Shown: in pieces, positions 1 to 64,000 of the stretch
How positions within the stretch are numbered: the first letter of the stretch is position 1
How the letters are laid out: each line of letters opens with the position of its first letter
NCBI GenBank assembly: GCA_016866255.1
Contig: VGMY01000008.1
Coordinates: 16,266-80,265 of the forward strand
Origin: Bacteroidota bacterium
Lineage (GTDB): Bacteria; Bacteroidota; Bacteroidia; Flavobacteriales_D; Crocinitomicaceae
DNA length: 64,000 nucleotides
Reading direction: 5' to 3'
The notes under the pieces: model-generated
Databases searched by the model: none
The model's input: only the letters and a program-made list of their open reading frames with translations
Told to the model about the DNA's origin: nothing
Translations under genes and position numbers: made by a program

Positions 1-3000
1 CTCCGGCTCCAATAATCAACAACAAAAGGAATCCAAACAATACTCTCAAGTATTTTTTATCGGTAAGATAACGGTAATACCATGGGAATTTGGTGCTGAA
101 TTTCTTTAGAGTTTCTCGAACGTTATCGATGTGATATTTGGTAATAAAATGTTCGATTAAGAAATCGTAGGCATTGTGTATTAAATTAACGGGCTTGTGT
201 TTGATGATTTGCGAAAGCTGAAAATCAACCGTTAATTGATAAAGTCCTATCTTTTTTCCTTCGGCGTTGGGAAGATTTTTTACAATGGCCGAAATTTCAT
301 CTTTCGATTTACCCTCCGCAAAACGAATTTCGGAATTTAATTCGTATAATTTTTCGAGGGTTTCCGGTTTATTCAGCGAAAGCCAATAGAAGTATTTTTC
401 GTAGAACGAAGACCTTACCGTATTGGAAACGGGATCATCCCCAAGTGCGTCTACTTTATCCTTGAGTTCCTGCCAGTCGAAAGCCACTGAGCTATTAATC
501 AATTGATTGCATGTAGTAATGTATTGATTTTGGAGTTTCGATTCATTGCCCGTTTCACTCTCTTCCAGAAGCGCTTTAATTTCCTTTCGGAAAAAGGCCA
601 TTCGGTTTTTATAATAGGTCTTAAATCCTGAAAAAACGTCTTTAAGTCTCACTTGGTAATACAGTGGCAGGCGGTCCACCAACGACAAAATGCCGCCCTG
701 TCCAGTAAGCGCTTCGTATTGTTTAAGACTTAATTCAATTTGACTTTCAACATCATTTACCGGCAAAGAAATTTCGTCGGAAATGTTCGGAATAAAGGCA
801 GCGATTTTCTCGCGAAGTGGTGCGGTATCAAACCGATCATCGTATACGGGAACTAATTTTAATTGATTTAGAATTTCCATCACGAGACCCAAGCTTTCCT
901 CCAGTTCTTCGGTATCGTTGAAGTTGATGTACAAACTAATCAACCGTGCCAATTGAAAGATTAATGCGTTCAATCCTAGGATGTATTCGTCTTCCTTGGT
1001 TGCTGGATTTTGGTGACACACCACTTCCATTTGAGCAAAGCGATTTAAGCGAATGAAGAGCATCTCGAGTGAACCTAATTCCTCGAACAGTTTAAGTTCG
1101 TTGATAAAAGGCTCAGGGACGGCTAATAAACCATTGTCTTCAGTTAAGTTAAGGTTTTCGATGTTTTTAATGATCCATCTGGTCTGATCGAACGGTAAAT
1201 TCGGCAAAGATTTTACATCCAAGTCGAGTAAACATTTGATCAACCTTTGACGTTCAATAGACTTGGCACTTGACGAATTCTCGTTCTTATTGGTAGCAGC
1301 AATTTTACCGATAATGTCGTATTTTGCCTTGCGTAAATTTTTGCAATTTTCCCCAAAAAGTTGTTTAACTATTTGTGGTTTATTTTCCGAAAAATAGGTG
1401 GTTAATTTTTCAAGGGATTTACGGGAGTTTGCGTTCAACTGAACATCGAAGATTTGCTTAAAATCGGTCTTTTGGAATTCGCGCAAAGCCTCCATACTCA
1501 ATGCCCCCGGATTGTCCATTTCGAGCAAGTGGAATAAATCGTCCGCATAGTTCTTGATGCTGTTATACGAATACAAGGGTATCTCTTCAAAGAAAGGTTC
1601 ATCCCATTGTTCGTATTCAATGGCATCCACTAGGTCCGAACAGTCGGAAGATATTTTTACGTTACCTGTAAAAAACGTTTGAATGGACTGAGGAGAAAAC
1701 GCCTGACTGAATACGCTCTGATAGGCCAATAAGGAGTAAAACAAATCGGAATTCTTGATGTCCTTTTCGATTTTTATGAAGAGCAACGAAAACGATTTTA
1801 CTGGTAGGCTTTTGCTCGCATCGAGCATGGTTCTTGCGAAGGTCGGATTGATGTAGGGCTCCAACTTTTCAATTAGCTCGTTTTTTTGGTCGTCAAATGC
1901 CCTTGAGTGAAAAAAGGAAAATCCTTCCGCAATGTATTTCGCTAGCAAAGCACTCCAATGACGAACTTTTACAATAAAGGCATACTGGGAAAAGGAAATC
2001 CGATGGAGTTCCATCATGAAATCTTTGATGCGATCCGAATTGATAAATACGTCGTTGCTGGGTTCGGTCACCAATGCTTCAATATGGTTTCCTGCCGTTT
2101 CCACCCATTCTTTAATGCTTTGCACATTTCGTTCGCTTAAGTCATGCGTATGGTCAACATAGGAGTTCAACAGAAATTGAACCTGTTGTACGCCCAATCC
2201 AATGTGGTATGCGTCAATCTGGGCATGCAGTGAGGCATTGTCGTTTGTTTTGTTGAAATAGGGCCGTTCGTTCAATGGAAGTTCTTGCGCCGCTGACAAT
2301 CCTTCTTGCGATTCAACACCTTCCGACGCTAACTTAAACTTTTGACCGTATTCATTCCACAAGCGATAGGCAAAGATGGAGGCATCAAGGGTTTGGTGGT
2401 CCAACAAGCTTCCGGCTCGGGGAACGTCGATGATGGTGAAATTGTGGGTTCCACGTCCATCATACCATGGGTCGTTTCGGTGAAATCCAACCCTCGGGGT
2501 GCCTTCACTGCCTTTTACCATGGACTCGATCGCTGCCGTTAGTTCCGGATCATATTTGTGGGCTAAAAGGCCTTTGATTTCCAAACTGTCTATGTACAAT
2601 CCCAATCCTTTTAGGTGATATGGGAGGTTGGAAGGAACGCTGATGATGGATTTATTAGGATAGTGCAAGCATGTGAGAACAAACCCTCTTTTAAACAAGG
2701 TATTTCGACGATCGCCGCGCACCCAATATTTCCACAGGAAACTCTTGGCCTCTTTTGAAATGATGACTTCAACCTCGTCGAATCCTCTGGTCTCGGCGTT
2801 GTAAAGTTCCACAATTCCAGTAACTGAGTTTTTAAAATCTTCTGCGTACTGATGCGCATCGTTGATGATTTTGTCGCAATGAGGTTTCAGGCTTTCAACC
2901 TCTTCAAAGCCTTCGTTTGTCCAGGGGTTTTCTTCTTTTGCTGTTACCTTTATTACTGCTTCGATGAAAGACAATCCGTCTCGGAGGAGGGTTTCGTTGA

Positions 3001-3520
3001 ACCCTTGCGTAAAGGCAATGCCGTAATCAATGTTGGACGTATGGCTTAACCAGAGCGAAGCAATACCAACGGGATGTTCTGGATCGAGGATGAGTTTTCC
3101 TAAATCCACCATGCTAACATAATCGCAAAATAAGCCATCGTATGCACTGAACAGTTGGCCTTCGAGATACTTTTGAGCAAAATAAACTGCACTTATCGCA
3201 TCCAAATCGGGCAAGAAATGCGTCACAATATGCATTTCATCCTTGCCGAGGCAATGTCCCAGATAGGTTTCCGCATGTTGAACAACAATGGACGCAACGC
3301 ACTGGTTACTGTATTCACAACCGGGCTGATGATGGTCGATAATTCCGGGTTGAAGTAAGTTGCCTGTGTCCAAAATGACCGTCTGATCCGCAGGAAGTTT
3401 CAATTCCACAGCGTTGGGATTGTCCCGCGTACCAGCATTGTATTCTACCTTAAACGTGTTTTCTTCAAGGTCATGAACCGCTTTGGCGCCCGGGGGGATA
3501 AAATGGTAATGAAACTTCAT
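1..3520 (-). CDS. Very large hypothetical protein, N-terminal 1173 aa only (C-terminus lies left of the window). It has N-terminal DHH/DHHA1-like phosphoesterase motifs, a long helical body and a hydrophobic helix at the window edge.
   Basis: Not in the supplied ORF track because no stop lies inside the window. Manual reverse-complement translation from ATG 3520..3518 stays open for 1173 codons down to position 1. An in-frame TAA lies 16 codons upstream with no alternative start between. N-terminus is MKFHYHFIPPGAKAVHDLEE. Motifs: VILDTG-x9-IIDHHQ (DHH codons 3329..3337), THFLPDLDAISA (3188..3220) and DGRGTH (2444..2461). LRVLFGFLLLLIIGAG is encoded at 2..49. No P-loop seen. Confidence 0.8.
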   Translation of the reverse strand, partial: MKFHYHFIPPGAKAVHDLEENTFKVEYNAGTRDNPNAVELKLPADQTVILDTGNLLQPGIIDHHQPGCEYSNQCVASIVVQHAETYLGHCLGKDEMHIVTHFLPDLDAISAVYFAQKYLEGQLFSAYDGLFCDYVSMVDLGKLILDPEHPVGIASLWLSHTSNIDYGIAFTQGFNETLLRDGLSFIEAVIKVTAKEENPWTNEGFEEVESLKPHCDKIINDAHQYAEDFKNSVTGIVELYNAETRGFDEVEVIISKEAKSFLWKYWVRGDRRNTLFKRGFVLTCLHYPNKSIISVPSNLPYHLKGLGLYIDSLEIKGLLAHKYDPELTAAIESMVKGSEGTPRVGFHRNDPWYDGRGTHNFTIIDVPRAGSLLDHQTLDASIFAYRLWNEYGQKFKLASEGVESQEGLSAAQELPLNERPYFNKTNDNASLHAQIDAYHIGLGVQQVQFLLNSYVDHTHDLSERNVQSIKEWVETAGNHIEALVTEPSNDVFINSDRIKDFMMELHRISFSQYAFIVKVRHWSALLAKYIAEGFSFFHSRAFDDQKNELIEKLEPYINPTFARTMLDASKSLPVKSFSLLFIKIEKDIKNSDLFYSLLAYQSVFSQAFSPQSIQTFFTGNVKISSDCSDLVDAIEYEQWDEPFFEEIPLYSYNSIKNYADDLFHLLEMDNPGALSMEALREFQKTDFKQIFDVQLNANSRKSLEKLTTYFSENKPQIVKQLFGENCKNLRKAKYDIIGKIAATNKNENSSSAKSIERQRLIKCLLDLDVKSLPNLPFDQTRWIIKNIENLNLTEDNGLLAVPEPFINELKLFEELGSLEMLFIRLNRFAQMEVVCHQNPATKEDEYILGLNALIFQLARLISLYINFNDTEELEESLGLVMEILNQLKLVPVYDDRFDTAPLREKIAAFIPNISDEISLPVNDVESQIELSLKQYEALTGQGGILSLVDRLPLYYQVRLKDVFSGFKTYYKNRMAFFRKEIKALLEESETGNESKLQNQYITTCNQLINSSVAFDWQELKDKVDALGDDPVSNTVRSSFYEKYFYWLSLNKPETLEKLYELNSEIRFAEGKSKDEISAIVKNLPNAEGKKIGLYQLTVDFQLSQIIKHKPVNLIHNAYDFLIEHFITKYHIDNVRETLKKFSTKFPWYYRYLTDKKYLRVLFGFLLLLIIGAG

Positions 3521-3536
3521 GGTTTGGTTGAGTCGA

Positions 3537-3544
3537 CAAAGGTA
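3537..3544 (-). promoter_or_regulatory. Candidate Bacteroidota sigma-A -7 box (TAccTTTG on the minus strand) for the giant minus-strand gene
   Basis: Exact match to the TAnnTTTG consensus, 16 nt upstream of the ATG at 3520. Confidence 0.35.
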
Positions 3545-3598
3545 GATAAATTGAACAAATAATGATGTTTATGTGGTATTAAGATGGATCAAAATAGG

Positions 3599-3606
3599 TA
3601 TGTTTG
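3599..3606 (+). promoter_or_regulatory. Candidate -7 box (TAtgTTTG) for the HEPN-discoidin gene
   Basis: Exact TAnnTTTG match 14 nt upstream of ATG 3621. It argues for the 3621 start rather than the track's GTG at 3573. Confidence 0.35.
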
Positions 3607-3620
3607 CCTTACAGAATATT

Positions 3621-6600
3621 ATGAACATGAATATCGCGAACCAACTCCCAAAGAACCTTGAGAAAACGATCAGCGATTTAGCGAGGGCACGTGAAAAAGC
3701 CGCCAAACAAAAGTATTTATTGGACCTTGGTGAAAGCCTCGTAATGCACTTATGTTCGTTTGTTTTAGGCGAGTACAAAGAAGCGGGCTTGGTTTCAATC
3801 GAACTTGAGAAGTCGTTTTTAAAGAATGGTAAAAATGTCAGTTTTGGAATTTACCTGGGTTGGCTTCGTGAGTCCTCCAAGTTTTTAAATCAACAAAAGC
3901 ACCCCTCAGAAATTCAAGATCTCTTACACGGATCAAACGAACTTCTTGAATTGTCGAAATTCGTTAAATCCTATGGTGCACTGAAATTGGCGGTAGAGAA
4001 CGATCATACGAATTATGCGGAGCTCATTTCGCAAGCCCTAAAGAATAACCTTGGAAAGGTAAATTTGTTAGAGTTTTTTGATGTTTTTATTCAACTTAGG
4101 AACCGCGTTGCACATCCGCACAAGGAGGTGAAAGGAAAAGTAGTAAGCTGGCCGTTTAGCGAGGAATATTTCGATGCAACAAACCCTTATTTGGAAAGCG
4201 CTTTGAATCAGGTAATTAATGAACTAGGGAAGATTTGGGAGTTTCGTCAGTTTGTGGTGGACAGCAATGAGCAAGGAATGCTTACCTTGATTAGCGAAGA
4301 CAATAACGAACCCATTGAGGTAGCTAAAACGGCTGATTATCCAGAAGGTATTAAGGTATTTGCGGCGAATGACACCGTGTTGCTTTCGGATTGGAAAATG
4401 CTACTTCGCGCGGGGGAGGAAGCCGTTGAGAAAATACGTCAGGAAGAAGAGGAGCTACGAAATAAGGCAACCGTAGAGGACTTGAAACATTCCATTGAGG
4501 CGGCACTAGACGATCAACAAATCAGCCTTGAAGAAATGAATTTCTTTGAGTCGCTTGGAAAAACAAAATTGGGACTTTCCAAAGAGCAAATTAAGCATTT
4601 GATCATGGAGGTAGCTCAAAAAATGGGCATTGAAGATCCCTTTCCTGAGGTAGATAAACGCTTTATTGAGGTGGTCGACCATGCTATAACCACGAAGACT
4701 TACAATGAATTTTTGTTGAAACTTACCGGACAACAATACGGGGTGGATAACGAAACGTTCGATAAGGTATTTTTGGAACGAACCTTTGCCTTGAATGTTG
4801 ACCCGGATGAGGTTCGAAGGAATAAGGTACTGCAGTTTACCTTAGAGGAACTGACCGATTTTCAAGGATTAATGGCAGCCCATAAGTGGTTGATGGGTAT
4901 GGGAGTTTTTAGACACGCAACCAAGGAGAGCATCTTTAAAATAAGGGAAGATTCGTATAAATTCGGCACCAAAGAATATTGGCATCGAACGGCCTTTGCC
5001 GCTTTAGAACATTTCGTTCAAAACCGTTTAAATAAGTTATGCTTGGACGAAGATTCCGAATGGGATACCAAACAAAACAATTGGCAAATTGGCGTTATGA
5101 CGGGGTATGCTTGGTGTACTTTGTATCCTAAGAATCTGCCCAGCAAAAAGATTCTTGCGTTGCATTTTTCGCTTTATTCTTCCGGTGGTGCAGCCATAGG
5201 TTATCTTCCCGATTGGAAAGATTACAAAGACTTGGATAATTATGGACTCCTTCTCAATGTGTTTGTAGAACATTTGAAGTCTTTCGCCATGGAATATGCC
5301 GATGATTTAAAAAAATACCCCAACCTTGTGTTATGGGACAGTTTGAACAATAACACCTATTACTCCTTTACCGAGTCGATGAGCCGTTTTCCTTGGTTTT
5401 ACGACCATTGTTACGGTTTCGATCAAATTCAATTCTACCATAAAGTGGAGGAGATTATTGCTAATCCATCAGTGCTTATCGACAGCTTCGATATCGCGTT
5501 TAATTTGTTTAAAGGGTTGTTTGAAGCGGTCAATCGCGATTATCGCAACATGTTGAACGATTCGTACTTAATTACTGAAAATGAAGCGCTGATTAGGAGT
5601 AAATTAGTCAGTCTTGAGGACCTTTTGACAGAGGTTGGTTTGTCCGGTGCCCCAGAAGAGGACCTTGTTTCAGAACAACCAGCGGAAGAAGAGGAGCGTG
5701 ATAAGGAAAACCAAGATTCAACCGACATCCAAGTTGCAGATGACGGCTTAAAAGGCAGCGTGCATGTTGGGTATTTTGCCCGTGAATTTAAACCAAAAGT
5801 CAAAGGCTATCCTTTGTGCGTGAGTTTTCAAATCAAACAAGACTATTTTAACAACGAACTCAATTATCTAATGTATATTTCATGCGCTGGATATTTGCAA
5901 CCTGAAATCCATGAACCTGTAGAAAGAATCCTTGAGTCCTTGGAAGGACTGTCGTTTGAAAATGCTCGTTTCTACTTTAAACGAAGTAAGTTTTTAGTCC
6001 AATGTAAGGTGGAGGATTTGGAACGATTTGATCCTCGACCCTTAACGGTCTTCTTTTTGAACGCTCTTGCAGAGGCATGTGCAAAATCGTACGTTTCGTT
6101 TCTGGGCTTGAAGTTAACCCAACCTGTGTTATCCCGCTTTGGTAATGCCGTGGTGGATGCATTGGAGGAAATCAATCCGTCACTTCAAAGTCTATTCTCT
6201 AATACCATTACCTGCGAGCGCAATTGGATGAAAGGGTATCGATTCTTGGATTATGTATATTCCGGCAAGGGGGTAGCGCATTGGTTGGGCTGGGGATTGG
6301 AGTTTCAGCAAGATCAAATGATGGCAGGAGTAGTGTTGCACGTCGGAGATTCCCTAAAAGGAGCGCAATTGATGGAACAAATGCACAACAAAGCCAATAT
6401 TGATGCTGCGTGGAAATTGGTAACCAAAGGCGAGGCTTCGTTGAACGATCCTCACTGGATCTTGGGCAATTCTTCGGCAGTCATGACCTCTTCTTCCGAT
6501 TATAACCGCAATTACAAAGCCCACCACGCTTTAATTTCAAACGAAAAAACGTACTGGTGTGCTGCTAAGCAAGACGACAAACAATGGTGGCAAGTGGAAC

Positions 6601-6986
6601 TTCCCGAGGCCATGACCATTTCTCAACTTGTTCTTAAAGGTGCACCTCACGGTAAAAGTTATGTCACACGTTTTAATCTCATGTATTCCGTGGATAAAAA
6701 GAATTGGCAAACGCTCAGTGATTTTAATGGATTGAACGATGGGTTTTCCACCTTAGAACTCACCTTTGAAAGCGCATTCAACGCGAAACTCATTAAAATT
6801 CTTCCAGTAGAATTTGTGGGTTGGCCCGGCATTAGAGTGGACTTTTGGGGTAAAAAAATCGTTCCCTCCAAAATTGAATTGCAGCATTGGGTTCCGGTGA
6901 ACAATGAACAGGAATTAGCAACGGCCGTGGCTGCATTTGAACATAACATCAAGGAGCTTAAAGCCTTTAAAGGCTTGGGTTTATAG
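3621..6986 (+). CDS. Large cytoplasmic protein with an N-terminal HEPN-type (Abi-like) domain, a helical/unknown middle with an acidic linker, and a C-terminal F5/8 type C (discoidin) domain
   Basis: Continuous ORF; the track gives 3573..6986 from a GTG, and in-frame ATGs lie at 3600, 3621 and 3627. VSFGIYLGWLRE starts at 3840. LRNRVAH (an R-x4-H HEPN motif) is at 4098..4115. An acidic low-complexity linker spans about 5646..5747. The C-terminus YWCAAKQDDKQWWQVELPEAMTISQLVLKG...YVTRFNLMYSVDKKNWQTL...AKLIKILPVEFVGWPGIRVDFWG (about 6465..6850) matches the discoidin pattern. No signal peptide and no Walker A motif. Confidence 0.85.
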   Translation: MNMNIANQLPKNLEKTISDLARAREKAAKQKYLLDLGESLVMHLCSFVLGEYKEAGLVSIELEKSFLKNGKNVSFGIYLGWLRESSKFLNQQKHPSEIQDLLHGSNELLELSKFVKSYGALKLAVENDHTNYAELISQALKNNLGKVNLLEFFDVFIQLRNRVAHPHKEVKGKVVSWPFSEEYFDATNPYLESALNQVINELGKIWEFRQFVVDSNEQGMLTLISEDNNEPIEVAKTADYPEGIKVFAANDTVLLSDWKMLLRAGEEAVEKIRQEEEELRNKATVEDLKHSIEAALDDQQISLEEMNFFESLGKTKLGLSKEQIKHLIMEVAQKMGIEDPFPEVDKRFIEVVDHAITTKTYNEFLLKLTGQQYGVDNETFDKVFLERTFALNVDPDEVRRNKVLQFTLEELTDFQGLMAAHKWLMGMGVFRHATKESIFKIREDSYKFGTKEYWHRTAFAALEHFVQNRLNKLCLDEDSEWDTKQNNWQIGVMTGYAWCTLYPKNLPSKKILALHFSLYSSGGAAIGYLPDWKDYKDLDNYGLLLNVFVEHLKSFAMEYADDLKKYPNLVLWDSLNNNTYYSFTESMSRFPWFYDHCYGFDQIQFYHKVEEIIANPSVLIDSFDIAFNLFKGLFEAVNRDYRNMLNDSYLITENEALIRSKLVSLEDLLTEVGLSGAPEEDLVSEQPAEEEERDKENQDSTDIQVADDGLKGSVHVGYFAREFKPKVKGYPLCVSFQIKQDYFNNELNYLMYISCAGYLQPEIHEPVERILESLEGLSFENARFYFKRSKFLVQCKVEDLERFDPRPLTVFFLNALAEACAKSYVSFLGLKLTQPVLSRFGNAVVDALEEINPSLQSLFSNTITCERNWMKGYRFLDYVYSGKGVAHWLGWGLEFQQDQMMAGVVLHVGDSLKGAQLMEQMHNKANIDAAWKLVTKGEASLNDPHWILGNSSAVMTSSSDYNRNYKAHHALISNEKTYWCAAKQDDKQWWQVELPEAMTISQLVLKGAPHGKSYVTRFNLMYSVDKKNWQTLSDFNGLNDGFSTLELTFESAFNAKLIKILPVEFVGWPGIRVDFWGKKIVPSKIELQHWVPVNNEQELATAVAAFEHNIKELKAFKGLGL

Positions 6987-7057
6987 GGGGTGTTGATCAT
7001 TAGATGTTGAATAACTTAAATTTTTAAGTACTTTCGGTGAAACAATTGTATAACGAT

Positions 7058-7543
7058 ATGAATACCCCTCCTCCCGAAGTTCCTAAAAAAGTAGAATTAA
7101 GCAAAGTCGTCATATATTCTCTGGTGGGATTATTGATTGCGGGTTTGATTTTTCTATTAGCTAAGTCATTGTTGGACCAAAAGCGCGACACGGAGCAACA
7201 AGCCAAGGCCTTTAAAGAACAAATGAAAGAATTGAAGTCAGAATTGAAAGCTATGCAACAGAATTATCGAAGCATGACGAATAAGCGCGATTCCTTACAA
7301 GGCTGGGTAGACTATTACACACCAATGCGCGCAGTTATTTTCAATGCAAAGCTAAGAGACCGCGTCCTCGAGATTACGGAGTTTAAGCCTGGAGATGTCG
7401 CTAAATTTAAAGTGGACTCCACCAGTGCAGTTATCGTGGAGGTAAAAGTAGGAGGAAATGACCTCAGTTATTACGTAAATTATTTGGTGAAAAATCGCAA
7501 AGGACAACTTATCGAAGTTTCGCCTTACGAATTGTATCGTTGA
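7058..7543 (+). CDS. Small single-pass membrane protein with a coiled coil and a small C-terminal beta-rich domain (hypothetical)
   Basis: The track ORF starts at GTG 7037; the first ATG is 7058 (MNTPPPEVPKK). TM helix VVIYSLVGLLIAGLIFLLA, then the heptad-like EQQAKAFKEQMKELKSELKAMQQNY, then KPGDVAKFKVDSTSAVIVEVKVGG...LIEVSPYELYR. Same strand as the HEPN gene, 71 nt downstream, with no hairpin between. Confidence 0.6.
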   Translation: MNTPPPEVPKKVELSKVVIYSLVGLLIAGLIFLLAKSLLDQKRDTEQQAKAFKEQMKELKSELKAMQQNYRSMTNKRDSLQGWVDYYTPMRAVIFNAKLRDRVLEITEFKPGDVAKFKVDSTSAVIVEVKVGGNDLSYYVNYLVKNRKGQLIEVSPYELYR

Positions 7544-7585
7544 TGGGGAGGATTAATGGAAATTCAAGCGTTTGAGGTTTTGAGT

Positions 7586-8443
7586 TTAATGCCTCATTAA
7601 CACCTGCTTCGTTCCTTCTTCGATTCGTTCACAGATTTCATCTAAAGGCAGATCGTTGTCATCCCTTCCGAAGGGGTCTTCTATTTCCTCGGCCAATATC
7701 TCCATGGATACCAGGGCATAAAACACAAACGTTGAAATCAATACCGACCAATATTCGAATAATTCTACAAAAGCAAGCGGCATGGTCACTACGTAAATGA
7801 AAATGAATTTTTTGAAAAATAAACTGTAAGAAAATGGAATTGGGGTATTCAAAATTCTTTCGCAAGCCCCTAAGCTGTCGATGAGATTATCTAAATGCCT
7901 ACTGAGTTGTTGCCATTGTATCGAGTCAATTCGGTCGGTGACCCGTAATTCATGCAGTGATTTACGCAGCTCATGCGCAATCCACAACGGTTGATTCCCT
8001 GCTTTTGATGATTCATCCAGTGGAAAGGATAATTCAAGTTTATTGCGTCTTAAATGTTCCTTCATGCTCTTAGAAAAAGCTGTGATAAGTTCCACGAATT
8101 GGCTCCGTTCAGCAGTGTTTAATTCGAGGGAGGAGAGCAGACTTGATAAATTGCGGGTATCATTCACCACTGAACCCCAAAGTTTGCGTCCTTCCCACCA
8201 CCGGTCATAGGCCGTATTCGTTCGAAATACCAAAAGCAATGATATCACAAATCCCAATAAGGAATAGACCGAAGTTAAATTCTTTAATACGGATGAGGTA
8301 GGATAAAAATGCAGTTCCAAGAAAGTGATGATGGCAGTTAATGCGGCAATGTATATAAGCTCTTTCCATAAAATACGAACGGTGTCGCTTTTGTGAAAAG
8401 AAAATATAAACGTCAACCAGCTCTTGGGGTTGTATTTTATCAT
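7586..8443 (-). CDS. Bestrophin/YneE (UPF0187) family anion channel homologue
   Basis: 285 aa with several TM helices. RTNTAYDRWWEGRKLWG and the C-terminal EDPFGRDDNDLPLDEI are typical of bacterial bestrophin homologues. Confidence 0.75.
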   Translation of the reverse strand: MIKYNPKSWLTFIFSFHKSDTVRILWKELIYIAALTAIITFLELHFYPTSSVLKNLTSVYSLLGFVISLLLVFRTNTAYDRWWEGRKLWGSVVNDTRNLSSLLSSLELNTAERSQFVELITAFSKSMKEHLRRNKLELSFPLDESSKAGNQPLWIAHELRKSLHELRVTDRIDSIQWQQLSRHLDNLIDSLGACERILNTPIPFSYSLFFKKFIFIYVVTMPLAFVELFEYWSVLISTFVFYALVSMEILAEEIEDPFGRDDNDLPLDEICERIEEGTKQVLMRH

Positions 8444-9477
8444 TCCTTGATAAAGTGCTTTTTAAGTTTTACCTGATCTTTATTGGTTTCAATAAAATAT
8501 AAACCATTCGAAATATTTCTGAGATTCAACCTCGTGCCTGTGAGTGTAGCTATTTTTTCAACCATTACGTTTTGTCCATAGGCATTAAGCAAGGAGATTT
8601 GTTCGGGAAGAGCGTTTTCAATAATTATATGATCTGTACATGGGTTGGGAAAGATATTTACCGCAGGAAGCGCTTCTTCCTCTATTCCCACCCCAATTCC
8701 ATCTAGTTCCGTCCATCTGAAGATTTTGGGAGCGCCAAGCGTATCGAAACTCATTTCCGCAATGGCCAATTTGCCACCTTTCCCCACCCAAGAATAGCTG
8801 CCGGTAGTGCCCGAGCTCGTGCTCACCAAACTCCAGGTAGGTGGAAATATCGGAAGAGCCCATATGGAATCGGTGTAGTTGTCTGTGGTGTAAATGCGTA
8901 ATACATCGTAGGTTCCTTGCGGTGTGGTGATTTGCCCCCACGCATCGGTGGTATCATGCACCATCGAAGAACGCTTAAAACGTATTTGACTTACTAAGGG
9001 ATTGATTGCCGCTCCGGGTACAATCACATCAATCACGTACAAATCGTTGAAACTTGAACCAAAGGTTCTCGGAAATTGATGCAAGGTTAAATCAGGGTTG
9101 AACACCGCATTGATGATTCCTGAACCTAATAAATCTCCCGAAAATCCTTGAGTGGTGAACGATTGAGCACTTTTGTTAAAGTACAAATAACTCGCGTTGT
9201 CGTTGGTCATGGCCATGTTGGAATTCCCAAATTGATTTGCGCTCGGCGTTGAAGCTACCGATACCACGCTGGTATTCTCCGAGACAACATAGTTGCTAGT
9301 TGCCGTGAAGTTCCACGTCTGGTTCGGTCCGCTGCCTCCCGGACCAGGCAATACCGTCATCGTATCGGATTTTCGCGGAATGTTGTCGCCCACGGAAGGC
9401 ATGTCGTTTTGATCCAAGGTGATTTGGGCACTTAAGGTCCCAGCCATCATTCCAGCAAGCAGTAAAAAAGGTTTCAT
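8440..9477 (-). CDS. Secreted protein with a T9SS C-terminal sorting domain
   Basis: Signal peptide MKPFLLLAGMMAGTLSAQ. The C-terminal ~80 aa (VNIFPNPCTDHIIIE...ISNGLYFIETN) resembles the Por secretion tail. 4-nt overlap with the downstream gene. Confidence 0.7.
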   Translation of the reverse strand: MKPFLLLAGMMAGTLSAQITLDQNDMPSVGDNIPRKSDTMTVLPGPGGSGPNQTWNFTATSNYVVSENTSVVSVASTPSANQFGNSNMAMTNDNASYLYFNKSAQSFTTQGFSGDLLGSGIINAVFNPDLTLHQFPRTFGSSFNDLYVIDVIVPGAAINPLVSQIRFKRSSMVHDTTDAWGQITTPQGTYDVLRIYTTDNYTDSIWALPIFPPTWSLVSTSSGTTGSYSWVGKGGKLAIAEMSFDTLGAPKIFRWTELDGIGVGIEEEALPAVNIFPNPCTDHIIIENALPEQISLLNAYGQNVMVEKIATLTGTRLNLRNISNGLYFIETNKDQVKLKKHFIKE

Positions 9478-9497
9478 AGGTAAAAGTTTGCTTAAAG

Positions 9498-10520
9498 TTA
9501 AGCAATTTTTCGGAATCGATAAACGCCCATGCCAAGCAATGCGAGCAATATCACGGCAAACAACAAGTGGGCAGTCTGAACTAATCCGGGTAGATCAAAA
9601 TAGGCCAATAAGACTCCCGCACTGAGTTCCATGCCTAATACCACAAAAGCCCAACGAATTACCGAAATTTTATCCCCTTGCTCATTCTTCCAGGCTAAAT
9701 AAGCCAGGAGCAGTAACACCAACCAACTGAAACTGCGGTGAACGAAGAATTCTATTCCGAAATAATCGCTCCATGCTTCCCTGCCTAATCCCTGCTTTGT
9801 CAAGGCATCGATGTATTCTCGTACCTGGGTGCCAAGAAACATTTGGTAGAAAGTAATGGCAAACACCGCCCACCAAGTATAGAAGGTCAGCTTGTTGACA
9901 GGAATCTTCACTCCATGCTTCGGCGAAATCCGATACATCACGTAAAGCTGTATGAGTAAAATGACCAGGGCAAGGAATAAATGCACGGTGATTGTCCAAG
10001 GCACCAAGTTCGTGGCCACTACAATGGAACCAAACCATGCCTCCACGGCAATGAGCACGAGGTTGATGGCTGATAGGGTTAACAACCATCGCTTTCGGTA
10101 GAAAAGTACGCACCAAAAGAAACCTGCTAGCATCAAGTTGCCCGCAAGAAATCCGAGCAAACGATTGATGTATTCCGTGTAGGTTCGGGCAGCATTAAAA
10201 GGTTCTTCCTGCAGTAGGGTGGGGTCCTTTTCGATTTTTTGAGCGGTTTCTTCCATCCCAAATCTTCGCAAGAAGGCACAAAACTTCACCGCTTTTTTTG
10301 CGCGTTTCTCACGAAAAATGGATAAATAATTGGAAGGAAGCTGCGTTTCGGCGGTCGGAGGAATCCATTTTCCAAAACATTTTGGCCAATCTGGACATCC
10401 CATACCCGATCCGGTAATGCGCACAAAACTGCCGGCGCAAATCACCAAAAATAAGGCAACTAGGGTAACCCACTGAAAGCGAATAAATCGTTGAGTGTAC
10501 ATCATGCAACAGAACAGCAT
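9498..10520 (-). CDS. ctaA: Heme A synthase (COX15/CtaA family)
   Basis: Polytopic membrane protein with the N-terminal GSGMGCPDWPKCFG motif characteristic of COX15/CtaA. Confidence 0.8.
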   Translation of the reverse strand: MLFCCMMYTQRFIRFQWVTLVALFLVICAGSFVRITGSGMGCPDWPKCFGKWIPPTAETQLPSNYLSIFREKRAKKAVKFCAFLRRFGMEETAQKIEKDPTLLQEEPFNAARTYTEYINRLLGFLAGNLMLAGFFWCVLFYRKRWLLTLSAINLVLIAVEAWFGSIVVATNLVPWTITVHLFLALVILLIQLYVMYRISPKHGVKIPVNKLTFYTWWAVFAITFYQMFLGTQVREYIDALTKQGLGREAWSDYFGIEFFVHRSFSWLVLLLLAYLAWKNEQGDKISVIRWAFVVLGMELSAGVLLAYFDLPGLVQTAHLLFAVILLALLGMGVYRFRKIA

Positions 10521-10539
10521 TTATAACGTTTGCATGGCA

Positions 10540-11286
10540 TCAAAGTTCATTTTTTGAGGTGCCTTCTTTCGAACTCAAATACCGAATCACCTCCGCTGCA
10601 CCATGCAATCCAAACAAAGCTGGCATATAGCTGATGGTACCGTAAAAGGATTTTTTGAACTTGGTTCCGTCGGTCATCTTGAGCGATTTTTTGTCTTGAA
10701 GTTCCGAAGAAAATACCGCCTTAATTCCTCTTAGTGAAGCCCCTTTGCGCTTGATGCGTTTTTTGATGTGCGAACCCAGCTTGCAATTGTGGGTTTCGAC
10801 CAAGTTGACCACTTGCACTGTGGAAGGATCCACTTTCCCGCCGGCTCCCAAATGGGTTATTACCTTGATTTTTTGCTTTTTGCAGCAAAGCAACCACGCA
10901 AGTTTGGGCGATACCGAGTCGATGCAGTCCATTACATAGTCCGGTTGGTATTCGTTGAGCAATTCCCAAACCCTTTCTGGAACTACGAACTCTTCGAGAA
11001 CATTGACTTTTGCGTTGGGATTGATGTCCTTGATGCGCTCAGCTAAAACGACCGCCTTATTTTTTCCGATGGTGGAATCCAAGGCCGTTAGCTGACGGTT
11101 TTTGTTGGTGGGGTCAAAGACGTCCCCGTCAACAAGGGTGAGGGTGCCTACGCCAGCCCGTGCAATGAATTCTCCAGCAAACGATCCAATGCCACCGAGT
11201 CCAACAATCATGACGTGCGATTTCGCCAGTTTTTCAAGTTTTTTTGAACCAATCAACAGTTCCGACCTTTCCAACCAATGATTCAT
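10540..11286 (-). CDS. tcdA: tRNA threonylcarbamoyladenosine dehydratase (ThiF/HesA family)
   Basis: MNHWLERSELLIG..., Rossmann motif VMIVGLGGIGSFAGEFIARAGVGTLTLVDGD. Start placed at ATG 11286, giving an ATGA overlap with the tatD-like stop. The track's 352-aa version extends through the upstream gene. Confidence 0.8.
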   Translation of the reverse strand: MNHWLERSELLIGSKKLEKLAKSHVMIVGLGGIGSFAGEFIARAGVGTLTLVDGDVFDPTNKNRQLTALDSTIGKNKAVVLAERIKDINPNAKVNVLEEFVVPERVWELLNEYQPDYVMDCIDSVSPKLAWLLCCKKQKIKVITHLGAGGKVDPSTVQVVNLVETHNCKLGSHIKKRIKRKGASLRGIKAVFSSELQDKKSLKMTDGTKFKKSFYGTISYMPALFGLHGAAEVIRYLSSKEGTSKNEL

Positions 11287-11897
11287 GGCCCAAAAATAGC
11301 CAAAAAATTCTGTTCGATTTGCTGAGATAAAACCGCAAGATCGAATCCAGCAAGGCTGCAAAAACGCTGGTAAACCCACTGAATCTCTTCGTCCTTGTCG
11401 TCGGTTTCCAACAACAAACGCTTGAGGGGTATTTTGGTCAACAATGGATGCATGGCAGGGTTCGATAATGCCGAGGGACCAATGCTGAGGTATACTGGGG
11501 TTTCTAACAACCGTGGGAATTGTTTTGGTTGGTTGAAGCCGTGCAGAATCCACGGAGTTACTTGATGTGCGTTCTGCAGGGCATAAAACGCTTCCCAAGC
11601 CTGAACGATATGGAAAATAACCGGTTTATGGTGCTTCGCGGCCAGGCATAATTGCTCCTCAAGCACGCTTTGCTGAATTTCCATACTTGGGCCTTTGAGC
11701 CGGTCCAAACCCACCTCGCCCAGGGCTTTGCATGCAGGATGTTCCAAGGCAATTTCCAACGCTGGCAGGAGTGCCGAGTCCGCAAACCAAGGATGTATTC
11801 CTGAGGAATGAAATTGGTTCAGCGGAGCATCGACGGCTTGTACAATGGCGACTTCATGGGAGCGTAAACGGTGGGTATGAACGTTGTAAAAAACCAT
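11283..11897 (-). CDS. TatD-family metal-dependent hydrolase (short form)
   Basis: 204 aa with NVHTH near the N-terminus, GEVGLD, and ETD near the C-terminus. Confidence 0.7.
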   Translation of the reverse strand: MVFYNVHTHRLRSHEVAIVQAVDAPLNQFHSSGIHPWFADSALLPALEIALEHPACKALGEVGLDRLKGPSMEIQQSVLEEQLCLAAKHHKPVIFHIVQAWEAFYALQNAHQVTPWILHGFNQPKQFPRLLETPVYLSIGPSALSNPAMHPLLTKIPLKRLLLETDDKDEEIQWVYQRFCSLAGFDLAVLSQQIEQNFLAIFGP

Positions 11898-11983
11898 GTG
11901 AAAACAAATTTAAGCTCTTGTTAACAAAATTGAAGGAGTCGTTTGAATTTTTGTATATTCGGGCTCAACAAAACTCAATTATT

Positions 11984-13726
11984 ATGGAACAAGCAGCGCA
12001 AAATGGTCACCCAAAAGGGTTGTATCTATTATTTGTAACGGAAATGTGGGAGCGTTTCAGTTATTATGGGATGAGAGCCATTTTAATGCTTTTCATGACG
12101 AAAGCGTTGTTGTTTGACGCTGAATTTGCCTCGGGCCTTTACGGAAATTACACCGGCCTGGTCTACTTAACCCCGCTCATCGGTGGATACATTTCCGATA
12201 GATATTGGGGTAATCGAAAATCCATTTTCGTTGGAGGAATTATTATGGCCATTGGACAATTTTTATTGTTTTTCTCTGCCAGTTCTTTAGGCACTTCAGT
12301 GGCCCCATTATTGTTCTATTTTGGTTTATTGTCATTGATTATTGGAAATGGGTTTTTTAAACCGAATATTTCCACCATGGTCAATCAATTGTACGCACCG
12401 GGGGATAAGCGAGTGGATGGAGCTTTTTCCATTTTTTACATGGGGATCAACCTGGGGGCTTTCTTCTCTCCCTTGGTTTGTGGAACTTTAGCTGAAAAAG
12501 TGGATTACAAGTGGGGATTCCTAGCCGCAGGAATCGGGATGATTATCGGGGTAGTGGTATTCGAATTGTTCAAGAATAAATACATCGTTTCCGCAGATGG
12601 TAGAGTCGTGGGAGGGAAACCGGAGCTTTTAGGAACGCCTGTAGCGGAAAAAAGCAACGAAAATAACGCAGAAAAGCCCTCTAATTATTGGGCCCGAATT
12701 GGCTTGTGGTTAGCGGTGTATGCCGTATTGTGGTTCGTATTCATGCAATTGGTTGGGTTTAATTTTGTATCTACTTTGATTTTTGCTACCTCCATTGCAG
12801 CATCGGGTTTCGTCATAACGGACCCTTCTTTATCCAAAATTGAAAGGTCTAGAATTATTGTCATTTACATTATTGCATTTTTTGTGATTTTCTTTTGGTC
12901 TGCCTTTGAACAAGCAGGGGCTTCTTTAACGCTTTTTGCTGACCAACAGACGGATAGAACCATTTTTAATTGGGAGATGCCAGCATCGTATTTTCAATCG
13001 GTTAATCCATTAGCTATTATCATTTTTGCGCCCTTATTTGCAGTTCTATGGGGATATTTGGGAAAAAGAAACCGTGAGCCGGCAAGTCCTGTTAAACAAG
13101 CGATTGGTCTATTTTTATTGGCGATTGGTTATTTCATCATTGCCGTTGGAGTTTCAGGTGCGGAGGGGTCAACAAAAACCAGCATGTTTTGGTTGTTGAG
13201 CATGTACCTTGTCCATACCTTGGGGGAGCTTTGCCTATCCCCAATTGGACTGTCCATGGTTGCTCGATTGGCACCTCTTCGTTTGGGCTCGTTGTTAATG
13301 GGGATATGGTTCATGAGCAATGCCATGGCCAATGATTTTGCGGGCATGTTGTCTAAACTTTACCCTGAAAAATATGTAAGCGTAGAATTGGTGAAACAGG
13401 AGGAAAACAACTATAAGGTAGAACTGCTTTCCCGAGACAAAAAGCAACAAGACAAACTCCTTGCGGAGGTTGAAAATTTGGGAGGTATGCAATGTGTAGC
13501 TATTTCCTCGGTCGCGTTTTCAGAGATAAAGGATAAAAAATCCCAAGAAACGGCCTATCAGTCTATCACAGCAACCGCAAAAGTTAAGGAGAAGTCGTTC
13601 TTTGGAATGAAAGTGAATTCCTTGTACAGTTTCTTCATGGTGTTTGTGTTCATGGGAGGGGTTGCTGCTGGTTTACTTTACTTATTGCAAAAGAAACTTC
13701 TGGGCATGATGCATGGAATACGTTAA
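11984..13726 (+). CDS. Proton-dependent oligopeptide transporter (POT/PTR2 family), paralogue 1
   Basis: Starts at ATG 11984 (MEQAAQNGHPKGLYLLF). POT signature FVTEMWERFSYYGMR; many TM helices. The track ORF from 11732 overlaps the divergent upstream gene. Confidence 0.85.
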   Translation: MEQAAQNGHPKGLYLLFVTEMWERFSYYGMRAILMLFMTKALLFDAEFASGLYGNYTGLVYLTPLIGGYISDRYWGNRKSIFVGGIIMAIGQFLLFFSASSLGTSVAPLLFYFGLLSLIIGNGFFKPNISTMVNQLYAPGDKRVDGAFSIFYMGINLGAFFSPLVCGTLAEKVDYKWGFLAAGIGMIIGVVVFELFKNKYIVSADGRVVGGKPELLGTPVAEKSNENNAEKPSNYWARIGLWLAVYAVLWFVFMQLVGFNFVSTLIFATSIAASGFVITDPSLSKIERSRIIVIYIIAFFVIFFWSAFEQAGASLTLFADQQTDRTIFNWEMPASYFQSVNPLAIIIFAPLFAVLWGYLGKRNREPASPVKQAIGLFLLAIGYFIIAVGVSGAEGSTKTSMFWLLSMYLVHTLGELCLSPIGLSMVARLAPLRLGSLLMGIWFMSNAMANDFAGMLSKLYPEKYVSVELVKQEENNYKVELLSRDKKQQDKLLAEVENLGGMQCVAISSVAFSEIKDKKSQETAYQSITATAKVKEKSFFGMKVNSLYSFFMVFVFMGGVAAGLLYLLQKKLLGMMHGIR

Positions 13727-13741
13727 TCGAGGTCGTAGCTA

Positions 13742-15358
13742 ATGTTTGGAAAAGACCATCCCAGGGCCCTTTCATTCCTCTTTTTTACCGAAATGTGGGA
13801 ACGTTTTGGGTACTACTTAATGATCGGTATTTTTACCCTTTACCTGAAAGACGTCGATGCGGGTTTTGGCCTCACTGAAAACGAGGCTTCCGACCTGTAC
13901 GGGACGTTTATAGCACTGGTATTTCTCACGCCCTTTATTGGAGGTCTTTTAGCAGACCGCCTTATTGGATATCGAAAAGCCATTTTTCTAGGAGGAATAA
14001 TGATGGGAGTAGGGTATTGTGTTATGGCCCTTCATTCTTTGAGTGCCTTGTACCTTGCTATGTTTTTAGTCATTCTCGGAAACGGTTTCTTTAAACCGAA
14101 CATTTCCACCTTGTTGGGGAATGTATACAACGGGGATGAGTTCAAGGAGAAAAAAGACGCCGGGTATAATATCTTCTATATGGGGATCAACATTGGTGCT
14201 TTTGTTTGCAATTTTTTTGGGGCAGTTCTGTTCAATATCTACGGTTGGTATGCCGCTTTTTTGGCGGCAGGAGTTGGCATGTTCATTGGCATTTTCATCT
14301 TTTGGTGGGGTACTTCCCATTATCGGCACGCAGATGTAATAAAACCGGTAGCGCCGACCGACATGTCTTTGACGAGAATTTTCAGCTTGGTTTTGCTTCC
14401 TGCTTTGATTTTTGGTTTAATTCCCTTGACTTTCAACGAGCCATTAGTAAGCTCTAAAACAACGGATTGTTTTCTTTTTGGTTGCATTCCTGTCTTATTT
14501 TTTTATGGCCGTTTATGGTATAAATCTCCTGCCGAGGAGCGACAGCCCATTGCTGCTATGCTGGCTATTTTTGCCGTGGTTATTGCTTTTTGGGCCGTGT
14601 TCAAACAAAACGGTTCAACCCTCAATACCTGGGCTAATAACTACACAAATCGTGAAGTACCTGCCCTTATTGAACCAACGGCCAATGCTTTAAGGCTCGC
14701 TGAAAAAATTCAATTTGTTAAGGATTCAGTGATTCCAACCGATGCCCAATTTCGAAAATTAGGAAACCAAAAAGTCATCGGCTATCCGGATTATTTTAAG
14801 AATCTTCCAGCTTCTAAACTTCCGGACGAAGGAACATCCATTGCTGCTTTTAATACGAATTTGTTCCAATCGGTCAATCCATTTTGGGTTATTATTTTTA
14901 CACCGCTGGTTGTGGCTTTTTTCACCTTTCTGCGTTCTCGTAAGAAAGAACCCAGTACACCAACGAAAATTGCGTTTGGGCTGCTCATTTCCGCCTTGTC
15001 GTGTCTTGTTATGGTAGGGGCAGTGTATGCGAGCAATAACGGCGCAGAGAAATCCTCAGCATGGTGGTTCATTGCCAGTTATGCAGTCATTACCATTGGC
15101 GAATTGTTTTTGAGCCCAATGGGCCTTTCCTTAGTTTCTAAACTAAGCCCACCAAGGTTGACCGCTTTAATGATGGGAGGGTGGTTTTTGGCTACCTCGA
15201 TAGGAAATAAACTCTCAGGAGTTTTAAGTTCTTTGTGGGACTCGTACGACAATAAGGTTGATTTTTTCTACGTGAACGCTTTATTGCTTGGCGCTTCTGC
15301 CTTGTTACTCTTTTCATTATTGAAATGGTTGAACAAAATCTTCAAGAATTACGCGTAG
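13742..15358 (+). CDS. Proton-dependent oligopeptide transporter (POT/PTR2 family), paralogue 2
   Basis: FFTEMWERFGYYLM signature and polytopic. Lies 15 nt downstream of paralogue 1. Confidence 0.85.
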   Translation: MFGKDHPRALSFLFFTEMWERFGYYLMIGIFTLYLKDVDAGFGLTENEASDLYGTFIALVFLTPFIGGLLADRLIGYRKAIFLGGIMMGVGYCVMALHSLSALYLAMFLVILGNGFFKPNISTLLGNVYNGDEFKEKKDAGYNIFYMGINIGAFVCNFFGAVLFNIYGWYAAFLAAGVGMFIGIFIFWWGTSHYRHADVIKPVAPTDMSLTRIFSLVLLPALIFGLIPLTFNEPLVSSKTTDCFLFGCIPVLFFYGRLWYKSPAEERQPIAAMLAIFAVVIAFWAVFKQNGSTLNTWANNYTNREVPALIEPTANALRLAEKIQFVKDSVIPTDAQFRKLGNQKVIGYPDYFKNLPASKLPDEGTSIAAFNTNLFQSVNPFWVIIFTPLVVAFFTFLRSRKKEPSTPTKIAFGLLISALSCLVMVGAVYASNNGAEKSSAWWFIASYAVITIGELFLSPMGLSLVSKLSPPRLTALMMGGWFLATSIGNKLSGVLSSLWDSYDNKVDFFYVNALLLGASALLLFSLLKWLNKIFKNYA

Positions 15359-15402
15359 GCTATTTTAACCCCTCACTAAAAAGTGTATTGAACGGATTTC
15401 GG

Positions 15403-15939
15403 TTACAACCGATACTTCTTGAAAAAAGACTCCCAATTCCAAAGGAAGTTATGCAGAAGCTCGTCTAATCGCTTCAGAAATACGGGATTAGGAGCGTTCA
15501 TTCGCTTGAAGTAATCGTCCTGAAACTGGTTTAATTCGTATTTGTGAAATACCGCCTTCGACATAGCATACAGGGTGGTTTTAGACGGCAGGTTCACGCG
15601 TTTCATGAATTGCTTGTATTCTTGAATGAGTTCCCGCATTTCCAGCGAGTCCATTTTGTAGGCCGTAGCCAGTTTTTCATAAATCAGCTGCATCGTTCGT
15701 GTTCCCGAATGACCCTCAAACAAGCGTTCCATTTCAACGATGTTGGCCGTGATAACAATCAACGCGAACTCATCAACCGCTTTCGCATCAATACCCGGTG
15801 ATGCTACAAAACCAGGGTCTTCGTTAATGCAATCGCAAACCGTAGTAAAGCCTCGGTCAATCACATCAAAGATTCCGTTGACGAAAATGCTCGAGGTTTG
15901 ATCTTCGTTGAGTTTTTTCTTCAGAAAGTTCGAAAACAT
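15403..15939 (-). CDS. Hypothetical protein
   Basis: 178-aa ORF filling the gap between flanking genes. No family recognised. Confidence 0.55.
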   Translation of the reverse strand: MFSNFLKKKLNEDQTSSIFVNGIFDVIDRGFTTVCDCINEDPGFVASPGIDAKAVDEFALIVITANIVEMERLFEGHSGTRTMQLIYEKLATAYKMDSLEMRELIQEYKQFMKRVNLPSKTTLYAMSKAVFHKYELNQFQDDYFKRMNAPNPVFLKRLDELLHNFLWNWESFFKKYRL

Positions 15940-16045
15940 TGCGTTCAGCGAATTATTATATTGTTACAAAAATAGAAATTGAAAGCACGCTGATTTTTTT
16001 TGATGCTTTTATCTTATTAACGGAGTTTTCAACATAAATCGTTCG

Positions 16046-16053
16046 TACTTTTG
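16046..16053 (+). promoter_or_regulatory. Candidate -7 box (TActTTTG) upstream of the cyclophilin gene
   Basis: Exact TAnnTTTG match 16 nt upstream of ATG 16070. Confidence 0.35.
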
Positions 16054-16069
16054 CTGAAATTTAAATGGA

Positions 16070-16522
16070 ATGAAAGCGAGAATTAGTACCTCAAAAGGCA
16101 CCATGGTAGCCGAACTTTACGCAAACGATGCCCCAAATACCGTAGCGAATTTTAAGAAATTAGCGGATGAGGGTTATTATAACGGGTTGAAATTTCATCG
16201 AGTAATTCCCGATTTTGTCATTCAAGGAGGTTGTCCAAATACACGGGAAGGCTCGAATGGAATGCCTGGAACCGGGGGACCGGGATATCAAATTAATTGT
16301 GAGTTAGACGGTGAATTGCAATACCACGACCGCGGTGTCCTTTCCATGGCCCATGCGGGGAGAAACACGGGAGGTTCACAATTTTTTGTGTGCCATTCGC
16401 GAAATAACACGGCTCACTTAGATCGAAATCACACGTGTTTCGGAAAGTTGATAGAAGGTTTAGACGTTTTAGACAGCATCGCTCAAGGCGATAGCATCGA
16501 CGAAATTACCGTAATAGTATAA
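16070..16522 (+). CDS. Peptidyl-prolyl cis-trans isomerase, cyclophilin type
   Basis: [20 protein letters not shown] and [17 protein letters not shown] motifs. Confidence 0.9.
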
Positions 16523-16534
16523 TGTTTTAACGGC

Positions 16535-17488
16535 TTAGAACCTGCCGTATTGAGCAATAATTAAGGACGCAAGTTCTTCACCAATGCGATCTTGAGCTTC
16601 GTTGGTGGCTGCCCCAATGTGGGGTGTACAGGCAATTTTAGGATGGTTTAATAACCTTGGATCTGGATGGGGCTCGTTATTGTAAACGTCCAAGCCTGCG
16701 AAAGAAACGGTACCGTTTTCCAACGCTTCGAGCAAGGCGTTTTCATCGATCACACCTCCGCGCGAGGCATTCACAATGCGTATTCCTTTTTTCATGCGTG
16801 CGAATTCATCAGCACCAATGACTGCATCCCCGTTGGGTTGCTTTGGAACGTGCAGCGACAGGTAGTCGGCAAGCGGAAGCACTTCGTTTATGTCCTTGGT
16901 GCATTGCACCTCCAACCTAAGAGTGTGGTCACCGATGCGTAAATCTATCCCAGCCATTTCGCACTCTTGGTCTACGCCAATCACCTTCATACCTGCTCCC
17001 AAAGCATAGGATGCCAAGGCTTGACCAATTCTGCCAAAACCAACTATGACGAGTGTTTTTCCCCGCAATTCAACCCCTTTTCCGTAGGCTTTTTTAAGGG
17101 CATTGAAATCTCCCGATCCCATGTTTTTGTAAGAATCATGTAAAAAACGCGCAATGGAAAACATTTGACCCATCACCAATTCTGCCACAGATTGCGACGA
17201 AGACGCGGGAGTATTGATCACGGTAAGGCCTTTTTCCCTTGCATAACTAACATCGATATTGTCCATTCCTACTCCTCCACGTCCAATCAATTTTAAAGAA
17301 GGACAGGCATCAATCAATTCTTTCCGAGCAGTGGTAGCACTTCGGACCAACAACATATCTATGGAGTAAGTTTGCAGGTAGTTTGCTAATGCATCTTGAG
17401 CTATATTGTCGGTAATTACCTGGTAACCGGCCTGTTCTAAGGCTCTTTTTCCGGCTTCTGAAATGCCGTCGTTCGCTAAAATTTTCAT
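16535..17488 (-). CDS. serA: D-3-phosphoglycerate dehydrogenase (D-isomer 2-hydroxyacid dehydrogenase family)
   Basis: NAD-binding motif VGFGRIGQ; family-typical C-terminal TPHIG. Immediately downstream of serC. Confidence 0.75.
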   Translation of the reverse strand: MKILANDGISEAGKRALEQAGYQVITDNIAQDALANYLQTYSIDMLLVRSATTARKELIDACPSLKLIGRGGVGMDNIDVSYAREKGLTVINTPASSSQSVAELVMGQMFSIARFLHDSYKNMGSGDFNALKKAYGKGVELRGKTLVIVGFGRIGQALASYALGAGMKVIGVDQECEMAGIDLRIGDHTLRLEVQCTKDINEVLPLADYLSLHVPKQPNGDAVIGADEFARMKKGIRIVNASRGGVIDENALLEALENGTVSFAGLDVYNNEPHPDPRLLNHPKIACTPHIGAATNEAQDRIGEELASLIIAQYGRF

Positions 17489-17490
17489 GA

Positions 17491-18555
17491 TTAAGCCTTA
17501 CGTTCAAATTCTTTCATTACATCCACCAAAACCTTTACACTCTCGATGGGTAGTGCGTTGTACAACGAAGCACGGTATCCTCCTACAGAACGATGTCCTG
17601 GAAGACCAACAATTCCCGCACCCTTCCAAAGCGCATCAAAATCTGCAGCTCTGGTTTCGTCGTTCAGTAAAAATGTTGCGTTCATTTTAGACCGATCTTC
17701 CGTTGCTACAGCTCCTTTGAATTGGCTGTTGCGGTCGATTTCATCGTACAAAAGAGCTGCCTTTGCATTGTTGCGTTGTTCCATAGCCGAAACCCCTCCA
17801 TGCGCAATTAAATCCCGTAAATTAAGCATGGCAACGTACACAGAAAACACCGGGGGAGTGTTCATCATGGATTCTTTTTCAACGTGCTGTTTTAAGTCCA
17901 AGTAGGTCGGTAAAAACGGCGAAGAAGATTTTCCTAAAACCTCGTCCTTTACAACGTAAAGTGTTGCTCCAGCCGGACCTAAGTTTTTTTGGGCTCCAGC
18001 ATAAATCAAATCAAAATCTGCCACGTTGATTTGCTTCGAGAAAATGTCCGAAGACATATCGCAAACTAAAGGGAGATCAGTGGACGGAAATGCGTGAAAT
18101 TGGGTTCCGTAAATAGTGTTATTTGAGGTAAAATGAAGGTAATCAAGGCCTTCGGGAATCGAATAGTTTTTGGGGATATACGTGAAATTTTTATGTTCCG
18201 AACTGGCAAAAACGTTCACATCAACGCCCACTTTTTGGGCTTCTTTAATGGCCCCGGTTGCCCATGTTCCTGTATTTATGTAGCCTGCCGTTTTGCGCTC
18301 GCGCATCATGTTCAAGGCTGCGATGGTAAATCCAAGAGTGGCCCCACCTTGTACAAAGGTCACCGAGTACCCATCAGGAACTCCAAGCGCTTCTTTGGTA
18401 AGGGCAATGGCTTCATCCATCACGGCAACAAAATCTTTGTGGCGGTGGGATACCTCTAGAATAGATAGACCATTGAAATCGAGCACACCCGCTGCTGCTT
18501 CTTGAAAAACTACCTGCGGTAAAATACAAGGGCCAGCACCGAAATTATATTTCAT
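17491..18555 (-). CDS. serC: Phosphoserine aminotransferase
   Basis: MKYNFGAGPCILPQVV N-terminus and class V aminotransferase features; 354 aa. Confidence 0.85.
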   Translation of the reverse strand: MKYNFGAGPCILPQVVFQEAAAGVLDFNGLSILEVSHRHKDFVAVMDEAIALTKEALGVPDGYSVTFVQGGATLGFTIAALNMMRERKTAGYINTGTWATGAIKEAQKVGVDVNVFASSEHKNFTYIPKNYSIPEGLDYLHFTSNNTIYGTQFHAFPSTDLPLVCDMSSDIFSKQINVADFDLIYAGAQKNLGPAGATLYVVKDEVLGKSSSPFLPTYLDLKQHVEKESMMNTPPVFSVYVAMLNLRDLIAHGGVSAMEQRNNAKAALLYDEIDRNSQFKGAVATEDRSKMNATFLLNDETRAADFDALWKGAGIVGLPGHRSVGGYRASLYNALPIESVKVLVDVMKEFERKA

Positions 18556-18589
18556 GGTTGTTGGTTGTTGATGGGATTAATATCAAAAA

Positions 18590-18796
18590 TTAAGCGTTTG
18601 CTTTGGGGGTCTTGGTAGTTTTCTTTACCGCCTTCGGTGCCGCTGCTTTATCCGTGGCTTTTTTGGCCAGGCTCTTTTCTGCCTTTTTGGTTTTTGCCGA
18701 GGCAACGATTACTTTACTGGTTTTACGTTTTCTAACATTTCCGTAGGAACCCATAACACGTTTTCCTTTTGCCGTTTTTTTATCTCCTTTTCCCAT
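18590..18796 (-). CDS. 30S ribosomal protein THX with a Lys/Ala-rich C-terminal tail
   Basis: Start at ATG 18796: MGKGDKKTAKGKRVMGSYGNVRKRK matches the THX signature. It is followed by KTKKAEKSLAKKATDKAAAPKAVKKTTKTPKANA. The track's longer ORF overlaps trmH. Confidence 0.65.
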   Translation of the reverse strand: MGKGDKKTAKGKRVMGSYGNVRKRKTSKVIVASAKTKKAEKSLAKKATDKAAAPKAVKKTTKTPKANA

Positions 18797-18822
18797 GGTG
18801 TGTTTATTTTTCTTTTGGTAAA

Positions 18823-18830
18823 CAAAGTTA
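18823..18830 (-). promoter_or_regulatory. Candidate -7 box (TAacTTTG on the minus strand) for the THX gene
   Basis: Exact TAnnTTTG match 26 nt upstream of ATG 18796. It overlaps the trmH stop codon. Confidence 0.3.
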
Positions 18831-19514
18831 AAATTCTTTTTCGAAATATGCTTTCCTGAATTGTTTTTCGAGCATCTCTCCTCCATTTAACATGCGTTTA
18901 CTCCACTCAATTTTTAAATTAATTTGTTCTTCTTTCGTGAGGCGCCAGGGCAATTCCGATTGGTTTAGGCGTGACTTTATGTCCTGTAGCACCAAAGCTA
19001 CAGAAACCGAGAGGTTAAAACTTTCGGTAAATCCATACATGGGAATTTTAACGTGGTAGTCGGCATTATCGAGAAGGTAGGCAGATAGTCCAAGACGTTC
19101 GGTCCCAAAGCAAAGGGCTATTGGGTCCGTAATCGGCAGGTTGTTTGGGATGTAAGCATCTGCTCGAGGCGAAGTTGCAACAATCTTGTAGCCTTTCAGT
19201 TTCAGGGCATTGATGCAATCAATGGTTGCCTTACCTCGTTCTGTAAAACGATGCAGATCTATCCATTGTCCTGCTCCTCGGGCCACTTTTCGTTGCAGCG
19301 TATATTTGTTTTTGTCCTCGATGGCGTATAGGTGTTGTATGCCAAAACATTCGCAAGTTCGAATTACTGCCGACGCATTGTGTTCTTGAAATAAATCTTC
19401 CAAAACAACGGTCAGATAATGCGTCCGCTGTTCTGCTATGCGTTCGAACAAATTAGCTTTTTCGGGGGTAAGAAGCGTTTGGAAACATTGATAAACGTAT
19501 TCGATCGTGTTCAT
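18828..19514 (-). CDS. trmH: SpoU-family tRNA/rRNA 2'-O-methyltransferase (TrmH-like)
   Basis: Start taken at ATG 19514 (MNTIEYVYQ), which avoids overlap with corA. LTVVLEDLFQEHNASAVIRTCECFGIQ and the C-terminal SpoU knot region IPMYGFTESFNLSVS. Confidence 0.65.
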   Translation of the reverse strand: MNTIEYVYQCFQTLLTPEKANLFERIAEQRTHYLTVVLEDLFQEHNASAVIRTCECFGIQHLYAIEDKNKYTLQRKVARGAGQWIDLHRFTERGKATIDCINALKLKGYKIVATSPRADAYIPNNLPITDPIALCFGTERLGLSAYLLDNADYHVKIPMYGFTESFNLSVSVALVLQDIKSRLNQSELPWRLTKEEQINLKIEWSKRMLNGGEMLEKQFRKAYFEKEF

Positions 19515-19531
19515 AAATTTCCAGAACGGCT

Positions 19532-20554
19532 TTATTCGTCGGTATAATCGCTGCGTTTGATCCAACCACGGCGAAGGAAATACACGAACAAAGTGATCCC
19601 AATAGAAGCCATGATGCCTAATACGGTAAAGTACGCATTTTTCATTTTGATTTCAGGCATGTTTTCAAAATTCATCCCATACAAACCAGCGATAAAGGTT
19701 AATGGAATAAAAATCGCACTCACAATGGTAAGGGTTTTCATGATCTCATTCATGCGCTGACCTTGAGCAGCATAATAGAAGTTGGCCAAACCATCCAAAA
19801 TCTGTATTTGTCCGTCAATTTCTTCAATAAGGTTTTTGCTATGGTTGCTAAGGTTATTGAAATATCTATAATTATCGGGTTTAATCAAGGACCCTTCGCT
19901 ATTGGAAATTTGCTCGGTGATATCCCGCAATGGCCTGGCAATGACACGAAGCTGAATTAATTTGCGTTTTTGGGCTTCGATTTCGCGTAAAATAACTTTA
20001 TCCTCTTGTTTATGCAGCCTAATTTCCAGTTGGTCAGTAACTCCAATGACTTCGTCAAGGATGGAATAATAGTTGTCGAGAATACCCTCCATACAGCGGT
20101 ACAATAAGAAGTCGGAATTTTGAGAACGTATTTTTCCCTTAGCTTTTTCAATTCGTTCACGCACATGATCGAAATACTGATTCATTCGAGTCTGCATGGT
20201 AATAAGGTAGTCTTTCCCGAGAAAAAAGGTTATTTGATCCTCTTCAAAATACTCCGAACCTTCTTGACTGCCTCTGGCCAACAAAATGCTAAAATAGAGG
20301 TAGGTCGGATACTCCTCGATCTTTGGTCTTCGGTGTTGGATATAGATGTTTTCGATGCTAATTTTTTCAATTTTCAATTTGGTGCACAATTGAATGATCG
20401 CTTCTTTATCCGATAAGCCGTTTATGTCTAACCAACTTAAGTGATCTGCATCGAGCTCTTCGTCCAGAAACTCAGTAGAGAAATAGGAAATGGATTCCCG
20501 CTTTATCATGTAAAAGCAATGGTTGTACTTATATAATTGGCAATATTGTTCCAT
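19532..20554 (-). CDS. corA: Magnesium/cobalt transporter CorA
   Basis: YGMNFENMPE (the GMN motif) followed by the terminal TM helix; 340 aa. Confidence 0.85.
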   Translation of the reverse strand: MEQYCQLYKYNHCFYMIKRESISYFSTEFLDEELDADHLSWLDINGLSDKEAIIQLCTKLKIEKISIENIYIQHRRPKIEEYPTYLYFSILLARGSQEGSEYFEEDQITFFLGKDYLITMQTRMNQYFDHVRERIEKAKGKIRSQNSDFLLYRCMEGILDNYYSILDEVIGVTDQLEIRLHKQEDKVILREIEAQKRKLIQLRVIARPLRDITEQISNSEGSLIKPDNYRYFNNLSNHSKNLIEEIDGQIQILDGLANFYYAAQGQRMNEIMKTLTIVSAIFIPLTFIAGLYGMNFENMPEIKMKNAYFTVLGIMASIGITLFVYFLRRGWIKRSDYTDE

Positions 20555-20698
20555 GATCTATTGCTTTTTAATCGGTTCAGTTTGACAATTTTCGCAGGAC
20601 GATTTTTTGAAGAAAATGCGTCTTATCAAATAACCGAGGGCTAGAAGGGTGATAAGGACCGCCAAAATATTTTGAAACATAGGCGAAGGTAGGGAATT

Positions 20699-22648
20699 CT
20701 ATGCGAATAATTGATAACAAATAAAAGCGCTTAAATAGGCAAAAACCCCGTAGAGCGTAAATTGACACAAAGGAATTTTCCAAGATCCGGTTTCCCTTCT
20801 TGAAACGGCTAGGGTACTTAAACACTGCAGCGCAAAAACGTAGAAAACGAGCAAGGATATTCCCGATGCGAGGGTAAATTTTTTACTTCCGTCCGGGTTT
20901 CTGTCATGGGTTAATTTATCCCTTAAGTTGACAGTTCCTTTCGTCTGATCGTGTGAGTATAGGGTAGATAGTGCACCAACAAAAACTTCCCGGGCCAAAA
21001 AGGAAGAGCTAATCGCAATGCCGATTTTCCAATCGTATCCTAAGGGGGATATCATTGGTTCTAATTGCTTGCCGAATTTCCCCAGGTAGGAATGCTCCAG
21101 GAGAACCGAAGCTTGAATCAGTTTTCGTTGGTCTTTATCGGCTGAAATGTAGCGATTTTCTGTTTTTAAAGACTCAACTGCAGCGCGCCGTTCTTCGGAA
21201 GGGCCGTAATTTGATAATGCCCAGATAACGATTGAGAGGGCAAGAATTATTCCCCCGGCTTCAACGACAAAAACTTTTATTTTATCAAAAATCGTTACAA
21301 AAATATTTCGCCAATGCGGTGGTTTAAAATCGGGCATTTCCATCAGAAAAATGGAGCGTTGGTCTTGTCGAAGAATTCGTTGTAAGACTCCTGCAACGAA
21401 CATTGCCGCGAGTATTCCCAACAAGTAGAGCGCAAAGAGTACCAATCCTTGAAGTTCCATAAAATGAAAGACTGTCTTGGCAGGAATTACCACGGATATT
21501 ATCAAGGTGTATACAGGGATTCTCGCGCTACAGCTCATGAGGGGAGTAACGAAAAGAGTAATTAAGCGCTCCTTGGAATTTGGAATTCCCCGGGTAGCCA
21601 TAATCCCCGGAATGGCACAGGCCATACCCGACAACAGAGGAACAACACTTCGTCCATTCATCCCAAACGGCCTAACCAACCTATCCATGAGAAATACTGC
21701 TCTGGATAAATATCCGGAGTCTTCGAGCAAGGCAAGAAAAAAAAAGAGCAATCCGATTTGCGGAATAAATACAACAACTCCGGTTATGCCGGGAATGATG
21801 CCTCCGCAAATCAATGCTTGTACAGGGCCCTTGGGGAGTAGGTTTGCAAGTTCCTGTGAAACCCACTGTAGTCCTTGTTCTATGGCGTCCATTGGAAAGG
21901 CAGAAATCGTGAATACAGCTTGAAAAATGATTAATAACACCAAGGAAAAGATCAAATAGCCTAATATTGGATGTGTTAACCAGGTATCCATTTGATGTTT
22001 CTTCTTAACGGGCTCCTTGACAAGGACAATTTTTTCGTACAGCGTTTTGGCGTTGCCGTAGTGACTTTTTGTGTGAATTTCTTGTTGCGGCAAGTCCTCA
22101 ATATCCAAAAGCCCTTCATCGGTTGAAAGCGCCTTTTCGGGAGTTAAATTCTGTGTTTGGCGTTGAATGGCTTTTAACAAACGGTCTTTTCCTAATCCAA
22201 CCCTTGCATTCATGACAACTATCGGAGTTGAGGGCAGGTTTTTCTCGAGCGCCTCAACGTCGATACAAACCCCGTTTCGCTCGGCAACGTCTATCATGTT
22301 TATAATAAGGACGAGCGGTATATTTAAACTCGCTAATTGGGATAATAGGAGGAATCCTCTTTCCAAATTTGAGGCATCAACGACTACTAAGCCTATGTTA
22401 GGTTGTTGGTCTTGATTCAGTTGTTTTAGCGCATCGTAAACGACCCTTTCATCGTTACTTTTTGGATAAATGCTATAGATACCCGGATAGTCTGTGATGA
22501 TGTAGTCAACCCCATCCATAAGCACTGCACCTGTTTTTTTGTCAACGGTTACCCCGGGGAAATTGCCGATTTTTTGGCGTAGCCCCGTTAAGAGGTTAAA
22601 AAGGGTGCTTTTTCCGCAATTTGGATTGCCAAGCAATAACAGATTCAT
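20699..22648 (-). CDS. feoB: Ferrous iron transporter FeoB
   Basis: N-terminal G-domain LLGNPNCGKSTLFN followed by a polytopic membrane domain; 649 aa. Confidence 0.9.
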   Translation of the reverse strand: MNLLLLGNPNCGKSTLFNLLTGLRQKIGNFPGVTVDKKTGAVLMDGVDYIITDYPGIYSIYPKSNDERVVYDALKQLNQDQQPNIGLVVVDASNLERGFLLLSQLASLNIPLVLIINMIDVAERNGVCIDVEALEKNLPSTPIVVMNARVGLGKDRLLKAIQRQTQNLTPEKALSTDEGLLDIEDLPQQEIHTKSHYGNAKTLYEKIVLVKEPVKKKHQMDTWLTHPILGYLIFSLVLLIIFQAVFTISAFPMDAIEQGLQWVSQELANLLPKGPVQALICGGIIPGITGVVVFIPQIGLLFFFLALLEDSGYLSRAVFLMDRLVRPFGMNGRSVVPLLSGMACAIPGIMATRGIPNSKERLITLFVTPLMSCSARIPVYTLIISVVIPAKTVFHFMELQGLVLFALYLLGILAAMFVAGVLQRILRQDQRSIFLMEMPDFKPPHWRNIFVTIFDKIKVFVVEAGGIILALSIVIWALSNYGPSEERRAAVESLKTENRYISADKDQRKLIQASVLLEHSYLGKFGKQLEPMISPLGYDWKIGIAISSSFLAREVFVGALSTLYSHDQTKGTVNLRDKLTHDRNPDGSKKFTLASGISLLVFYVFALQCLSTLAVSRRETGSWKIPLCQFTLYGVFAYLSAFICYQLFA

Positions 22649-22872
22649 GGCGTCAGTTGATCAACTAATATGCATTCAGCATCCTTTAACCGTATCGATA
22701 TTTGGGTATTTCTATGTCGAAAGGCAATGGGCCCTCGAAAAGGAGCTTTCAGGGTGAGCGTAATTTCTACTCCCGAAACCACGCCCATTTCCATCAATTT
22801 GGTGCGTAAATAGGGCTGTGTGATTTCGAGTATTTTAACCTTACTTCGGTTCGGAAGTTCTGAAAGATTCAT
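22645..22872 (-). CDS. feoA: FeoA family protein
   Basis: 75-aa SH3-like small protein with a 4-nt overlap onto feoB. A TAtcTTTG box (plus-strand coordinates 22877..22884) lies just upstream. Confidence 0.75.
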   Translation of the reverse strand: MNLSELPNRSKVKILEITQPYLRTKLMEMGVVSGVEITLTLKAPFRGPIAFRHRNTQISIRLKDAECILVDQLTP

Positions 22873-22922
22873 GGCGCAAAGATAAGGCTAATAACCCACA
22901 ATCAGGTTTTGGCCGCAAGAAT

Positions 22923-24185
22923 TTACTTACTTAAAACGAATCGAGCTGTCTGCCGAGAGCGCTGTTCAAGCAAGATAATTCGACCCTCAAGCAGTTCTTC
23001 CAATATCTCTTGAGTGTAATGCCGTACCGTGAGCAATTCAACATTTTCATTGTAACGGCAGCTAAACTCAGGTTTAAATAATTCAATCAACGCCTCCATA
23101 TTTACCTTATCAGCATCCAACAAGGTCGAAAAATTCAACGCTGAGTTTTGCATTAAATTAATTTTGATTGCGTTGGAGTAAAAACGTTCAAAGATTTTTG
23201 CTAGGGCATCTTCGTTAATGAACGAAAAATCATTGGCAAAAAGGGTAACTAATATTTGATGTTTTTTCACAATAAAGGAAGGGACCAACTTGTCTGCGCT
23301 CTGTTCTTGTTGAATGACAGTTCCCTCCTTCAACGGATTTACAAAGCTCTTAATCAACAAGGGAATATTTTTATTTTGAAGGGGTTTTACCGTTTTTGGA
23401 TGAATTACGCTTGCCCCAAAATAGGCGAGTTCGATAGCTTCTTTGTAAGAAATCGATGAGAGCAATTGCGTGTTGGCGAAATATTTCGGGTCTGCATTTA
23501 ACATACCGGGCACATCCTTCCAAATGGTTACGTTATCCGCATCTAAGGCATAGGCTACGATTGCTGCAGAGTAATCGGATCCTTCTCGCCCCAGGGTGGT
23601 GGTGTATCCTTCTGATGAATGCCCAATGAAACCCTGAGAAATAAAAATCCGTTTGTTGGGCAGTCCCTGGATGCAGTTTTGTAATTTCAAAATGGTTTCA
23701 CTCCAATCCACGTTGGCCTCTTTGTAATGGTTATCCGTACGGATCAATTGTCGTGCGTCTAACCATTCTGCATCGATGTTGTACGATTTTAGGGTGGAAG
23801 CTAAAATCCTAGAGGATAATACCTCCCCCAACGAAACAATTTGATCGTATTCAAACCCGAAATGGGCAGAAATTGGGCTGTTGTAGCGCCTTCTCAAGGC
23901 GTCAAACAGATCCTTCAACTCTTCGATAAGTTCTTTGGAACTCGGAAGCGATAAATCGGCAACAACACCTCGATGAAATTCTTCCACCAATCGGACGGAA
24001 GATTCAAAGGAACGTTCGTTTCGCTCGAGTAATGTTTTTACCACTTCTTCCAATTGATTGGTGGTTTTATCCATGGCCGATACAATGATGAACAAGCGGT
24101 CTTCGTAATGTTGGATAATATTAACTACATTTTTAAGGGATTCCGCATTTTTTACCGAGGCGCCGCCAAATTTGAAAACTTTCAT
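22923..24185 (-). CDS. lysC: Aspartate kinase
   Basis: MKVFKFGGASV N-terminus, amino-acid kinase fold and C-terminal ACT-like region; 420 aa. Confidence 0.85.
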   Translation of the reverse strand: MKVFKFGGASVKNAESLKNVVNIIQHYEDRLFIIVSAMDKTTNQLEEVVKTLLERNERSFESSVRLVEEFHRGVVADLSLPSSKELIEELKDLFDALRRRYNSPISAHFGFEYDQIVSLGEVLSSRILASTLKSYNIDAEWLDARQLIRTDNHYKEANVDWSETILKLQNCIQGLPNKRIFISQGFIGHSSEGYTTTLGREGSDYSAAIVAYALDADNVTIWKDVPGMLNADPKYFANTQLLSSISYKEAIELAYFGASVIHPKTVKPLQNKNIPLLIKSFVNPLKEGTVIQQEQSADKLVPSFIVKKHQILVTLFANDFSFINEDALAKIFERFYSNAIKINLMQNSALNFSTLLDADKVNMEALIELFKPEFSCRYNENVELLTVRHYTQEILEELLEGRIILLEQRSRQTARFVLSK

Positions 24186-24189
24186 AATG

Positions 24190-25194
24190 CTACGACAGTA
24201 CTCGGGTTAATTCCTTCATTTTTTGTGAACAATTCGCGCCCTCATAAATCACCTCATAAACCGCTGATAATATTGGCATTTCCACCATAAATTTACGGTT
24301 GATTTCCATTAAACTTTTGGTGGCATAATACCCTTCTGCTATCATATTCAAGCTTTGTTGCGCGGATTCGAGCGTGAGGCCTTCCCCTAACATGTATCCG
24401 AAAGATCGATTTCTCGAAAATTTGGAGTAACAGGTAACCAACAAATCTCCCAAATATGCTATTGAATTCACATCTCGATGAATGGGGTGAATGACATTGA
24501 TGAAGCGTTTCATCTCTTGTATGGAATTACAGACCAGCACAGCTTGGAAATTATCTCCGTAGCCGAGTCCTGCATACATTCCAGCGGCAATTGCATATAC
24601 ATTTTTTAAGATAGCTCCTAATTCAGCACCGAATAAATCATCGCTCTCATTGACCGCTACATACTCGCACCTAAGTGCATCACTGAGGTGTTTTGTCAAC
24701 AGGCTGTTTTCACTTCCTACGGTCAAATACGATAATTTCTCCAAGGCGATTTCCTCTGCATGGCAAGGTCCGCAAATGATGCCTAAATGCTCGTAAGGAA
24801 TGTGGAATGTTTTATGAAAAAACCTCGCGGGAATTGCATTATGTTCTGGAACGATTCCTTTGATGGCTGAAATGACCCATTTTCCTTCAAACAGGGATGG
24901 GGAAAAACCACCTATGGTGGTATACAAAAATGCCGCAGGCATAGCAACGATCAGGATATCCGTGCTTTTTGCAAATGAATCAAATTCATGAAACAGGCAT
25001 AACTTATCCCTGTTGAAAGTAACGGATTGTAAATACTTGGGGTTACGCCCGTGTTGATGAATAAATGACGCATTTTCGGCTTTACCCACATGCCAACTAA
25101 CGTGATCTAAGTTTTCGCAAAGGATTTTAACAAGGGCCGTGGCCCAACTTCCGCTTCCTAATACTCCAAAACGATATGATTTATTTCCTTCCAA
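24190..25194 (-). CDS. gpsA: NAD(P)H-dependent glycerol-3-phosphate dehydrogenase
   Basis: GSGSWATAL dinucleotide-binding motif; 334 aa. Confidence 0.85.
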   Translation of the reverse strand: MEGNKSYRFGVLGSGSWATALVKILCENLDHVSWHVGKAENASFIHQHGRNPKYLQSVTFNRDKLCLFHEFDSFAKSTDILIVAMPAAFLYTTIGGFSPSLFEGKWVISAIKGIVPEHNAIPARFFHKTFHIPYEHLGIICGPCHAEEIALEKLSYLTVGSENSLLTKHLSDALRCEYVAVNESDDLFGAELGAILKNVYAIAAGMYAGLGYGDNFQAVLVCNSIQEMKRFINVIHPIHRDVNSIAYLGDLLVTCYSKFSRNRSFGYMLGEGLTLESAQQSLNMIAEGYYATKSLMEINRKFMVEMPILSAVYEVIYEGANCSQKMKELTRVLS

Positions 25195-25221
25195 ATACCC
25201 AAAGGTAGGATTTATGGCGAT

Positions 25222-25575
25222 TTAATTAAAATTCATTATTTCGCCTGTTTTCAAGGCTTCAGAAAAAGCGTCGCGCATACGTTCCAGTTTCAACTTTGCC
25301 TGAGGGTCGCCTAAAAATGCTTCTTGTTTTGTTTTGTAGTATGTATGTAACGACTGGCCAAACAAATCTTGCTCAAGACGCTTTTTTATTTCCAAAATCT
25401 TCGCATTTACGCCAATTAAGTAATGTTCAATTTCTCCTAATCGGGTTAATTCCTTTTGAGATAAATCGGTTTTTTTGAGTAAATAATGATAGTGAGGAAG
25501 CAATTCTTCCAACAAGCGCATGAACTTTTCAAGTTCTTCGTCCAATTCTTTTCGGTTCGATTTGAAGTCTGCCAT
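25222..25575 (-). CDS. Hypothetical helical protein
   Basis: 117-aa ORF, charged and helical. No family recognised. Confidence 0.55.
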   Translation of the reverse strand: MADFKSNRKELDEELEKFMRLLEELLPHYHYLLKKTDLSQKELTRLGEIEHYLIGVNAKILEIKKRLEQDLFGQSLHTYYKTKQEAFLGDPQAKLKLERMRDAFSEALKTGEIMNFN

Positions 25576-25620
25576 GTTGTGGTAAAAATACTATTTTATC
25601 CATACGAATATCGATTTTAT

Positions 25621-26574
25621 CTATTTTTTTTGTACCAGTCGATAGTTACCTGCTGCATTGCCCGCCAGAAATGCTTTGTAGTCCAAGATTTTTTTACCCT
25701 CGAGCTGTAATTTTTGAACGTAAAAATTGCCATCTATGCAAGGAAAAATAATGCCTTCGGGACTCGCTGCAAGCGGATCCGAAAGGTTTGATGCGCCTTT
25801 TTTAAAGCTGCCTTCGAGAATTTTACACAGGAGGTGTTGGGAGGTCCTAATGTCTTGTAAATAGCAATAGGCTGCCGGTATGGGATTCAGTCCACGAACC
25901 ATTCGCTCTATTTCCTTTCCGGAATGGCAAAAATTAATACGCGTGTTCTCTTTTGTGAGTTTAGGCGCATCCTTTAACAACGTGGCATTTATTTGAGTTT
26001 TTCCTTGCAGGGTTGACTCCTCGATACCTTTAAGAGTCTCTTGGATTAGCTGATTGCCCGGATCGAGCATGGCATCGTGCAACATTCCAGCGGTCCAATG
26101 GTCTTTGATCGTTACTTCTTTTTGTAAAAGAATGGAACCGCAATCAATGTGTTCATTGATCATAAAAGTGGTTAACCCTGTTTTTTTTTCTCCATGAATA
26201 ATGGCCCAATTTATTGGCGCGGCTCCCCGAAAATTTGGAAGCAAGGAGGCATGTAAATTGATGGTTCCTTTCGGGGGCATTTTCCAAACGGCTTCCGGCA
26301 GCATGCGAAAGGCGACGACTACAAAAATATCCGCTTGATAGGCGGCTAGGTCTTCGAGAAAAGCAGGGTCTTTTAACGAAAGGGGTTGAAGAATTGAGAT
26401 GTTGTTGTCGAGTGCAAATCGTTTAACTTCGCTTTCCTTTAGTTTTTGTCCTCGACCAGCAGGTTTATCTGCCGTCGTAACCACCGCTAAAACCTTGTGA
26501 TTGGAACGTAAGAGCCCTTCTAGCATATGCTTGGAAAACAGCGGGGTGCCCATGAAAACAAGAGTTAAGCCCAT
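25621..26574 (-). CDS. fmt: Methionyl-tRNA formyltransferase
   Basis: LVFMGTPLFS N-terminus and the formyltransferase core HASLLPNFRGAAPINW. Confidence 0.9.
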   Translation of the reverse strand: MGLTLVFMGTPLFSKHMLEGLLRSNHKVLAVVTTADKPAGRGQKLKESEVKRFALDNNISILQPLSLKDPAFLEDLAAYQADIFVVVAFRMLPEAVWKMPPKGTINLHASLLPNFRGAAPINWAIIHGEKKTGLTTFMINEHIDCGSILLQKEVTIKDHWTAGMLHDAMLDPGNQLIQETLKGIEESTLQGKTQINATLLKDAPKLTKENTRINFCHSGKEIERMVRGLNPIPAAYCYLQDIRTSQHLLCKILEGSFKKGASNLSDPLAASPEGIIFPCIDGNFYVQKLQLEGKKILDYKAFLAGNAAGNYRLVQKK

Positions 26575-27914
26575 CAGATTTTTTTTTGTTTCCAGTTAAA
26601 AAAGTACAGGTATAAGAGCGATAGTGCTCCCATAGTGCCAAAATAAATGTATTCTACGGTCCAAACGTAATAAATGTCAAATTTAAAAACCTTAATAAAG
26701 AGATATGCAAATACCATATATATCGTTACCGATACAATTTCAATCGTCATGGAGGCTACCGTATTACCGCTGCCGAGAATCGTTTGAAAATACACAGAGA
26801 CAATTCCGAAAATTAAAATAGAGCCTATGATAAGTTGAAGGATCGCACTGCTCTCCGCAAGAAATTCCTGATGAGGATTGATAATGGAAATTAGTGCTCT
26901 GGGGTAGATGATGGCACCGTGAAAAAATATAAGGAGAAAGATAAGGGTAAGTCGTTGAATTCGGCGCTGTATGAGCGGTATCGACTCCTGCTGACCCGCG
27001 CCAATATATTGGGAAATGTAGGTTTTTGTGGTGCTTGCAAAACCCCAGATGGGAACAAAGGCCAGAAAATACAGGGATCGTATGTTTTGCGACACGGTCA
27101 ATTCGAATTGCCCCATTTGTTCAATCCAAACAAAGAAGATGGTCCATGTAAATAATGCGAAAAAACCTTGTAACATGAGAGGTGTCCCAACTTTCAACAA
27201 GGCCTTAACTTCCGCCGAAATATTCCTCTTTTTCTGGAACAATTCGTAAGGGCGATTCATTCGCGAAACAAGCGTTACGGCTAATAAAAAAGACATACCG
27301 AGTGCGTCAGCTAGGGCCGATGCCAAACCTGCTCCCGCAACGCCCAATTCAGGAAAAACACCAATTCCGTAAATAAAAAGATAATCTAAAACAATGTTTC
27401 CTCCCGCGGTGATAAGGGCTGCGCTCAGCACCAGCCTTGTTCTACCTTGAGCCAAGTAGAGGGCCTGCAGTAGAAGCGTGATCATGGCAAAAAATAAACC
27501 GAATGACCGGTACTTTAAATACACCCCTTGGAGTTCGGCGACTTCGGCACTCAGGGCATTTCCTTGAATGATGGTTGGTACAACCGTTTGTAATAGCGTA
27601 AAAAAAAACGCCGCAAGCCCAATTAACACAAGGCCTGCAGCTGTTACCTGTTGACCAACGGCACTGAATTGTTCCTGACCAATCCTACGTGCCATAATAA
27701 TTTGCGCACCGTCTGACATCCCCATGAGCATGATGAAAAAAGTAACATATGCCAGCCCTGCATTTCCAACAGCATCGAAGCCTATGACCGAATATCGGCT
27801 GATGAACGCACTGTCTGTAATAAGTACCACGGATTGAATGAATCCTGATACCATCATAGGAAGGGCAAACATTAGTATGCTGCTATAACTTAACGATAAT
27901 GTTTTACTCGACAT
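26574..27914 (-). CDS. MATE family efflux transporter
   Basis: 446 aa with 12 predicted TM helices and a duplicated 6-TM organisation typical of MATE. Confidence 0.75.
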   Translation of the reverse strand: MSSKTLSLSYSSILMFALPMMVSGFIQSVVLITDSAFISRYSVIGFDAVGNAGLAYVTFFIMLMGMSDGAQIIMARRIGQEQFSAVGQQVTAAGLVLIGLAAFFFTLLQTVVPTIIQGNALSAEVAELQGVYLKYRSFGLFFAMITLLLQALYLAQGRTRLVLSAALITAGGNIVLDYLFIYGIGVFPELGVAGAGLASALADALGMSFLLAVTLVSRMNRPYELFQKKRNISAEVKALLKVGTPLMLQGFFALFTWTIFFVWIEQMGQFELTVSQNIRSLYFLAFVPIWGFASTTKTYISQYIGAGQQESIPLIQRRIQRLTLIFLLIFFHGAIIYPRALISIINPHQEFLAESSAILQLIIGSILIFGIVSVYFQTILGSGNTVASMTIEIVSVTIYMVFAYLFIKVFKFDIYYVWTVEYIYFGTMGALSLLYLYFFNWKQKKI

Positions 27915-29073
27915 ACAATACTAATCCCTTTAAATATTCACCTTCCGGGTGAAATGCTCCAACAGGATGGTCAGCAGGTTGATGCAGTTGATGTAGAATT
28001 TTGACCTTTCTCCCCGATTCAATGGCAGCTGCTACGATCGTATGTTTGAACAGCGCTTTATCGACCACTTGAGAACATGAAAATGTAAAGAGAATCCCCC
28101 CGGATTTAATTTGTCGTAATGCGTGAGCGTTCAACCGTTTATAGCCCTGTATTGCCTTATGTTTTTTGTCAAGATGTTTTGCGAAAGCAGGGGGGTCCAA
28201 AATAATGATGTCGAAGGGTTCGGGCAAATCTTTCAAAAAATCCATGGCGTCGCCAACTACCGAAACATGATTGTCGTGTAAATTGTTGAGGGCCAAATTT
28301 TTTTCAGTTAAAGCAATAGCTTTCGCGGAGGCGTCTAAAGAATAGACCAATTTTGCTTTATTCTTCAGCGCTTGAAGGCTGAAACCCCCCGAGTAACAAA
28401 ATGCATTGAGCACCGTTTTTCCGCTTGCCATTTTTCCGAGTAAAGCACGGTTGTCACGTTGATCGATGTAAAACCCGGTTTTTTGTCCCGAAATCCAATC
28501 TATGGCATATTTAATCCCGTCTTCCTCGGCAATATGGGGAGTGGGACAATCGCCGTGGAGGAAACCGTTTTCGATGTTTTGACGTTTTGGTAAGGTTTCG
28601 GATGATTTGTGGTAAAGCGCGACAAAGTTGTTTCCGAGGGTTTTTTTTAGCGCGCTCCGGATCGCATTTACGTGGTTCAATAATCCCACAGAATGGCATT
28701 GTAAAACTACGACACCGTTGTAAAAATCCATGATCAGCCCGGGAATCTCGTCCCCTTCTCCGTGACAAAGACGGCATATTCCTTCAGGGTAAAGAAGGCC
28801 CAAATTGACTCTAAGGCTTACCATGCTTTGAACCTTTTTATCCCAAAACTTCTGGTCTAAATCCTCTTCATCAAAAGTAAGGATACGAACCGCGATACTT
28901 CCATGTTGAAAATGGCCGGTTCCTAAATATTCTCCGGTGTGGGAAACTACTCGAACACATTCGCCGTCTAAAAAAGCATTAAAATTCGTGGCAATCGCTC
29001 CGGAGAATATCCAAGGATGTCTGCGCAATAAAGAAGATTCTTTTCCTTTTTTGAGAGCAACCTGTGGGTACAT
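27904..29073 (-). CDS. rlmI: Class I SAM-dependent rRNA methyltransferase (RlmI-like, PUA-containing)
   Basis: RRHPWIF N-terminal PUA-like region; methyltransferase motifs LNAFCYSGGFSL and IILDPPAF. Confidence 0.7.
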   Translation of the reverse strand: MYPQVALKKGKESSLLRRHPWIFSGAIATNFNAFLDGECVRVVSHTGEYLGTGHFQHGSIAVRILTFDEEDLDQKFWDKKVQSMVSLRVNLGLLYPEGICRLCHGEGDEIPGLIMDFYNGVVVLQCHSVGLLNHVNAIRSALKKTLGNNFVALYHKSSETLPKRQNIENGFLHGDCPTPHIAEEDGIKYAIDWISGQKTGFYIDQRDNRALLGKMASGKTVLNAFCYSGGFSLQALKNKAKLVYSLDASAKAIALTEKNLALNNLHDNHVSVVGDAMDFLKDLPEPFDIIILDPPAFAKHLDKKHKAIQGYKRLNAHALRQIKSGGILFTFSCSQVVDKALFKHTIVAAAIESGRKVKILHQLHQPADHPVGAFHPEGEYLKGLVLYVE

Positions 29074-29146
29074 TGGACAAATTTAAGGATAAATGAAGAG
29101 CTCGCGACCTCTTAATTATGGTATCTTTACCGAAAACAGGAGTGAT

Positions 29147-29428
29147 ATGGCCAATAAAAGAACCTTAAAAAAACAAATCAATGCCGTGATTTCTGACGTG
29201 ATTGATGAGTGTATTTATATTCAAGAAACGCAAAAGAACAAAGCGCAACCTGCTGAGAAACTCATCGATGAGGCGGTAGCCTTTTACAACGACTTAATCG
29301 CACGAGTACATGCAGGGAAAAACAAGGTGGATTTTGATTCCATATGGAATGATTTGAACGATAAGTCAGAGGTCTTTTTAGAAAGCCTCAATGCCTTGAG
29401 TGCTAGTAAAAATGAAAAAGGGGCCTAA
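29147..29428 (+). CDS. Hypothetical small protein
   Basis: ATG at 29147 (MANKRTLKKQ). The stop codon sits in the loop of the terminator hairpin. Confidence 0.5.
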   Translation: MANKRTLKKQINAVISDVIDECIYIQETQKNKAQPAEKLIDEAVAFYNDLIARVHAGKNKVDFDSIWNDLNDKSEVFLESLNALSASKNEKGA

Positions 29429-29440
29429 GCCCCTTTTTTT
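29415..29440. terminator. Bidirectional rho-independent terminator between convergent genes
   Basis: AAAAA-GGGGC-ctaa-GCCCC-TTTTTTT. GC stem at 29420..29424 and 29429..29433, flanked by an A-run and a T-run. Confidence 0.7.
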
Positions 29441-29657
29441 ATTGTTTTTCTCCGCTGCAGGATTTTTGCGCACCGCCTGAACAACATTTCTTTTGTTCCG
29501 TCGATGAACAAGATCCTTTTTTCTTCTTTTTCTTCTTCTTCTTCTTCTTATCATCATCAAGAACTTCCATTTTGGGATTTGCCTGCGCAGAATAAACTTT
29601 AAGAGCCATCCCACCCGTGAAAGTTAGTATAGCCAGAATTAACACTAATTTTTTCAT
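29439..29657 (-). CDS. Small secreted Lys-run / Cys-rich peptide (hypothetical)
   Basis: ATG 29657: MKKLVLILAILTFTGGMALKVYSAQA signal peptide, then NPKMEVLDDD-K11-GSCSSTEQKKCCSGGAQKSCSGEKQ. Confidence 0.45.
   Translation of the reverse strand: MKKLVLILAILTFTGGMALKVYSAQANPKMEVLDDDKKKKKKKKKKKGSCSSTEQKKCCSGGAQKSCSGEKQ
29517..29549 (-). repeat. Homopurine (AAG/AAA)11 tract encoding 11 consecutive lysines
   Basis: The plus strand reads TTT TTT CTT CTT TTT (CTT)6 and is followed by (ATC)3 encoding DDD. Confidence 0.9.
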
Positions 29658-29685
29658 GGTAAATTTTTTACAAAGGTACGATAAA

Positions 29686-30336
29686 TTACAACGTGGCAAG
29701 GATATCTTGGCGATTTTTAACAGATTGGCCTAAGACAACGTGAATTGTCGCATCCAACGGCAAAAAAACATCGACTCGGGAACCGAATTTTATAAATCCT
29801 AATTCTTCGCCACGATGCGCTACTTGATTTTCTTGGGCATAATAACAAATTCTCCTCGCCAGGGCACCCGCAATTTGACGCACTAACACTTTTTTGTGCT
29901 CATGGGTTTCAATGACGGTTGTGCTCCGTTCATTTTCGGTTGAACTTTTAGGGTGCCATGCAACGAGGTACTTCCCCGGGTGATACTTCGTGTAAATCAC
30001 TTTTCCATCCATGGGAAAGTAGTTTGCATGTACATTTAATGGAGACATGAATATTGAAATTTGACGACATTTACCAGCAATAAATTCGGACTCATGCACT
30101 TCCTCGATGACCACAATTTTACCGTCTGCAGGGCAGATAACTTGATTTTTTTCGGCATTAATAGTGCGGTATGGGACTCTGAAAAATTGGATAATCAATC
30201 CCAGAATAACCATCAGCACAAGAACTACGAAAAAGAAAAGCGGTGTCGGAAATACCTGGTTAGCAAAAATTCCTAATCCGGTAAGAAGTATGAAACTGTA
30301 AATAATGATGGTATATCCTTCGCGATGCAACTTCAT
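29686..30336 (-). CDS. psd: Phosphatidylserine decarboxylase proenzyme
   Basis: 216 aa with N-terminal TM helices and the FGSRVDV self-cleavage (G-S) motif. Confidence 0.85.
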   Translation of the reverse strand: MKLHREGYTIIIYSFILLTGLGIFANQVFPTPLFFFVVLVLMVILGLIIQFFRVPYRTINAEKNQVICPADGKIVVIEEVHESEFIAGKCRQISIFMSPLNVHANYFPMDGKVIYTKYHPGKYLVAWHPKSSTENERSTTVIETHEHKKVLVRQIAGALARRICYYAQENQVAHRGEELGFIKFGSRVDVFLPLDATIHVVLGQSVKNRQDILATL

Positions 30337-30339
30337 GTT

Positions 30340-31170
30340 CTACCAATAAAAATAAAGCATATACCAGCAGTAAAAAAAAGGTATGCTGAAAAGCGCTGCG
30401 TCAAAACGGTCTAAAATACCCCCATGACCCGGCAGAATTGAGCCACTATCCTTTACGTTCAAACTTCGCTTAAAAAGCGATTCCAATAAATCCCCAAAAA
30501 TGGCACCTAAACTGATTAAGATCGATGAGACCAACCAAAAATCAACGCGCCCTCTATTAACATAGGAACCTATGAGAACACCGATAATGATGGTGAATAC
30601 GACGCCACCCACGGTGCCTTCCCAGGTTTTTTTAGGCGAAATTCTCGAAAAAAGTTTCCTTTTTCCGAAATATCTGCCGGTGAAATAAGCCATGGAGTCA
30701 TTGGTCCAGATCAAGATAAACATCACGGCAACAGAGGAAAGATATTCCGTGTTTCGCAGGTTAAGGTCGATGCACAGGAAAAAAGGTATGGTAACATATA
30801 TGATCCCCATTAAAAGCAGTGAAATGTTGAGCAACGGAGAGCCGTGTTTTTTCCAGAGTTCAATGAGGATAAGGCTAAAAAAGAGAGGTGAAATAAGCGT
30901 AATTGAAATTACAGGGAGTATTTTCATGCTCATTCCAATTAACAACACGTAGATGAACAACCCAATGAAAATCCCCATTTCTTTGGAAATGCGCACTACA
31001 GAAATTCCTTCACACAAAGTGTAAAATTCCCACAATCCGAAAAGCATGAAAGAACTGAATACAACTCCTTGATAGAGGGGGCCCATCCAAATGGAGCCAA
31101 GAATTAGAACGCCAAGAAAAAATCCTGTAATTACACGCTGCTGCAAATTGCTCATGCGTTGTCGTTCCAT
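30340..31170 (-). CDS. cdsA: Phosphatidate cytidylyltransferase
   Basis: Polytopic. C-terminal signature SLFKRSLNVKDSGSILPGHGGILDRFD. Its start overlaps the ftsH stop (TAATG). Confidence 0.85.
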   Translation of the reverse strand: MERQRMSNLQQRVITGFFLGVLILGSIWMGPLYQGVVFSSFMLFGLWEFYTLCEGISVVRISKEMGIFIGLFIYVLLIGMSMKILPVISITLISPLFFSLILIELWKKHGSPLLNISLLLMGIIYVTIPFFLCIDLNLRNTEYLSSVAVMFILIWTNDSMAYFTGRYFGKRKLFSRISPKKTWEGTVGGVVFTIIIGVLIGSYVNRGRVDFWLVSSILISLGAIFGDLLESLFKRSLNVKDSGSILPGHGGILDRFDAALFSIPFFYCWYMLYFYW

Positions 31171-33224
31171 TATTGTTCCTCTTCAGTTGAGTTGGTTACC
31201 TGCGAATCCGGTTCCTGATTATTGGAGCTAGTAGGGGTTTCTCCGCCTGCCGCTTCGATGACATTCGCCGACGGATTGCTATCGATATCTTGCTCTGCTT
31301 TGGCTGCAGGAGCCTCAACCGGGTCCCAAATGCGCTTTCCGAATATGGACTCAAGGTTTTCCTTGAATATCACTTCATCAGTAAGAAGTTTTTCTGCCAA
31401 CTCGATGAGTTTATCTCGATTTTCTGTCAATAACCTCGAGGCTCTTTGGTATTGTGTTTCAATAAGTGACGATACTTCTTCGTCTATAATTTTGGCGGTA
31501 TCGTCAGAATACGGTTTTGTGAACATGTCTCGTCCTTGAGAATCGTAATAAGAAATGTTTCCAATACGCTTATTCAACCCGTAAATGGAAACCATCGCAT
31601 AGGCTTGCTTGGTTACCTTTTCTAGGTCACTCAGCGCTCCCGTGCTGATTTTTCCAAAAATTAATTCCTCCGCAGCACGCCCGCCCAACGCAGAACACAT
31701 TTGGTCCAGGAGTTGCTCGGTATTGATAATGCTTCGTTCTTCGGGTAAATACCATGCAGCACCGAGAGATTGACCACGGGGAACAATGGTAACTTTCACC
31801 AACGGAGAAGCGAATTGAAGCAACCATGAAATCGTTGCATGGCCGGCTTCATGAAATGCTATGGTTTTCTTTTCTTCTTGGGTGATGATTTTATTTTTCT
31901 TTTCCAGACCTCCTACAATGCGATCCACAGCATCTAAAAAATCTTGTTTACCCGCTTTCTTTTTGTCTTTTCTTGCGGCTATTAAGGCCGCTTCGTTGCA
32001 CAGGTTAGCGATGTCTGCACCACTAAAGCCTGGAGTCTGTTTCGATAAGAATTCAACGTCAACATCGTTTTCTAACTTCAGCGGTTTAAGGTGGACCTTG
32101 AAAATTTCTTTCCGCTCGTTTAAATCCGGCATGTCAACGTAAATCTGACGATCGAATCTTCCTGCCCGCAACAAGGCGCTGTCCAGCACATCTGCCCGGT
32201 TCGTGGCCGCCAAAATTATTACACCGCTGTTGGTGCCAAAACCGTCCATTTCGGTGAGCAATTGATTCAGCGTATTTTCGCGCTCATCGTTGGAATTAAA
32301 TCCGTTATTTTTTCCTCGCGCTCTGCCGATCGCATCAATTTCATCAATAAAGATTATCGAAGGGGATTTTTCTTTCGCTTGTCTAAATAAATCTCTTACC
32401 CTCGAAGCACCAACTCCCACAAACATTTCCACGAAATCAGATCCTGAAAGGGAAAAGAAAGGTACCTTGGCCTCGCCAGCAACAGCTTTTGCGAGGAGAG
32501 TTTTACCGGTTCCCGGAGGCCCTACCAATAAGGCGCCTTTCGGTATTTTAGCGCCGATATCGGTATATTTTTTAGGGTTCTTCAAAAACTCAACAATTTC
32601 GACAATTTCTTCTTTTGCGCCCTCAAGACCCGCAACGTCCTTAAATGTGACGTTGGTTGATTTGCCCTTTTCGTACAACTGAGCTTTGGACTTTCCGATA
32701 TTGAAAATTTGGCCGCCGCCGCCTCCGCCGCCACCTCCGGCCATTCTCCGCATGACGAAAAACCAAATCAAAAAGATAATTCCAAAGGGAAGCAGATAGG
32801 CCAGGATAGTACCGAGGTAATCCGTATCCGTATCTCGGTCGCAAGGGAAATTTCGCTCTTTCTCCAGACTGTTTTCAAAATTTCCCAGATCCCCAATATT
32901 TTCCAGTACGATGACTTTTTTCTTTTGTTTTTCGATTGAATTCAGCTTTTTAAGTTCATTCCAAATTTTTGGAAACTCTCCTTTCTGTTGAGACTTGGAC
33001 AATTCAACACCCCTGGCATTCAATAAAAAGTCAGCGCGGTTGTTATTTATGATGGTGATTTTAGCAACACCGGACGAGTCGACTAAATCAAACAAGGTTT
33101 GTTTCCGGTCAATCGTAATTTTCGAGTCGGAGCCATAAAACAATTGAATTGCAATGAACGCCACACCAGCAAGCGCATAGATCCAATAAACGGAAAACCC
33201 CCCTTTTTTATTTTTGTCAGACAT
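31170..33224 (-). CDS. ftsH: ATP-dependent zinc metalloprotease FtsH
   Basis: Walker [12 protein letters not shown] region and HEAGHA zinc motif; 684 aa. Confidence 0.95.
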
Positions 33225-33240
33225 ATTTTTCTTTATCTAT

Positions 33241-33615
33241 TTATTCGGCAATATCGGTCCTGACCGCATCTGCCCATAATTCTTCAATTTCGTAATAATT
33301 TCTCGCCTCTTTGTAAAATATATGAGCTACAACGTCTATATAATCTAAAAGTACCCACTCGCTATTTCTTTGTCCCTCAATATGCCAAGGTTTTTCTTTT
33401 AACGCTTTCCGGGTATACCGGGTTATGGCGTTTGTAATCCCTTCAACCTGCGTTGAGGATTCACCCGAGCACACAACGAAGAAATCACATACCCTGCTCT
33501 CCAACTCCCTCAAGTCTAAAACAACGATGTCTTTAGCTTTGTTCTCTTGCATTCCCTCAACAATGCACTTACTGAGCATTTCAGAAGGGGACGTGACAAT
33601 TTTTTTTTTCGCCAT
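33241..33615 (-). CDS. rsfS: Ribosome silencing factor RsfS
   Basis: 124 aa; DIVVLDL...CDFFVVCSG...WVLLDYIDVVAHIF pattern. Confidence 0.85.
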   Translation of the reverse strand: MAKKKIVTSPSEMLSKCIVEGMQENKAKDIVVLDLRELESRVCDFFVVCSGESSTQVEGITNAITRYTRKALKEKPWHIEGQRNSEWVLLDYIDVVAHIFYKEARNYYEIEELWADAVRTDIAE

Positions 33616-33689
33616 GTATTGGTTTTCGCTACAAAACTAATCCTAAATTTTAAATTTATCTTTGATTTATTTTTCGCAACAAGATCGTT

Positions 33690-34430
33690 ATGTCAATTTT
33701 TGGGAGCACCATCCATCGTTTAGATACCGTAGATTCCACGAACAATTATGCCAACCATCTAATAGAACACAATTTGGCAGAAAATGGAACGGTGGTTGTC
33801 GCAGATTTTCAAACTCAAGGTAAAGGCCAGCGAGATAAACAATGGTTAGCAGACCAAGGAATGAACCTCACCTGTTCTTTTGTGTTTTTTCCTGCCAATT
33901 TGTCCGCTGAGCGCGTTTATCTGATAAATTGTTGGGTTTCGTATTGCTTAATACAGCTTCTTAAAAAATTTGGGATATCATCAACGGTTAAATGGCCCAA
34001 CGACATTATGGTGGAAAACCATAAAATTGCGGGAATTTTGACGGAAGGGGTAATTCAGGGCGAAATGGTGAAAGTCGTAACCATTGGGGTTGGTTTGAAC
34101 GTAAACCAGGCGCATTTTGGCCATTTGCAGGCAACTTCGATGCGCCGTGAAACAGGAACCCTGTATTCTTTGGAGGAAATGCTATTGCTTTTATGCAATT
34201 TATTGAACGAGGTTCCTTTAGAATCTTTGCAAGAAATCCAATGGAGGGAAAAATACAAGGAGGCCATGTATGGCCTTGGTGAAACACATGCGTTCGTTTG
34301 CAATCACCAACGCTTGCAAGGCATTATCGAAGGTATTTCGAGCACTGGTCAGCTAGAAATCTTGGTCGAAGGAAAACGGCAAACGTATTCGCAAGGACAA
34401 ATTAATTTGGAGATTCCAACTGTTTTTTAA
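33690..34430 (+). CDS. birA: Biotin--[acetyl-CoA-carboxylase] ligase
   Basis: TQGKGQRDKQW glycine-rich loop and KWPNDI motif; 246 aa with no N-terminal HTH. Confidence 0.8.
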   Translation: MSIFGSTIHRLDTVDSTNNYANHLIEHNLAENGTVVVADFQTQGKGQRDKQWLADQGMNLTCSFVFFPANLSAERVYLINCWVSYCLIQLLKKFGISSTVKWPNDIMVENHKIAGILTEGVIQGEMVKVVTIGVGLNVNQAHFGHLQATSMRRETGTLYSLEEMLLLLCNLLNEVPLESLQEIQWREKYKEAMYGLGETHAFVCNHQRLQGIIEGISSTGQLEILVEGKRQTYSQGQINLEIPTVF

Positions 34431-34806
34431 GGTTCTTACCCATGTCGTTAAATAACGCTGTTAAAGGATTCTTGGCGAGCATTGCCACCATAGTTGGGGC
34501 TTCTCCGTTGAAATTCAGGTAACCTTCAACGCCAGATTTTATGGGATAAATGACAATTTGCAATGAAAAAGGGAATGGCGCTTTCGAGCCGCTCTTGTAA
34601 TTAATCCCTTCTTGAGTTTTGCTTTCAAACAACAAGGGTATAACGATTCCGCCTTGCACCTTAAATTCGCAACCCAATTCGTCGGCTTTGAATTCGGAAA
34701 TACGCTCTTGAGGTAAGAGAAATTCTATATTGGCCGGGACAGTTAAAAATTTTTCCACCTCTTCTATTCCGCACTGAATGAACAACGGTGTACTTTGAAT
34801 TTTCAT
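34402..34806 (-). CDS. Hypothetical protein
   Basis: 134-aa ORF with a 4-nt overlap onto the pyrE stop. Its 3' end overlaps the birA 3' end by 29 nt. Confidence 0.5.
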   Translation of the reverse strand: MKIQSTPLFIQCGIEEVEKFLTVPANIEFLLPQERISEFKADELGCEFKVQGGIVIPLLFESKTQEGINYKSGSKAPFPFSLQIVIYPIKSGVEGYLNFNGEAPTMVAMLAKNPLTALFNDMGKNLKKQLESPN

Positions 34807-35450
34807 ACCTCAGGATTCCAATCCGATGGAATTTGTCGCCATTTTTTCAAGGCATCTACATCGGTTTCGCGAATATATTCCAAGGCCAATGCTTGTTCAA
34901 TGAGGTGGTCGTAGTCTGTGAGTGTTATAAATGGGCAGTCGGCCTCGTCGAAGGCTCGCTGCGCCTGTTCGAACCCGTAAGAAAATATTGCAAGCAAACC
35001 ACGCACTTGAAGACCGGCTTTTTTCAGGGCATTGACACCTGAAAGACTACTACCGCCGGTAGAAATTAAATCCTCAACAACAATAACTTTCTGCCCAGCT
35101 TCGTAACTTCCCTCAATCAAATTTCCTAAGCCGTGTTCTTTCACATTACTGCGGACGTAGATGAATGGAATTCCAAGTTCTTGCGCTACAAGTACACCTT
35201 GAGGAATTCCACCCGTGGCTATTCCGGCTATTACATCTGGCTTTCCGTATTCTTTGTCAACAATTTCAGAAAATTTTTGACGGATAAAAGTACGAACCAT
35301 AGGAAAAGAAAGGGTTTTTCGATTGTCGCAATAGATGGGGGATTTCCATCCCGAAGCCCAGGTAAAAGGATTTTCCGGTTGTAATTTTACAGCCTTAATT
35401 TTTAGAAGCTCACCAGCAACCAGCATTGCGCTATCTTTGTCATAGATCAT
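34803..35450 (-). CDS. pyrE: Orotate phosphoribosyltransferase
   Basis: AVKLQPENPFTWASGWKSPIYCDNR and the PRPP-binding loop VIVVEDLISTGGS. Confidence 0.9.
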   Translation of the reverse strand: MIYDKDSAMLVAGELLKIKAVKLQPENPFTWASGWKSPIYCDNRKTLSFPMVRTFIRQKFSEIVDKEYGKPDVIAGIATGGIPQGVLVAQELGIPFIYVRSNVKEHGLGNLIEGSYEAGQKVIVVEDLISTGGSSLSGVNALKKAGLQVRGLLAIFSYGFEQAQRAFDEADCPFITLTDYDHLIEQALALEYIRETDVDALKKWRQIPSDWNPEV

Positions 35451-36054
35451 GGAGCAAAAGTATTTTGTTTTTACGGAAACTAAACGGCTTGATTTTTCGA
35501 GTTATCAACAAGACCAAGATTGGAAATCGTGGATAAATAAAAAGCCAATTTCTGAACATTTTCGGCGTTATTTAGAGTCCACAACAGACGAGATAATTCC
35601 GATGCCGGTGTCTTTTGAAAAATTCCGAATGGCGTTTCGCAATGTAGTTGCCGCAGGTGGTTTTGTATCCTGCGATCGCGATCTTCTCATGATTTTTAGA
35701 AACGGAAAATGGGATCTTCCAAAAGGATGGATGGAAACAGGAGAATACCCAATGCAAACCGCGCTGCGAGAAGTTCGTGAGGAATGCGGCCAACTTGATT
35801 TGACGATTTTAGCAGACCTACCCTTGAAAACGTATCATCTTTATTTCTCGAAAGGACAATATATATTCAAGGAGACGCATTGGTTTCGCATGAAAGCGGG
35901 GCACAACTCTGTGCTGTTTCCACAAAAAAAGGAGGGCATAACCAAGGTGGAATTTGTACCCGTTAATTCGGTGGATGCACGTTTGGAAAATAGCTATCCG
36001 ATGATTCGTTGGATTTGGGAATCCTTACGAGCCACTATTGAATTTATTGGTTAG
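35449..36054 (+). CDS. NUDIX hydrolase
   Basis: Nudix box GWMETGEYPMQTALREVREECG. The start at 35449 is uncertain; alternative ATGs lie about 150-180 nt downstream. Confidence 0.75.
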   Translation: MEQKYFVFTETKRLDFSSYQQDQDWKSWINKKPISEHFRRYLESTTDEIIPMPVSFEKFRMAFRNVVAAGGFVSCDRDLLMIFRNGKWDLPKGWMETGEYPMQTALREVREECGQLDLTILADLPLKTYHLYFSKGQYIFKETHWFRMKAGHNSVLFPQKKEGITKVEFVPVNSVDARLENSYPMIRWIWESLRATIEFIG

Positions 36055-36075
36055 TTTTGTGTAAAATTTAGCATA

Positions 36076-36453
36076 ATGAAACGTTGTGTGTTTTTAACAC
36101 TCCTCTTGATGCCTTTCATGTTGTTTTGCCAAAAGAAATCCCGTTTTATGGTCTTCAGCGCAATTGAAATTATTCGTCAAGATATCCCCTACGATTCCAA
36201 AGAATTATTTGTGTTTACGTTTAAAAATAAAGCAAAGAAACCGTTAATGATAGAGTCGGTCCAAACGAGCTGTGGGTGTACTACTGCAGAAAAGCCTGCT
36301 AGCCCGATTGCCAGAAATAAAAAAGGCCAAATCAGTGTTTCTTACGATACCAAGAGGGTTGGTCAATTTGTTAAATCCATTACGGTAACACCGAACATGG
36401 GGGATCCAGTAGTTCTCACCATTCGGGGAAATGTGCTACCCGAGAAGCAATAG
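36076..36453 (+). CDS. DUF1573 domain protein (secreted)
   Basis: Signal peptide, and SCGCTTAEKP (the CGCT motif) typical of DUF1573. Confidence 0.7.
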   Translation: MKRCVFLTLLLMPFMLFCQKKSRFMVFSAIEIIRQDIPYDSKELFVFTFKNKAKKPLMIESVQTSCGCTTAEKPASPIARNKKGQISVSYDTKRVGQFVKSITVTPNMGDPVVLTIRGNVLPEKQ

Positions 36454-36494
36454 CGAAATGGCGACTCAACTCACGAATCTTTTCTTTATTTCAC

Positions 36495-39116
36495 ATGGAA
36501 TTGCCCAAGACATATAATCCGGAATCCATCGAGGAAAAGTGGTATCACCACTGGATTGAAAAACAGTATTTTCGATCGCTCCCGGATGCTCGCGAACCCT
36601 ACACGGTCGTTATTCCACCGCCGAACGTTACGGGAGTTTTACACATGGGGCACATGCTCAACAATACCATTCAAGATGTGCTGGTTCGAAGGGCTCGAAT
36701 GTTGGGAAAAAATGCTTGTTGGGTTCCGGGAACAGATCACGCCTCGATTGCAACAGAAGCTAAGGTCGTACAGAAACTTAAACTTGAGGGCATCAATAAA
36801 TCGGATTTAACCCGAGAACAGTTTTTAGATCACGCTTTCGCCTGGAAAGATAAGCACGGCGGCATCATCCTTCAGCAACTCCGAAAATTAGGGGCTTCAT
36901 GCGATTGGGACAGAACGCATTTTACCATGGATACCCTGTATTCGGAGTCCGTTATTCGCGTCTTTGTCGATCTTTTCGAAAAAGGAAAAATTTATCGGGG
37001 CGTTCGGATGGTTAATTGGGATCCTGAGGCGCTAACTGCCGTATCGGATGAGGAGGTAGTATACAAGGAGGTCAATTCACGCCTGTTTTTTATTCGCTAT
37101 AAGGTCGAGGGCACAGTCGACGAATGGCTCACGGTGGCTACTACGCGCCCTGAGACGATTTTGGGAGATACCGCAGTTTGTGTCAACCCAGACGACATAC
37201 GATATGCCAATTATGTCGGTAAACGGGTTCAAGTTCCCCTGAGCGACCGATGGATTCCAATAATTGCAGACCCTTATGTTGATTCCACCTTTGGTACGGG
37301 GTGTCTCAAGGTGACCCCAGCCCATGACATTAACGACTACACCCTGGGAAAGACGCATAACTTATCGAGCATTGATTTGTTTAACGACAACGGCACCTTA
37401 AACACCAACGGATTGCATTACGAGGGGCTAGACCGTTTTGAGGTGCGTAAACTTATTTCGGCTGAGCTTCAGGAGAAAGGATATTTGGTGAAAACAGATG
37501 ACCACGTTAATAAGGTTGGTTTTTCGGAAAGGACCAACGCGGTAATTGAGCCTAAATTGTCCATTCAATGGTTTTTATCCATGAGCGAATTGTCAAAACC
37601 GGCGTTGGATAATGTCATGAACAATACCATTCGTTTTTATCCCGAAAAATTCAAAAATACGTATCGTCATTGGATGGAGAACATCAAGGATTGGTGTATA
37701 TCCAGACAGTTGTGGTGGGGACATCAGATTCCAGCATGGTACTACGGAACCGGACCCGATGATTTTATTGTAGCACATAATTCAAGCGAGGCCCTTGAAA
37801 AAGCAGGGGCTCGACTCGGCAGAACCCTTCACATTGAAGAACTCCGCCAAGATCAGGATGTGTTGGATACATGGTTTTCAAGCTGGTTGTGGCCGATATC
37901 CGTTTTTCGTGGGTTGAGCGACCCTGAAAACTCAGAGATTTCTTATTATTATCCAACTAACGACCTCGTCACAGCCCCAGAAATTATGTTTTTTTGGGTA
38001 GCTCGAATGATCATAGCCGGTTATGAATATCTTGGAGATTTACCTTTTCGCAACGTATATTTCACCGGCATTGTGCGGGACAAATTAGGAAGAAAAATGT
38101 CAAAGTCCCTCGGGAATTCTCCTGATCCCATTGATTTAATAAGGCAATTTGGTGCAGACGGAGTTCGTATTGGGGTATTAATTTCATCTCCTGCAGGGAA
38201 CGATCTTCCTTTCGATACGTCGCAATGCGAGCAGGGAAGAAACTTTGCCAACAAAATTTGGAATGCCCTTCGATTGATTTCCGGTTGGGAAGTTCGGGAG
38301 TTTGAGCAACCTGACCATTCAAAAGCAGCCATCGATTGGTTCCAGGCGCGATTGTCGACGACCTTAATAACCTTAAATGATTTATTCGATAAATTCCGAA
38401 TTTCTGAGGCGTTGATGGAGTCCTATAAGTTGGTCTGGGACGATTTCTGTTCGTGGTATTTAGAAATGATTAAGCCGGGTTATGAACAGCCGATTGACGC
38501 CAAAACGAAAGAGAAAACGTTAAGTTTTTTTGAGAGTTTGGTTAAAATATTACATCCTTTTATGCCTTTTGTTACCGAGGAAATTTGGCATTCTTTGAAA
38601 AACCGAGCTGATGGAGAAGACCTCGTGGTGAGCCATTGGCCATCTGTCGAACCACCGAATGAAGCAGTCTTGAATCAGATGCAAGCTTCTTTCGATGTGA
38701 TAACGGCGGTTCGGAATTTTCGCAAGGAACAGTCGGTAGGCAATAAAGTTAAACTTTCTTTGATTTATGTTGGAACGAAGAAAAATGTGATTGCATCCGT
38801 GGTTCTAAAAATGGCAAATTTAGTTTCCATATCGAGTCAAGATATGCCGCCAAGTCGAGCTAACTGCTTTATGATAGGGGGGGTGGAATATTTCATTCCT
38901 TTCGGTGAAATGGTTGATGTGGATGCAGAAAAGGAGAAAATTAGCCAAGAACTAACCTATTTGCGGGGCTTTCTTGCTTCAGTACAAGGGAAACTTAACA
39001 ATGAGCGTTTTGTGAACTCTGCTCCGAAAGCGGTGATTGATAACGAACGCAAAAAGGAATCGGACACCTTGCAGAAAATGGCCCTTTTGCAGGAACGAAT
39101 GACACGTCTGAATTAA
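36495..39116 (+). CDS. valS: Valine--tRNA ligase
   Basis: PPPNVTGVLHMGH (HIGH) and KMSKSLGN (KMSKS) motifs, with a C-terminal coiled coil; 873 aa. Confidence 0.95.
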   Translation: MELPKTYNPESIEEKWYHHWIEKQYFRSLPDAREPYTVVIPPPNVTGVLHMGHMLNNTIQDVLVRRARMLGKNACWVPGTDHASIATEAKVVQKLKLEGINKSDLTREQFLDHAFAWKDKHGGIILQQLRKLGASCDWDRTHFTMDTLYSESVIRVFVDLFEKGKIYRGVRMVNWDPEALTAVSDEEVVYKEVNSRLFFIRYKVEGTVDEWLTVATTRPETILGDTAVCVNPDDIRYANYVGKRVQVPLSDRWIPIIADPYVDSTFGTGCLKVTPAHDINDYTLGKTHNLSSIDLFNDNGTLNTNGLHYEGLDRFEVRKLISAELQEKGYLVKTDDHVNKVGFSERTNAVIEPKLSIQWFLSMSELSKPALDNVMNNTIRFYPEKFKNTYRHWMENIKDWCISRQLWWGHQIPAWYYGTGPDDFIVAHNSSEALEKAGARLGRTLHIEELRQDQDVLDTWFSSWLWPISVFRGLSDPENSEISYYYPTNDLVTAPEIMFFWVARMIIAGYEYLGDLPFRNVYFTGIVRDKLGRKMSKSLGNSPDPIDLIRQFGADGVRIGVLISSPAGNDLPFDTSQCEQGRNFANKIWNALRLISGWEVREFEQPDHSKAAIDWFQARLSTTLITLNDLFDKFRISEALMESYKLVWDDFCSWYLEMIKPGYEQPIDAKTKEKTLSFFESLVKILHPFMPFVTEEIWHSLKNRADGEDLVVSHWPSVEPPNEAVLNQMQASFDVITAVRNFRKEQSVGNKVKLSLIYVGTKKNVIASVVLKMANLVSISSQDMPPSRANCFMIGGVEYFIPFGEMVDVDAEKEKISQELTYLRGFLASVQGKLNNERFVNSAPKAVIDNERKKESDTLQKMALLQERMTRLN

Positions 39117-39967
39117 ATAAATCGAAATTCTACACGCCGATTACGCCGCTTCCCATTTTGGTTGTCGTTAGTTTCTGCGGGACGAGATTCTCCTTCAAAT
39201 TCAAAAATCATTCGATCGGAAGCAATTCCAAGACCGTTTAAATGTTGAAAGATGGCATTCGCCCGATTCTTGGATAATTCCAAGTTGTATTCGTTGCTCC
39301 CATCGGCATCGGTGTGTCCGATAATGTTGAGGCGTAAATCGCTGTGGCTATTCAATATTCGCGTTAGTTTTTCTAAGTAAGGGTAAAATGAACTGTCGAT
39401 CTCATATCGGTCTACCTCGAAGTAAATGGGTTTGAATTGAAAAACGGCCAATTCTTTGATACGCTTGCTTTTGGCGGGTACGCCTAATCTAATTCGGTAG
39501 GCCATGGCTTCAGCGCCAATGCTCGAAAGCGCGGGCTTTTTCGTTAGTTCGTATTGCGTTTCTTCCCATTCCAAATACATGTTAAATCCGTGTAGCCAGT
39601 TTCCTGAGGAAGTTAAGGTACTTACGACATATTCACTGGAATCATCGTAATGAAATACGAATTCGAACGGCGATAATCGAAAGTCATTGGATTCGTATTG
39701 TGCCTTGGAAGCGGATTTAAGCGTAAAATGTTTTTTTTTCTTGTAGTTGCCTGAAACTTCAAATTGAGAATATCCGCCTTCAAATTCGATGCGAACAATC
39801 CCAGTAGCATGCCCATTTATTCCTTTTATTTGGAGGAGAATAGGGTAATTTTTGGTGAAATCTGAGCTAGAGTCGGTTAAAATACCCAACCAGTTTCCAC
39901 TGATTTTGAAATGTTGTCCATGCAGAAGATTGGAAAAGCCGAAAAGCATTAAAAAAAACAGGCGCAT
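39113..39967 (-). CDS. OmpA-family protein
   Basis: Signal peptide. C-terminal OmpA-like domain IIGHTDADGSNEYNLELSKNRANAI...NRRVEF. Confidence 0.8.
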   Translation of the reverse strand: MRLFFLMLFGFSNLLHGQHFKISGNWLGILTDSSSDFTKNYPILLQIKGINGHATGIVRIEFEGGYSQFEVSGNYKKKKHFTLKSASKAQYESNDFRLSPFEFVFHYDDSSEYVVSTLTSSGNWLHGFNMYLEWEETQYELTKKPALSSIGAEAMAYRIRLGVPAKSKRIKELAVFQFKPIYFEVDRYEIDSSFYPYLEKLTRILNSHSDLRLNIIGHTDADGSNEYNLELSKNRANAIFQHLNGLGIASDRMIFEFEGESRPAETNDNQNGKRRNRRVEFRFI

Positions 39968-40026
39968 GTCCTTCTAACGGAAATAAACCTTTTTAGTTAT
40001 CATTTGTTCTCCATATAAATTTTTTT

Positions 40027-40617
40027 ATGAAAGGTTTGCTCATTTGTTGTGTTGGTTTAATTCTTATCAATTGCGTCTCCCGCAAACCTAAGGACACTAC
40101 TAGTTCGTCTAACCCCGTTTCAGCACCTATGGAAAAAAAATCGATTCATGAATTTACGGTAAATGACATTGAAGGAAACGCTTTTTCGTTTCTTGATCTC
40201 AAAGGAAAAAAAATAATGGTGGTAAATACTGCTTCAAGATGTGGACTTACGCCCCAATACAAAGGACTCGAAGCGCTTTATCAAAAATACAAGGATTCAA
40301 GTTTTGTAATTGTAGGTTTTCCGGCCAACAATTTCATGGGACAAGAGCCGGGAAATAACGAGGAGATTGCGGCTTTTTGTGCAAAAAATTACGGAGTTAG
40401 TTTCCCAATGATGTCGAAAATTTCGGTTAAAGGAAACGATATGCATCCTGTGTATCAATTCCTAACTTCCTTCGAACAAAACGCCCTCGAGGACAATGAC
40501 GTACAATGGAATTTTCAAAAATACCTTTTGGATGAAGACGGGTATTTGATACGGGTTGTTGCTCCGGGCACTCAACCCGAAGACCCCTCGATTATTCGCT
40601 GGATTTTATCCAAATAA
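40027..40617 (+). CDS. Glutathione peroxidase (probable lipoprotein)
   Basis: NTASRCGLTPQY active-site region, WNFQKYL, and an N-terminal LILINC lipobox-like signal. Confidence 0.85.
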   Translation: MKGLLICCVGLILINCVSRKPKDTTSSSNPVSAPMEKKSIHEFTVNDIEGNAFSFLDLKGKKIMVVNTASRCGLTPQYKGLEALYQKYKDSSFVIVGFPANNFMGQEPGNNEEIAAFCAKNYGVSFPMMSKISVKGNDMHPVYQFLTSFEQNALEDNDVQWNFQKYLLDEDGYLIRVVAPGTQPEDPSIIRWILSK

Positions 40618-40689
40618 AAAACTTCGCTTATTGTTGATAAGTTAAGGCTTTAAGAGCGTTTTAGTGCCCAATTTTATACGCTAATTCCT

Positions 40690-40697
40690 TACTTTTG
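40690..40697 (+). promoter_or_regulatory. Candidate -7 box (TActTTTG) upstream of gyrB
   Basis: Exact TAnnTTTG match 40 nt upstream of ATG 40738. Confidence 0.3.
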
Positions 40698-40713
40698 TTA
40701 GGCTATTACTTAA

Positions 40714-42690
<1,977 letters not shown>

Positions 42691-42738
42691 CTAAAAATAT
42701 TGATTTAAAGGCTTGTCAAGGTTTAACGTACCGTTCTT

Positions 42739-43116
42739 TTATCCGACGAGGTTCTGATAACCGGAGGCATCCAAAAGGCTATCCAATTCTCCTAAATTAC
42801 TTACTCGTATTTTTATCAACCAACCTTCTCCGTAGGGATCATTGTTTACCGCTTCCGGATTTCCCTCTAGGGCGCCGTTAAATTCGAGAATTTCTCCTGT
42901 GACAGGCATAAACAGGTCGGAAACTGTTTTCACGGCCTCTACCGACCCGAACACTTCGTCTTTATTTAACGTCTCACCAACTGTTTCAATTTCTACATAA
43001 ACAATGTCGCCTAATTCGCTTTGTGCGAAATCTGTAATTCCAATGGTCGCTATATCGCCGTTAAGTAGAATCCATTCGTGCTCTTTAGTGTATTTTAAAT
43101 TGCTTGGTATGGCCAT
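42739..43116 (-). CDS. gcvH: Glycine cleavage system protein H
   Basis: YTKEHEWI N-terminus and the lipoyl-lysine region VEAVKTVSD. Confidence 0.9.
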
Positions 43117-43188
43117 AATGCTTTTTTACAAAAATAATATAAACTAATGACACAAAACGAAAGCTGTGAAGTTTTGTATTTTTGTGGC

Positions 43189-44271
43189 ATGACCTTGGAA
43201 CAGAATAGGGAACTTGAACAAAGAATCCACAATATTTATGCGTATTTGAAAATCGCTGAAAAAATACGTCAGTTGAGCGAAGAAGAATTGCGCACCCAAG
43301 ATCCTTCTTTCTGGGACGATCCCAAAAAAGCAGAAGCACAAATGAAAGTTATCAGAGGATTAAAATATTGGGTAGAGGGATTTAAAAACCTACAATCGGG
43401 ATTTGACGATCTTCAAGTATTAATCGAATTCGAAAAAGAGGGTGCGGCCACAGCAGACGAAGTAGAAGATCAATATTTCGCGGCCATGCATAGGGTAGAA
43501 GAGTTGGAATTAAAGAACATGCTTTCCAATGAAGAAGATGCATTGAGTGCTGTAATTCAAATTACTGCAGGAGCAGGAGGTACGGAATCGTGCGATTGGG
43601 CATCAATGCTTACTCGAATGTATACCATGTGGGCTCAAAAACAGGGATATAAAATCGCGGAACTGAACCTTCAGGAAGGCGATGTGGCGGGAATTAAAAC
43701 GGTTTCATTGGAGTTTGATGGAGAGTTCGCTTTTGGTTATTTGAAAGGAGAGAATGGGGTACATCGATTGGTGCGCATATCACCGTTCGATTCCAACGCA
43801 AAACGCCACACCTCGTTTGTTTCGGTTTATGTTTATCCTTTGGTGGACGATAATATAGAAATCCATGTCAATCCAGCTGATATAACTTGGGAGACGTTTC
43901 GATCCGGCGGGGCAGGTGGTCAAAACGTAAACAAGGTTGAAACAGCCGTCCGTTTGAGGCATGCGCCTTCAGGGATAATCATTGAGAACTCAGAGTCGAG
44001 ATCCCAGTTGGCAAATAAAGAAAAAGCCTTGCAATTGTTAAGATCCCAATTATACGAATTGGAACTGCGCGAGCGAATGGAAAAACGCAGCGAAATTGAG
44101 GCAGGTAAAAAGAAGATAGAGTGGGGTTCTCAAATTAGAAACTACGTCATGCACCCCTATAAATTGGTCAAAGATGTGCGCACAGGAACCGAAACTTCGG
44201 ATGTAGAAGGCGTTATGAACGGCGACTTAGACACCTTTCTTAAATCTTTTCTGATGCAATACGGGAGTTAG
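43189..44271 (+). CDS. prfB: Peptide chain release factor 2, a single uninterrupted ORF
   Basis: SPF motif (RISPFDS) and GGQ ([11 protein letters not shown]). The start is either ATG 43147 (track) or ATG 43189, which has a TAttTTTG box at 43177..43184. No CTT TGA C frameshift site. Confidence 0.9.
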
Positions 44272-45545
44272 AGAAAAGGAATAATTTGCTCAAGACCTAT
44301 TCCCCGCGAACCTTTTATGAGAATGGTGGTATCGTTTATTGAAGCTAATACCTCACTGTCAATAAGTTGAGCAGTTGTTGCAAAATGTCGGAAATTCGAA
44401 CGGCATTCTCCAAATTCCTTTCCAACCGTGATGCATGGAATATGCGAGGTTTCACAGTACCTTAACACGGCGGCATGTTCCTCCTTGGAAACCTCGCCCA
44501 ATTCCAACATATCCCCTAAAAGGGCTAATTTATTGTTGCACTTGGTTTGATGGAAGGAAATTAATGCGGCCCCCATACTGGACGGATTTGCGTTGTAGCA
44601 GTCTACAATCAACGTGTTGCGCTCTGTTTTTTGAACTTGTGAACGATTGTTAGACGGAACGTACGAAGAGAGAGCTCTTTCAACATCTGCCGAGCTAACA
44701 CCGAAATACAAACCGATGGTCACAGCGGATAAAAAGTTATACAAGTTATATTCACCCACAAGTTGGGTGTAAATAGGGCCAAAGATGCCCTGCTGCGTTG
44801 TGTACTTGAAGGCTAGAAAAGGAGTAAGGTCGTGCGCAGTTCCAACAACGGTTGCCGAGTTGTGAATTGCGTAGGTGGAGCAAGAAAGATTTGGGAGGTA
44901 TCGCGTGAGAACTGAATCATCGCTGTTGTAGAATAGTGTGCCTTGTTGATGTTCAACGAAATTATATAGTCCTAATTTTGTGTTCAAAACCCCTTCAAAT
45001 GAACCGAATCCTTCTAAGTGAGCTTTACCAATATTGGTTATAATACCGTGCGTTGGCTGAGCAATTTCACATAATTCGGCAATATCTCCCGGACGATTGG
45101 CTCCCATTTCGATAATGGCGATTTCGTGTTCGGGACTGAGTTGAAGAAGGGTCAGCGGTACCCCAATGTGATTGTTCAAATTACCTTTGGTGCACAATAC
45201 CTTTTTGCTGGTACTTAGTACTGCATTTACCAATTCCTTAGTGGTGGTTTTGCCGTTGCTTCCTGTTATACCCAGTACAGGTATATTGAATTTTCTGCGA
45301 TGATATAGCGCCAGCTGTTGAAGGTATAGCAGCGTATTATCCACATGATGAATGGTTGTACCGTTACATCGCGCCGGGTCTGAAGCGACAACGTACTTTG
45401 CCCCACCCTCAACGGCTTTTTCAGCAAATGCATTCGCATCGAAGCGATCTCCCTTGAGACAAATAAACAGACAATCTTTGACGAGCGCTCTGGTATCAGT
45501 GCAAATTCCATTGCTTTGATAGAATAAATCGAATAATTCTTGCAT
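44268..45545 (-). CDS. murF: UDP-N-acetylmuramoyl-tripeptide--D-alanyl-D-alanine ligase
   Basis: ICTDTRAL N-terminus and the Mur ligase P-loop [11 protein letters not shown]; 425 aa. Confidence 0.85.
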
Positions 45546-45567
45546 AAAAAATCCCGCCGAAGCGGGA
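45546..45567 (-). terminator. Rho-independent terminator downstream of gldJ, abutting the murF start codon
   Basis: The minus strand reads TCCCGC-TTCG-GCGGGA-TTTTTT, followed directly by the murF ATG (45545..45543). It lies 27 nt after the gldJ stop. Confidence 0.65.
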
Positions 45568-45593
45568 CTAAAGATACTGAAAGTTAATGAGGA

Positions 45594-48413
45594 TTATTTA
45601 CGTCTCCGTTTTTTATAATTCAAGTTTCTTTGATCGCCCAATCGATCCATAGCACATCGGAAACCTATAGAAGCGCTGGTTTTGTCTTGATCTAGGAATC
45701 TGCGATTACCTGCAGACAACCAGTAAGCCCGGTCTGCCCAAGAACCTCCTTTGTATACTTTTGATTTATCAGAAATCAAGGTGGTTGGCCAACCCGATGA
45801 GGATGGGGACAAAACTGTGCCTTCCAAATTGTTGTTTTCGTGTTCACTGCGGTAAACGGTATTCTTAGCATTCAACCTTCCTGCGTTAATATCGTCAATA
45901 CGTTTTTGGTTGTTGTAGAAAACCGAGGATTCTAAATCCCCGTCCAAATAGTCTATGTAATCGTCTTTACGATAGTTTAATCTCCCGAGATTTTCTTCTT
46001 CCGTTACATTTCTCCAACGTTGTTTTCCTCGAGATTCTACGACATGGTCTGATAATCCATTACGTAAATTAATTACCCAAGTCGTAATGGTTTGATCTGT
46101 TTGGTAGTTAGGAAATTTCTTTCCAAGATACGTCTCATTAACCTTATCTTTTTCCTGAGTAAATATTGTTTTCCATTCTCCATCTTCCTTATTTCCATCG
46201 TCGTCAAATTTTGTCATGAACACTCCGATGCTTTTGCCTAATTCATCATTTTCAGTCGCTCCATCAAAATTAGCATCAAGAACTAATTTACTATGCACAT
46301 CACCGTGTAACAATTTTGTGGATGTAACGGAACCAAATAATGCGGTTTCAATGTACGCGGATGATTTTACCGTATTCCCTTTGTTGTAAAGGAAAATAGC
46401 GGTGTCCAGTAAGGCGTTTATATCATCCAATACCTGAAACTTTGCTTTATCGGATTCTGTATACATTTTATTGTTGGCGGTGTAGTATTTACTCAAGCTA
46501 CTAAATTTGAATTTTCTAGCATCCTGATTGGAAGCAATTTTAACGCTGGAGGAAATGCTGTTGACGAAGGGGTTAAAATCTGCTTTACTGGAAACCACTT
46601 TAAATGGCATTCGAAAATATTCAGAACCTATAACATAGGAAAGACTTCCGGTGTCACCAGGGGTTGGGGTAAATTGTGCAAACACAATTTTGTACCTTGT
46701 GTTGGACTTTGACACCTCCTTTGCTCCAGGGACCGCGTTAATCCATTGACCTTTAACACCTTTATTAGATTGGCTTAAATTTGCTACCTGCAAAGAGTCC
46801 GCCTCAAAACTGATCGTGTCTCCAACCGCCACATAGTAATACCCATTGGTTAGTTGGTATTTTCCGTACGGCCCAAGTGGATTCATGGTAATGTTGACAC
46901 CTTGCTGCAAGGCATTATCGTTTTTCTGATTTTGAATATTGGACGAATAATTGGATGAAGGATTTAGCGCGTTTTGGGTATTGGACAAATACAATACTCG
47001 TGCATATTCATTCACGAATTCTTTCATGCCATAAACATCGTATATGTTATCCTTTGTTTTTACATATTTTTCATGCAATCCGTCAGGAACCATTAATTTA
47101 GCTTGGTACATGTTTCCACGAAACGGCATGAAACCATCCGCCATGTCGCTGGTGCTTGGGCGATAGGTATCTAAAACCCACTCAGATACGTTACCCGCCA
47201 TGTTGTATAAGCCAAAGTCATTCGGCCAATAAGCATCCACGTGCGTTGTGGCGTCTGCTCCATCGTTCAATGCCCCGGCAACCCCCATGTGATCGCCAGT
47301 TCCACGCACGAAATTCGCTTGAATGGTTCCTTGAAACTGTTCTTCGTCGTAGCGTACATAGTGTCCGTCCCATGGGTAAACACGGCGTTCATCTATGTTC
47401 TCCGATTTCGCATCCAAATTCCCCAATAAACCGCTGGCGGCATATTCCCACTCTGCTTCTGTTGGCAAACGGTAGTTGGGAAGAAGAATTCCGTCTTCCA
47501 TTCTTACCAAACGCTTCCCTTGATAATAACTTCCATCATCGTTTACAGCATAAACAGGATCGTAATCGTTTAGCATGTATGGGTCTCGAGGTTGATCGCC
47601 ACTTTTGCTCTTTTTTGCTTTTTCACTTTGTAACGTGTATCCTTCACCCTTATACTTGTAATTTTTCGGATCTACGTCGGTTGCCCCTTCGATGACGTAT
47701 TGCCCTGCTAAATAGCTCTCGGTGTTGAACATGTTTTCGGGCTTGTTATTGTAATTGGTTTTCTTCTTCCCGCCGGATGCGTCTGGACCGAGAGCACCTA
47801 AATCGCCCCCCTCTTCGTACTTGTCAGCAAAATGCCATTTAATAATTCCCTGTTCAACCAAAATGTATTCATTAACCCGGTCCGTTCTCCACTTACAAAA
47901 ATCGTTTGCTTGAACCCAAGAAACTCCCACTACCGGATAGTCGCGGTAAGCTGGGTAACGGAAATAATATTCCACGAATTTTTCTCGATAGGAAAGGGGA
48001 TCTCTCCAACAGTTGGTATCGGGCAGTGATTTTTTGTAAATGTGAGGATAGGTTTTATTGTAAACCCGCTTCATCCAGTAAACATATTCCAACCAGTGAA
48101 AATTGGTTACCTCAGTTCGATCCATGTAAAATGAGGAAACCGTAAAACGGTTCGGTCGGTTGTCATTGTCCTCAAACACATCTTCTTCTGTTCTTCCCAT
48201 GGTGAAAGTACCCCCCTCAATCATAACAAGCCCTGGACCGGTGCGCTGTTCTTCAAAACTAGCCTTCTCAAAACCGCCGTTTTGGACACTGTTGTATTCC
48301 CAGCCCGTGGAAGTTGAGGTTTCTTTCTGACAACTTGAAATAACTCCGATTGACAATAAAGCCATGGAAAATTTAGTGATCATTGAACGCTTCATATTCT
48401 CATTATTTAACAC
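45594..48413 (-). CDS. gldJ: Gliding motility lipoprotein GldJ (FGE/SUMF1-like), unusually long at 939 aa
   Basis: Lipoprotein signal ...SIGVISSC. GLVMIEGGTFTMGR, YPVVGVSWVQANDFCKWR, NMAGNVSEWV and the C-terminal KGGSWADRAYW...IGFRCAM are GldJ/FGE-type motifs. murF follows downstream, as I recall for Flavobacterium. Confidence 0.8.
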   Translation of the reverse strand: MLNNENMKRSMITKFSMALLSIGVISSCQKETSTSTGWEYNSVQNGGFEKASFEEQRTGPGLVMIEGGTFTMGRTEEDVFEDNDNRPNRFTVSSFYMDRTEVTNFHWLEYVYWMKRVYNKTYPHIYKKSLPDTNCWRDPLSYREKFVEYYFRYPAYRDYPVVGVSWVQANDFCKWRTDRVNEYILVEQGIIKWHFADKYEEGGDLGALGPDASGGKKKTNYNNKPENMFNTESYLAGQYVIEGATDVDPKNYKYKGEGYTLQSEKAKKSKSGDQPRDPYMLNDYDPVYAVNDDGSYYQGKRLVRMEDGILLPNYRLPTEAEWEYAASGLLGNLDAKSENIDERRVYPWDGHYVRYDEEQFQGTIQANFVRGTGDHMGVAGALNDGADATTHVDAYWPNDFGLYNMAGNVSEWVLDTYRPSTSDMADGFMPFRGNMYQAKLMVPDGLHEKYVKTKDNIYDVYGMKEFVNEYARVLYLSNTQNALNPSSNYSSNIQNQKNDNALQQGVNITMNPLGPYGKYQLTNGYYYVAVGDTISFEADSLQVANLSQSNKGVKGQWINAVPGAKEVSKSNTRYKIVFAQFTPTPGDTGSLSYVIGSEYFRMPFKVVSSKADFNPFVNSISSSVKIASNQDARKFKFSSLSKYYTANNKMYTESDKAKFQVLDDINALLDTAIFLYNKGNTVKSSAYIETALFGSVTSTKLLHGDVHSKLVLDANFDGATENDELGKSIGVFMTKFDDDGNKEDGEWKTIFTQEKDKVNETYLGKKFPNYQTDQTITTWVINLRNGLSDHVVESRGKQRWRNVTEEENLGRLNYRKDDYIDYLDGDLESSVFYNNQKRIDDINAGRLNAKNTVYRSEHENNNLEGTVLSPSSSGWPTTLISDKSKVYKGGSWADRAYWLSAGNRRFLDQDKTSASIGFRCAMDRLGDQRNLNYKKRRRK

Positions 48414-48446
48414 TGTTTAACTTCAAATAATTTGTTAAGTTACAAT

Positions 48447-49439
48447 TTAAAAGGATGGACACGAAATTTTTCTGTAATTTTTCGGTTTTCTCCTGCATTT
48501 TAAATCCAGTTGGAAAGACACTTCGTGCGATCCTCCTGTTAAGCCATTTCCCAATCTAGATACCGTTAAATCGTAACTGTAACCGATTCTAAATTTGTCC
48601 GCTTTAACACCTACAATAAATACCATAGCATCTCTGTTGCGATACCAAACTCCAAGGTTTAAACGCTCATAATTTAAATAAGCTCCGATGTTCAACTCCT
48701 GAAAGCCGTTTTGGTACTGATAAATTACAGCGGGCTTAAGAGTCGTACCATCCGTGTACCTTCCTCTCCTTCCTATCGGAATGGTACCACCCATGTGAGC
48801 AGTTATTCTCATAGGAAGTTTACTGGTACCTAAAATCATCGATTCGTCCGGTTGATTTATGTGGTGAAATGCTGCTCCCCCGTAAAAATATTTTCCAAAT
48901 ATTACAGCTCCTGCACTGGCATCAAATAAGCCCCTTCTTCCACCCCTTGGCACATCACCCGTTTGATAAATAAAACCCCTTCGGCTATCTATCATGTCGC
49001 CGAAGGTAAGCTTATCCCAATCCAGGTATTTTTGAATGTAGGCCGCCCTTACACCAAAATTTAAGGACCATTTACGGTTCAACTTTAAGTTGTAGGAGTA
49101 AATTGCCCCAAAGAGCGTTGTTGAGATAGTGCCCTCGGCTTGCTGGTCGTACATTGCAATCAATCCCACTCCTCCTTTGACATCCCTGACATAGGAATCA
49201 TAAGAGGCGGAATACGTAACGTAGTTGCCCGTAAGTTGAGGCCATTCGTTGCGGTAATTCATGGTGACTCTCGGGCAACCTGTAGCTCCTGCCAAGGAAG
49301 GGTTCAAATAGATCGGGTTTGAATAGAATTGTGTGAATGTCGGGTCCTGCGAATAATAGCTACCACACCAGGCAAAAGCGGTGGCAATTAGGCCGAACTT
49401 CACATCCCTCGAAATGCGACTAAGGTAATTATTTTTCAC
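48447..49439 (-). CDS. Type IX secretion system membrane protein, PorP/SprF family
   Basis: SQDPTFTQFYSNPIYLNPSLAG N-terminal signature and a beta-barrel-like alternating pattern; 330 aa. Confidence 0.8.
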   Translation of the reverse strand: MKNNYLSRISRDVKFGLIATAFAWCGSYYSQDPTFTQFYSNPIYLNPSLAGATGCPRVTMNYRNEWPQLTGNYVTYSASYDSYVRDVKGGVGLIAMYDQQAEGTISTTLFGAIYSYNLKLNRKWSLNFGVRAAYIQKYLDWDKLTFGDMIDSRRGFIYQTGDVPRGGRRGLFDASAGAVIFGKYFYGGAAFHHINQPDESMILGTSKLPMRITAHMGGTIPIGRRGRYTDGTTLKPAVIYQYQNGFQELNIGAYLNYERLNLGVWYRNRDAMVFIVGVKADKFRIGYSYDLTVSRLGNGLTGGSHEVSFQLDLKCRRKPKNYRKISCPSF

Positions 49440-49528
49440 GGTCAGCCTCTACGTATTTAAACAATCTAGGTTACAAATATCGCAATAAAATTGCAATAAA
49501 TAAAATGAGCATTCGTTTAACAAATCGT

Positions 49529-49536
49529 TATTTTTG
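49529..49536 (+). promoter_or_regulatory. Candidate -7 box (TAttTTTG) upstream of porU
   Basis: Exact TAnnTTTG match 6 nt upstream of ATG 49543. Confidence 0.3.
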
Positions 49537-49542
49537 TGTTTT

Positions 49543-52500
49543 ATGAAATTATTGAGCAACTTTATTGCCGTATTTTTTTTTGCCGAGTTATTTTTTTTCT
49601 CGCTTCCCCGATTTTTCTCGCAAAATGTTGACTGTAAAATTTCTTGGACTCCGAACGTGACCCTGTACAAAGACGGAGTTGCCTACAGTGTACCAACCAT
49701 AGATCATCTCACTCCCTCCAATGGCATACCTCATTTTCGCAGAGTCGAACCTCTTAAGTCTGCCAATTTCGCAGCACGTATCGAGTTAATAAAGTATGAG
49801 CCGGTGGAACCTGCCACCCTTAAATACATGGAATCCATCGGATTTTTAGCGCCTGATAAAGAAGCCATTGAAGCCATTGTAACGCGTTCTGGAACCGACC
49901 CTTTTTTGAGCATCGCTTGCCAACCCTATTTTCGTTTTGGCGGCGTTTTACAGAAAATTACCTCTTTTCGAGTTGTTTTGTCGCCCATTCCACCAAAAGG
50001 CTTCAAGAAAGATTTTGTGGCAAATTCTGTCCTTGCGCAGGGTGCTTGGTATAAGTTTTCGGTCAATACGGACGGTGTTTATCGCCTCGACAAGGCGTTT
50101 TTGACCTCCCTTGGTATTAACACCGAGGGGCTGAATCCAAATCACATACATGTTTTCGGCAATGGGGAAGGGAGTTTGCCGGAGTTGAATGCTACTCCAT
50201 ACACGGATGATTTAGCCCAAAATAGCGTTCAAATTGTTGGCGGTAACGACGGCAACTTCGACGATGGCGACTACCTTTTATTTTACGGTTTTGGTCCCCA
50301 TCAATGGTATCCGAACGGTAACATCGAATTTGAGCAGCGCAGAAATCCTTACTCGGATAAATCCTATTATTTTGTGCTCATTTCCGATGTGGTCATTCCG
50401 AAAAGCATCACGGAGGTGGATTGGTCTTCCGGTTCTGAGCAAGCGCAATTTACCAGTTATGATTTCAGAGAGGTCTTCGAAAACGATTTGGTTTCCCTGG
50501 TAGGGGGAGGAAAGCGTTGGTATGGGGAATTATTTGATATCGATTTGACTCAAACTTTCAATTTCTCAATTCCATCTGTCGAGGCGACTACACCTTTGAG
50601 ATTTCGAGTCTCCATGGCATCGAATTCGCTAACAGGCATAGGTACGGCTCAAAAATACAGCGTTGGAGGCACTCAACTTTATCAGTCCACGCTTCCAATT
50701 GCCCCCTATGATTACAGTCGTTCGGTTGTTAATTTCACGCTCAGTAATCCGAGTGCCAATATTCCATTGCAAATCACCGTGGTAAGAAACAGCCCCTCTA
50801 CGCTGACACGCTTGGACCGAATTTTAGTGAACGGACGTCGGGGATTGAATTTTTTAGGAAACCAATTTGGATTCCGAAATGTCACACAAACCGATAGCAA
50901 CCAAGTGGTCAAGTACCAAATTGGTGCTTTCCCCTCCAGCGGTTTCGTTTGGGACATCTCGGAAAAATACAATCCTAAAAGGGTTAAAGGCTCCATGCAG
51001 GGTAGCAATTATCATTTCTGGTGCACAAAGGTTTATCGGGAATTTGTTGCAAGCAACGGAAGTACTTTTTTATCCCCAAATCCCATTGGCGCAGTACCCA
51101 ATCAAAACCTTCACTCGCTAGCGCAAATCGATTATTTAATTGTAACCCACCCTGATTTTAAACAACAAGCGGAACGGCTTGCAAATTTGCACCGCGATCA
51201 AGGCCTGGAGGTTGCGGTAGTAGATGTAAATCACGTTTTCAATGAATTCAGTTCAGGAGCTCCTGACCCTACGGCAATCCGCAAAATGGCTAAAATGTTC
51301 TACGATCGTTCTCTGCAAAATGGCAGTAAGATGTTGCGTTATTTGTGCCTATTTGGAGATGGCACCTACGATCCTAAAGACCGAGTTGCCAATAACAACA
51401 ATTACCTTATAACGTATCAGGTAGAGAACAGTGAAAACCATATTTCAGCCCTTGTAACCGATGATTACTTTGGTATGTTGGACGATAACGAGGCCTTAAA
51501 CGACGCGGACCTTCTTGATATTGGAGTTGGGAGAATTCTAGCAAGCACTCCTGAACAGGCCAAAGAACAGGTCGATAAAATTGAACATTACCTGCTCAAC
51601 GGTTCAAACCTATTCAATGCAATCAATGCCAATTGTTGTTTGGATAACAATTTGGGAACTACGTTTGGAGATTGGCGAACGAAAATCGTTCAAATTGCCG
51701 ATGACGAAGAAAACGGATACTTCATAAAAAACGATACCGAACCGCAGTATAAAATATTGAAAGATAACCACCGAGCATTAAATGTGGATAAACTGTACAT
51801 GGATAGTTATCCGCAGCAGGTTTCCGCGGGAGGACAACGATACCCTGAGGTATTCGATGCCATCAATGATCGCATAACACGTGGTGCCCTTGTTGTGAAC
51901 TATGTAGGTCATGGAGGCGAAGTGGGTTTGGCAGAGGAGCGTGTGGTGACAATACCGCAAATACAATCCTGGCAAAACATCAATGCCCTTACCTTATTTG
52001 TTTCTGCAACGTGCGAGTTTACCAAATTCGACGACCCTTCCCGCGTTTCGGCTGGTGAATGGGTTGCCTTAAACCCAAAAGGAGGGGCCATCGCTTTGAT
52101 GACCACTACTCGGTCTGTTTTTTTTGGAGTGAACACGAGCGTTGGTTTGGCTTTTTTCAACCAGGCTTTTAACCGAGAAGCAAATGGCCTGCCACGACGT
52201 TTTGGGGATATCGCAAAACTGACCAAAAACGGTGCTTTGGCATCGGAAAATAAACGCAGTTTTACCTTAATTGGAGACCCCGCATTGAGGCTGGCCTTAC
52301 CACATTTAAGCCTTGTTACAGATAGCATCAATGGAATGGATGTTAGCTATTTGGATACGCTTCAAGCCCTAAGCAAAGTCACCGTGAAAGGACATGTTGC
52401 TGATGAGAGTGGAACTTTGGTAAGTCAATTCAATGGAACAATTATTCCAACGATGTTCGATAAAGTGAGGCAAAAGCAAACTCTAGGACAAGATCCCGGC

Positions 52501-53382
52501 TCGCCGGTTATCAGCTACGAGGAACAGCGCAACATCCTTTATCGCGGTAAAGCCTCTGTCACTAACGGGGTTTTTGAGTTCAGTTTTATCATTCCGAAAG
52601 ATATAGCGCTTGCGACCGCCAGAGGGAAACTGAGTTATTATGCGTATTCTTCGAATGTCGATGCCATTGGCGTCGATACTACTTTCGTAATCGGCGGAAT
52701 TAATCCTAGCGCGCCCTTGGACTCCTTGGGCCCTGAAATAGTGCCCTATTTAAACGATGATCAGTTTATTGACGGTGGTTTATCCGATGCTACTCCTGTG
52801 CTGTATTGTACGTTTTTCGATGAAAGTGGCATCAATACTGTGGGAAATGGCATTGGTCATGATATTACGGCAATTTTGGACGAAAATACCGCAGATCCCA
52901 TTGTTTTGAACGATTATTATACTTCTGAAATGGATACGTATCAGGAAGGCCGGTTGAAATACCTCTTTGCGGAAATCGCCCCAGGCAACCACAGGTTGAA
53001 AATTAAGGCTTGGGATGTTCACAACAACTCTTCGGAAGTGATGTTGAATTTCACCATTGAGGAAAAAACTGAGCCAAAAATTCAACGCCTCTACAATTAT
53101 CCAAATCCTTTCTCGAATTCAACGCAATTTTTACTAGAGCACAATCAATCATGCAGTAACCTGGACGTGCAAATTCAAATTTATACGATTGGAGGTAGAT
53201 TGGTTAAAACGCTGCAGGAGAGCGCTGTAACGACAGGGTTCACAATCCGAGGGATTTACTGGGATGGAAAAGACGACTTCGGGGATGCCTTGGCTAATGG
53301 TGTATATGTATACCGTTTAATCTATGAGAACGATAGCGGAAAACGGGCAGAAGAAATTCAGAAATTGGTAATTTTGAATTGA
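49543..53382 (+). CDS. porU: T9SS C-terminal signal peptidase PorU (peptidase C25-like)
   Basis: About 1279 aa with a signal peptide (MKLLSNFIAVFFFAELFFF) and a gingipain-like central region (DYLIVTH..., YVGHGGE). It sits directly upstream of porV and next to gldJ. The C-terminus resembles a CTD-like beta sandwich. Confidence 0.8.
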   Translation: MKLLSNFIAVFFFAELFFFSLPRFFSQNVDCKISWTPNVTLYKDGVAYSVPTIDHLTPSNGIPHFRRVEPLKSANFAARIELIKYEPVEPATLKYMESIGFLAPDKEAIEAIVTRSGTDPFLSIACQPYFRFGGVLQKITSFRVVLSPIPPKGFKKDFVANSVLAQGAWYKFSVNTDGVYRLDKAFLTSLGINTEGLNPNHIHVFGNGEGSLPELNATPYTDDLAQNSVQIVGGNDGNFDDGDYLLFYGFGPHQWYPNGNIEFEQRRNPYSDKSYYFVLISDVVIPKSITEVDWSSGSEQAQFTSYDFREVFENDLVSLVGGGKRWYGELFDIDLTQTFNFSIPSVEATTPLRFRVSMASNSLTGIGTAQKYSVGGTQLYQSTLPIAPYDYSRSVVNFTLSNPSANIPLQITVVRNSPSTLTRLDRILVNGRRGLNFLGNQFGFRNVTQTDSNQVVKYQIGAFPSSGFVWDISEKYNPKRVKGSMQGSNYHFWCTKVYREFVASNGSTFLSPNPIGAVPNQNLHSLAQIDYLIVTHPDFKQQAERLANLHRDQGLEVAVVDVNHVFNEFSSGAPDPTAIRKMAKMFYDRSLQNGSKMLRYLCLFGDGTYDPKDRVANNNNYLITYQVENSENHISALVTDDYFGMLDDNEALNDADLLDIGVGRILASTPEQAKEQVDKIEHYLLNGSNLFNAINANCCLDNNLGTTFGDWRTKIVQIADDEENGYFIKNDTEPQYKILKDNHRALNVDKLYMDSYPQQVSAGGQRYPEVFDAINDRITRGALVVNYVGHGGEVGLAEERVVTIPQIQSWQNINALTLFVSATCEFTKFDDPSRVSAGEWVALNPKGGAIALMTTTRSVFFGVNTSVGLAFFNQAFNREANGLPRRFGDIAKLTKNGALASENKRSFTLIGDPALRLALPHLSLVTDSINGMDVSYLDTLQALSKVTVKGHVADESGTLVSQFNGTIIPTMFDKVRQKQTLGQDPGSPVISYEEQRNILYRGKASVTNGVFEFSFIIPKDIALATARGKLSYYAYSSNVDAIGVDTTFVIGGINPSAPLDSLGPEIVPYLNDDQFIDGGLSDATPVLYCTFFDESGINTVGNGIGHDITAILDENTADPIVLNDYYTSEMDTYQEGRLKYLFAEIAPGNHRLKIKAWDVHNNSSEVMLNFTIEEKTEPKIQRLYNYPNPFSNSTQFLLEHNQSCSNLDVQIQIYTIGGRLVKTLQESAVTTGFTIRGIYWDGKDDFGDALANGVYVYRLIYENDSGKRAEEIQKLVILN

Positions 53383-53436
53383 AAAATACAATAATACAGT
53401 CAGCTTTGCGTATATTCGCACTTAGTTGTACGCGCT

Positions 53437-54684
53437 ATGCACAAAATTACCATTGGTCTTTTAACATTACTCCTCGTTAATCGTGTTTTTTCGCAGGCAG
53501 AATCGAACGATTTACAATTAAATACAATTACGACCGCTCTACCATTTATGGCCATAACCCCAGACTCAAGGGCTGGTGGAATGGGTGAGGCAGGCACAGC
53601 TTTGAGCCCAAGTGCCACATCGGTGTATTGGAATACTTCGATGTTGAGTTTTGCGGAAAAGTCTTCTGAAATCAGTTTATCGTACACTCCATGGTTACGT
53701 CAATTAACCAACGACATGCACCTCTCGTACCTCTCGGGTTACGTAAGGGTGAATAAAAAACATACCATTGCCGGTGCTATGCGCTATTTTAGCCTTGGGG
53801 AAATTACCTTTACAGACGCCTCTGGAAACGTGCTGCGAGATGATAAACCGAATGAATTCGAACTCACAGGTGGTTATGCGTTCAAATTATCGGAAAAATT
53901 CAGTGTCGGGGTGAACGGTAAGTTCGCCTACTCCAATTTAACCGGCGGTTTGACGGTAGCAGGTGTAATGACAAAACCGGGAATGGTTGGAGCTGCGGAT
54001 CTATCCTTTACCTATTTCAAAGATCGTGTCAAAATTGGAAAAACGAATGGTATTTACACCTTCGCTGCAACCATCAACAACATCGGAAACAAAGTAGCCT
54101 ATTCCGTGTTAGCAAAACGAGATTTCATACCGATGAACCTAAAAATAGGCAATGCTTTTCAAGCCAAATACGATGCTTACAACACCGTCACCTATTCATT
54201 AGACATTCAACGACTCTTGGTTCCAACTCCCGCCCTTTATGATAATGTCAATGGACAAGTCGTTATGCTATCTGGAAGAAGCAATGACGTAGGGGTGATC
54301 AATGGCATGTTGCAATCATTTTATGATGCTCCTGGTGTGGTAGCGAAGGATGAAAACGGTGATTATATTCAAAACGACGATGGAACTTACGAGATTGTCA
54401 AGGGGTCAAGATTTAAAGAAGAAATAACGGAAATCAACATTGCTGGAGGAGTAGAATGGTGGTACAACGAAACTTTTGCCATTCGCTCTGGTGTGTTTTA
54501 TGAAAACCGCAACAAAGGAAATCGTCAATACCTTAATTTGGGAGCAAGTTTGAAATATAACATGTTTTCCATCGACTTCTCTTATTTAGCCTCGTTGAAT
54601 GGTCGTCAAAATCCTTTGGCAAATACCCTTCGATTTACTCTTCGTTTGCATCTGGGCGATCGTCCGGTGAAATCTACGGAATAG
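53437..54684 (+). CDS. porV: T9SS outer-membrane shuttle protein PorV (LptO)
   Basis: NTITTALPFMAITPDSRAGGMGEAGTA signature and an outer-membrane beta-barrel pattern; 415 aa. Confidence 0.8.
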   Translation: MHKITIGLLTLLLVNRVFSQAESNDLQLNTITTALPFMAITPDSRAGGMGEAGTALSPSATSVYWNTSMLSFAEKSSEISLSYTPWLRQLTNDMHLSYLSGYVRVNKKHTIAGAMRYFSLGEITFTDASGNVLRDDKPNEFELTGGYAFKLSEKFSVGVNGKFAYSNLTGGLTVAGVMTKPGMVGAADLSFTYFKDRVKIGKTNGIYTFAATINNIGNKVAYSVLAKRDFIPMNLKIGNAFQAKYDAYNTVTYSLDIQRLLVPTPALYDNVNGQVVMLSGRSNDVGVINGMLQSFYDAPGVVAKDENGDYIQNDDGTYEIVKGSRFKEEITEINIAGGVEWWYNETFAIRSGVFYENRNKGNRQYLNLGASLKYNMFSIDFSYLASLNGRQNPLANTLRFTLRLHLGDRPVKSTE

Positions 54685-54687
54685 TAC

Positions 54688-55170
54688 ATGCAGCTCAGAA
54701 TAGGTTTTGGGGTTGACGTTCATCGATTGGTAGAAGGCCGACCTTTGATTGTTGGCGGGGTAACCGTTCCTTCTTCTTTTGGAGCTTATGGGCATTCGGA
54801 TGCAGACGTTCTGCTTCACGCTATTTGCGACGCGTTGTTGGGGGCATTAAATTTACGCGACATTGGATTTCATTTCTCCGACAACGATCCCGCATACAAA
54901 GGCATTGACTCCGGAATTTTACTCACGCACACCATGGCCATGGTATCGGAACGGGGATTTTCGGTAATTAACTTAGACTCTACCGTAATTTTAGAACAAC
55001 CGAAGCTAAATCCCCACATTCCGAAGATGCAGCAAATCGTTGCCGGAATTTTAAAAATCTCGAAAGAAAATATATCCATTAAAGCCACTACCCATGAGTC
55101 TGTTGACTCTTTCGGAACAGGGGCTGCAATCAAAGCTTACGCCACGGTGTTATTGCAGAAACTTGATTGA
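54688..55170 (+). CDS. ispF: 2-C-methyl-D-erythritol 2,4-cyclodiphosphate synthase
   Basis: RIGFGVDVHRL, GHSDADVLLHA and DIGFHFS motifs. Confidence 0.9.
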   Translation: MQLRIGFGVDVHRLVEGRPLIVGGVTVPSSFGAYGHSDADVLLHAICDALLGALNLRDIGFHFSDNDPAYKGIDSGILLTHTMAMVSERGFSVINLDSTVILEQPKLNPHIPKMQQIVAGILKISKENISIKATTHESVDSFGTGAAIKAYATVLLQKLD

Positions 55171-55183
55171 CCACAATTTTCCC

Positions 55184-55191
55184 TATCTTTG
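55184..55191 (+). promoter_or_regulatory. Candidate -7 box (TAtcTTTG) upstream of pyrR
   Basis: Exact TAnnTTTG match 6 nt upstream of ATG 55198. Confidence 0.3.
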
Positions 55192-55197
55192 TGTCGC

Positions 55198-55746
55198 ATG
55201 GATAAACAGGTCATCCTTGATCCGCAACAATTTGATTTAACCGTTACGCGGTTGTGCCATGAATTACTTGAACAGCACGATGATTTTTCAAATTCTGTTT
55301 TAATCGGTCTTCAGCCTCGTGGCATTCACTTGGTGGCTCGTATGGTAGAAAAATTGAATGGGATTTTATCCAAAAGCCCCTTGTGCGGTAACTTAGACAT
55401 CACTTTTCACCGCGATGATTTTCGCCGCAGGGAAATTCCATTAATTCCAAGCATAACGAACATCGATTTTTCGATAGAAAATAAAAAAGTGATTTTAGTG
55501 GACGATGTCCTCTACACAGGGAGGTCCATTCGCTCCGGTCTTGATGCGCTGCTTGCCTACGGTAGACCGAGTCAAGTACAGTTACTCGTGTTGATAGATC
55601 GTAGGTTCAAACGAGATCTTCCCATCCAGGCGGATTACATTGGTAAATCCGTAGATACATTAAACCATGAAAGAGTTCACGTGAACTGGAAAAACGTTGA
55701 AGGCGAGGATAAGGTAGAGTTATACATAAAACAGTCCCATGAATAA
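55198..55746 (+). CDS. pyrR: Bifunctional pyrimidine operon regulator / uracil phosphoribosyltransferase PyrR
   Basis: PRPP loop VILVDDVLYTGRSIR; about 180 aa. Overlaps pyrB by 8 nt. Confidence 0.85.
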   Translation: MDKQVILDPQQFDLTVTRLCHELLEQHDDFSNSVLIGLQPRGIHLVARMVEKLNGILSKSPLCGNLDITFHRDDFRRREIPLIPSITNIDFSIENKKVILVDDVLYTGRSIRSGLDALLAYGRPSQVQLLVLIDRRFKRDLPIQADYIGKSVDTLNHERVHVNWKNVEGEDKVELYIKQSHE

Positions 55747-56668
55747 TTTAAGTGTTCCACATTTATTGGGCATTCGAGACCTAACCTTAATGGATATTGA
55801 AACGGTTTTTAAAACAGCCGACTCGTTTAAAGAAGTAATCAACCGACCCATAAAGAAGGTTCCTTCTTTACGCGACATAACTTTGGCCAATGTTTTCTTC
55901 GAAAATTCAACTAGAACCCGTCTTTCTTTTGAGCTGGCTGCTAAACGGTTATCGGCAGACATGGTTAATTTTTCAGCTTCGAACAGTTCTGTTAAAAAAG
56001 GAGAAACGCTGATAGATTCGGTAAATAACATCCTGGCGATGAAGGTAGATATGGTGGTTTTAAGGCATGCTTCTCCCGGGGCGGCCTTGTTCCTTTCGCA
56101 ACATACCTCTGCCAAAATCATCAATGCGGGCGATGGTACGCATGAGCACCCCACACAAGCTCTACTTGATGCATTTTCAATTCGTGAAAAGTTAGGTTCT
56201 TTAAAAGGAAAAAAAGTTGCCATAATTGGGGATATTTTGCATTCTCGGGTAGCTTTATCCAACATCTATTGCCTCCAAAAATTGGGAGCTGAGGTTATGG
56301 TTTGCGGGCCGTCAACGTTGATTCCAAAACACGTTCATTTACTTAAGGTACATGTTTCGCATAATTTGAGGGAGGCTCTTCTGTGGTGCGACGTGGCGAA
56401 CATGCTACGTATTCAATTAGAGCGTCAGGAGGCCGAGTATTTTCCTAGCCTAAGGGATTATACGCTGCATTTTGGACTCAACCGGGCGCTTATGGATTCA
56501 TTGCAAAAAGAAATCCTCGTTATGCACCCCGGACCAATCAACCGAGGAGTTGAAATAACCTCAGAAGTCGCAGAAGGCCCCAATAGCATAATTTTGAATC
56601 AGGTGGAAAACGGAGTAGCAATCAGGATGGCTGTAATTTATTTATTGGCCTCCGACATCGAACGCTAA
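55739..56668 (+). CDS. pyrB: Aspartate carbamoyltransferase catalytic subunit
   Basis: FFENSTRTRLSFE, HPTQALLD and HPGP motifs. Confidence 0.9.
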   Translation: MNNLSVPHLLGIRDLTLMDIETVFKTADSFKEVINRPIKKVPSLRDITLANVFFENSTRTRLSFELAAKRLSADMVNFSASNSSVKKGETLIDSVNNILAMKVDMVVLRHASPGAALFLSQHTSAKIINAGDGTHEHPTQALLDAFSIREKLGSLKGKKVAIIGDILHSRVALSNIYCLQKLGAEVMVCGPSTLIPKHVHLLKVHVSHNLREALLWCDVANMLRIQLERQEAEYFPSLRDYTLHFGLNRALMDSLQKEILVMHPGPINRGVEITSEVAEGPNSIILNQVENGVAIRMAVIYLLASDIER

Positions 56669-56696
56669 TTTTGGTATATTTGGTGAAATTCCTAGC

Positions 56697-57035
56697 ATGA
56701 ATTTTAAAACAGAAGTCAAAAATAACCGACTGATTGTAAATGTTCTTGCCGAACGACTTGATACACTCTCTGCTCCGGAGCTAAAGAGCATTTTTACCTT
56801 TGAACAGAAGAAAGGGCATAATAAAATTATTCTTAATCTTGGGAAAACCAAGTTTTGCGATTCCTCAGGCTTGAGCGCAATACTTGTAGGAAACCGTCTG
56901 TGCAAAGACACTAATGGCCTGTTTGCCCTTGCTCAGGTTCAAAGTATGGTGCTTAAAATGATAGAAATAGCTCAATTATCGACGGTTCTAAAAATATACC
57001 CAAACGTAGAGGAGGCCTTAAGAGACTTTGAATAA
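56697..57035 (+). CDS. STAS domain protein (anti-sigma factor antagonist-like)
   Basis: 112 aa with the CDSSGLSAIL motif typical of SpoIIAA/STAS. Confidence 0.65.
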   Translation: MNFKTEVKNNRLIVNVLAERLDTLSAPELKSIFTFEQKKGHNKIILNLGKTKFCDSSGLSAILVGNRLCKDTNGLFALAQVQSMVLKMIEIAQLSTVLKIYPNVEEALRDFE

Positions 57036-57945
57036 CTTTTCAGTTCACATATTAGGAAGTTCTGCGGCAATTCCTAGCGTAAACCGTTCCTGCTCCGGAC
57101 ATTTTGTAAGCTGCAATAACCGTAATATTTTAATCGACTGCGGTGAAGGAACTCAATTGCAATTGCGTCGGTTTAACCTCCCAATTCAACGCATCAACAC
57201 CATTTTGATTTCTCACCTGCACGGAGATCACTTTTACGGATTACCAGGACTGCTGGGAACCATGAGTTTGCTCGGACGCACCTCGGGAATCGAGGTTTTC
57301 GGTCCGGCTGAATTAGAAAATATTCTTGAAGTAATTTTTAAATCGGGTCAAACCCGACTGAATTTTCCATTTACATTTCACCCGATTGATTGCACTGCAA
57401 AGCACATCATTTTTGAAGATGCTGGAATCAAAATCCATGCTTTTCCGTTGCGTCACCGCATCACAACTTTTGGCTTCAGCATAGAGGAAAAACATCAAAG
57501 ATTTTCTTTGGATAAAAAAAAATTGGAGGAGTTTAACATATCCAACGAGCAACGCAAACTATTGGCAAGGGGGGGGGATTTTCAGCGAATTGATGGAACG
57601 TGGATTCGGTATAACGATTTTGCCGGCCCAAAACGCCCCGTAAGAGTCTACTCGTATTGTTCCGACACCATGCCTTTTCAAGCCCTCGATGAATATTTGC
57701 AAGGTACAACGACGCTGTATCACGAGGCGACGTTCATGCAAGACCAGAAAAAAAGAGCTGTTGAAACCTTTCACTCGACGGCAGAGGATGCGGCCCAACA
57801 AGCCCTAAGGTCAGGAATAAATCTTTTGTTAATTGGCCATTTTTCCTCTCGATATCAAGAAATAGAGGGTTTTGAGAATGAAGCGCGGCAAATATTCGTT
57901 CCGACATCGGCGGTAAAAGACGGGGATTGTTTTCAGGTGCGGTAG
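57028..57945 (+). CDS. rnz: Ribonuclease Z
   Basis: Metallo-beta-lactamase motif SHLHGDH; 305 aa. Confidence 0.85.
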   Translation: MNNFSVHILGSSAAIPSVNRSCSGHFVSCNNRNILIDCGEGTQLQLRRFNLPIQRINTILISHLHGDHFYGLPGLLGTMSLLGRTSGIEVFGPAELENILEVIFKSGQTRLNFPFTFHPIDCTAKHIIFEDAGIKIHAFPLRHRITTFGFSIEEKHQRFSLDKKKLEEFNISNEQRKLLARGGDFQRIDGTWIRYNDFAGPKRPVRVYSYCSDTMPFQALDEYLQGTTTLYHEATFMQDQKKRAVETFHSTAEDAAQQALRSGINLLLIGHFSSRYQEIEGFENEARQIFVPTSAVKDGDCFQVR

Positions 57946-58102
57946 AAAGAATCGCTACGGAAGGTGCGCGGATGCAATTTTTTTCTCAAAGAAACGTACT
58001 TATTTCTAATGTTGCTCATCAATGATCATGCAGCGATCCTGTTGGTCTTTGAATTTGAGGAATTGCCGTAAACTAGTTTAAGTCTTTAAATTTTGTTGAA
58101 CT

Positions 58103-58465
58103 ATGTGTAAGCGAAAATGCTTAGAATGTTCGGAGCCGTTACTTGGAAGAAAAGATCAAAAATTTTGCTCGGATTATTGTCGTAATGCCTTTAATAATCG
58201 CCTAAACGAGGATTGCAATGAAGTAGTTCGAAAGGTTAATAGAATCCTCAGAAAGAACCGAAGAATTCTATCAGAATTACTGGATAAAAAGCAGAAAGCA
58301 TGTTCCCTAAATGCCCTAATGGAATACGGATTCAATATGAATTATCACACGGGAATCTATCAAACAAAAAAAGGGGATGTTTATGTGTTTTGTTACGATC
58401 TAGGCTATTTGAAACAAGAAAATAACCGCTGCGTCTTGGTAGAGAAATCGAGTTACCTGTTTTGA
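58103..58465 (+). CDS. Hypothetical protein with an N-terminal zinc-ribbon-like Cys cluster
   Basis: CKRKCLECSEPLLGRKDQKFCSDYCRNAFNN (CxxxCxxC...CxxxC); 120 aa. Confidence 0.55.
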   Translation: MCKRKCLECSEPLLGRKDQKFCSDYCRNAFNNRLNEDCNEVVRKVNRILRKNRRILSELLDKKQKACSLNALMEYGFNMNYHTGIYQTKKGDVYVFCYDLGYLKQENNRCVLVEKSSYLF

Positions 58466-58466
58466 T

Positions 58467-58766
58467 TTACGGATTGTGCTTACCCTTTACCTTGCTAACT
58501 CGAAAGTAGTCGCTGTCTCTTTTAGGAGCATTTTTAAGCGCTTCGTCTTTGCTGATTTCTAAGAGCACTTCATCCTTTCTCAGAAAATTTACCTCCTCTG
58601 ACATAAAAATCAAGGGCTCCACTTCCTGGGTATCAACGGCATTCAGTTGATTTAAAAATTCGATGATTTTACGCAAATCATTTTTTAAATTTTCCCGCTC
58701 ACTCCCTTCAAATTTTAAGCGAGATAAATGACTTAAATGGTCGATTAAGGCATCGTCAATCTTCAT
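58467..58766 (-). CDS. gatC: Asp-tRNA(Asn)/Glu-tRNA(Gln) amidotransferase subunit C
   Basis: 99 aa; LSRLKF...LNQLNAVDT...PLIFMSE pattern. Confidence 0.8.
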   Translation of the reverse strand: MKIDDALIDHLSHLSRLKFEGSERENLKNDLRKIIEFLNQLNAVDTQEVEPLIFMSEEVNFLRKDEVLLEISKDEALKNAPKRDSDYFRVSKVKGKHNP

Positions 58767-58798
58767 GGAGTAAAATTACAAAAGTTTTTTCAACGATT

Positions 58799-59545
58799 TC
58801 AGGACTTCAATGGCTTCTCGATCGTTGAGAAACATTGCTCTCGCAGTTCATTTTCCGACATGGCCTTCACCTCATCAACCGAAATAATGGGGTGTATGTG
58901 AACAACGGCCAAACCCGGACGGGCAGGGCCAAGCCACATTGTCGGTTCCGAAAAGAGCAGGTAATTATTCATAAAAGTTAAGGGAAGAATGGGAGCTTCG
59001 AGTTGTTTGGCCAATTTGAACGCACCTGATTTAAAAGGAAGCATTTGGGGTAAATTTTCAGTTGGAAAAGTAGCTTCCGGAAATATGGCGAGTGCGTAGC
59101 CATCGCGGTATGCCTGTAAAGCTCCCATGAAGGCGCGCGTCGATCTGCTTTTACTGGATCGATCCACGGGAACATTCATGTTTTTAAAATAGGTGCTCAC
59201 GAGCGGATAACTTAAGATTTCGCTTTTACCCAAAAACATAAAGGGGTATTGGGGTAAAAGGGAATACATAAAGAAAATGTCTAAATAGGAAGTGTGGTTT
59301 GCCACAATGATGTAAGGACCTTCAGGCATTGGGGCATGAAGGATTTTTCGTAGGGGGTAAAAACAGCATATTCGAAAAAGATAACTCCACAAAATAAAAA
59401 TGTTAAAGCTCTGAGGTTTGGTTTTTTTAAAGGAAACGGTGATTTGAAATATGGGATATAAAACGATGGCCCAAAAAAAGAATACCACAGCGATGTAAAA
59501 TTTCCAAAGAAGGGATAAGGAACCCGTTAAGTAACGCATTTTCAA
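58799..59545 (-). CDS. plsC: 1-acyl-sn-glycerol-3-phosphate acyltransferase
   Basis: ANHTSYLD (HX4D) and IFPEATF motifs, with an N-terminal TM helix. Confidence 0.75.
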   Translation of the reverse strand: MKMRYLTGSLSLLWKFYIAVVFFFWAIVLYPIFQITVSFKKTKPQSFNIFILWSYLFRICCFYPLRKILHAPMPEGPYIIVANHTSYLDIFFMYSLLPQYPFMFLGKSEILSYPLVSTYFKNMNVPVDRSSKSRSTRAFMGALQAYRDGYALAIFPEATFPTENLPQMLPFKSGAFKLAKQLEAPILPLTFMNNYLLFSEPTMWLGPARPGLAVVHIHPIISVDEVKAMSENELREQCFSTIEKPLKS

Positions 59546-59584
59546 ATTTAATCAATTCCGTGGGGTCATTAAGTCGAAGATTAC

Positions 59585-59592
59585 TATTTTTG
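59585..59592 (+). promoter_or_regulatory. Candidate -7 box (TAttTTTG) upstream of trpS
   Basis: Exact TAnnTTTG match 14 nt upstream of ATG 59607. Confidence 0.3.
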
Positions 59593-59606
59593 CCTATGCA
59601 TTTATC

Positions 59607-60581
59607 ATGCCTAGAATATTAACCGGCATTCAGAGTACAGGTACGCCGCATTTGGGTAATATCTTAGGCGCCATCCTTCCCGCAATTGAACTTTCTAAGG
59701 TGTCAACTAACGACGCTTATTATTTTATAGCAGATCTTCATGCACTGACCCAAATTAAAGATGCTCAGGCGCTTCGCGTTAATACGTATTCCACAGCCGC
59801 CGCGTGGCTTGCGTGCGGTTTGGATACGGAAAAGGCGGCATTTTATCGACAAAGCGATGTTCCCCAAGTAACAGAACTCATGTGGTATCTCCTTGCGTTC
59901 TTTCCCTATCAACGGCTAACCTTAGCTCACAGTTTTAAGGATAAGGCAGATCGTTTAGAGGACGTTAATGGTGGACTTTTTACCTATCCAATGCTCATGG
60001 CTGCCGATATTTTATTGTACGATGCCGAGTGCGTTCCGGTAGGGAAGGATCAATTGCAACACCTTGAATTTACCCGAGATGTGGCCTCAAGATTTAATGC
60101 AAAGATGGGCGAGGTTTTTGTTTTACCCGAGGAAAAAATAGATGAATCGGTGATGCTCATTCCAGGGACCGATGGTTTTAAGATGAGTAAATCGCGCGAC
60201 AATATCTTAGATATTTTTCAAGATGAAAAAATGTTGAGAAAGCGCATCATGGGTATTGCTTCCGACAGCACTTCCCTGGAGTCACCGAAAAATCCCGATA
60301 CTTGCCATATTTTTGCCTTATATGCTCTCCTTGCTGAACAAAATGATGTGTTAAAAATGCGCCAGAATTATCTTGCAGGTGGCTATGGTTATGGCCATGC
60401 AAAACAAGCCTTGCTTGAGTTGATTTTAACCAAATTCCAAAAAGAACGCGAAACCTTTAATTATTTCATGGATCATACTGAAGAATTGGAAGAGGTCCTT
60501 GTCAAGGGAGCGCGGAAAGCCACAGTCGTTGCTGAAAAGGTATTGCAACGGGTTCGAGAAAGTTTCAGATTCACGCAATAA
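59607..60581 (+). CDS. trpS: Tryptophan--tRNA ligase
   Basis: GIQSTGTPHLGN (HIGH-like) and KMSKS motifs; 324 aa. Confidence 0.9.
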   Translation: MPRILTGIQSTGTPHLGNILGAILPAIELSKVSTNDAYYFIADLHALTQIKDAQALRVNTYSTAAAWLACGLDTEKAAFYRQSDVPQVTELMWYLLAFFPYQRLTLAHSFKDKADRLEDVNGGLFTYPMLMAADILLYDAECVPVGKDQLQHLEFTRDVASRFNAKMGEVFVLPEEKIDESVMLIPGTDGFKMSKSRDNILDIFQDEKMLRKRIMGIASDSTSLESPKNPDTCHIFALYALLAEQNDVLKMRQNYLAGGYGYGHAKQALLELILTKFQKERETFNYFMDHTEELEEVLVKGARKATVVAEKVLQRVRESFRFTQ

Positions 60582-60668
60582 TCACTTTTTTTATTTTTTT
60601 TCGAGAGCAAACGCTAACCTTTTTGATGTTTGTGCGTTAAGAGGCATAGGACTAACAAAAATCAAAGT

Positions 60669-61538
60669 ATGAGGCAACTAAAAATTGCAAAACAGGTTAC
60701 GAATCGGGAGACAGCCTCCCTCGACAAATACCTTCAAGAAATTGGTAGGGTGGAGTTAATTACTGCCGATGAGGAAGTTGAGTTGGCAAGAAAAATTAGA
60801 GAGGGTGACCGCGTTGCATTGGAACGCCTAACCAAGGCAAACTTACGTTTCGTGGTTTCCGTTTCCAAGCAATATCAAAACCAAGGTCTTGCACTGCCGG
60901 ACTTAATCAACGAAGGAAATTTAGGATTGATTAAAGCTGCTGAGCGATTTGATGAAACCCGGGGCTTTAAATTCATATCCTATGCCGTTTGGTGGATTCG
61001 TCAATCTATTTTACAAGCGTTGGCAGAGCAAGCAAGAATCGTACGATTACCCCTTAATAAAATTGGGAATATCAATAAAATTAACCGTGCATTTTCGGAA
61101 TTAGAGCAAAAATATGAGAGGCCACCTTCGGCGGAGGAATTGGCAGAATTCCTTAATTGCAGTATGGATGAAGTCAAACAATCACTGGCCCAAAACGGTA
61201 GGCACGTATCTATGGATGCTCCCTTAGTTGAAGGGGATGAATCTTCCTCTAACATGTACGACGTGTTGAGTGGCGAGGGCATGATTACCCCTGAAACAAA
61301 CCTAACGATGGAGTCCCTTCGTACCGATATCAAGCAATCTTTACTAACGCTTACGCCGCGTGAAAGTGAGGTAATATGTATGTTTTATGGACTTGACGGT
61401 AAACCAGCCATGTCGTTAGAGGAAATTGGAAGTAAATTCGATTTAACCCGAGAGCGCGTTCGTCAAATTAAAGAAAAGGCAATACGCCGCTTAAAACATA
61501 CGTCGAAGAATAAAGCGTTAAAAACCTATTTAGGTTAA
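60669..61538 (+). CDS. rpoD: RNA polymerase primary sigma factor (sigma-70 family)
   Basis: Start at ATG 60669 (MRQLKIAKQ); the track start is a TTG. Region 2 [12 protein letters not shown]...[13 protein letters not shown] and region 4 [17 protein letters not shown]. Confidence 0.9.
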
Positions 61539-64000
61539 TATGGATCAACATCTATACTGACTTTTATTTTCCTGTACCGGGTGTTTTCGTAAAATTGGTT
61601 AAGGAGTTCCAGCAGGTACTCCTTAATTTTTTTATCGGAGAGGGTTTTTTCGTATTTGATTTTTATCTCTTGCTGGTATTTCCCTTGCAAACGCTTTATC
61701 AATGGAAATTCTGGTCCAATAATCCGTTCTTTAAGCGATGTTTTTAACGAGTTGGCCAAATCGTTTGCAGCACGAATCAATAATTGCTCCTCTTCATGTT
61801 TTAGGTTGACGTTAATCAGCTTATAGAACGGTGGATAACGAAAATTCGAACGTTCCATCAATTCCTGCTCAATAAACGCCTCGGTATCGTTATTCTTAAC
61901 CAGATGAAGAATCCAATGATCCGGATTTCGTGTTTGAATCACTACTTTTCCCCTACGGTATTTACGACCCGCCCTCCCTGACACCTGGGTGATTAATTGA
62001 AACCCGCGTTCGTAGGCTCTGAAATTTGGAACATGTAACAATTGTTCCGCATCAAGAATTCCAACAAGACCAACATGATCGAAGTCTAAGCCTTTTGCCA
62101 ACATCTGTGTACCAACTAAGACATCGATTTTTCGGGTTTCAAATTCTTCAATGATTTCTGAGTATTTAATTTTGGCACGCGTCGTATCTAAATCCATCCG
62201 TTCGATTCGGGCTTGCGGGAATAGGGGTTTTAATTCATCCTCAATTTTTTCAGTACCAAAACCGCACATCTTTATTTTATGACTTCCACAGGCTTTACAA
62301 CTACCCATTGGTGGAGTGGAAAAGCCGCAATAATGGCATTTCAGTAAATTGCTGTTGAGGTGATAGGTTAACGATACATCGCATTCGTGGCATTTTGGTA
62401 TCCAGCCGCAAACCTCACACGACCAATAAGGGGTATATCCTCTGCGGTTTTGAAATAAGATCACCTGTTCTTTTTTCTCTAAGGTTGTTTTAATCTCTTG
62501 CAAGAGAAGCGCACTGAAATGGGAAACCAGGGTTTTTGCCGCTTTTTCTTGGCTTAGGTTGGCCATGATAAATTCGGGGAGTTCCATTCCTTGAAAACGT
62601 TCGTTAAGCTTTACCAATCCGTATTTGCCATCTTTTACATTTTGATAGCTTTCAAGCGAGGGCGTGGCAGAACCTAACAGTACCTTTGCCCCGAACGAGT
62701 GCGCAAGGTAGATGGCAGCGTCCCTGCCTTGGTAACGGGGAGAGGGATCGTTTTGTTTGTAGGTACTTTCGTGCTCCTCGTCAACAATAACTAATCCCAA
62801 TTCTTTGAAGGGTAAAAAAATCGATGATCGAGCCCCAACAATTACCCGGAATTTATCAGAACGGTTTGCGCATACGTGTTGCCAGATTTCTACACGCTCG
62901 TTCTGATTGAATTTGGAGTGATATACTCCAACCAATTCTCCAAAGTATTTTTTTAAACGTTGGATTAATTGCGTAGTTAAAGCAATTTCGGGAATGAGAA
63001 AAAGTACTTGTTTTCCATGGTCGAGGAAGGATTGGATAAGGTGCATGTATATTTCCGTTTTACCGGATCCAGTAATTCCGTGTAAGAGCGTGATGTTTTT
63101 GTTTTCCCAATTTTTTTCAATGGAGTGTAAGGCGGATTGTTGGACAGCGGTAAGTTGAGGAAAACTAGCCAAGGTCTCTGTCTCACCTGAAAAACGATCA
63201 ATTTGCAGTTTTTCTTGCCAAACGATTTCTTTTTTTTCTAACGTTTTCAAAACAGCTGCGGAGATGTCCATTTGCAGCAATTTTTTTTTCTCAATGTAAC
63301 CTTCGAAAACATCCGCTTCCCTTGAACGTTGAATAATACGCAACAGCGCATCTAATTGGCCTTTGAAGCGTTGCCCTGTAGACAGCACGTCCAATATGCT
63401 TGCGAGTTTTTCCTCTGAAACGTGCGGGTTTAAGCGAATGAATGTTTGCGTTTTAGGAGTGTAGCGCTGGTTGATTTCTTCTTGAGTAATCACCATATTC
63501 TTTTCGATCATCTTTTTGATGAGAAGAGCAATGGTGTTGGATTCTGTTATTTCGGCAAGTTCGTTGAGCTCTATTTTTTCTCGCTCAGCAAGGGTCTTTA
63601 TAATTAATTCTTCTTTTGGCAGTAAGGCGCTCATATCGCCATCGAAATCCGGATGAATGAGTACGACGGTTTCACTCGCTAGTTTAAAGTTTGAGGGCAG
63701 TGCTGCCGACATGACTTCACCAATTGGCGCTAAATAATAATCCGAAATCCATTGCCAAAACGCAATTTGTTGTTCCGTGACCAGGGGTTCTTGGTCCAAG
63801 AGGTAGTCCAGGTATTTTGCCGTGTAAGTTGTAGGAGTATTCGCATGAACGGCAGCTATTATTCCGGTGATTCGCTTTTTTTTACCAAAAGGGACAATTA
63901 CCCTTTGGCCCACTATCGTTTTTTCGTTCAATTCAAAAGGAACGCGATACGTGAATAAGTTCCTGATGGGAACCGGTAAAATTAAATCAACAAAACAGGT
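61535..64000 (-). CDS. priA: Primosomal protein N' (PriA helicase), N-terminus runs off the right edge
   Basis: Walker [13 protein letters not shown], and a Cys4 zinc region. The frame stays open upstream of the track's TTG start (63931) to position 64000. That stretch encodes [22 protein letters not shown], the canonical PriA N-terminus, so the true start is outside the window. Confidence 0.9.

Follow-up and report, generated by a model that had tools for sequence, protein, structure and literature searches.

The window, a stretch of 64,000 nucleotides from an uncultured freshwater member of the Flavobacteriales, carries at its left end two very large neighbouring genes, here termed A and B, which diverge from a short common spacer, and a small gene, C, which follows B on the same strand (Table 1). 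A sequence-only reading had described two genes of more than 1100 codons diverging from a 100-bp region with one TAnnTTTG box per strand, and all of these coordinates hold. Open reading frames of this length, with 60-90 full-length homologue clusters each, are far beyond chance. The octamer occurs 81 times in the window against 64 expected, a mild enrichment that leaves the boxes plausible, if statistically not strong. Gene A stays open from the ATG at 3520 to position 2, where it leaves the window after 1173 aa within a hydrophobic helix, as had been noted and as the ORF and hydropathy agree; an identical metagenome contig (L001, whose numbering is that of the window + 6428) gives its full length of 1421 aa. 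Counted from the GTG at 3573, gene B reaches 1137 aa. The earlier statement that the large proteins lack a P-loop is likewise correct, the Walker A motif being absent from both.

Table 1. Features of the A/B locus in window coordinates
Feature	Position	Strand	Remarks
Gene A	1..3520	minus	cut by window end; aa 1-1173 of 1421; ORF, homologues, AF2, hydropathy
Gene A, start of first transmembrane helix	2..52	minus	aa 1157-1173 and beyond; hydropathy; severed by window end
Gene A, conserved N-terminal module	2321..3520	minus	aa 1-400; DHH-like domain and second conserved domain
Gene A, DHH motif I, H101-x3-D105-x-D107 (THFLPDLDA)	3200..3220	minus	invariant or near-invariant in family
Gene A, D62-H63-H64 triplet (IIDHHQP)	3329..3337	minus	at least 90% conserved; preceded by DTGN at aa 51-54
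Divergent intergenic spacer	3521..3620		one TAnnTTTG box per strand
Box TACCTTTG	3537-3544	minus	~15 nt ahead of gene A start codon
Box TATGTTTG	3599-3606	plus	~15 nt ahead of gene B start codon
Gene B	3621..6986	plus	1121 aa from ATG; soluble multidomain protein
Gene B, HEPN-like domain	3621..4238	plus	aa 1-206; all-helical (AF2 secondary structure)
Gene B, R160-N-R-V-A-H165 (Rx4H motif)	4098..4115	plus	aa 160-165; invariant in 38/38 family members
Gene B, variable alpha/beta region	5751..6440	plus	aa 711-940; 27% mean identity, lowest among folded domains
Gene B, discoidin (F5/8 type C) domain	6483..6812	plus	aa 955-1064; Pfam E = 2e-21
Gene C (DUF8429)	7058..7543	plus	161 aa; single-pass membrane/coiled-coil protein

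The sequence left of the window completes gene A and also holds a DUF481 outer-membrane barrel gene, aat, OmpA and a 56-aa membrane peptide; a signal-generating enzyme had been considered possible there, and nothing resembling one was found left of position 1. The block occupies one syntenic locus in at least seven related genomes, flanked by housekeeping genes, with aat, OmpA and PrsW on one side and bestrophin, COX15, ThiF and TatD on the other. The block is not variable among the near relatives sampled. A syntenic core position had been named beforehand as counting against the defence reading, if coupled with a known non-defence role, and no such role is known; in L043 the family is absent from the syntenic site. 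The GC content of the locus is unremarkable, no tRNA or integrase lies near it, and no homologues were found in plasmids, phages or IMG/VR contigs. The family spans only about 30 GTDB species, and all of its known members come from metagenome-assembled genomes. The syntenic position, the housekeeping flanks and the lack of a mobile-element link speak against a classical defence island.

As had been described, gene C encodes a single-pass membrane protein (helix at aa 24-42 of a 168-aa ORF) and follows B; the interval from 6986 to 7058 holds no terminator-like hairpin. Its family comprises only 16 clusters, and it adjoins B solely in the closest clade (L001, L005, L008, L009), being absent from L010, L011, L012 and L038. 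It is a lineage-restricted neighbour and probably not part of the core module to which it had been assigned.

Domain architecture of the two large proteins

Gene A, with homologues in 61 clusters, is predicted to comprise an N-terminal DHH-like phosphoesterase module, a helical solenoid of ~770 aa and a C-terminal inner-membrane domain of ~6 helices. Its AlphaFold2 model (pLDDT 85) is alpha/beta over the first ~400 aa and helical over the next ~770, and hydropathy of the full-length protein places about six hydrophobic helices in the last ~270 aa. Best conserved are aa 1-400 (43-51% mean pairwise identity, against 21-27% in the solenoid), and this module recurs in P0150, an unrelated 877-aa membrane protein. 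The DHH assignment stands in part: motif I aligns with that of the Bacteroides fragilis DHH protein 4py9/3w5w, and Pfam DHH is matched weakly by 32 of the 33 family members (best E = 6e-6). Against this, the window protein falls below the curated threshold (E = 0.08; 13.6 bits versus 28.1), the D-H-H triplet comes before motif I in the sequence, a non-canonical order that suggests a permuted or rearranged site, and Foldseek, run with the whole model, returned generic helical repeats at best and no match at E < 1e-3. The most divergent member, P0148, has lost both the triplet and motif I. Compared with the DHH/DHHA1 phosphoesterases (NrnA, GdpP, PggH, RecJ), gene A shares motif I, HxxxDxD followed by A-I-G/S-S, has a B. 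fragilis NrnA-like protein as its best PDB match and resembles GdpP in being membrane-anchored; it differs in having no detectable DHHA1 domain or GGGH motif, in the DGRGxH motif of its novel second domain (WKYWVRGD ... NDPWYDGRGxH) and in its lack of Foldseek support.

Gene B homologues form 90 clusters, each of ~1100 aa. The Pfam match and hydropathy agree with the earlier description of a protein of ~1121 aa with a C-terminal discoidin domain and no signal peptide; no hydrophobic segment was detected either. The discoidin domain has PDB profile matches at E ~1e-44 and a Foldseek TM-score of 0.84 to that of CASPR2; with the whole AlphaFold2 model (pLDDT 84.7) as query, Foldseek matched nothing beyond it. 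Discoidin domains are usually extracellular, and their usual ligands are glycans or lipids. In gene B the lack of a signal peptide or membrane segment makes a cytoplasmic location most likely, and some members match the intracellular Muskelin_N discoidin model (E = 1e-7).

The earlier reading took the N-terminal domain of B to be HEPN, and its all-helical structure and invariant residues (E38, Y52, E63, R160, N161, H165, P166) are in keeping with this, with RNRVAH (R-N-x3-H) near-invariant even in 60 distant relatives; profile scores and Foldseek do not confirm it. HEPN_RiboL-PSP (PF18735), the only recurrent non-discoidin Pfam match in the family, scores 17 bits where the cut-off is 28.4 and is found in only 4 of 38 members; in P0065 the sub-threshold match stops on the RNRVAH motif. 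As in HEPN proteins of abortive-infection and toxin systems (RiboL-PSP-HEPN, AbiD/F-type, Csm6/Csx1, Cas13), the motif-bearing helical domain stands N-terminally in a multidomain protein, in the manner of an effector. It differs from them in that no HEPN profile reaches threshold, no solved homologue is detectable by sequence, the rest of the protein adds ~900 residues of unknown folds and a discoidin domain, and a CARF, SAVED or MNT partner is absent.

A profile of aa 1-262 retrieved 113 cluster representatives (E <= 0.001). Of the more distant ones, 60, each of at least 300 aa, were scanned for fusions against Pfam and PADLOC. The majority had no match in either; the fusion types found, each in 1-4 of the 60, join the domain to STAND modules (AAA_16/NB-ARC/nSTAND3+TPR), to Eco57I/MmeI type IIG restriction-modification enzymes (PADLOC E = 3e-154) and to DndF/SspF-like, protein kinase, GHMP kinase or FGE-sulfatase partners. 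Relatives of the domain occur in bona fide defence proteins, and such a range of fusions is typical of effector domains in conflict systems.

Pairing, alternative partners and diversification

The co-occurrence of the pair in other genomes is borne out: at least 12 distinct loci have A and B side by side, in divergent orientation (the window, L005, L009-L012, L038), with A before B (L018, L041/42, L127) or with B before A (L039). In both loci found through gene A alone (L038, L127), gene B adjoins it. The pairing reaches B relatives of 833-844 aa without a discoidin domain and persists at 28-35% identity. Because adjacency is kept across deep divergence and changes of orientation, a functional link between A and B is supported. 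Both genes are weakly annotated orphans, and B occurs without A in about half of its loci, as might be expected of functionally unrelated neighbours whose system-like look is coincidental; the adjacency retained in three gene orders, short B relatives included, and the usual substitution of a CorA-like membrane protein where A is missing render this very unlikely, verging on negligible.

The CorA-like protein accompanies B in at least 14 other loci, along with a 158-aa protein; it has 442-480 aa and two C-terminal transmembrane helices, and its matches are to CRISPR-ancillary CorA-like models in PADLOC (E = 5.5e-10, 7.5e-11). Some of these CorA-type loci also contain a ThsA-like SIR2 protein (E = 3e-33) or a WYL regulator; cas genes occur neither in them nor in other loci of the family. 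PADLOC gave no match for A or B, in keeping with the earlier view that the block matches no named system.

Gene B has evolved as a mosaic. Its region at aa 711-940 has been swapped between paralogues and alleles and is a candidate specificity region. The tandem paralogues of L005 are 100% identical from aa 1 to ~330 and 28-50% identical beyond, with 96.8% nucleotide identity across 1.3 kb including the promoter; ~90 bp of the spacer upstream was copied along with the 5' end. The window gene is a mosaic of both. Relative to its closest relative, in L008, it is 84% identical over aa 1-340 and 99% over aa 341-650, with flanking genes at 90-96%.

A variable, recombining, receptor-like C-terminal half and tandem alleles with a common N-terminus resemble the evolution of bacteriocins and polymorphic toxins. 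Gene B might on these grounds be an exported bacteriocin-like or contact toxin, leaving the cell by a dedicated route built from the DUF481 barrel and, at the inner membrane, A or its CorA-like counterpart, binding target-cell glycans by its discoidin domain and killing by its HEPN-like RNase, with gene C or another neighbour as immunity protein. Yet B has no signal peptide, T9SS C-terminal domain or known secretion ATPase, and relatives of its N-terminal domain are fused to cytoplasmic enzymes. The variable part of polymorphic toxins is the C-terminal toxin domain, whereas the putative toxin domain of B is N-terminal and conserved. With no conserved immunity gene, C being confined to the closest clade, and with short B relatives keeping A without any binding domain, we regard export as improbable, even though a large soluble protein accompanied by inner- and outer-membrane genes, and carrying a domain mostly found outside cells, would suit it.

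Possible functions of the A/B pair

In their domains, alternative partners and mosaic evolution, A and B look like a new anti-phage-type system. Our preferred reading, to which we give a probability of roughly 0.45, is that they are the central genes of an immune-like module of abortive-infection type, unnamed and chromosomally fixed, in freshwater Flavobacteriales, with the barrel gene just left of the window as its usual companion. B would be a cytoplasmic sensor-effector, whose variable C-terminal half (alpha/beta region and discoidin) would recognise a cue, whereupon the conserved HEPN-like domain would dimerise into an active site and cleave RNA; dimerisation would be needed since B has a single Rx4H motif. 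A would be the membrane partner, anchored by its ~six helices, with the long helical scaffold presenting the DHH-like phosphoesterase; by analogy with CRISPR CorA/NrN, it may act as membrane effector or regulator, its phosphoesterase removing a small nucleotide or RNA-derived ligand. The domain content, the conserved pairing, the CorA-like substitute for A and the mosaic history of B are observed; from them we infer, tentatively, RNase and phosphoesterase activities, the allocation of sensor and killer roles, any signalling molecule and an anti-phage role.

Favouring an immune-like module are the conserved pairing in three arrangements, discoidin-less B relatives included; the invariant R160, N161 and H165 along with the fusions to defence proteins; the conserved motif I of A; the swap of A with a CRISPR-ancillary CorA-like partner; the ThsA-like SIR2 or WYL regulator in some CorA-type loci; and the diversification of B through tandem paralogues and mosaicism. 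We count against it the sub-threshold HEPN and DHH scores, the lack of Foldseek support beyond the discoidin domain, the D-H-H order, the missing DHHA1 domain and the lack of a PADLOC match, together with the syntenic, housekeeping-flanked position, the ordinary GC, the absence of a nearby tRNA or integrase and of homologues on mobile elements, the absence of a signal synthase and the restriction to metagenome-assembled genomes.

In L001, L005 and L038 the DUF481 gene and the 3' end of A share 8-17 nt, and a barrel gene (DUF481; BBP2 in L039) adjoins the module in five A-type and 11 CorA-type loci; in L012 and L018 the pair has no DUF481 gene beside it. Such an overlap, like the discoidin domain, would fit a role in the envelope as well and so also counts against the immune-like reading. 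On that view the pair would belong to a lineage-specific envelope or physiological system without a defence role, made up of an inner-membrane A, a translationally coupled outer-membrane barrel and a soluble glycan- or lipid-binding B, serving cell-surface maintenance, nucleotide or nucleic-acid uptake or turnover, or envelope signalling, with the DHH-like domain hydrolysing a housekeeping nucleotide. Stable synteny, vertical inheritance and housekeeping flanks fit it, as do the usual discoidin ligands, the Exo_endo_phos and Endonuclease_NS genes flanking a B homologue in L124/L125, and the lack of both a mobile-element link and a PADLOC match. We nonetheless hold it to be unlikely, though deserving of serious weight, given the absence of a signal peptide or membrane segment from B, the Muskelin_N matches of some members, the sharing of its N-terminal domain with STAND NTPases and restriction enzymes, the CRISPR-ancillary type of the alternative partner, the narrow distribution with an empty site in L043 and the two pairs without DUF481; tandem paralogues and domain-level mosaicism are also not predicted by a housekeeping function.

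Taken as an immune-like module, the pair may be compared with type III CRISPR systems, in which a CorA effector is always encoded beside, or fused to, the DHH phosphodiesterase NrN (Chi et al., 2023, PMC10600005); the exchange of A for a CorA-like protein recalls, by analogy, this partnership. Both join a DHH-type phosphoesterase to a membrane component, the two being parts of one polypeptide in gene A; B of the sister clade is partnered by the CorA-like protein, and the phylum is that of the B. fragilis prototype. The differences are that no family locus has cas10, another cas gene or a CRISPR array, and none has a SAM-AMP or cyclic-oligonucleotide synthase, so that the analogy is without its upstream half; that the ~6-helix domain of A is not homologous to the CorA-like partner (hhalign probability < 1%); and that A has its non-canonical motif order, no DHHA1 and a ~770-aa solenoid between enzyme and membrane. 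Unlike STAND-NTPase receptors (Avs / NB-ARC-TPR), B has no P-loop or NTPase domain and a membrane partner instead; like them, it joins a conserved effector to a variable C-terminus, and relatives of its N-terminal domain hold the same N-terminal position in NB-ARC/AAA_16/nSTAND3+TPR proteins.

Architecture of the divergent pair

The minus-strand giant gene A (a DHH-like module, a helical solenoid and a membrane domain) and the divergent plus-strand giant gene B (a HEPN-like N-terminus and a C-terminal discoidin domain) may constitute a new immune-like module outside every named system, a reading to which we give a probability of roughly 0.45. This retains part of the sequence-only reading, which had proposed a candidate uncharacterised defence or abortive-infection module formed by A, B and the small membrane-protein gene C: the motifs, the conserved pairing and the lack of a named counterpart stand, whereas the HEPN and DHH assignments fall short of profile thresholds, and both the suggested signal-generating enzyme and the core status of gene C are lost. 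The description of the first 7.5 kb of the window at the sequence level is borne out for the ORFs, the spacer boxes, and the Walker A and hairpin checks (see table).

Features at the left end of the window, with the parts of the gene B product taken from its AlphaFold2 (AF2) model
Feature	Position	Strand	Remarks
Gene A	ATG 3520 to position 2	minus	1173 aa open, runs past the window edge
Box TACCTTTG	3537-3544	minus	100-bp spacer, ~15 nt 5' of the gene A start codon
Box TATGTTTG	3599-3606	plus	100-bp spacer, ~15 nt 5' of the gene B start codon
Gene B	3621..6986	plus	1121 aa from ATG; ORF from upstream GTG, 1137 aa
B N-terminal domain	aa 11-206		all-helical (AF2)
B small beta unit			between N-terminal domain and helical region (AF2)
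B helical region	aa 258-475		AF2
B first alpha/beta domain	aa 476-650		AF2
B acidic disordered linker			after first alpha/beta domain (AF2)
B second alpha/beta region	aa 711-940		AF2; then discoidin domain
Gene C	7037/7058..7543	plus	downstream of B
Bestrophin-like channel gene	7586-8443	minus	4-nt overlap with the end of the 345-aa protein gene
345-aa protein gene	8440-9477	minus	product ends in a T9SS C-terminal sorting domain

A sequence search detected no Walker A motif in either A or B, and no terminator-like hairpin was found in the interval between B and C. The spacer boxes are plausible Bacteroidota -7 elements yet unproven by octamer counts, since the octamer is only slightly over-represented in the whole window (81 observed against 64 expected). 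To the left, a metagenome contig with an identical gene B (L001, whose coordinates are those of the window plus 6428) reaches 6.4 kb further and gives gene A a full length of 1421 aa. Past A it carries a gene for a 269-aa DUF481 outer-membrane barrel (17-nt overlap with A), a 56-aa two-helix peptide, aat and OmpA. Because these are the genes found there, the suggestion that a signal-generating enzyme could lie left of position 1 fails, and a cyclase or other signal synthase is ruled out by the same gene table. Both helices of the 56-aa peptide, encoded between DUF481 and aat (L001:4626-4796), are hydrophobic, and the peptide is also conserved in the related loci L005 and L009.

Domains of the two giants

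Gene B has 90 clusters of full-length homologues (~1100 aa) and gene A has 61 (~1320-1430 aa), with identities in both reaching down to 24-28%. In the GTDB species set, B is present in 30 species, all of them freshwater Flavobacteriales or Crocinitomicaceae represented by metagenome-assembled genomes; a few carry an evidently wrong label. The sole Pfam domain recognised in B is the C-terminal discoidin (F5/8 type C) domain (E = 2e-21), which is confirmed by a PDB profile match (E ~1e-44) and by Foldseek (TM-score 0.84). PHROGs and NCBIfam searches likewise returned this domain only, as did Foldseek with the full-length model (pLDDT 84.7) against PDB and BFVD, where discoidin matches saturated the list. 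A single weak match to a TerB-like repeat (~aa 290-335) had E = 0.24.

The HEPN Rx4-6H motif with a polar residue after the arginine, noticed earlier in the N-terminal domain, withstood scrutiny: R160-N161-x3-H165 (RNRVAH) is invariant in 38/38 members and sits at the end of helix 149-164 in the full-length AF2 model, and R-N-x3-H-P is near-invariant (R-N-x3-H in at least 90%) in an alignment of 60 more distant relatives. A significant match to a curated HEPN family was not obtained. PF18735 (HEPN_RiboL-PSP) is matched by 4 of the 38 members, all below threshold (best E = 0.0058 at 17 bits, the cut-off being 28.4), and not by the window's B; in P0065, the match terminates exactly at the R-N-x3-H motif. 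PDB sequence-profile searches with the family alignments of the B N-terminus (A3) and of the extended superfamily (A5) gave nothing useful. With the motif present and the profile match below threshold, the domain is best called HEPN-like.

When 1.84 billion cluster representatives were scanned in full by HMMER with the profile of B aa 1-262, 113 proteins were retrieved at E <= 0.001. The majority of the 60 more distant relatives have neither a Pfam nor a PADLOC match; a minority, 1-4 of each kind, are fused to NB-ARC/AAA_16/nSTAND3 with TPR, Eco57I/MmeI type IIG restriction-methylases (PADLOC E = 3e-154), DndF/SspF-like proteins, a protein kinase, a GHMP kinase, DUF3320 or an FGE-sulfatase. 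Such a distribution is as would be expected for a mobile effector domain of biological-conflict systems. It also bears on the reading of B as a secreted toxin, which is quite improbable, because B is without any export signal and the proteins related to its N-terminal domain are enzymes of the cytoplasm.

The related locus L005 (10001-16875) holds two tandem full-length copies with 96.8% nucleotide identity over 1.3 kb, including ~90 bp of upstream sequence with the promoter; their proteins are 100% identical over the first ~330 aa and 28-50% identical over the remaining ~780 aa. The window's B is itself a mosaic, with a middle like copy 1 (63-69%) and a discoidin end like copy 2 (83-90%). Against the closest genome, L008, it is 84% identical over aa 1-340 and 99% over aa 341-650, with flanking genes at 90-96%. 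A mosaic of such cassettes suggests that the C-terminal half, presumably the one that binds a ligand, recombines and diversifies.

In gene A, conservation is lowest in the helical solenoid (21-27% mean identity) and highest in the membrane domain and the N-terminal module. The assignment of the latter to the DHH family is upheld by motif I, whereas the gathering score, the order of motifs, DHHA1 and Foldseek speak against it. Pfam DHH matches 32 of 33 members at E <= 1, with a best value of 6e-6; the window's A scores 13.6 bits (E = 0.08) against a cut-off of 28.1, and the match spans profile positions 3-78 only. Motif I, T-H-F-x-P-D-L-D-A-I-G/S-S (aa 100-110; H101, P104, D105 and D107 conserved), aligns with that of 4py9, the Bacteroides fragilis NrnA-like protein, and of 3w5w, and the match to 4py9 was the only useful one from a PDB sequence-profile search with the A N-terminus (A4). 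Two further conserved motifs come earlier in the chain, D-T-G-N at aa 51-54 and I-I-D-H-H-Q-P at aa 60-66; thus, D51 and D62-H63-H64 precede motif I, contrary to the canonical order, in which DHH follows motif II. If all these conserved residues make one metal site, the DHH-like domain would be rearranged or permuted, a circular permutation being possible.

No Pfam match to the DHHA1/DHHA2 substrate-binding domain (GGGH) was found in A, which has a conserved D354-G-R-G-x-H359 motif instead. The very conserved second domain (aa 233-400; WKYWVRGD, NDPWYDGRGxH) has no known relatives, and Foldseek with the 1173-aa model against PDB returned nothing at E < 1e-3, only generic helical repeats. In P0148, the member that diverges most, DTGN, DHH and motif I are gone and the second conserved domain is kept (alignments A2 and A4); to judge by these losses, it may be an inactivated phosphoesterase variant. 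The DHH-like and NDPWYDGRG module of gene A recurs in P0150, an 877-aa single-pass membrane protein whose gene belongs to an unrelated cluster (L126:101-11614); its neighbours are unannotated genes of 522, 1019 and 1388 aa, with no relative of gene B.

Conserved pairing and the CorA-like alternative

The two large genes do co-occur and adjoin in other genomes. Counting the window, they are neighbours at 12 or more distinct loci, and the arrangement takes one of three forms: divergent (window, L005, L009-L012, L038), A then B (L018, L041/42, L127), and B first, with A and then a BBP2 porin after it (L039). Two loci retrieved via A alone also contain B. In L041/42 and L127 the partner of A is an 833-844-aa short relative of B, which has retained the HEPN-like domain, the helical region and the first alpha/beta domain and is missing the variable region and the discoidin domain; therefore, the module's core comes down to A together with the first ~650 aa of B. 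Gene C is rejected as a core component: it is confined to the closest clade, and its family numbers 16 clusters. In L001, L005 and L038, A and DUF481 overlap at the end of A; DUF481 adjoins B in 16 loci overall and is missing in L012 and L018.

Beside the pairs of A with short B lies a gene for a conserved 95-aa Gly/Ser-rich-repeat protein (L041:4172-4459, L042:4163-4450, L127:9552-9839) with the repeat N-[IV]-K-x-D-x-[IV]-R-x-G-[ST]-G-S and a weak Bflower_3 match; it has no counterpart in the window. One metagenome-assembled genome (CAMCQL01) has two diverged B homologues on separate contigs (L018 and L032; 46% and 34% identical to the window's B), the first of them adjoining gene A, so that paralogous systems of these families can exist side by side. 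Elsewhere (L124:2538-7573 and L125), a B homologue has no A or CorA-like partner in its vicinity; Exo_endo_phos and Endonuclease_NS genes flank it, and a gene for a 1382-aa TPR protein follows.

At least 14 other loci are without A and carry a B ~30-50% identical to that of the window. The partner of B there is a 442-480-aa protein that combines a coiled-coil stalk with a pair of membrane helices at the C-terminus, accompanied by a 158-aa protein and usually DUF481. The 442-aa protein matches the PADLOC models of CRISPR-ancillary CorA-like proteins (E = 5.5e-10; 7.5e-11 for its homologue in L123). That the 442-aa and 158-aa partners are a split gene A was rejected (hhalign probability <2% even with the membrane domain), and PDB sequence-profile searches with the 158-aa (A6) and CorA-like (A7) families gave nothing useful. 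Some of these loci carry a ThsA-like SIR2 (PADLOC E = 3e-33), and one a WYL regulator. The SIR2 gene, with a 65-aa gene, is inserted between an LRR protein gene and the CorA-like gene in L006 (7134-8176), L007, L027 and L031 and is absent from the otherwise collinear L028 and L033; it looks like a variable defence-gene insertion beside the B module.

The CorA effectors of CRISPR systems are obligate neighbours or fusion partners of the DHH phosphodiesterase NrN, a DEDD nuclease or a SAM-AMP lyase, and their gating and need for a degrading enzyme are open questions in type III CRISPR (Chi et al., PMC10600005). Unlike those systems, the A/B loci show no cas10/cmr/csm association, and the gene tables of the examined loci list no cas family. 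Moreover, gene A has ~6 membrane helices in contrast to the two of CorA effectors (hhalign probability <1% against the CorA-like family), the two-helix feature being found only in the alternative partner in sister loci. That B is paired in some loci with a CorA-like protein and in others with a DHH-like membrane giant is the strongest single argument for an immune effector logic, by analogy and not by membership.

In the immune-like reading, B would act as a HEPN-like sensor-effector whose recognition half can be exchanged, A would be its membrane partner bearing a rearranged DHH-like phosphoesterase, functionally comparable to a fused NrN-CorA, and the outer-membrane barrel would be a frequent accessory. 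A more specific version, a CRISPR-independent immune system of CorA/NrN-type logic, is doubtful. Here B would be a giant soluble sensor combining the HEPN-like domain with exchangeable recognition cassettes, served by interchangeable membrane effectors, either a CorA-like channel with the 158-aa enzyme or a single giant fusing the rearranged DHH phosphoesterase to a membrane domain; coupling to the barrel is also proposed, and therefore the system could span the envelope.

CorA-type membrane effectors, and the DHH phosphodiesterases obligately paired with them, are known only from type III CRISPR, as accessories. As one and the same sensor-like protein takes either partner without CRISPR, the A/B family would give an independent and simpler setting for this coupling. 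On the more specific version, were B also to make or process the small ligand that the DHH-like domain removes, immune signals derived from nucleotides or RNA would have a new source. The immune-like reading would further add a widespread N-terminal R-N-x3-H domain (113 representatives, a few of them STAND NTPases or restriction enzymes) to the immune effector domains, and two orphan families of >1000-aa proteins from abundant but uncultured freshwater Flavobacteriales would gain a first clue to their function.

Genomic setting of the module

In line with the sequence-only reading, neither gene matches a named system: PADLOC-DB v2.0 had no match for A and only AriA for B, at a noise-level E = 0.027. 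Searches of the literature on HEPN with discoidin and DHH, on RiboL-PSP and on DUF481 yielded no description of the A/B module. An origin from a mobile element was looked for by GC content, tRNA and Rfam, plasmid, phage and IMG/VR searches, and no evidence for it emerged: the GC content at the locus is ordinary, tRNA genes and Rfam elements are absent from the window, and PLSDB, INPHARED and IMG/VR contain no homologues of A or B.

In at least seven related genomes the locus is syntenic, lying between aat/OmpA/PrsW and bestrophin/COX15/ThiF/TatD. At the bestrophin-side locus, where the sequence-only reading had proposed a check for variable presence, the module occupies the same site in L005, L008-L012 and L038, and is absent in the more distant L043. 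A bestrophin-based metagenome scan gave 80 loci without A or B, and because L043 (bestrophin 80% identical), with a bestrophin/COX15 block free of A and B, is the only one of them to keep the neighbouring synteny, presence/absence variation is thinly supported. Synteny, ordinary GC and the missing link to mobile elements speak against a classical defence island. The main rival to the immune-like reading, a lineage-specific envelope system, appears unlikely to us; were it true, a new trio of inner-membrane, outer-membrane and cytoplasmic proteins would still be defined. The bestrophin gene is absent from its window position in L005 and L009, which therefore points to small-scale gene turnover right beside the A/B module.

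Follow-up and report, generated by a model that had tools for sequence, protein, structure and literature searches.

Since 1998, the defining mark of the DHH superfamily has been a set of four motifs that follow one another in a fixed order, with motifs II and III of the canonical enzymes spaced about 20–30 residues apart; some DHH-fold domains have lost activity. GdpP combines N-terminal membrane helices, a PAS domain and a degenerate GGDEF domain with a C-terminal canonical DHH/DHHA1 module, and NrN, of about 250 aa, keeps the canonical motif order. Pycsar effectors sense their signal via cNMP-binding domains and not via DHH-like heads. In type III-B CRISPR SAM-AMP signalling, the DHH phosphodiesterase NrN acts with a CorA membrane effector, the two being adjacent or fused in some genomes (PMC10600005).

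The gene described here lies at the left edge of a 64,000-nucleotide stretch of Bacteroidota DNA (the window) and belongs to a long form of its family, in which an N-terminal DHH-like head is joined by a spacer to six C-terminal helices. It shares with NrN-CorA the pairing of a putative DHH-fold enzyme with a presumed membrane effector, and NrN structures are the best PDB matches of its head. It differs in its partner, which is HEPN-like with a discoidin domain and not Cas10, and in its surroundings, with no Cas families within 8–10 kb of five long-form loci or in the window ORFs at 3.5–15 kb; the six-helix domain and 750-aa spacer also lack CorA similarity and give no HMM cross-match to the CorA-like tails of mid-size relatives. 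NrnA, RecJ, PggH and family II pyrophosphatase (PF01368 + PF02272) have the same Asp/His ligand set and two-lobe layout, whereas in the head the motifs run II-III-I-IV, a four-strand N-terminal meander is added, PWYDGRGxH replaces GGGH and an invariant FLWKYWVRGD is new. Like the GdpP-type c-di-AMP phosphodiesterases, whose module handles nucleotide signals, the protein carries a membrane-tethered DHH/DHHA1-like module in a multidomain chain; unlike them, it has the head at the N-terminus and the membrane domain at the C-terminus, with no PAS or GGDEF detected. A likeness to Pycsar-type systems lies in the relatives of the head that are fused to TIR-like domains or membrane tails, or lie beside PycC-like cyclases, but the window gene has no cyclase in or near it, and cyclase association occurs in 3 of ~30 distant loci.

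We conclude that the gene probably encodes a ~1,420-residue inner-membrane protein with a cytoplasmic, rearranged DHH/DHHA1 head, a presumed phosphodiesterase coupled to the membrane domain and to the partner. The minus-strand frame from ATG 3520 (window 3520..2) translates into 1173 sense codons with no stop up to the edge, bearing out the earlier note, which had pointed to a 3.5-kb uninterrupted ORF missed by the ORF track; the list omits this frame because ORFs running off an end go unlisted. An in-frame stop lies 17 codons upstream of ATG 3520, which is taken as the correct start because homologues share the same opening MKFHYHFIP. The nearest of 67 homologues, P0001, is 92.2% identical across all 1173 residues and has a total length of 1420 aa, so that ~247 codons of the window gene lie left of the window edge. 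The window thus holds the 5' 83% of a protein-coding gene (2..3520, minus strand; 1173 of ~1420 codons), with the stop to its left. The complete gene would measure ~4.3 kb and, like its obligate partner, is unnamed in current freshwater Bacteroidota genomes.

The head, composed of a four-strand β meander (aa 2–43), a DHH-like lobe (~aa 44–230) and a DHHA1-like lobe (~aa 233–395), spans aa 1–395 (2336..3520, minus strand), with bounds taken from phmmer and the family profile alongside an AF2 model and Foldseek. It is followed by a weakly conserved middle of ~750 residues (aa 396–1156; 53..2335, minus strand; column conservation 0.07–0.55), which is low in Pro+Gly, has no hydrophobic segment by composition and hydropathy, is confined to the long-form clade and finds no match in Pfam, PDB or NCBIfam. 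Of six predicted TM helices, only the first begins within the window (aa 1157–1173; 2..52, minus strand) and it runs to the edge, as placed by a Kyte-Doolittle plot of P0001, whose hydrophobic segments fall at 1157–1175, 1209–1227, 1264–1282, 1295–1313, 1337–1355 and 1387–1405. Hydrophobic helices occur at the C-terminus only, a K/R-rich stretch precedes TM1, and an N-terminal signal peptide is absent. Helices are also present where AF2 models the C-terminal region; the six-helix domain has no PDB sequence match and no recognisable fold match. The membrane tethering that had been proposed for the body of the protein is supported by the homologues, which, at 1420 aa, carry five more predicted membrane helices beyond the edge.

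Clustering at 50% identity divides the head family into at least 1,421 clusters; neither Pfam nor NCBIfam has a model dedicated to it, and its members are labelled 'hypothetical' wherever any source names them. The head is a mobile module, found alone in proteins of 340–400 aa or fused to Ser/Thr kinases, TIR-like domains, one cyclase and CorA-like two-helix membrane tails. Mid-size relatives end in a CorA-like stalk and two helices, with CorA supplying the top seven PDB matches at weak resemblance. PycC-like cyclase genes adjoin three of the kinase fusions, and VMAP/MoxR conflict-system genes adjoin one.

A divergent intergenic region of 79 bp (3521..3599) separates the gene from a conserved partner gene of 1128 aa (3600..6986, plus strand; start ATG 3600 supported by its homologues), recognised by alignments and by its place beside the long form. 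The long six-helix form is always adjacent to this partner, the two adjoining in 16 loci in divergent, upstream-tandem and downstream-tandem arrangements. The N-terminal ~640 aa of the partner are conserved and include an invariant LRNRVAHP at nt 4095..4118; in nine diverse partners, R167-N168-x3-H172 (RNxxAH) and E32 are invariant. HEPN RNases are recognised by Rx4-6H with a polar residue after the R and a conserved acidic residue upstream (PMC3710099). Pfam HEPN_RiboL-PSP matches two of the nine members weakly (best E 0.0098) and the PDB yields no match; this one motif and the two Pfam matches suggest a HEPN-like protein. The C-terminus carries an F5/8 type C discoidin domain (~nt 6483..6812; Pfam F5_F8_type_C, E 2.5e-21) and, because both proteins lack signal peptides (none is recognisable in the partner), this domain is assigned to the cytoplasm.

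The flanks hold the discoidin partner, a bestrophin, a T9SS-tail protein, COX15, ThiF, TatD and two PTR2 transporters, in an order kept in relatives whose orthologue is 50% identical. The region is syntenic chromosome, not the accessory region it had been called in the earlier note. Placed in conserved synteny amid housekeeping genes, the Flavobacteriales locus is as compatible with a core cellular role as with one in defence. The core-gene synteny also speaks for a rather unlikely account in which the pair is a housekeeping envelope or transport unit of freshwater Flavobacteriales, outside signalling and conflict, and the head is a metabolic phosphatase on a transporter-like domain (turnover of a phosphorylated envelope precursor would be an example). 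Consistent with this account, an outer-membrane β-barrel gene (DUF481 or Phenol_MetA_deg) adjoins the pair in several lineages, the discoidin domain is of a carbohydrate-binding type, and the window protein has no PADLOC, plasmid or phage match. NCBIfam yields no match for it either. The barrel genes, however, are lineage-specific and come from two different families, and the discoidin domain would be cytoplasmic, both proteins lacking signal peptides. A patchy distribution across phyla, at 27–50% identity, and the fusion of the same head elsewhere to TIR-like, kinase, cyclase and CorA-like modules further argue against a housekeeping unit.

Profile searches and the predicted fold support the head as a divergent member of the DHH/DHHA1 phosphoesterase superfamily and a previously undescribed version of the fold. 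Pfam DHH matches 31 of 33 family heads, weakly (E ≤ 0.1), with a best score of 31.3 bits for the P0056 head against the curated PF01368 threshold of 28.1 bits; the window protein scores 13.6 bits at full length and 17.4 bits for the head alone, both under that threshold. Four homologues carry a precomputed PF01368 annotation, and the Pfam profile aligns from its positions 2–3 onward at motif I of the head. The AF2 model of the head (pLDDT 90.7, pTM 0.87) brings DHH proteins first in two libraries. Ranks 1–10 of the Foldseek PDB search are all DHH proteins (NrN, RecJ and RecJ-like; E 0.015–0.16, TM 0.2–0.3), no PDB match having E < 0.001, and rank 11 is the alanyl-tRNA synthetase C-terminal domain (2zvf), which we take to be DHHA1-like; the best BFVD match, at E 4.7e-5 and a probability of 0.94, bears the name 'DHH family phosphohydrolase'. 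The profile match and the structure prediction that the earlier note had called for both point to the DHH fold.

Across 204 family members spanning every architecture class, the motif residues are 88–99.5% conserved, and the head appears to retain the full putative metal-ligand set of motifs I (H101, D105, D107), II (D51), III (D62, H63, H64) and IV (D139). The motif II-like VILDTGN (aa 48–54; 3359..3379, minus strand) contains D51, conserved in 188/204 (92%) and located at the C-terminal end of a β strand (47–50 in the AF2 model). Motif III, IIDHHQ (aa 60–65; 3326..3343, minus strand), is identified by conservation (D62 97%, H63 88%, H64 96%) and by RecJ and 9r7o alignments. Motif I, THFLPDLDAISA (aa 100–111; 3188..3223, minus strand), is identified by Pfam DHH and by hhalign to RecJ and forms a strand, a loop and a helix N-terminus, with H101, D105 and D107 conserved at 94–99.5%, D107 reaching 99.5%. 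The motif IV-like YVSMVDLGKL (aa 134–143; 3092..3121, minus strand; consensus 'YVxEVDSGKL') places D139, conserved at 93%, at the end of a modelled helix (126–139), with G141 invariant in alignment A1. The RecJ alignment stops at this helix and leaves D139 itself unpaired; positions 131–204 of the related A4 profile weakly match residues 176–247 of the DHH proteins 4py9/3w5w, stretches that alone miss the E-value cut.

The second lobe carries two family-specific motifs. FLWKYWVRGD (aa 261–270; 2711..2740, minus strand), with K264, R268 and D270 invariant, is one of two peptide patterns that recovered all related loci. NDPWYDGRGTH (aa 349–359; 2444..2476, minus strand) lies where DHHA1 domains have GGGH, with P351, W352, D354 and G355 ~100% conserved and H359 at ~82% (168/204). 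The residues previously singled out for a homologue alignment (D51, D62-H63-H64, D105, D107 and H359) are all conserved, and the positions given there for DHH (nt 3329..3337) and DGRGTH (aa 354–359, nt 2444..2461) hold; VILDTG moves from aa 47–52 to aa 48–53 (nt 3362..3379), and the motif I stretch, correctly placed at aa 100–111, ends at 3223 and not at 3220.

The same conservation bears on whether the head is a catalyst. A non-catalytic ligand sensor with a DHH-like fold, binding a nucleotide or metal and signalling to the membrane domain, kinase or TIR partner, would suit the constant position of the head as a terminal module of multidomain signalling-type proteins, the replacement of GGGH, and the Phe or Gln substitutions at H63 and H359, the least conserved motif residues. 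We nevertheless consider this improbable: seven or eight ligand positions are kept at 88–99.5% in ~200 sequences otherwise only 23–30% identical, as expected of an active site maintained by selection, and the stand-alone forms of 340–400 aa would lack any recipient for a signal in cis.

The motif order II(51)-III(62–64)-I(101–107)-IV(139) occurs in all members and the canonical I-II-III-IV in none. Alternative hhalign alignments pair query 61–141 with RecJ 147–212 (DHH through the motif IV helix) while skipping query 92–112, query 93–121 with RecJ 60–88 (motif I), and query 277–326 with RecJ 343–391 (DHHA1). The E-values are 0.0043 for the DHH motif and 0.026 for motif I, with low probabilities (7.9% and 1.9%) and a single RecJ template; a HMMER comparison with the DHH-family protein 9r7o aligns the DHH motif in the same swapped order. 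In these local alignments the motif-I unit falls after motif III and before motif IV, which makes the order II-III-I-IV, and the alignments support a transposition of the strand-helix unit bearing motif I to a site between motif III and the motif IV helix, as distinct from a simple circular permutation. In the second lobe, aa 277–391 align weakly to RecJ DHHA1, and the register of NDPWYDGRGTH is judged relative to a 'KGSGRS'-like LKGLG stretch in that alignment. DGRGTH had been proposed to occupy the place of the DHHA1 GGGH; its position is compatible, but GGGH itself is absent and PWYDGRGxH stands in its stead, DGRGxH being only positionally compatible.

Such motif reorderings most often arise by circular permutation, and motifs II and III do precede motif I, as expected of a permutation through duplication and truncation that left the elements otherwise in cyclic order. 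We regard such an origin as very doubtful. No cyclic rotation of I-II-III-IV gives II-III-I-IV, only 9 residues remain between motifs II and III, the model lacks the canonical strands that separate I from IV, and the Pfam score did not improve when the II/III segment was moved in silico to follow motif I. The earlier description of a 'circularly permuted or rearranged' DHH phosphoesterase therefore survives in its second term; motif IV and the DHHA1-like lobe have stayed downstream, at the C-terminal side, contrary to the first. Coincidental short motifs in an unrelated fold, an alternative raised at the outset and suggested by the shortness of each motif and the sub-threshold Pfam score of the window protein, are effectively refuted by residue conservation across 204 members, Pfam DHH matches in 31/33 heads, DHH proteins heading the structural matches from two independent libraries and three separate local profile alignments that pair like motif with like motif.

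In the reading that we prefer, that of a membrane-coupled phosphodiesterase, the head would be an active Mn2+-type enzyme acting on a small phosphodiester, either a short RNA product or a signalling molecule derived from a nucleotide. More tentatively, the head may regulate, or be co-regulated with, the membrane domain and the adjacent HEPN-like/discoidin partner, a coupling that would parallel NrN with CorA in type III CRISPR signalling.

The family indicates that a shift of the motif-I unit still allows the same putative metal site to form, and profile methods nearly miss the family because of that shift. The kinases, TIR-like domains, cyclase and CorA-like tails to which the head is fused are immune and signalling vocabulary, which makes the head a good candidate for a signal-degrading or signal-sensing module that has so far been overlooked, with a role analogous to that of NrN, ring nucleases or GdpP. 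A broader possibility, which we hold only tentatively, is that rearranged heads mark a class, large and as yet unrecognised, of phosphodiesterases or sensors that act in the cytoplasm as modules controlling membrane effectors and TIR, kinase and cyclase partners in nucleotide- or RNA-fragment-based conflict or signalling systems, represented in Flavobacteriales by a two-gene system with a HEPN-like RNase bearing a cytoplasmic discoidin sensor. If so, such systems would so far be absent from any defence catalogue, and their membrane effectors would be the six-helix body here and CorA-like tails elsewhere.

The window gene occupies a minus-strand frame that runs from ATG 3520 to nt 2. Its reverse-complement translation is open for 1173 codons without a stop, as the earlier note had claimed, and its absence from the ORF track has the cause proposed there: the ORF table leaves out any ORF running off the source end. 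The start codon is correct, because MKFHYHFIP also opens the homologues. Full-length members among the 67 homologues returned by a database search measure 1311-1430 aa; P0001 (1420 aa) is the closest, sharing 92.2% identity across all 1173 residues, so ~247 C-terminal codons are missing from the window. Upstream of ATG 3520, no match to the Bacteroidetes-type promoter TTTG-N17-21-TAnnTTTG is present at the site. A lone TACCTTTG of the Bacteroidetes -7 box type (TAnnTTTG), not significant, lies 16 nt 5' of the ATG (window 3537..3544, minus strand). Its closest upstream TTTG is 11 nt off, compared with a consensus of ~19, and a full promoter match is therefore absent at the window gene.

All four motifs previously named in this protein were found, with small coordinate corrections for VILDTG (aa 48-53) and THFLPDLDAISA (nt 3188..3223). 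In a 33-sequence alignment of the N-terminal head, conservation is complete for D62 and D107 and reaches at least 90% for D51, H63, H64, H101, P104, D105, D139, and H359; these include all the residues singled out for checking in the earlier note (D51, D62-H63-H64, D105, D107, and H359). Across 204 members spanning all architectures, conservation is 92% for D51, 97% for D62, 88% for H63, 96% for H64, 95% for H101, 94% for D105, 99.5% for D107, and 93% for D139. The family has invariant motifs of its own as well, FLWKYWVRGD and PWYDGR. As aligned, the head keeps what appears to be the complete canonical DHH ligand set, though the proteins are otherwise 23-30% identical. A set of coincidental short matches is excluded.

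The Pfam DHH model PF01368 scores 13.6-17.4 bits on the window protein, under its 28.1-bit threshold. It matches 31 of 33 diverse heads at E <= 0.1, with a top score of 31.3 bits, and four homologues carry it as a precomputed assignment. Neither Pfam nor NCBIfam contains a model dedicated to the head family, and PDB sequence searches with the whole protein or the head profile returned nothing significant. The AlphaFold model of the head, computed from the 33-sequence alignment, is confident (pLDDT 90.7, pTM 0.87). Foldseek against the PDB places DHH proteins at all of ranks 1-10 (four NrN entries, RecJ, and a RecJ-like protein), with NrN the best structural match, at E values of only 0.015-0.2 and TM-scores of 0.2-0.3. 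Next, at rank 11, comes the alanyl-tRNA synthetase C-terminal domain, which we take to be DHHA1-like. Among predicted viral structures, a 'DHH family phosphohydrolase' ranks first (E 4.7e-5, probability 0.94), and an annotated DHH protein appears again at rank 12. The head, as modeled, has a DHH-like fold.

Active-site residues of DHH-type folds are expected at strand ends and helix termini. In the head model, D51 closes strand 47-50, the DHH closes a short strand (60-61), H101 closes strand 95-101 with PDLD then opening helix 106-119, and D139 closes helix 126-139. Comparison by hhalign with a 9-sequence RecJ profile, a single template family, using alternative local alignments, paired head 61-141 with RecJ 147-212 from the DHH through the motif IV helix, skipping head 92-112 (E 0.0043); head 93-121 with RecJ 60-88, containing motif I (E 0.026); and head 277-326 with RecJ 343-391, the 'KGSGRS' part of DHHA1 (E 0.7). 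A single E. coli RecJ, or the default run against the 9-sequence profile, recovered motif I or a weak DHHA1 stretch only. The swapped order also emerged from HMMER against the DHH protein 9r7o, in which head 74-109 matches chain 8-43 and head 51-63 matches chain 109-121. A profile of the mid-size relatives aligns weakly at 131-204 with two DHH proteins, 4py9 and 3w5w, at their residues 176-247; taken alone, the stretches fail the E-value cut.

These alignments, individually weak, point to the motif order II-III-I-IV followed by a DHHA1-like lobe. In a canonical DHH enzyme, ~115 residues separate the helices of motifs I and IV; in the head these are gone from that place, and ~70 residues carrying motifs II and III sit upstream. 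One strand-helix unit appears to be transposed, with no rotation of the whole chain. Of the two descriptions offered in the earlier note, 'rearranged' is thus correct, but 'circularly permuted' is not, as motif IV and the DHHA1-like lobe still lie downstream. When aa 44-72 were relocated to follow aa 124 in five members, a Pfam rescan showed no rise in DHH scores (for example, 17.4 to 14.6 and 31.3 to 27.7 bits), a manipulation that is uninformative because the Pfam match rests on motif I only. DGRGTH, said to sit roughly where a GGGH would, lies ~51 residues past the LKGLG stretch, ~20 of these forming a variable insert, compared with the 30 residues separating GGH from KGSGRS in RecJ; this spacing makes its placement at the DHHA1 GGGH position a reasonable but unproven positional argument.

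The full-length alignment (34 homologues) resolves two conserved blocks, ~395 residues at the N terminus and ~280 at the C terminus, separated by a ~750-residue, poorly conserved stretch low in Pro and Gly. Hydropathy analysis of P0001 identifies six membrane-helix-sized segments, at residues 1157-1175, 1209-1227, 1264-1282, 1295-1313, 1337-1355, and 1387-1405, and none ahead of residue 1150, in agreement with the membrane-tethered body proposed earlier. The window edge falls inside the first membrane helix. The window protein carries no N-terminal signal peptide, and a Lys/Arg-rich stretch lies just ahead of the first helix, so the head and spacer would be cytoplasmic by the positive-inside rule. 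For the C-terminal 326 residues, AlphaFold gave a model of moderate quality (pLDDT 69.7). This model resembles no solved fold, with no Foldseek match in the PDB at E <1, and the membrane-domain profile matched no PDB sequence. About 15 clusters make up this long six-helix form, a small clade.

The nearest genomic relatives are freshwater MAGs of Bacteroidota, Flavobacteriales, and Crocinitomicaceae. The gene's neighbors encode a discoidin-domain protein, a 168-aa coiled-coil ORF, bestrophin, a T9SS-tail protein, COX15, ThiF, TatD, and two PTR2 transporters, and their order is common to relatives down to 50% identity. The locus is therefore syntenic chromosome and not the accessory region it had been called. 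Four further loci (L018, L019, L023, and L057) carry the Bacteroidota-type gene on short metagenomic contigs in MAGs labeled Candidatus Planktophila lacus, Chryseobacterium gleum, Mollicutes, and Bifidobacterium breve, labels that could reflect mis-binning or horizontal transfer.

Next to the long form lies a partner gene (3600..6986, plus strand) encoding 1128 aa, with its true start at ATG 3600, whereas the ORF list begins it at GTG 3573. At 16 loci the partner lies no more than about 30-160 bp from the long form, in three arrangements: divergent (Flavobacteriales), downstream on the same strand, and upstream on the same strand. No partner was detectable at L020 (Saprospira) and L024 (Ignavibacteria), both of them long-form loci whose flanks are adequate. 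The N-terminal ~640 residues of the partner are conserved, and an F5/8 type C discoidin domain usually stands at its end; no signal peptide is recognizable, and the discoidin domain is apparently cytoplasmic. Partners share an invariant F-x-E/Q-L-R-N-x-x-A-H-P motif and an invariant upstream Glu, the window copy reading LRNRVAHP (Rx4H; 4095..4118, plus strand). This motif fits the HEPN signature, Rx4-6H with a polar residue following the Arg (PMC3710099). HEPN_RiboL-PSP matches weakly in two of nine partners, and the partner profile retrieved nothing significant from PDB sequences. We treat the HEPN-like character of the partner as a lead, without assignment.

Directly after the partner, the 168-aa ORF (7037..7543, plus strand) has weak coiled-coil-type Pfam matches only; a counterpart, also of 168 aa and with a weak DUF8429 match, holds the same position in relative locus L001 and is absent in L002. 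An outer-membrane barrel gene was rejected as a third component, as it comprises two unrelated families, each in few lineages (L001 14256..15062, L002 14118..14924, L006 7042..7839, and L004 3159..3899). Flanking the gene pair in different lineages are the DUF481 barrel gene, which overlaps the long gene at its 3' end, and the Phenol_MetA_deg barrel gene, which lies upstream; a DUF481-type gene would lie just past the left edge of the window.

Searched in full with HMMER, a set of 1.84 billion representatives yielded 1,421 clusters that match the head profile at E <= 0.001, 441 of them at E <= 1e-30. Heads occur as stand-alone proteins (340-400 aa), C-terminal to Ser/Thr kinases, in some with a TIR-like (FxsC/ThcB4-type) domain after the head, and in a TPR-cyclase fusion; these fusions come from P0076, P0093, P0103, P0127, and loci L049-L051. 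In P0103 a TIR-like domain, read from the sequence by eye and without an NCBIfam match, follows the head, and the N terminus was likewise read as HD-like. Proteins of 800-900 aa (P0065, P0067, P0115, and ~30 others aligned as A4; locus L008) place the head N-terminally, with two C-terminal helices. Searched against the PDB, their class profile finds CorA in all of the first seven places (E about 0.1), the match covering precisely the C-terminal stalk, TM1, loop, and TM2, with DHH proteins next. These relatives are reminiscent of nrn-corA fusions in type III CRISPR loci, but no cas gene was seen in the single locus inspected. Kinship between the spacer/six-helix domain and these CorA-like tails was rejected, HMM cross-hits being absent. 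A Woesearchaeota MAG (L030) holds an ORF (3427..13191) of at least 3255 aa that runs off the locus end, with the head at residues ~860-1255; among the architectures seen, it would be the largest and the sole archaeal one.

VMAP/MoxR/DUF4062 conflict-system genes adjoin one kinase fusion (P0066 context). A PycC-like cyclase lies 4 nt 3' of the kinase fusion in two Planctomycetota loci (L050 and L051) and near it in L049. Beyond these three cyclases, a Pfam/PADLOC census of 98 neighboring proteins revealed no neighbor shared by distant relatives, and plasmids and phages returned no tblastn match to the head. The literature searched contained no description of a permuted DHH domain or of a DHH/HEPN/TM system.

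We propose that the head would be an active two-metal phosphodiesterase, with a small phosphodiester as its probable substrate, be it a signal derived from nucleotides or a short RNA product. A housekeeping envelope role for the window gene is a serious alternative, favored by synteny and by the absence of defence-catalogue matches: PADLOC and NCBIfam gave nothing on the window protein and partner except a chance-level AriA match (E 0.022) on the partner. That the head is a non-catalytic sensor is possible and disfavored, as the conservation pattern speaks against it. In the long form, the long spacer tethers the head to the six-helix membrane domain and might couple the two, and the head may work together with the adjacent HEPN-like/discoidin protein. 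Any role in defence would likewise be putative. The closest analogy is to NrN, a DHH enzyme encoded beside or fused to the CorA effector of type III CRISPR systems (PMC10600005); a dedicated DHH enzyme would similarly set the level of a ligand controlling a membrane effector. The window gene represents a branch of the DHH superfamily in which the motif-I unit is transposed and the membrane architecture is new. This branch belongs to a large unannotated family, whose signaling and defence fusions are suggestive.

Follow-up and report, generated by a model that had tools for sequence, protein, structure and literature searches.

A protein joining a probable HEPN-type domain to a predicted intracellular discoidin domain, together with a large membrane protein, looks like an undescribed self-defense module of freshwater Flavobacteriales

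Within the window (the whole stretch of DNA analyzed here, 64,000 nucleotides), a single, intact open reading frame (3621..6986, forward strand, as are all features of this gene given below) encodes a protein of 1,121 amino acids plus a stop codon, in which an N-terminal domain, probably of the HEPN type, precedes a C-terminal discoidin domain. This gene and that of a large membrane protein divergent from it look like an undescribed bacterial self-defense module, and we give about even odds (a probability of roughly 0.5) that the window protein is an immune-type RNase under a variable C-terminal sensor. The protein goes beyond chance, because it has approximately 90 clusters of homologs, an alignment of 88 sequences shows no variation at its residues R160, N161, and H165, and each of its domains has a dN/dS of 0.04-0.26, a sign of purifying selection.

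The methionine conserved among the homologs is at position 3627, and a GTG in frame at 3573 is probably not used as the start. The 100-nt intergenic region between the divergent genes contains TATGTTTG (3599..3606), which we read from the sequence as a candidate -7 promoter element, 15 nt 5' of the ATG at 3621; it fits TAnnTTTG, the Bacteroidetes -7 consensus. The N-terminus of the protein is polar and part of a helical domain, with no signal peptide, and no transmembrane (TM) helix was found from either start codon (no 19-residue window reaches a Kyte-Doolittle value of 1.6; maximum 1.29). Pfam searches found neither Por_Secre_tail (PF18962) nor any other export domain at E<=1; a Por_Secre_tail domain is present in the neighboring gene at 8440-9477. 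Because signal peptide, TM helix, and T9SS C-terminal domain are all lacking, the sequence supports the cytoplasmic location proposed in the initial annotation, which had named a cleaved signal or a T9SS C-terminal domain as what would speak for export.

The discoidin (F5/8 type C) domain spans 6483..6812 (residues 955-1064) with the motif WxAxxxxxxQWWQVEL; the conserved W...QW.Q.(D/E)L core is present, QWWQVEL being residues 988-994. Its Pfam score (F5_F8_type_C, PF00754; 76.6 bits, E=2.4e-21) is well above the curated cut-off of 28.2, confirming the initial assignment. Against the PDB, the family profile matches the C domains of factors VIII and V, neuropilin b1, lactadherin, and discoidin-1/2, with E-values down to ~1e-45. 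The flanking cysteine pair is absent: residues 940-1121 contain a single cysteine (C980), at a position with no conserved residue in the family consensus. The protein ends in a 46-residue tail (6846..6983) without a T9SS sorting domain, the last residues of which are semi-conserved (IxxIKxxFxGxxGx).

Between the two terminal domains lie several other modules. A five-stranded small beta-barrel (4245..4385; residues 209-255), which in the model and by Foldseek resembles cold-shock, S1, and SH3-like barrels, may bind nucleic acid. It is followed by a long helix or coiled coil (residues 266-298) and a helical domain (303-430), together at 4416..4910; this most conserved stretch of the family is a candidate dimerization region. 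Two middle alpha/beta domains come next, A (4971..5636; residues ~451-672), with a conserved WQIGxMTxYAW...YPK core that is also present in relatives without discoidin, and B (5751..6401; residues ~711-927), the fastest-evolving globular part, which the model (pTM 0.84) packs against A. One of the two yields a Foldseek match resembling YktB/DUF1054. The acidic linker that had been reported at 5646..5747 (residues 676-709) was found there between A and B, with 14 D/E and 2 K/R among its 34 residues; its length varies, and it is predicted to be disordered (pLDDT <50 at residues 678-700). The initial annotation had missed the small beta-barrel and the YktB-like middle domain, as well as the partner genes and the mosaicism of paralogs described below.

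The divergent partner gene, c4 (2..3520, reverse strand), is represented in the window by its N-terminal 1,173 amino acids, with a DHH-like N-terminal domain and a long helical region. Orthologs of 1,311-1,430 amino acids have six C-terminal TM helices when full length, and c4 directly adjoins a homolog of the window gene in 12 loci, in three arrangements, the homologs being 28% to 100% identical. The match to the DHH profile (PF01368) is weak, at E=0.05-0.08, with a precomputed match in three distant members; against the PDB, the c4 profile finds the DHH protein 4py9 at motif I with an E-value of only 0.63. Conservation is at least 90% at D51, D62-H63-H64, H101, D105, D107, and D139, the motif order being unusual. 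Searches of c4 revealed no P-loop and no similarity to the STAND-like giants that accompany shorter relatives of the window protein. Thirteen other loci contain the pair c2-c3, never together with c4. The c2 protein (~440 amino acids) carries two TM helices at its C-terminus besides a cytoplasmic domain and a coiled coil; this topology resembles that of CorA, without detectable similarity between the two; c3 has ~160 amino acids, and a SIR2_2 gene is found directly upstream of c2-c3 in several loci. Beside the module, 18 loci encode an outer-membrane beta-barrel protein (DUF481 in 16, BBP2 and Phenol_MetA_deg in one each), the gene for which overlaps c4 by 11 nt in locus L001. In the lineage of the window, the gene occupies a stable chromosomal site amid housekeeping genes (COX15, ThiF, TatD, PTR2), with no obvious mobile island.

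The family is found only in metagenome-assembled genomes of uncultured freshwater Flavobacteriales and in metagenome contigs, and its distribution is narrow and patchy, with 28 loci when 185,579 species genomes were scanned with two patterns. Searches of phage, plasmid, and IMG/VR collections yielded no relatives, and domain-averaged dN/dS gave no sign of positive selection. Conservation differs along the protein: mean pairwise identity is 0.47-0.50 in the HEPN and helical regions, compared with 0.26 in domain B and 0.34 in the discoidin domain. Modules have been exchanged between tandem paralogs, and the sequence of the window gene suggests a mixture of two paralog types. An exhaustive HMMER search located the N-terminal domain at the N-terminus of NB-ARC+TPR and AAA_16+TPR proteins, where it occupies the usual effector position of STAND NTPases, and fused to kinase, restriction-modification (R-M) methylase, FGE-sulfatase (lectin-fold), and DUF2461 domains. 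Shorter relatives (600-960 amino acids) retain the HEPN domain, barrel, coiled coil, and domain A core without discoidin; in three of four contigs examined they adjoin mutually homologous STAND-like giants. The close relatives P0063 and P0064 likewise lack discoidin.

Several of these observations would suit a non-immune envelope module, in which the discoidin domain tethers the protein to the inner membrane through an anionic lipid or a lipid-linked glycan and, with c4 and the beta-barrel protein, serves envelope homeostasis, stress signaling, or RNA turnover at the membrane. The C2 domains of factors V and VIII and lactadherin bind phosphatidylserine, and the best PDB matches of the discoidin profile are such lipid-binding domains (factors VIII, V, and lactadherin). 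The recurrent partners are all membrane proteins (six TM helices in c4, two in c2, and two in c53 of loci L017 and L031), the outer-membrane gene recurs, the chromosomal site is stable, and every domain is under purifying selection. Yet a generic membrane anchor would not be expected to differ by ~58% between tandem paralogs and to be swapped as a cassette, nor does it agree well with the patchy distribution, with the recurrence of the N-terminal domain in STAND NTPase and R-M architectures, or with close relatives that dispense with discoidin altogether. We regard such a module as unlikely, if worth keeping in mind.

It is also conceivable, if quite doubtful, that the window protein, c4, and the outer-membrane beta-barrel form a new envelope-spanning surveillance system, in which the discoidin domain would read a glycan or lipid cue and switch on the HEPN RNase, with recombination between tandem paralogs diversifying its specificity. 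If so, the cue might be a sugar intermediate linked to lipid, a disturbance of the membrane, or an invader molecule that has been modified, cassette recombination would be the origin of the hybrid window gene, and a nucleotide signal might be produced or degraded by the membrane DHH enzyme, in the manner of CRISPR signaling of the CorA/NrN type.

The reading that we prefer, an immune-type RNase under a variable sensor, depends on the identity of the N-terminal all-alpha domain (3621..4238; residues 1-206), which the initial annotation had described as a HEPN domain of the Abi_2 or DUF4145 type. The two signature segments are present, VSFGIYLGWLRE at residues 73-84 (3837-3872, its SFG beginning at 3840) and FIQLRNRVAHPH at residues 156-167, the latter containing the motif R160-N-R-V-A-H165 (4098..4115, with R160 at 4098 and H165 at 4113-4115); from S74 to R160 there are 86 residues, the spacing that had been reported. 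R160, N161, and H165 do not vary in any of the 88 homologs, at identities down to 28%, bearing out the importance that had been attached to conservation of the arginine and histidine, and in 58 remote relatives the histidine is invariant and the arginine and asparagine are at least 90% conserved. For the window protein itself, no Pfam HEPN model matched. Among 19 diverse members, PF18735 (RiboL-PSP HEPN) gives a co-linear match in 14, over profile positions 12-179 of 191, with a best score of 24.4 bits (E=3e-5; gathering threshold 28.4); HEPN_MAE_28990, HEPN_Swt1, and HEPN_Apea match more weakly, and no HEPN model reaches its curated threshold. Profile searches recovered the discoidin domain outright, and HEPN only below threshold and by way of relatives. 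HEPN, of a type like RiboL-PSP or AbiD/F, is the probable assignment; the proposed Abi_2/DUF4145 subtype was not recovered in Pfam, with no match to Abi_2 (PF07751) or DUF4145 (PF13643) in the 19 members at E<=10. Weak PADLOC matches of the domain are mostly to HEPN-bearing models (Cas13b, 4e-6; AbiD, 1e-3; CARF_HEPN; Csx1; Cas13-ApeA), and the one to AbiD agrees with a kinship to AbiD/AbiF, to which RiboL-PSP HEPN domains are distantly related (PMC3710099). In the AF2 model of the N-terminal part (pLDDT 87), the R-x4-H motif closes helix 149-164, after which come a hairpin and helix 181-201, with extra helices (99-140) where HEPN inserts are expected. The Rx4-6H motif of the HEPN superfamily is placed likewise, at a helix end ahead of the loop to the next helix, and the superfamily is characterized by metal-independent RNase activity and a dimeric active site (PMC3710099); for the window domain, we infer both RNase activity and dimerization.

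Alternatively, the domain could be HEPN-like in shape and motif without being a nuclease, with the protein acting on the DHH-like membrane enzyme as scaffold or regulator and using its R, N, and H for ligand binding. Every HEPN profile match is below threshold, a Foldseek comparison of the N-terminal model with PDB and BFVD brought up no HEPN structure, nor any match at E<=0.001, the sequence profile found no match in the PDB, and c4, which keeps DHH-type metal-ligand residues, might be the pair's sole enzyme. Non-catalytic HEPN proteins without the motif residues exist, and some bind nucleotides or substrates without cutting; these families, however, lack a conserved Rx4-6H (PMC3710099), the very residues that persist here even in remote relatives. 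Together with the effector position of the domain in STAND proteins and the barrel of nucleic-acid-binding-like fold that comes next, this makes a non-nuclease distinctly improbable.

Very improbable is a released bacteriocin-like toxin, whose HEPN domain would kill, whose discoidin domain would bind receptors of target cells, and whose membrane and outer-membrane neighbors, which do exist, would serve export or immunity: C-terminal variability and cassette exchange are in the style of receptor binding, and a toxin without a signal peptide could be released by lysis or through a pore, as colicins are, but export signal, T9SS tail, and a secretion-system gene linked to the window gene are all lacking, no small immunity-type gene is conserved (the 168-aa ORF downstream is confined to the closest relatives, and c3 to loci with c2), the STAND NTPases with which relatives pair are intracellular switches, and the family keeps its N-terminal end and varies its C-terminal end, the reverse of polymorphic toxins, in which the toxin end varies and the delivery end is kept.

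As an immune-type RNase, the window protein would be the cytoplasmic part of a conflict module directed against invaders, of the abortive-infection type. The HEPN-like domain would be the effector, its active site built from two copies as in other HEPN enzymes, with the small beta-barrel and coiled coil aiding RNA binding and dimerization. Domains A and B and the discoidin domain, the variable part, would regulate and sense, restraining the nuclease unless the lectin-fold domain has bound a cue of glycan, lipid, or protein type that arises in the cytoplasm or on the inner side of the membrane; the membrane partner would be c4 or, in other lineages, c2 and c3. We infer the immune role, the sensing role of discoidin, and the role of the partner from several traits: the invariant R/N/H, the recurrence in the effector slot, the STAND neighbors, the linkage to partner genes, the intracellular location, and the pattern of a conserved effector with variable, recombining C-terminal modules, which a discoidin sensor controlling the nuclease would fit. 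Such a sensor is also consistent with relatives that have STAND/TPR or another lectin fold in the sensor position. Against immunity stand the sub-threshold HEPN scores and the Foldseek result, the absence of relatives from the phage, plasmid, and IMG/VR collections, the stable housekeeping locus, the lack of positive selection, and the recurrent outer-membrane beta-barrel gene, which a purely cytoplasmic immune sensor leaves unexplained. In PADLOC-DB v2, no defense model matched the full-length protein except AriA (E=0.027), in the coiled-coil region, probably as coiled-coil noise.

Several known systems share parts of this architecture. The animal-type C domains (factor V/VIII C1/C2, lactadherin C2, neuropilin b1, and the Dictyostelium discoidins) have clear profile homology to the window domain; they are typically extracellular with a flanking disulfide, neither being a formal requirement, whereas the window domain is predicted to be intracellular and lacks the disulfide cysteines. 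The RiboL-PSP-HEPN (PF18735) and AbiD/AbiF (Abi_2) RNases, like the window domain as modeled, are all-alpha, ~200 amino acids long, and have an invariant R-N-x3-H that closes the third core helix. The window protein differs in having neither an L-PSP fusion nor a ParB neighbor and in that its HEPN-like domain belongs to a 1,121-aa chain that also comprises a barrel, a coiled coil, two alpha/beta domains, and discoidin. STAND (Avs/NLR-like) NTPases of the NB-ARC+TPR and AAA_16+TPR types carry the same N-terminal domain in their effector slot; both the NTPase domain and the TPR array are missing from the window protein.

The ancillary signaling of type III CRISPR offers a parallel that we treat as a lead, not a finding. 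There, Csm6/Csx1 HEPN RNases occur with a DHH-DHHA1 nuclease that associates with the membrane, and CorA is adjacent or fused to DHH nucleases (PMC8284326). An HEPN-type RNase is thus linked, genetically or functionally, to a membrane phosphoesterase of the DHH family, as the HEPN-like domain may be here to c4, given its weak DHH assignment; the window system differs in lacking a CARF domain, cas genes, and a cyclase.

Also comparable to our proposal are the intracellular sensors with an NPCBM (discoidin-like fold) or FGS domain that Kaur, Iyer, Burroughs, and Aravind (eLife 2021; PMC8195603) predict to be fused to TIR, kinase, caspase, or STAND modules. Those systems come from multicellular actinobacteria or cyanobacteria, while the host of the window is a unicellular freshwater flavobacterium; its lectin belongs to the classical F5/8 type C domains (PF00754) rather than NPCBM, its effector is HEPN-like, and it is partnered by membrane proteins in place of AP-ATPases or caspases, with no death-like adaptor domains detected. 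Their STAND linkage is seen here only for relatives, the discoidin-bearing members adjoining c4 or c2-c3, and their FGS domain only as the FGE-sulfatase (FGS) domain of one remote relative of the N-terminal domain. In common, both have a C-terminal lectin fold of the discoidin-like class in a predicted cytoplasmic protein with a predicted effector, and a variable sensor part, and the idea that discoidin serves as a sensor in the window protein is consistent with these published predictions of lectins that act inside the cell.

The window gene (3621-6986, + strand) is one open reading frame of 1,121 codons. Its homologues start from the methionine encoded at 3627, while some gene callers begin at the GTG at 3573 (giving P0001, 1,137 aa). 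The box TATGTTTG, read from the sequence at 3599-3606 and thus 15 nt before the ATG at 3621, fits TAnnTTTG, the Bacteroidetes -7 promoter consensus; this match disfavors the GTG and would imply a very short leader. Scans of the locus for sigma-70 promoters and terminators gave background levels only, and the window holds no tRNA genes. The upstream region was rejected as an RNA: Rfam is empty over 1-9000, and the 3.5 kb preceding the gene are coding, occupied by a minus-strand gene (c4, 2-3520) that extends past the window's left end.

The initial annotation proposed that the gene encodes a cytoplasmic protein with a C-terminal discoidin domain, and both parts of this proposal hold. Pfam F5/8 type C matches residues 955-1064 (E=2.4e-21; 76.6 bits, with a cut-off of 28.2), with the QWWQVEL motif at 6582-6602, and a 46-residue tail completes the protein. 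In the PDB, the family profile matches the C domains of factors VIII and V, neuropilin b1, lactadherin and the Dictyostelium discoidins. The discoidin region of the window protein has one cysteine, at a position without a conserved residue in the family consensus, and therefore lacks the disulfide of the animal domains. Hydrophobicity over 19 residues peaks at 1.29, below TM-like values, from either possible start. No type IX secretion (T9SS) sorting domain was detected in the window protein; the gene at 8440-9477 does carry one (Por_Secre_tail), indicating that this genome uses such tails and that the window protein is without one. That cargo gene and a gene for a bacterial bestrophin-family channel (E=9e-75) lie just downstream (7586-9477, - strand) and are ordinary neighbors.

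Searches of Pfam, NCBIfam and PADLOC with the full-length window protein returned the discoidin domain and otherwise noise (CysT, AriA), and no HEPN match was obtained for the window protein itself. The N-terminal motifs noticed initially are in place (SFG from 3840, R160 at 4098, H165 at 4113-4115), and R160, N161 and H165 never vary across 88 sequences with identities down to 28%. For 19 diverse members, we scanned the first 212 residues alone against Pfam. PF18735 (RiboL-PSP-HEPN) was matched by 14 of them, the best matches spanning profile positions 12-179 of 191 at E=3e-5 to 9e-5, with a top score among the 19 members of 24.4 bits against a curated cut-off of 28.4; a few members matched the HEPN_MAE_28990, Swt1-like and Apea-like HEPN models. 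The weak PADLOC matches of this domain are mostly to HEPN-bearing proteins, including Cas13b (4e-6), AbiD (1e-3), CARF_HEPN, Csx1 and Cas13-ApeA. The original description of the domain as Abi-like was close, although the Abi_2 and DUF4145 families it named were not themselves recovered. In an AF2 model of residues 1-440 (pLDDT 87), residues 11-206 are all-helical; the R-x4-H motif ends a helix (149-164) that is followed by a hairpin and a further helix (181-201). The N-terminal profile found nothing among PDB sequences, and Foldseek with the 440-residue multidomain model, probably a poor query, returned small-barrel matches and no HEPN structure from the PDB and BFVD. Taken together, we put the probability that the N-terminal domain belongs to the HEPN superfamily at about 0.75.

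Directly after the HEPN-like domain lies a small five-stranded barrel (residues 209-255), whose sole structural matches are of the cold-shock/S1/SH3 type (RNase II/R, eIF5A, NusA S1, phage CspC; local Foldseek probabilities up to 0.99). In the model, the barrel is followed by a long helix (266-298) and then by a helical domain (303-430). Residues 430-950 (pLDDT 86, pTM 0.84) form two alpha/beta domains, A and B, that pack together with a disordered linker between them; this is the acidic stretch marked initially (5646-5747), with 14 D/E among 34 residues. Foldseek of this middle model gave one credible match, to 2a8e (Bacillus subtilis YktB, DUF1054; probability 0.99, TM 0.49 normalised to the target, E=0.036). 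Numerous kinase-like matches were of low probability and are not trusted. Sequence profiles of the middle region matched nothing in Pfam or the PDB, and a homology search with them yielded just nine fragments, all from the window protein's own family. A remote relative, P0175 (738 aa), carries a DUF2461 match at its N-terminus and the HEPN-like domain at residues 493-638; hhalign linked neither A nor B to this protein, nor A to B. DUF2461 and DUF1054 may be related folds.

Full-length homologues fall into about 90 clusters, all unannotated, and all family sequences derive from metagenomes or metagenome-assembled genomes (MAGs). With one genome taken per species, a pattern scan located 28 loci, mostly in freshwater Flavobacteriales or Crocinitomicaceae MAGs, with taxon labels that are inconsistent for several. 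No relatives were found in phage, plasmid or IMG/VR collections. Two apparent orphan C-terminal discoidin cassettes (P0260, P0263) were rejected, both being contig-end truncations. Mean pairwise identity is 0.47 for the HEPN-like domain, 0.50 for the coiled-coil/helical region, 0.41 for domain A, 0.26 for domain B, 0.34 for the discoidin domain and 0.16 for the acidic linker. Every domain is under purifying selection (dN/dS 0.04-0.26), indicating that the gene is functional.

The effector end of the protein is conserved and the C-terminal end is variable and exchangeable, as the paralogues illustrate. Two syntenic loci carry tandem copies from two paralogue lineages, a and b (L001, 10001-13366 and 13519-16875; L039, 29-1726 and 1761-5159). 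The two L001 copies share 100% DNA identity over their first ~1,050 nt, after which identity falls abruptly to ~50%. The b copy of L039 is 88-95% identical to that of L001 in domains A, B and discoidin but keeps a HEPN domain of its own, which shares 35% identity with the a type. Because L039 b retains this domain, gene conversion best accounts for the identical 5' third in L001; the exact repeat there could instead be an assembly artefact. In the window gene the N-terminal part and domain A are of a type (65-76% identity with a, 41-43% with b), and the discoidin domain and tail are of b type (85-90% identity with b, 41-42% with a). Judged from these sequences, it is most likely an a/b hybrid produced by recombination between tandem paralogues, and the mosaic is confirmed by a six-fold variation in dS along the gene when compared with L004. 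Two long contigs, of 24 kb (L039, position 1-29) and 287 kb (L040, position 1), end inside the homologous gene, as would be expected if metagenome assemblies break at repeated or polymorphic segments.

The N-terminal domain has a wider distribution. An exhaustive HMMER search of 1.84 billion representative proteins with its profile gave just 116 matches at E<=0.001, in two groups. The first comprises proteins of 600-960 aa that have the HEPN-like domain, barrel, coiled coil and domain A core in common with the window protein and are without discoidin. Large AAA_16/TPR (STAND-like) proteins adjoin three of the four such relatives whose contigs were examined; these neighbors are mutually homologous, and one gene pair abuts. 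The second group has only the N-terminal domain in common with the window protein. Here it forms the N-terminus of an NB-ARC+TPR protein (P0161) and an AAA_16+TPR protein (P0194), and is otherwise fused to a protein kinase, type I/IIG restriction-modification domains, FGE-sulfatase (FGS, lectin-fold) or DUF2461. Effector domains usually occupy the N-terminal slot of STAND proteins (see PMC8195603). Across the remote relatives H never varies, and conservation of R and N is 90% or higher.

The divergent gene c4 belongs to a family of about 60 unannotated clusters, with full-length orthologues of ~1,300-1,420 aa. A weakly DHH-like N-terminal domain is joined through a long helical region to six C-terminal TM helices. 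Its putative metal ligands (D51, D62-H63-H64, H101, D105, D107, D139) and the D/DHH/H..PD.D motifs are conserved, the latter in unusual order. We rejected c4 as a STAND NTPase, because it lacks a P-loop and does not resemble the STAND neighbors of the shorter relatives. It is directly adjacent to the window gene or its homologue in 12 loci and in three arrangements: divergent (the window, L001, L004-L008, L010), c4 first (L014, L037, L038), and c4 second (L036, where the homologue and the window protein share just 28% identity). That the genes stay adjacent through rearrangement and across such divergence is strong evidence of a functional linkage.

In 13 loci without c4 a different pair, c2 and c3, lies beside or near the homologue (L002, 8186-9983; L003, L011-L013, L021-L023, L025-L027, L029, L030), usually as an operon c2-c3-homologue with a distant family member; c4 and c2-c3 never co-occur. 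The c2 protein, ~440 aa long, combines a coiled coil with two TM helices at its C-terminus; c3 has ~160 residues. Neither has a Pfam match, and c2, c3 and c4 have no detectable relation to one another or to PDB entries. Two loci with full 10-kb flanks (L016, L017) have neither set of partner genes. In L017 and L031 the upstream gene encodes c53, which has two C-terminal TM helices and no detectable relation to c2 or c4. In some loci a SIR2_2 (PF13289) gene directly precedes c2-c3-homologue (L002, 7349-8176; L003, L022, L026), with genes for an LRR protein of 861 aa and a DUF4116 protein farther upstream, surroundings that look like a defense island. In three loci the gene directly downstream of the homologue encodes a DNA/RNA non-specific endonuclease that has a hydrophobic segment at its N-terminus (Endonuclease_NS, E=1e-57; L018, 5247-6095; L019, 3600-4448; L025, 13324-14172). 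An outer-membrane beta-barrel gene lies close to the module in most loci, in varying orientation: DUF481 in 16 (including L001, 4837-5643, where it overlaps c4 by 11 nt, and L002, 13761-14567), and instead BBP2 in L036 (8344-9441) and Phenol_MetA_deg in L037 (5053-5850). In the window, a 168-aa ORF lies 50 nt downstream (7037-7543, +); visual inspection suggests a hydrophobic segment at its N-terminus and then a coiled-coil-like stretch, and its orthologue matches DUF8429 weakly. It is kept in the closest relatives only (L001, L004, L005, L040) and so is probably outside the module's core.

Domain content, motif invariance, absence of export signals, partner linkage, the contrast between conserved effector end and exchangeable C-terminal end, and purifying selection are the observed basis for a possible mechanism. 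The HEPN-like domain would be an RNase requiring dimerisation, as HEPN enzymes do, with the coiled coil as candidate dimeriser and the small barrel as candidate RNA-binding element. Domains A, B and discoidin may form a ligand-controlled regulatory module, and the whole could be a conflict or abortive-infection device working with a membrane partner. A recognition role for discoidin fits the relatives, in which its position is empty and a STAND-like NTPase stands alongside, or FGS is present in the same protein. The discoidin domain could instead be a membrane or lipid anchor of an envelope-linked, non-immune module, as the membrane and outer-membrane neighbors and the stable chromosomal site would suggest; paralogue divergence and cassette exchange argue against this alternative, which we consider unlikely. 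That the HEPN-like domain, with its invariant motif, is non-catalytic seems less probable again. A released, bacteriocin-like toxin is the least likely of the three and very improbable for this protein.

Intracellular lectin-fold sensors (NPCBM, FGS) in bacterial immunity have so far been essentially genomic predictions, and this family offers a compact case in which a classical discoidin domain and a HEPN-like effector are on one polypeptide. Its natural comparators, the discoidin-less STAND-adjacent relatives and the module-swapped tandem paralogues, make it suitable for domain-swap and ligand-identification work. The analysis also defines unannotated protein families: the N-terminal HEPN-like subtype, the giant membrane DHH-like c4, c2 and c3. 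If the partner linkage is functional, it would link a cytoplasmic RNase with the cell envelope in freshwater Bacteroidota, which are abundant and whose defenses against phage are poorly known.

The window protein resembles known single-chain sensor-effector immune proteins. The nearest nameable relatives of its domains are RiboL-PSP/AbiD-F-type HEPN and F5/8 type C; it meets the curated threshold of no HEPN family, and at full length matches no PADLOC system. Among the papers searched, the only one to mention HEPN and discoidin together in prokaryotic defense was the eLife NPCBM/FGS paper (PMC8195603), in which the fusions are others and not HEPN-discoidin. Lectin-fold domains are predicted there to be intracellular sensors of invaders, in agreement with discoidin as the recognition element. 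In type III CRISPR signaling, CorA adjoins or is fused to DHH nucleases (PMC8284326), and the combination of a predicted HEPN RNase with the membrane DHH-type c4 recalls that pairing, which we offer only as a lead. The plan of a cytoplasmic effector with a lectin-fold sensor is of a known kind; the partner families and the clear record of module exchange are new.
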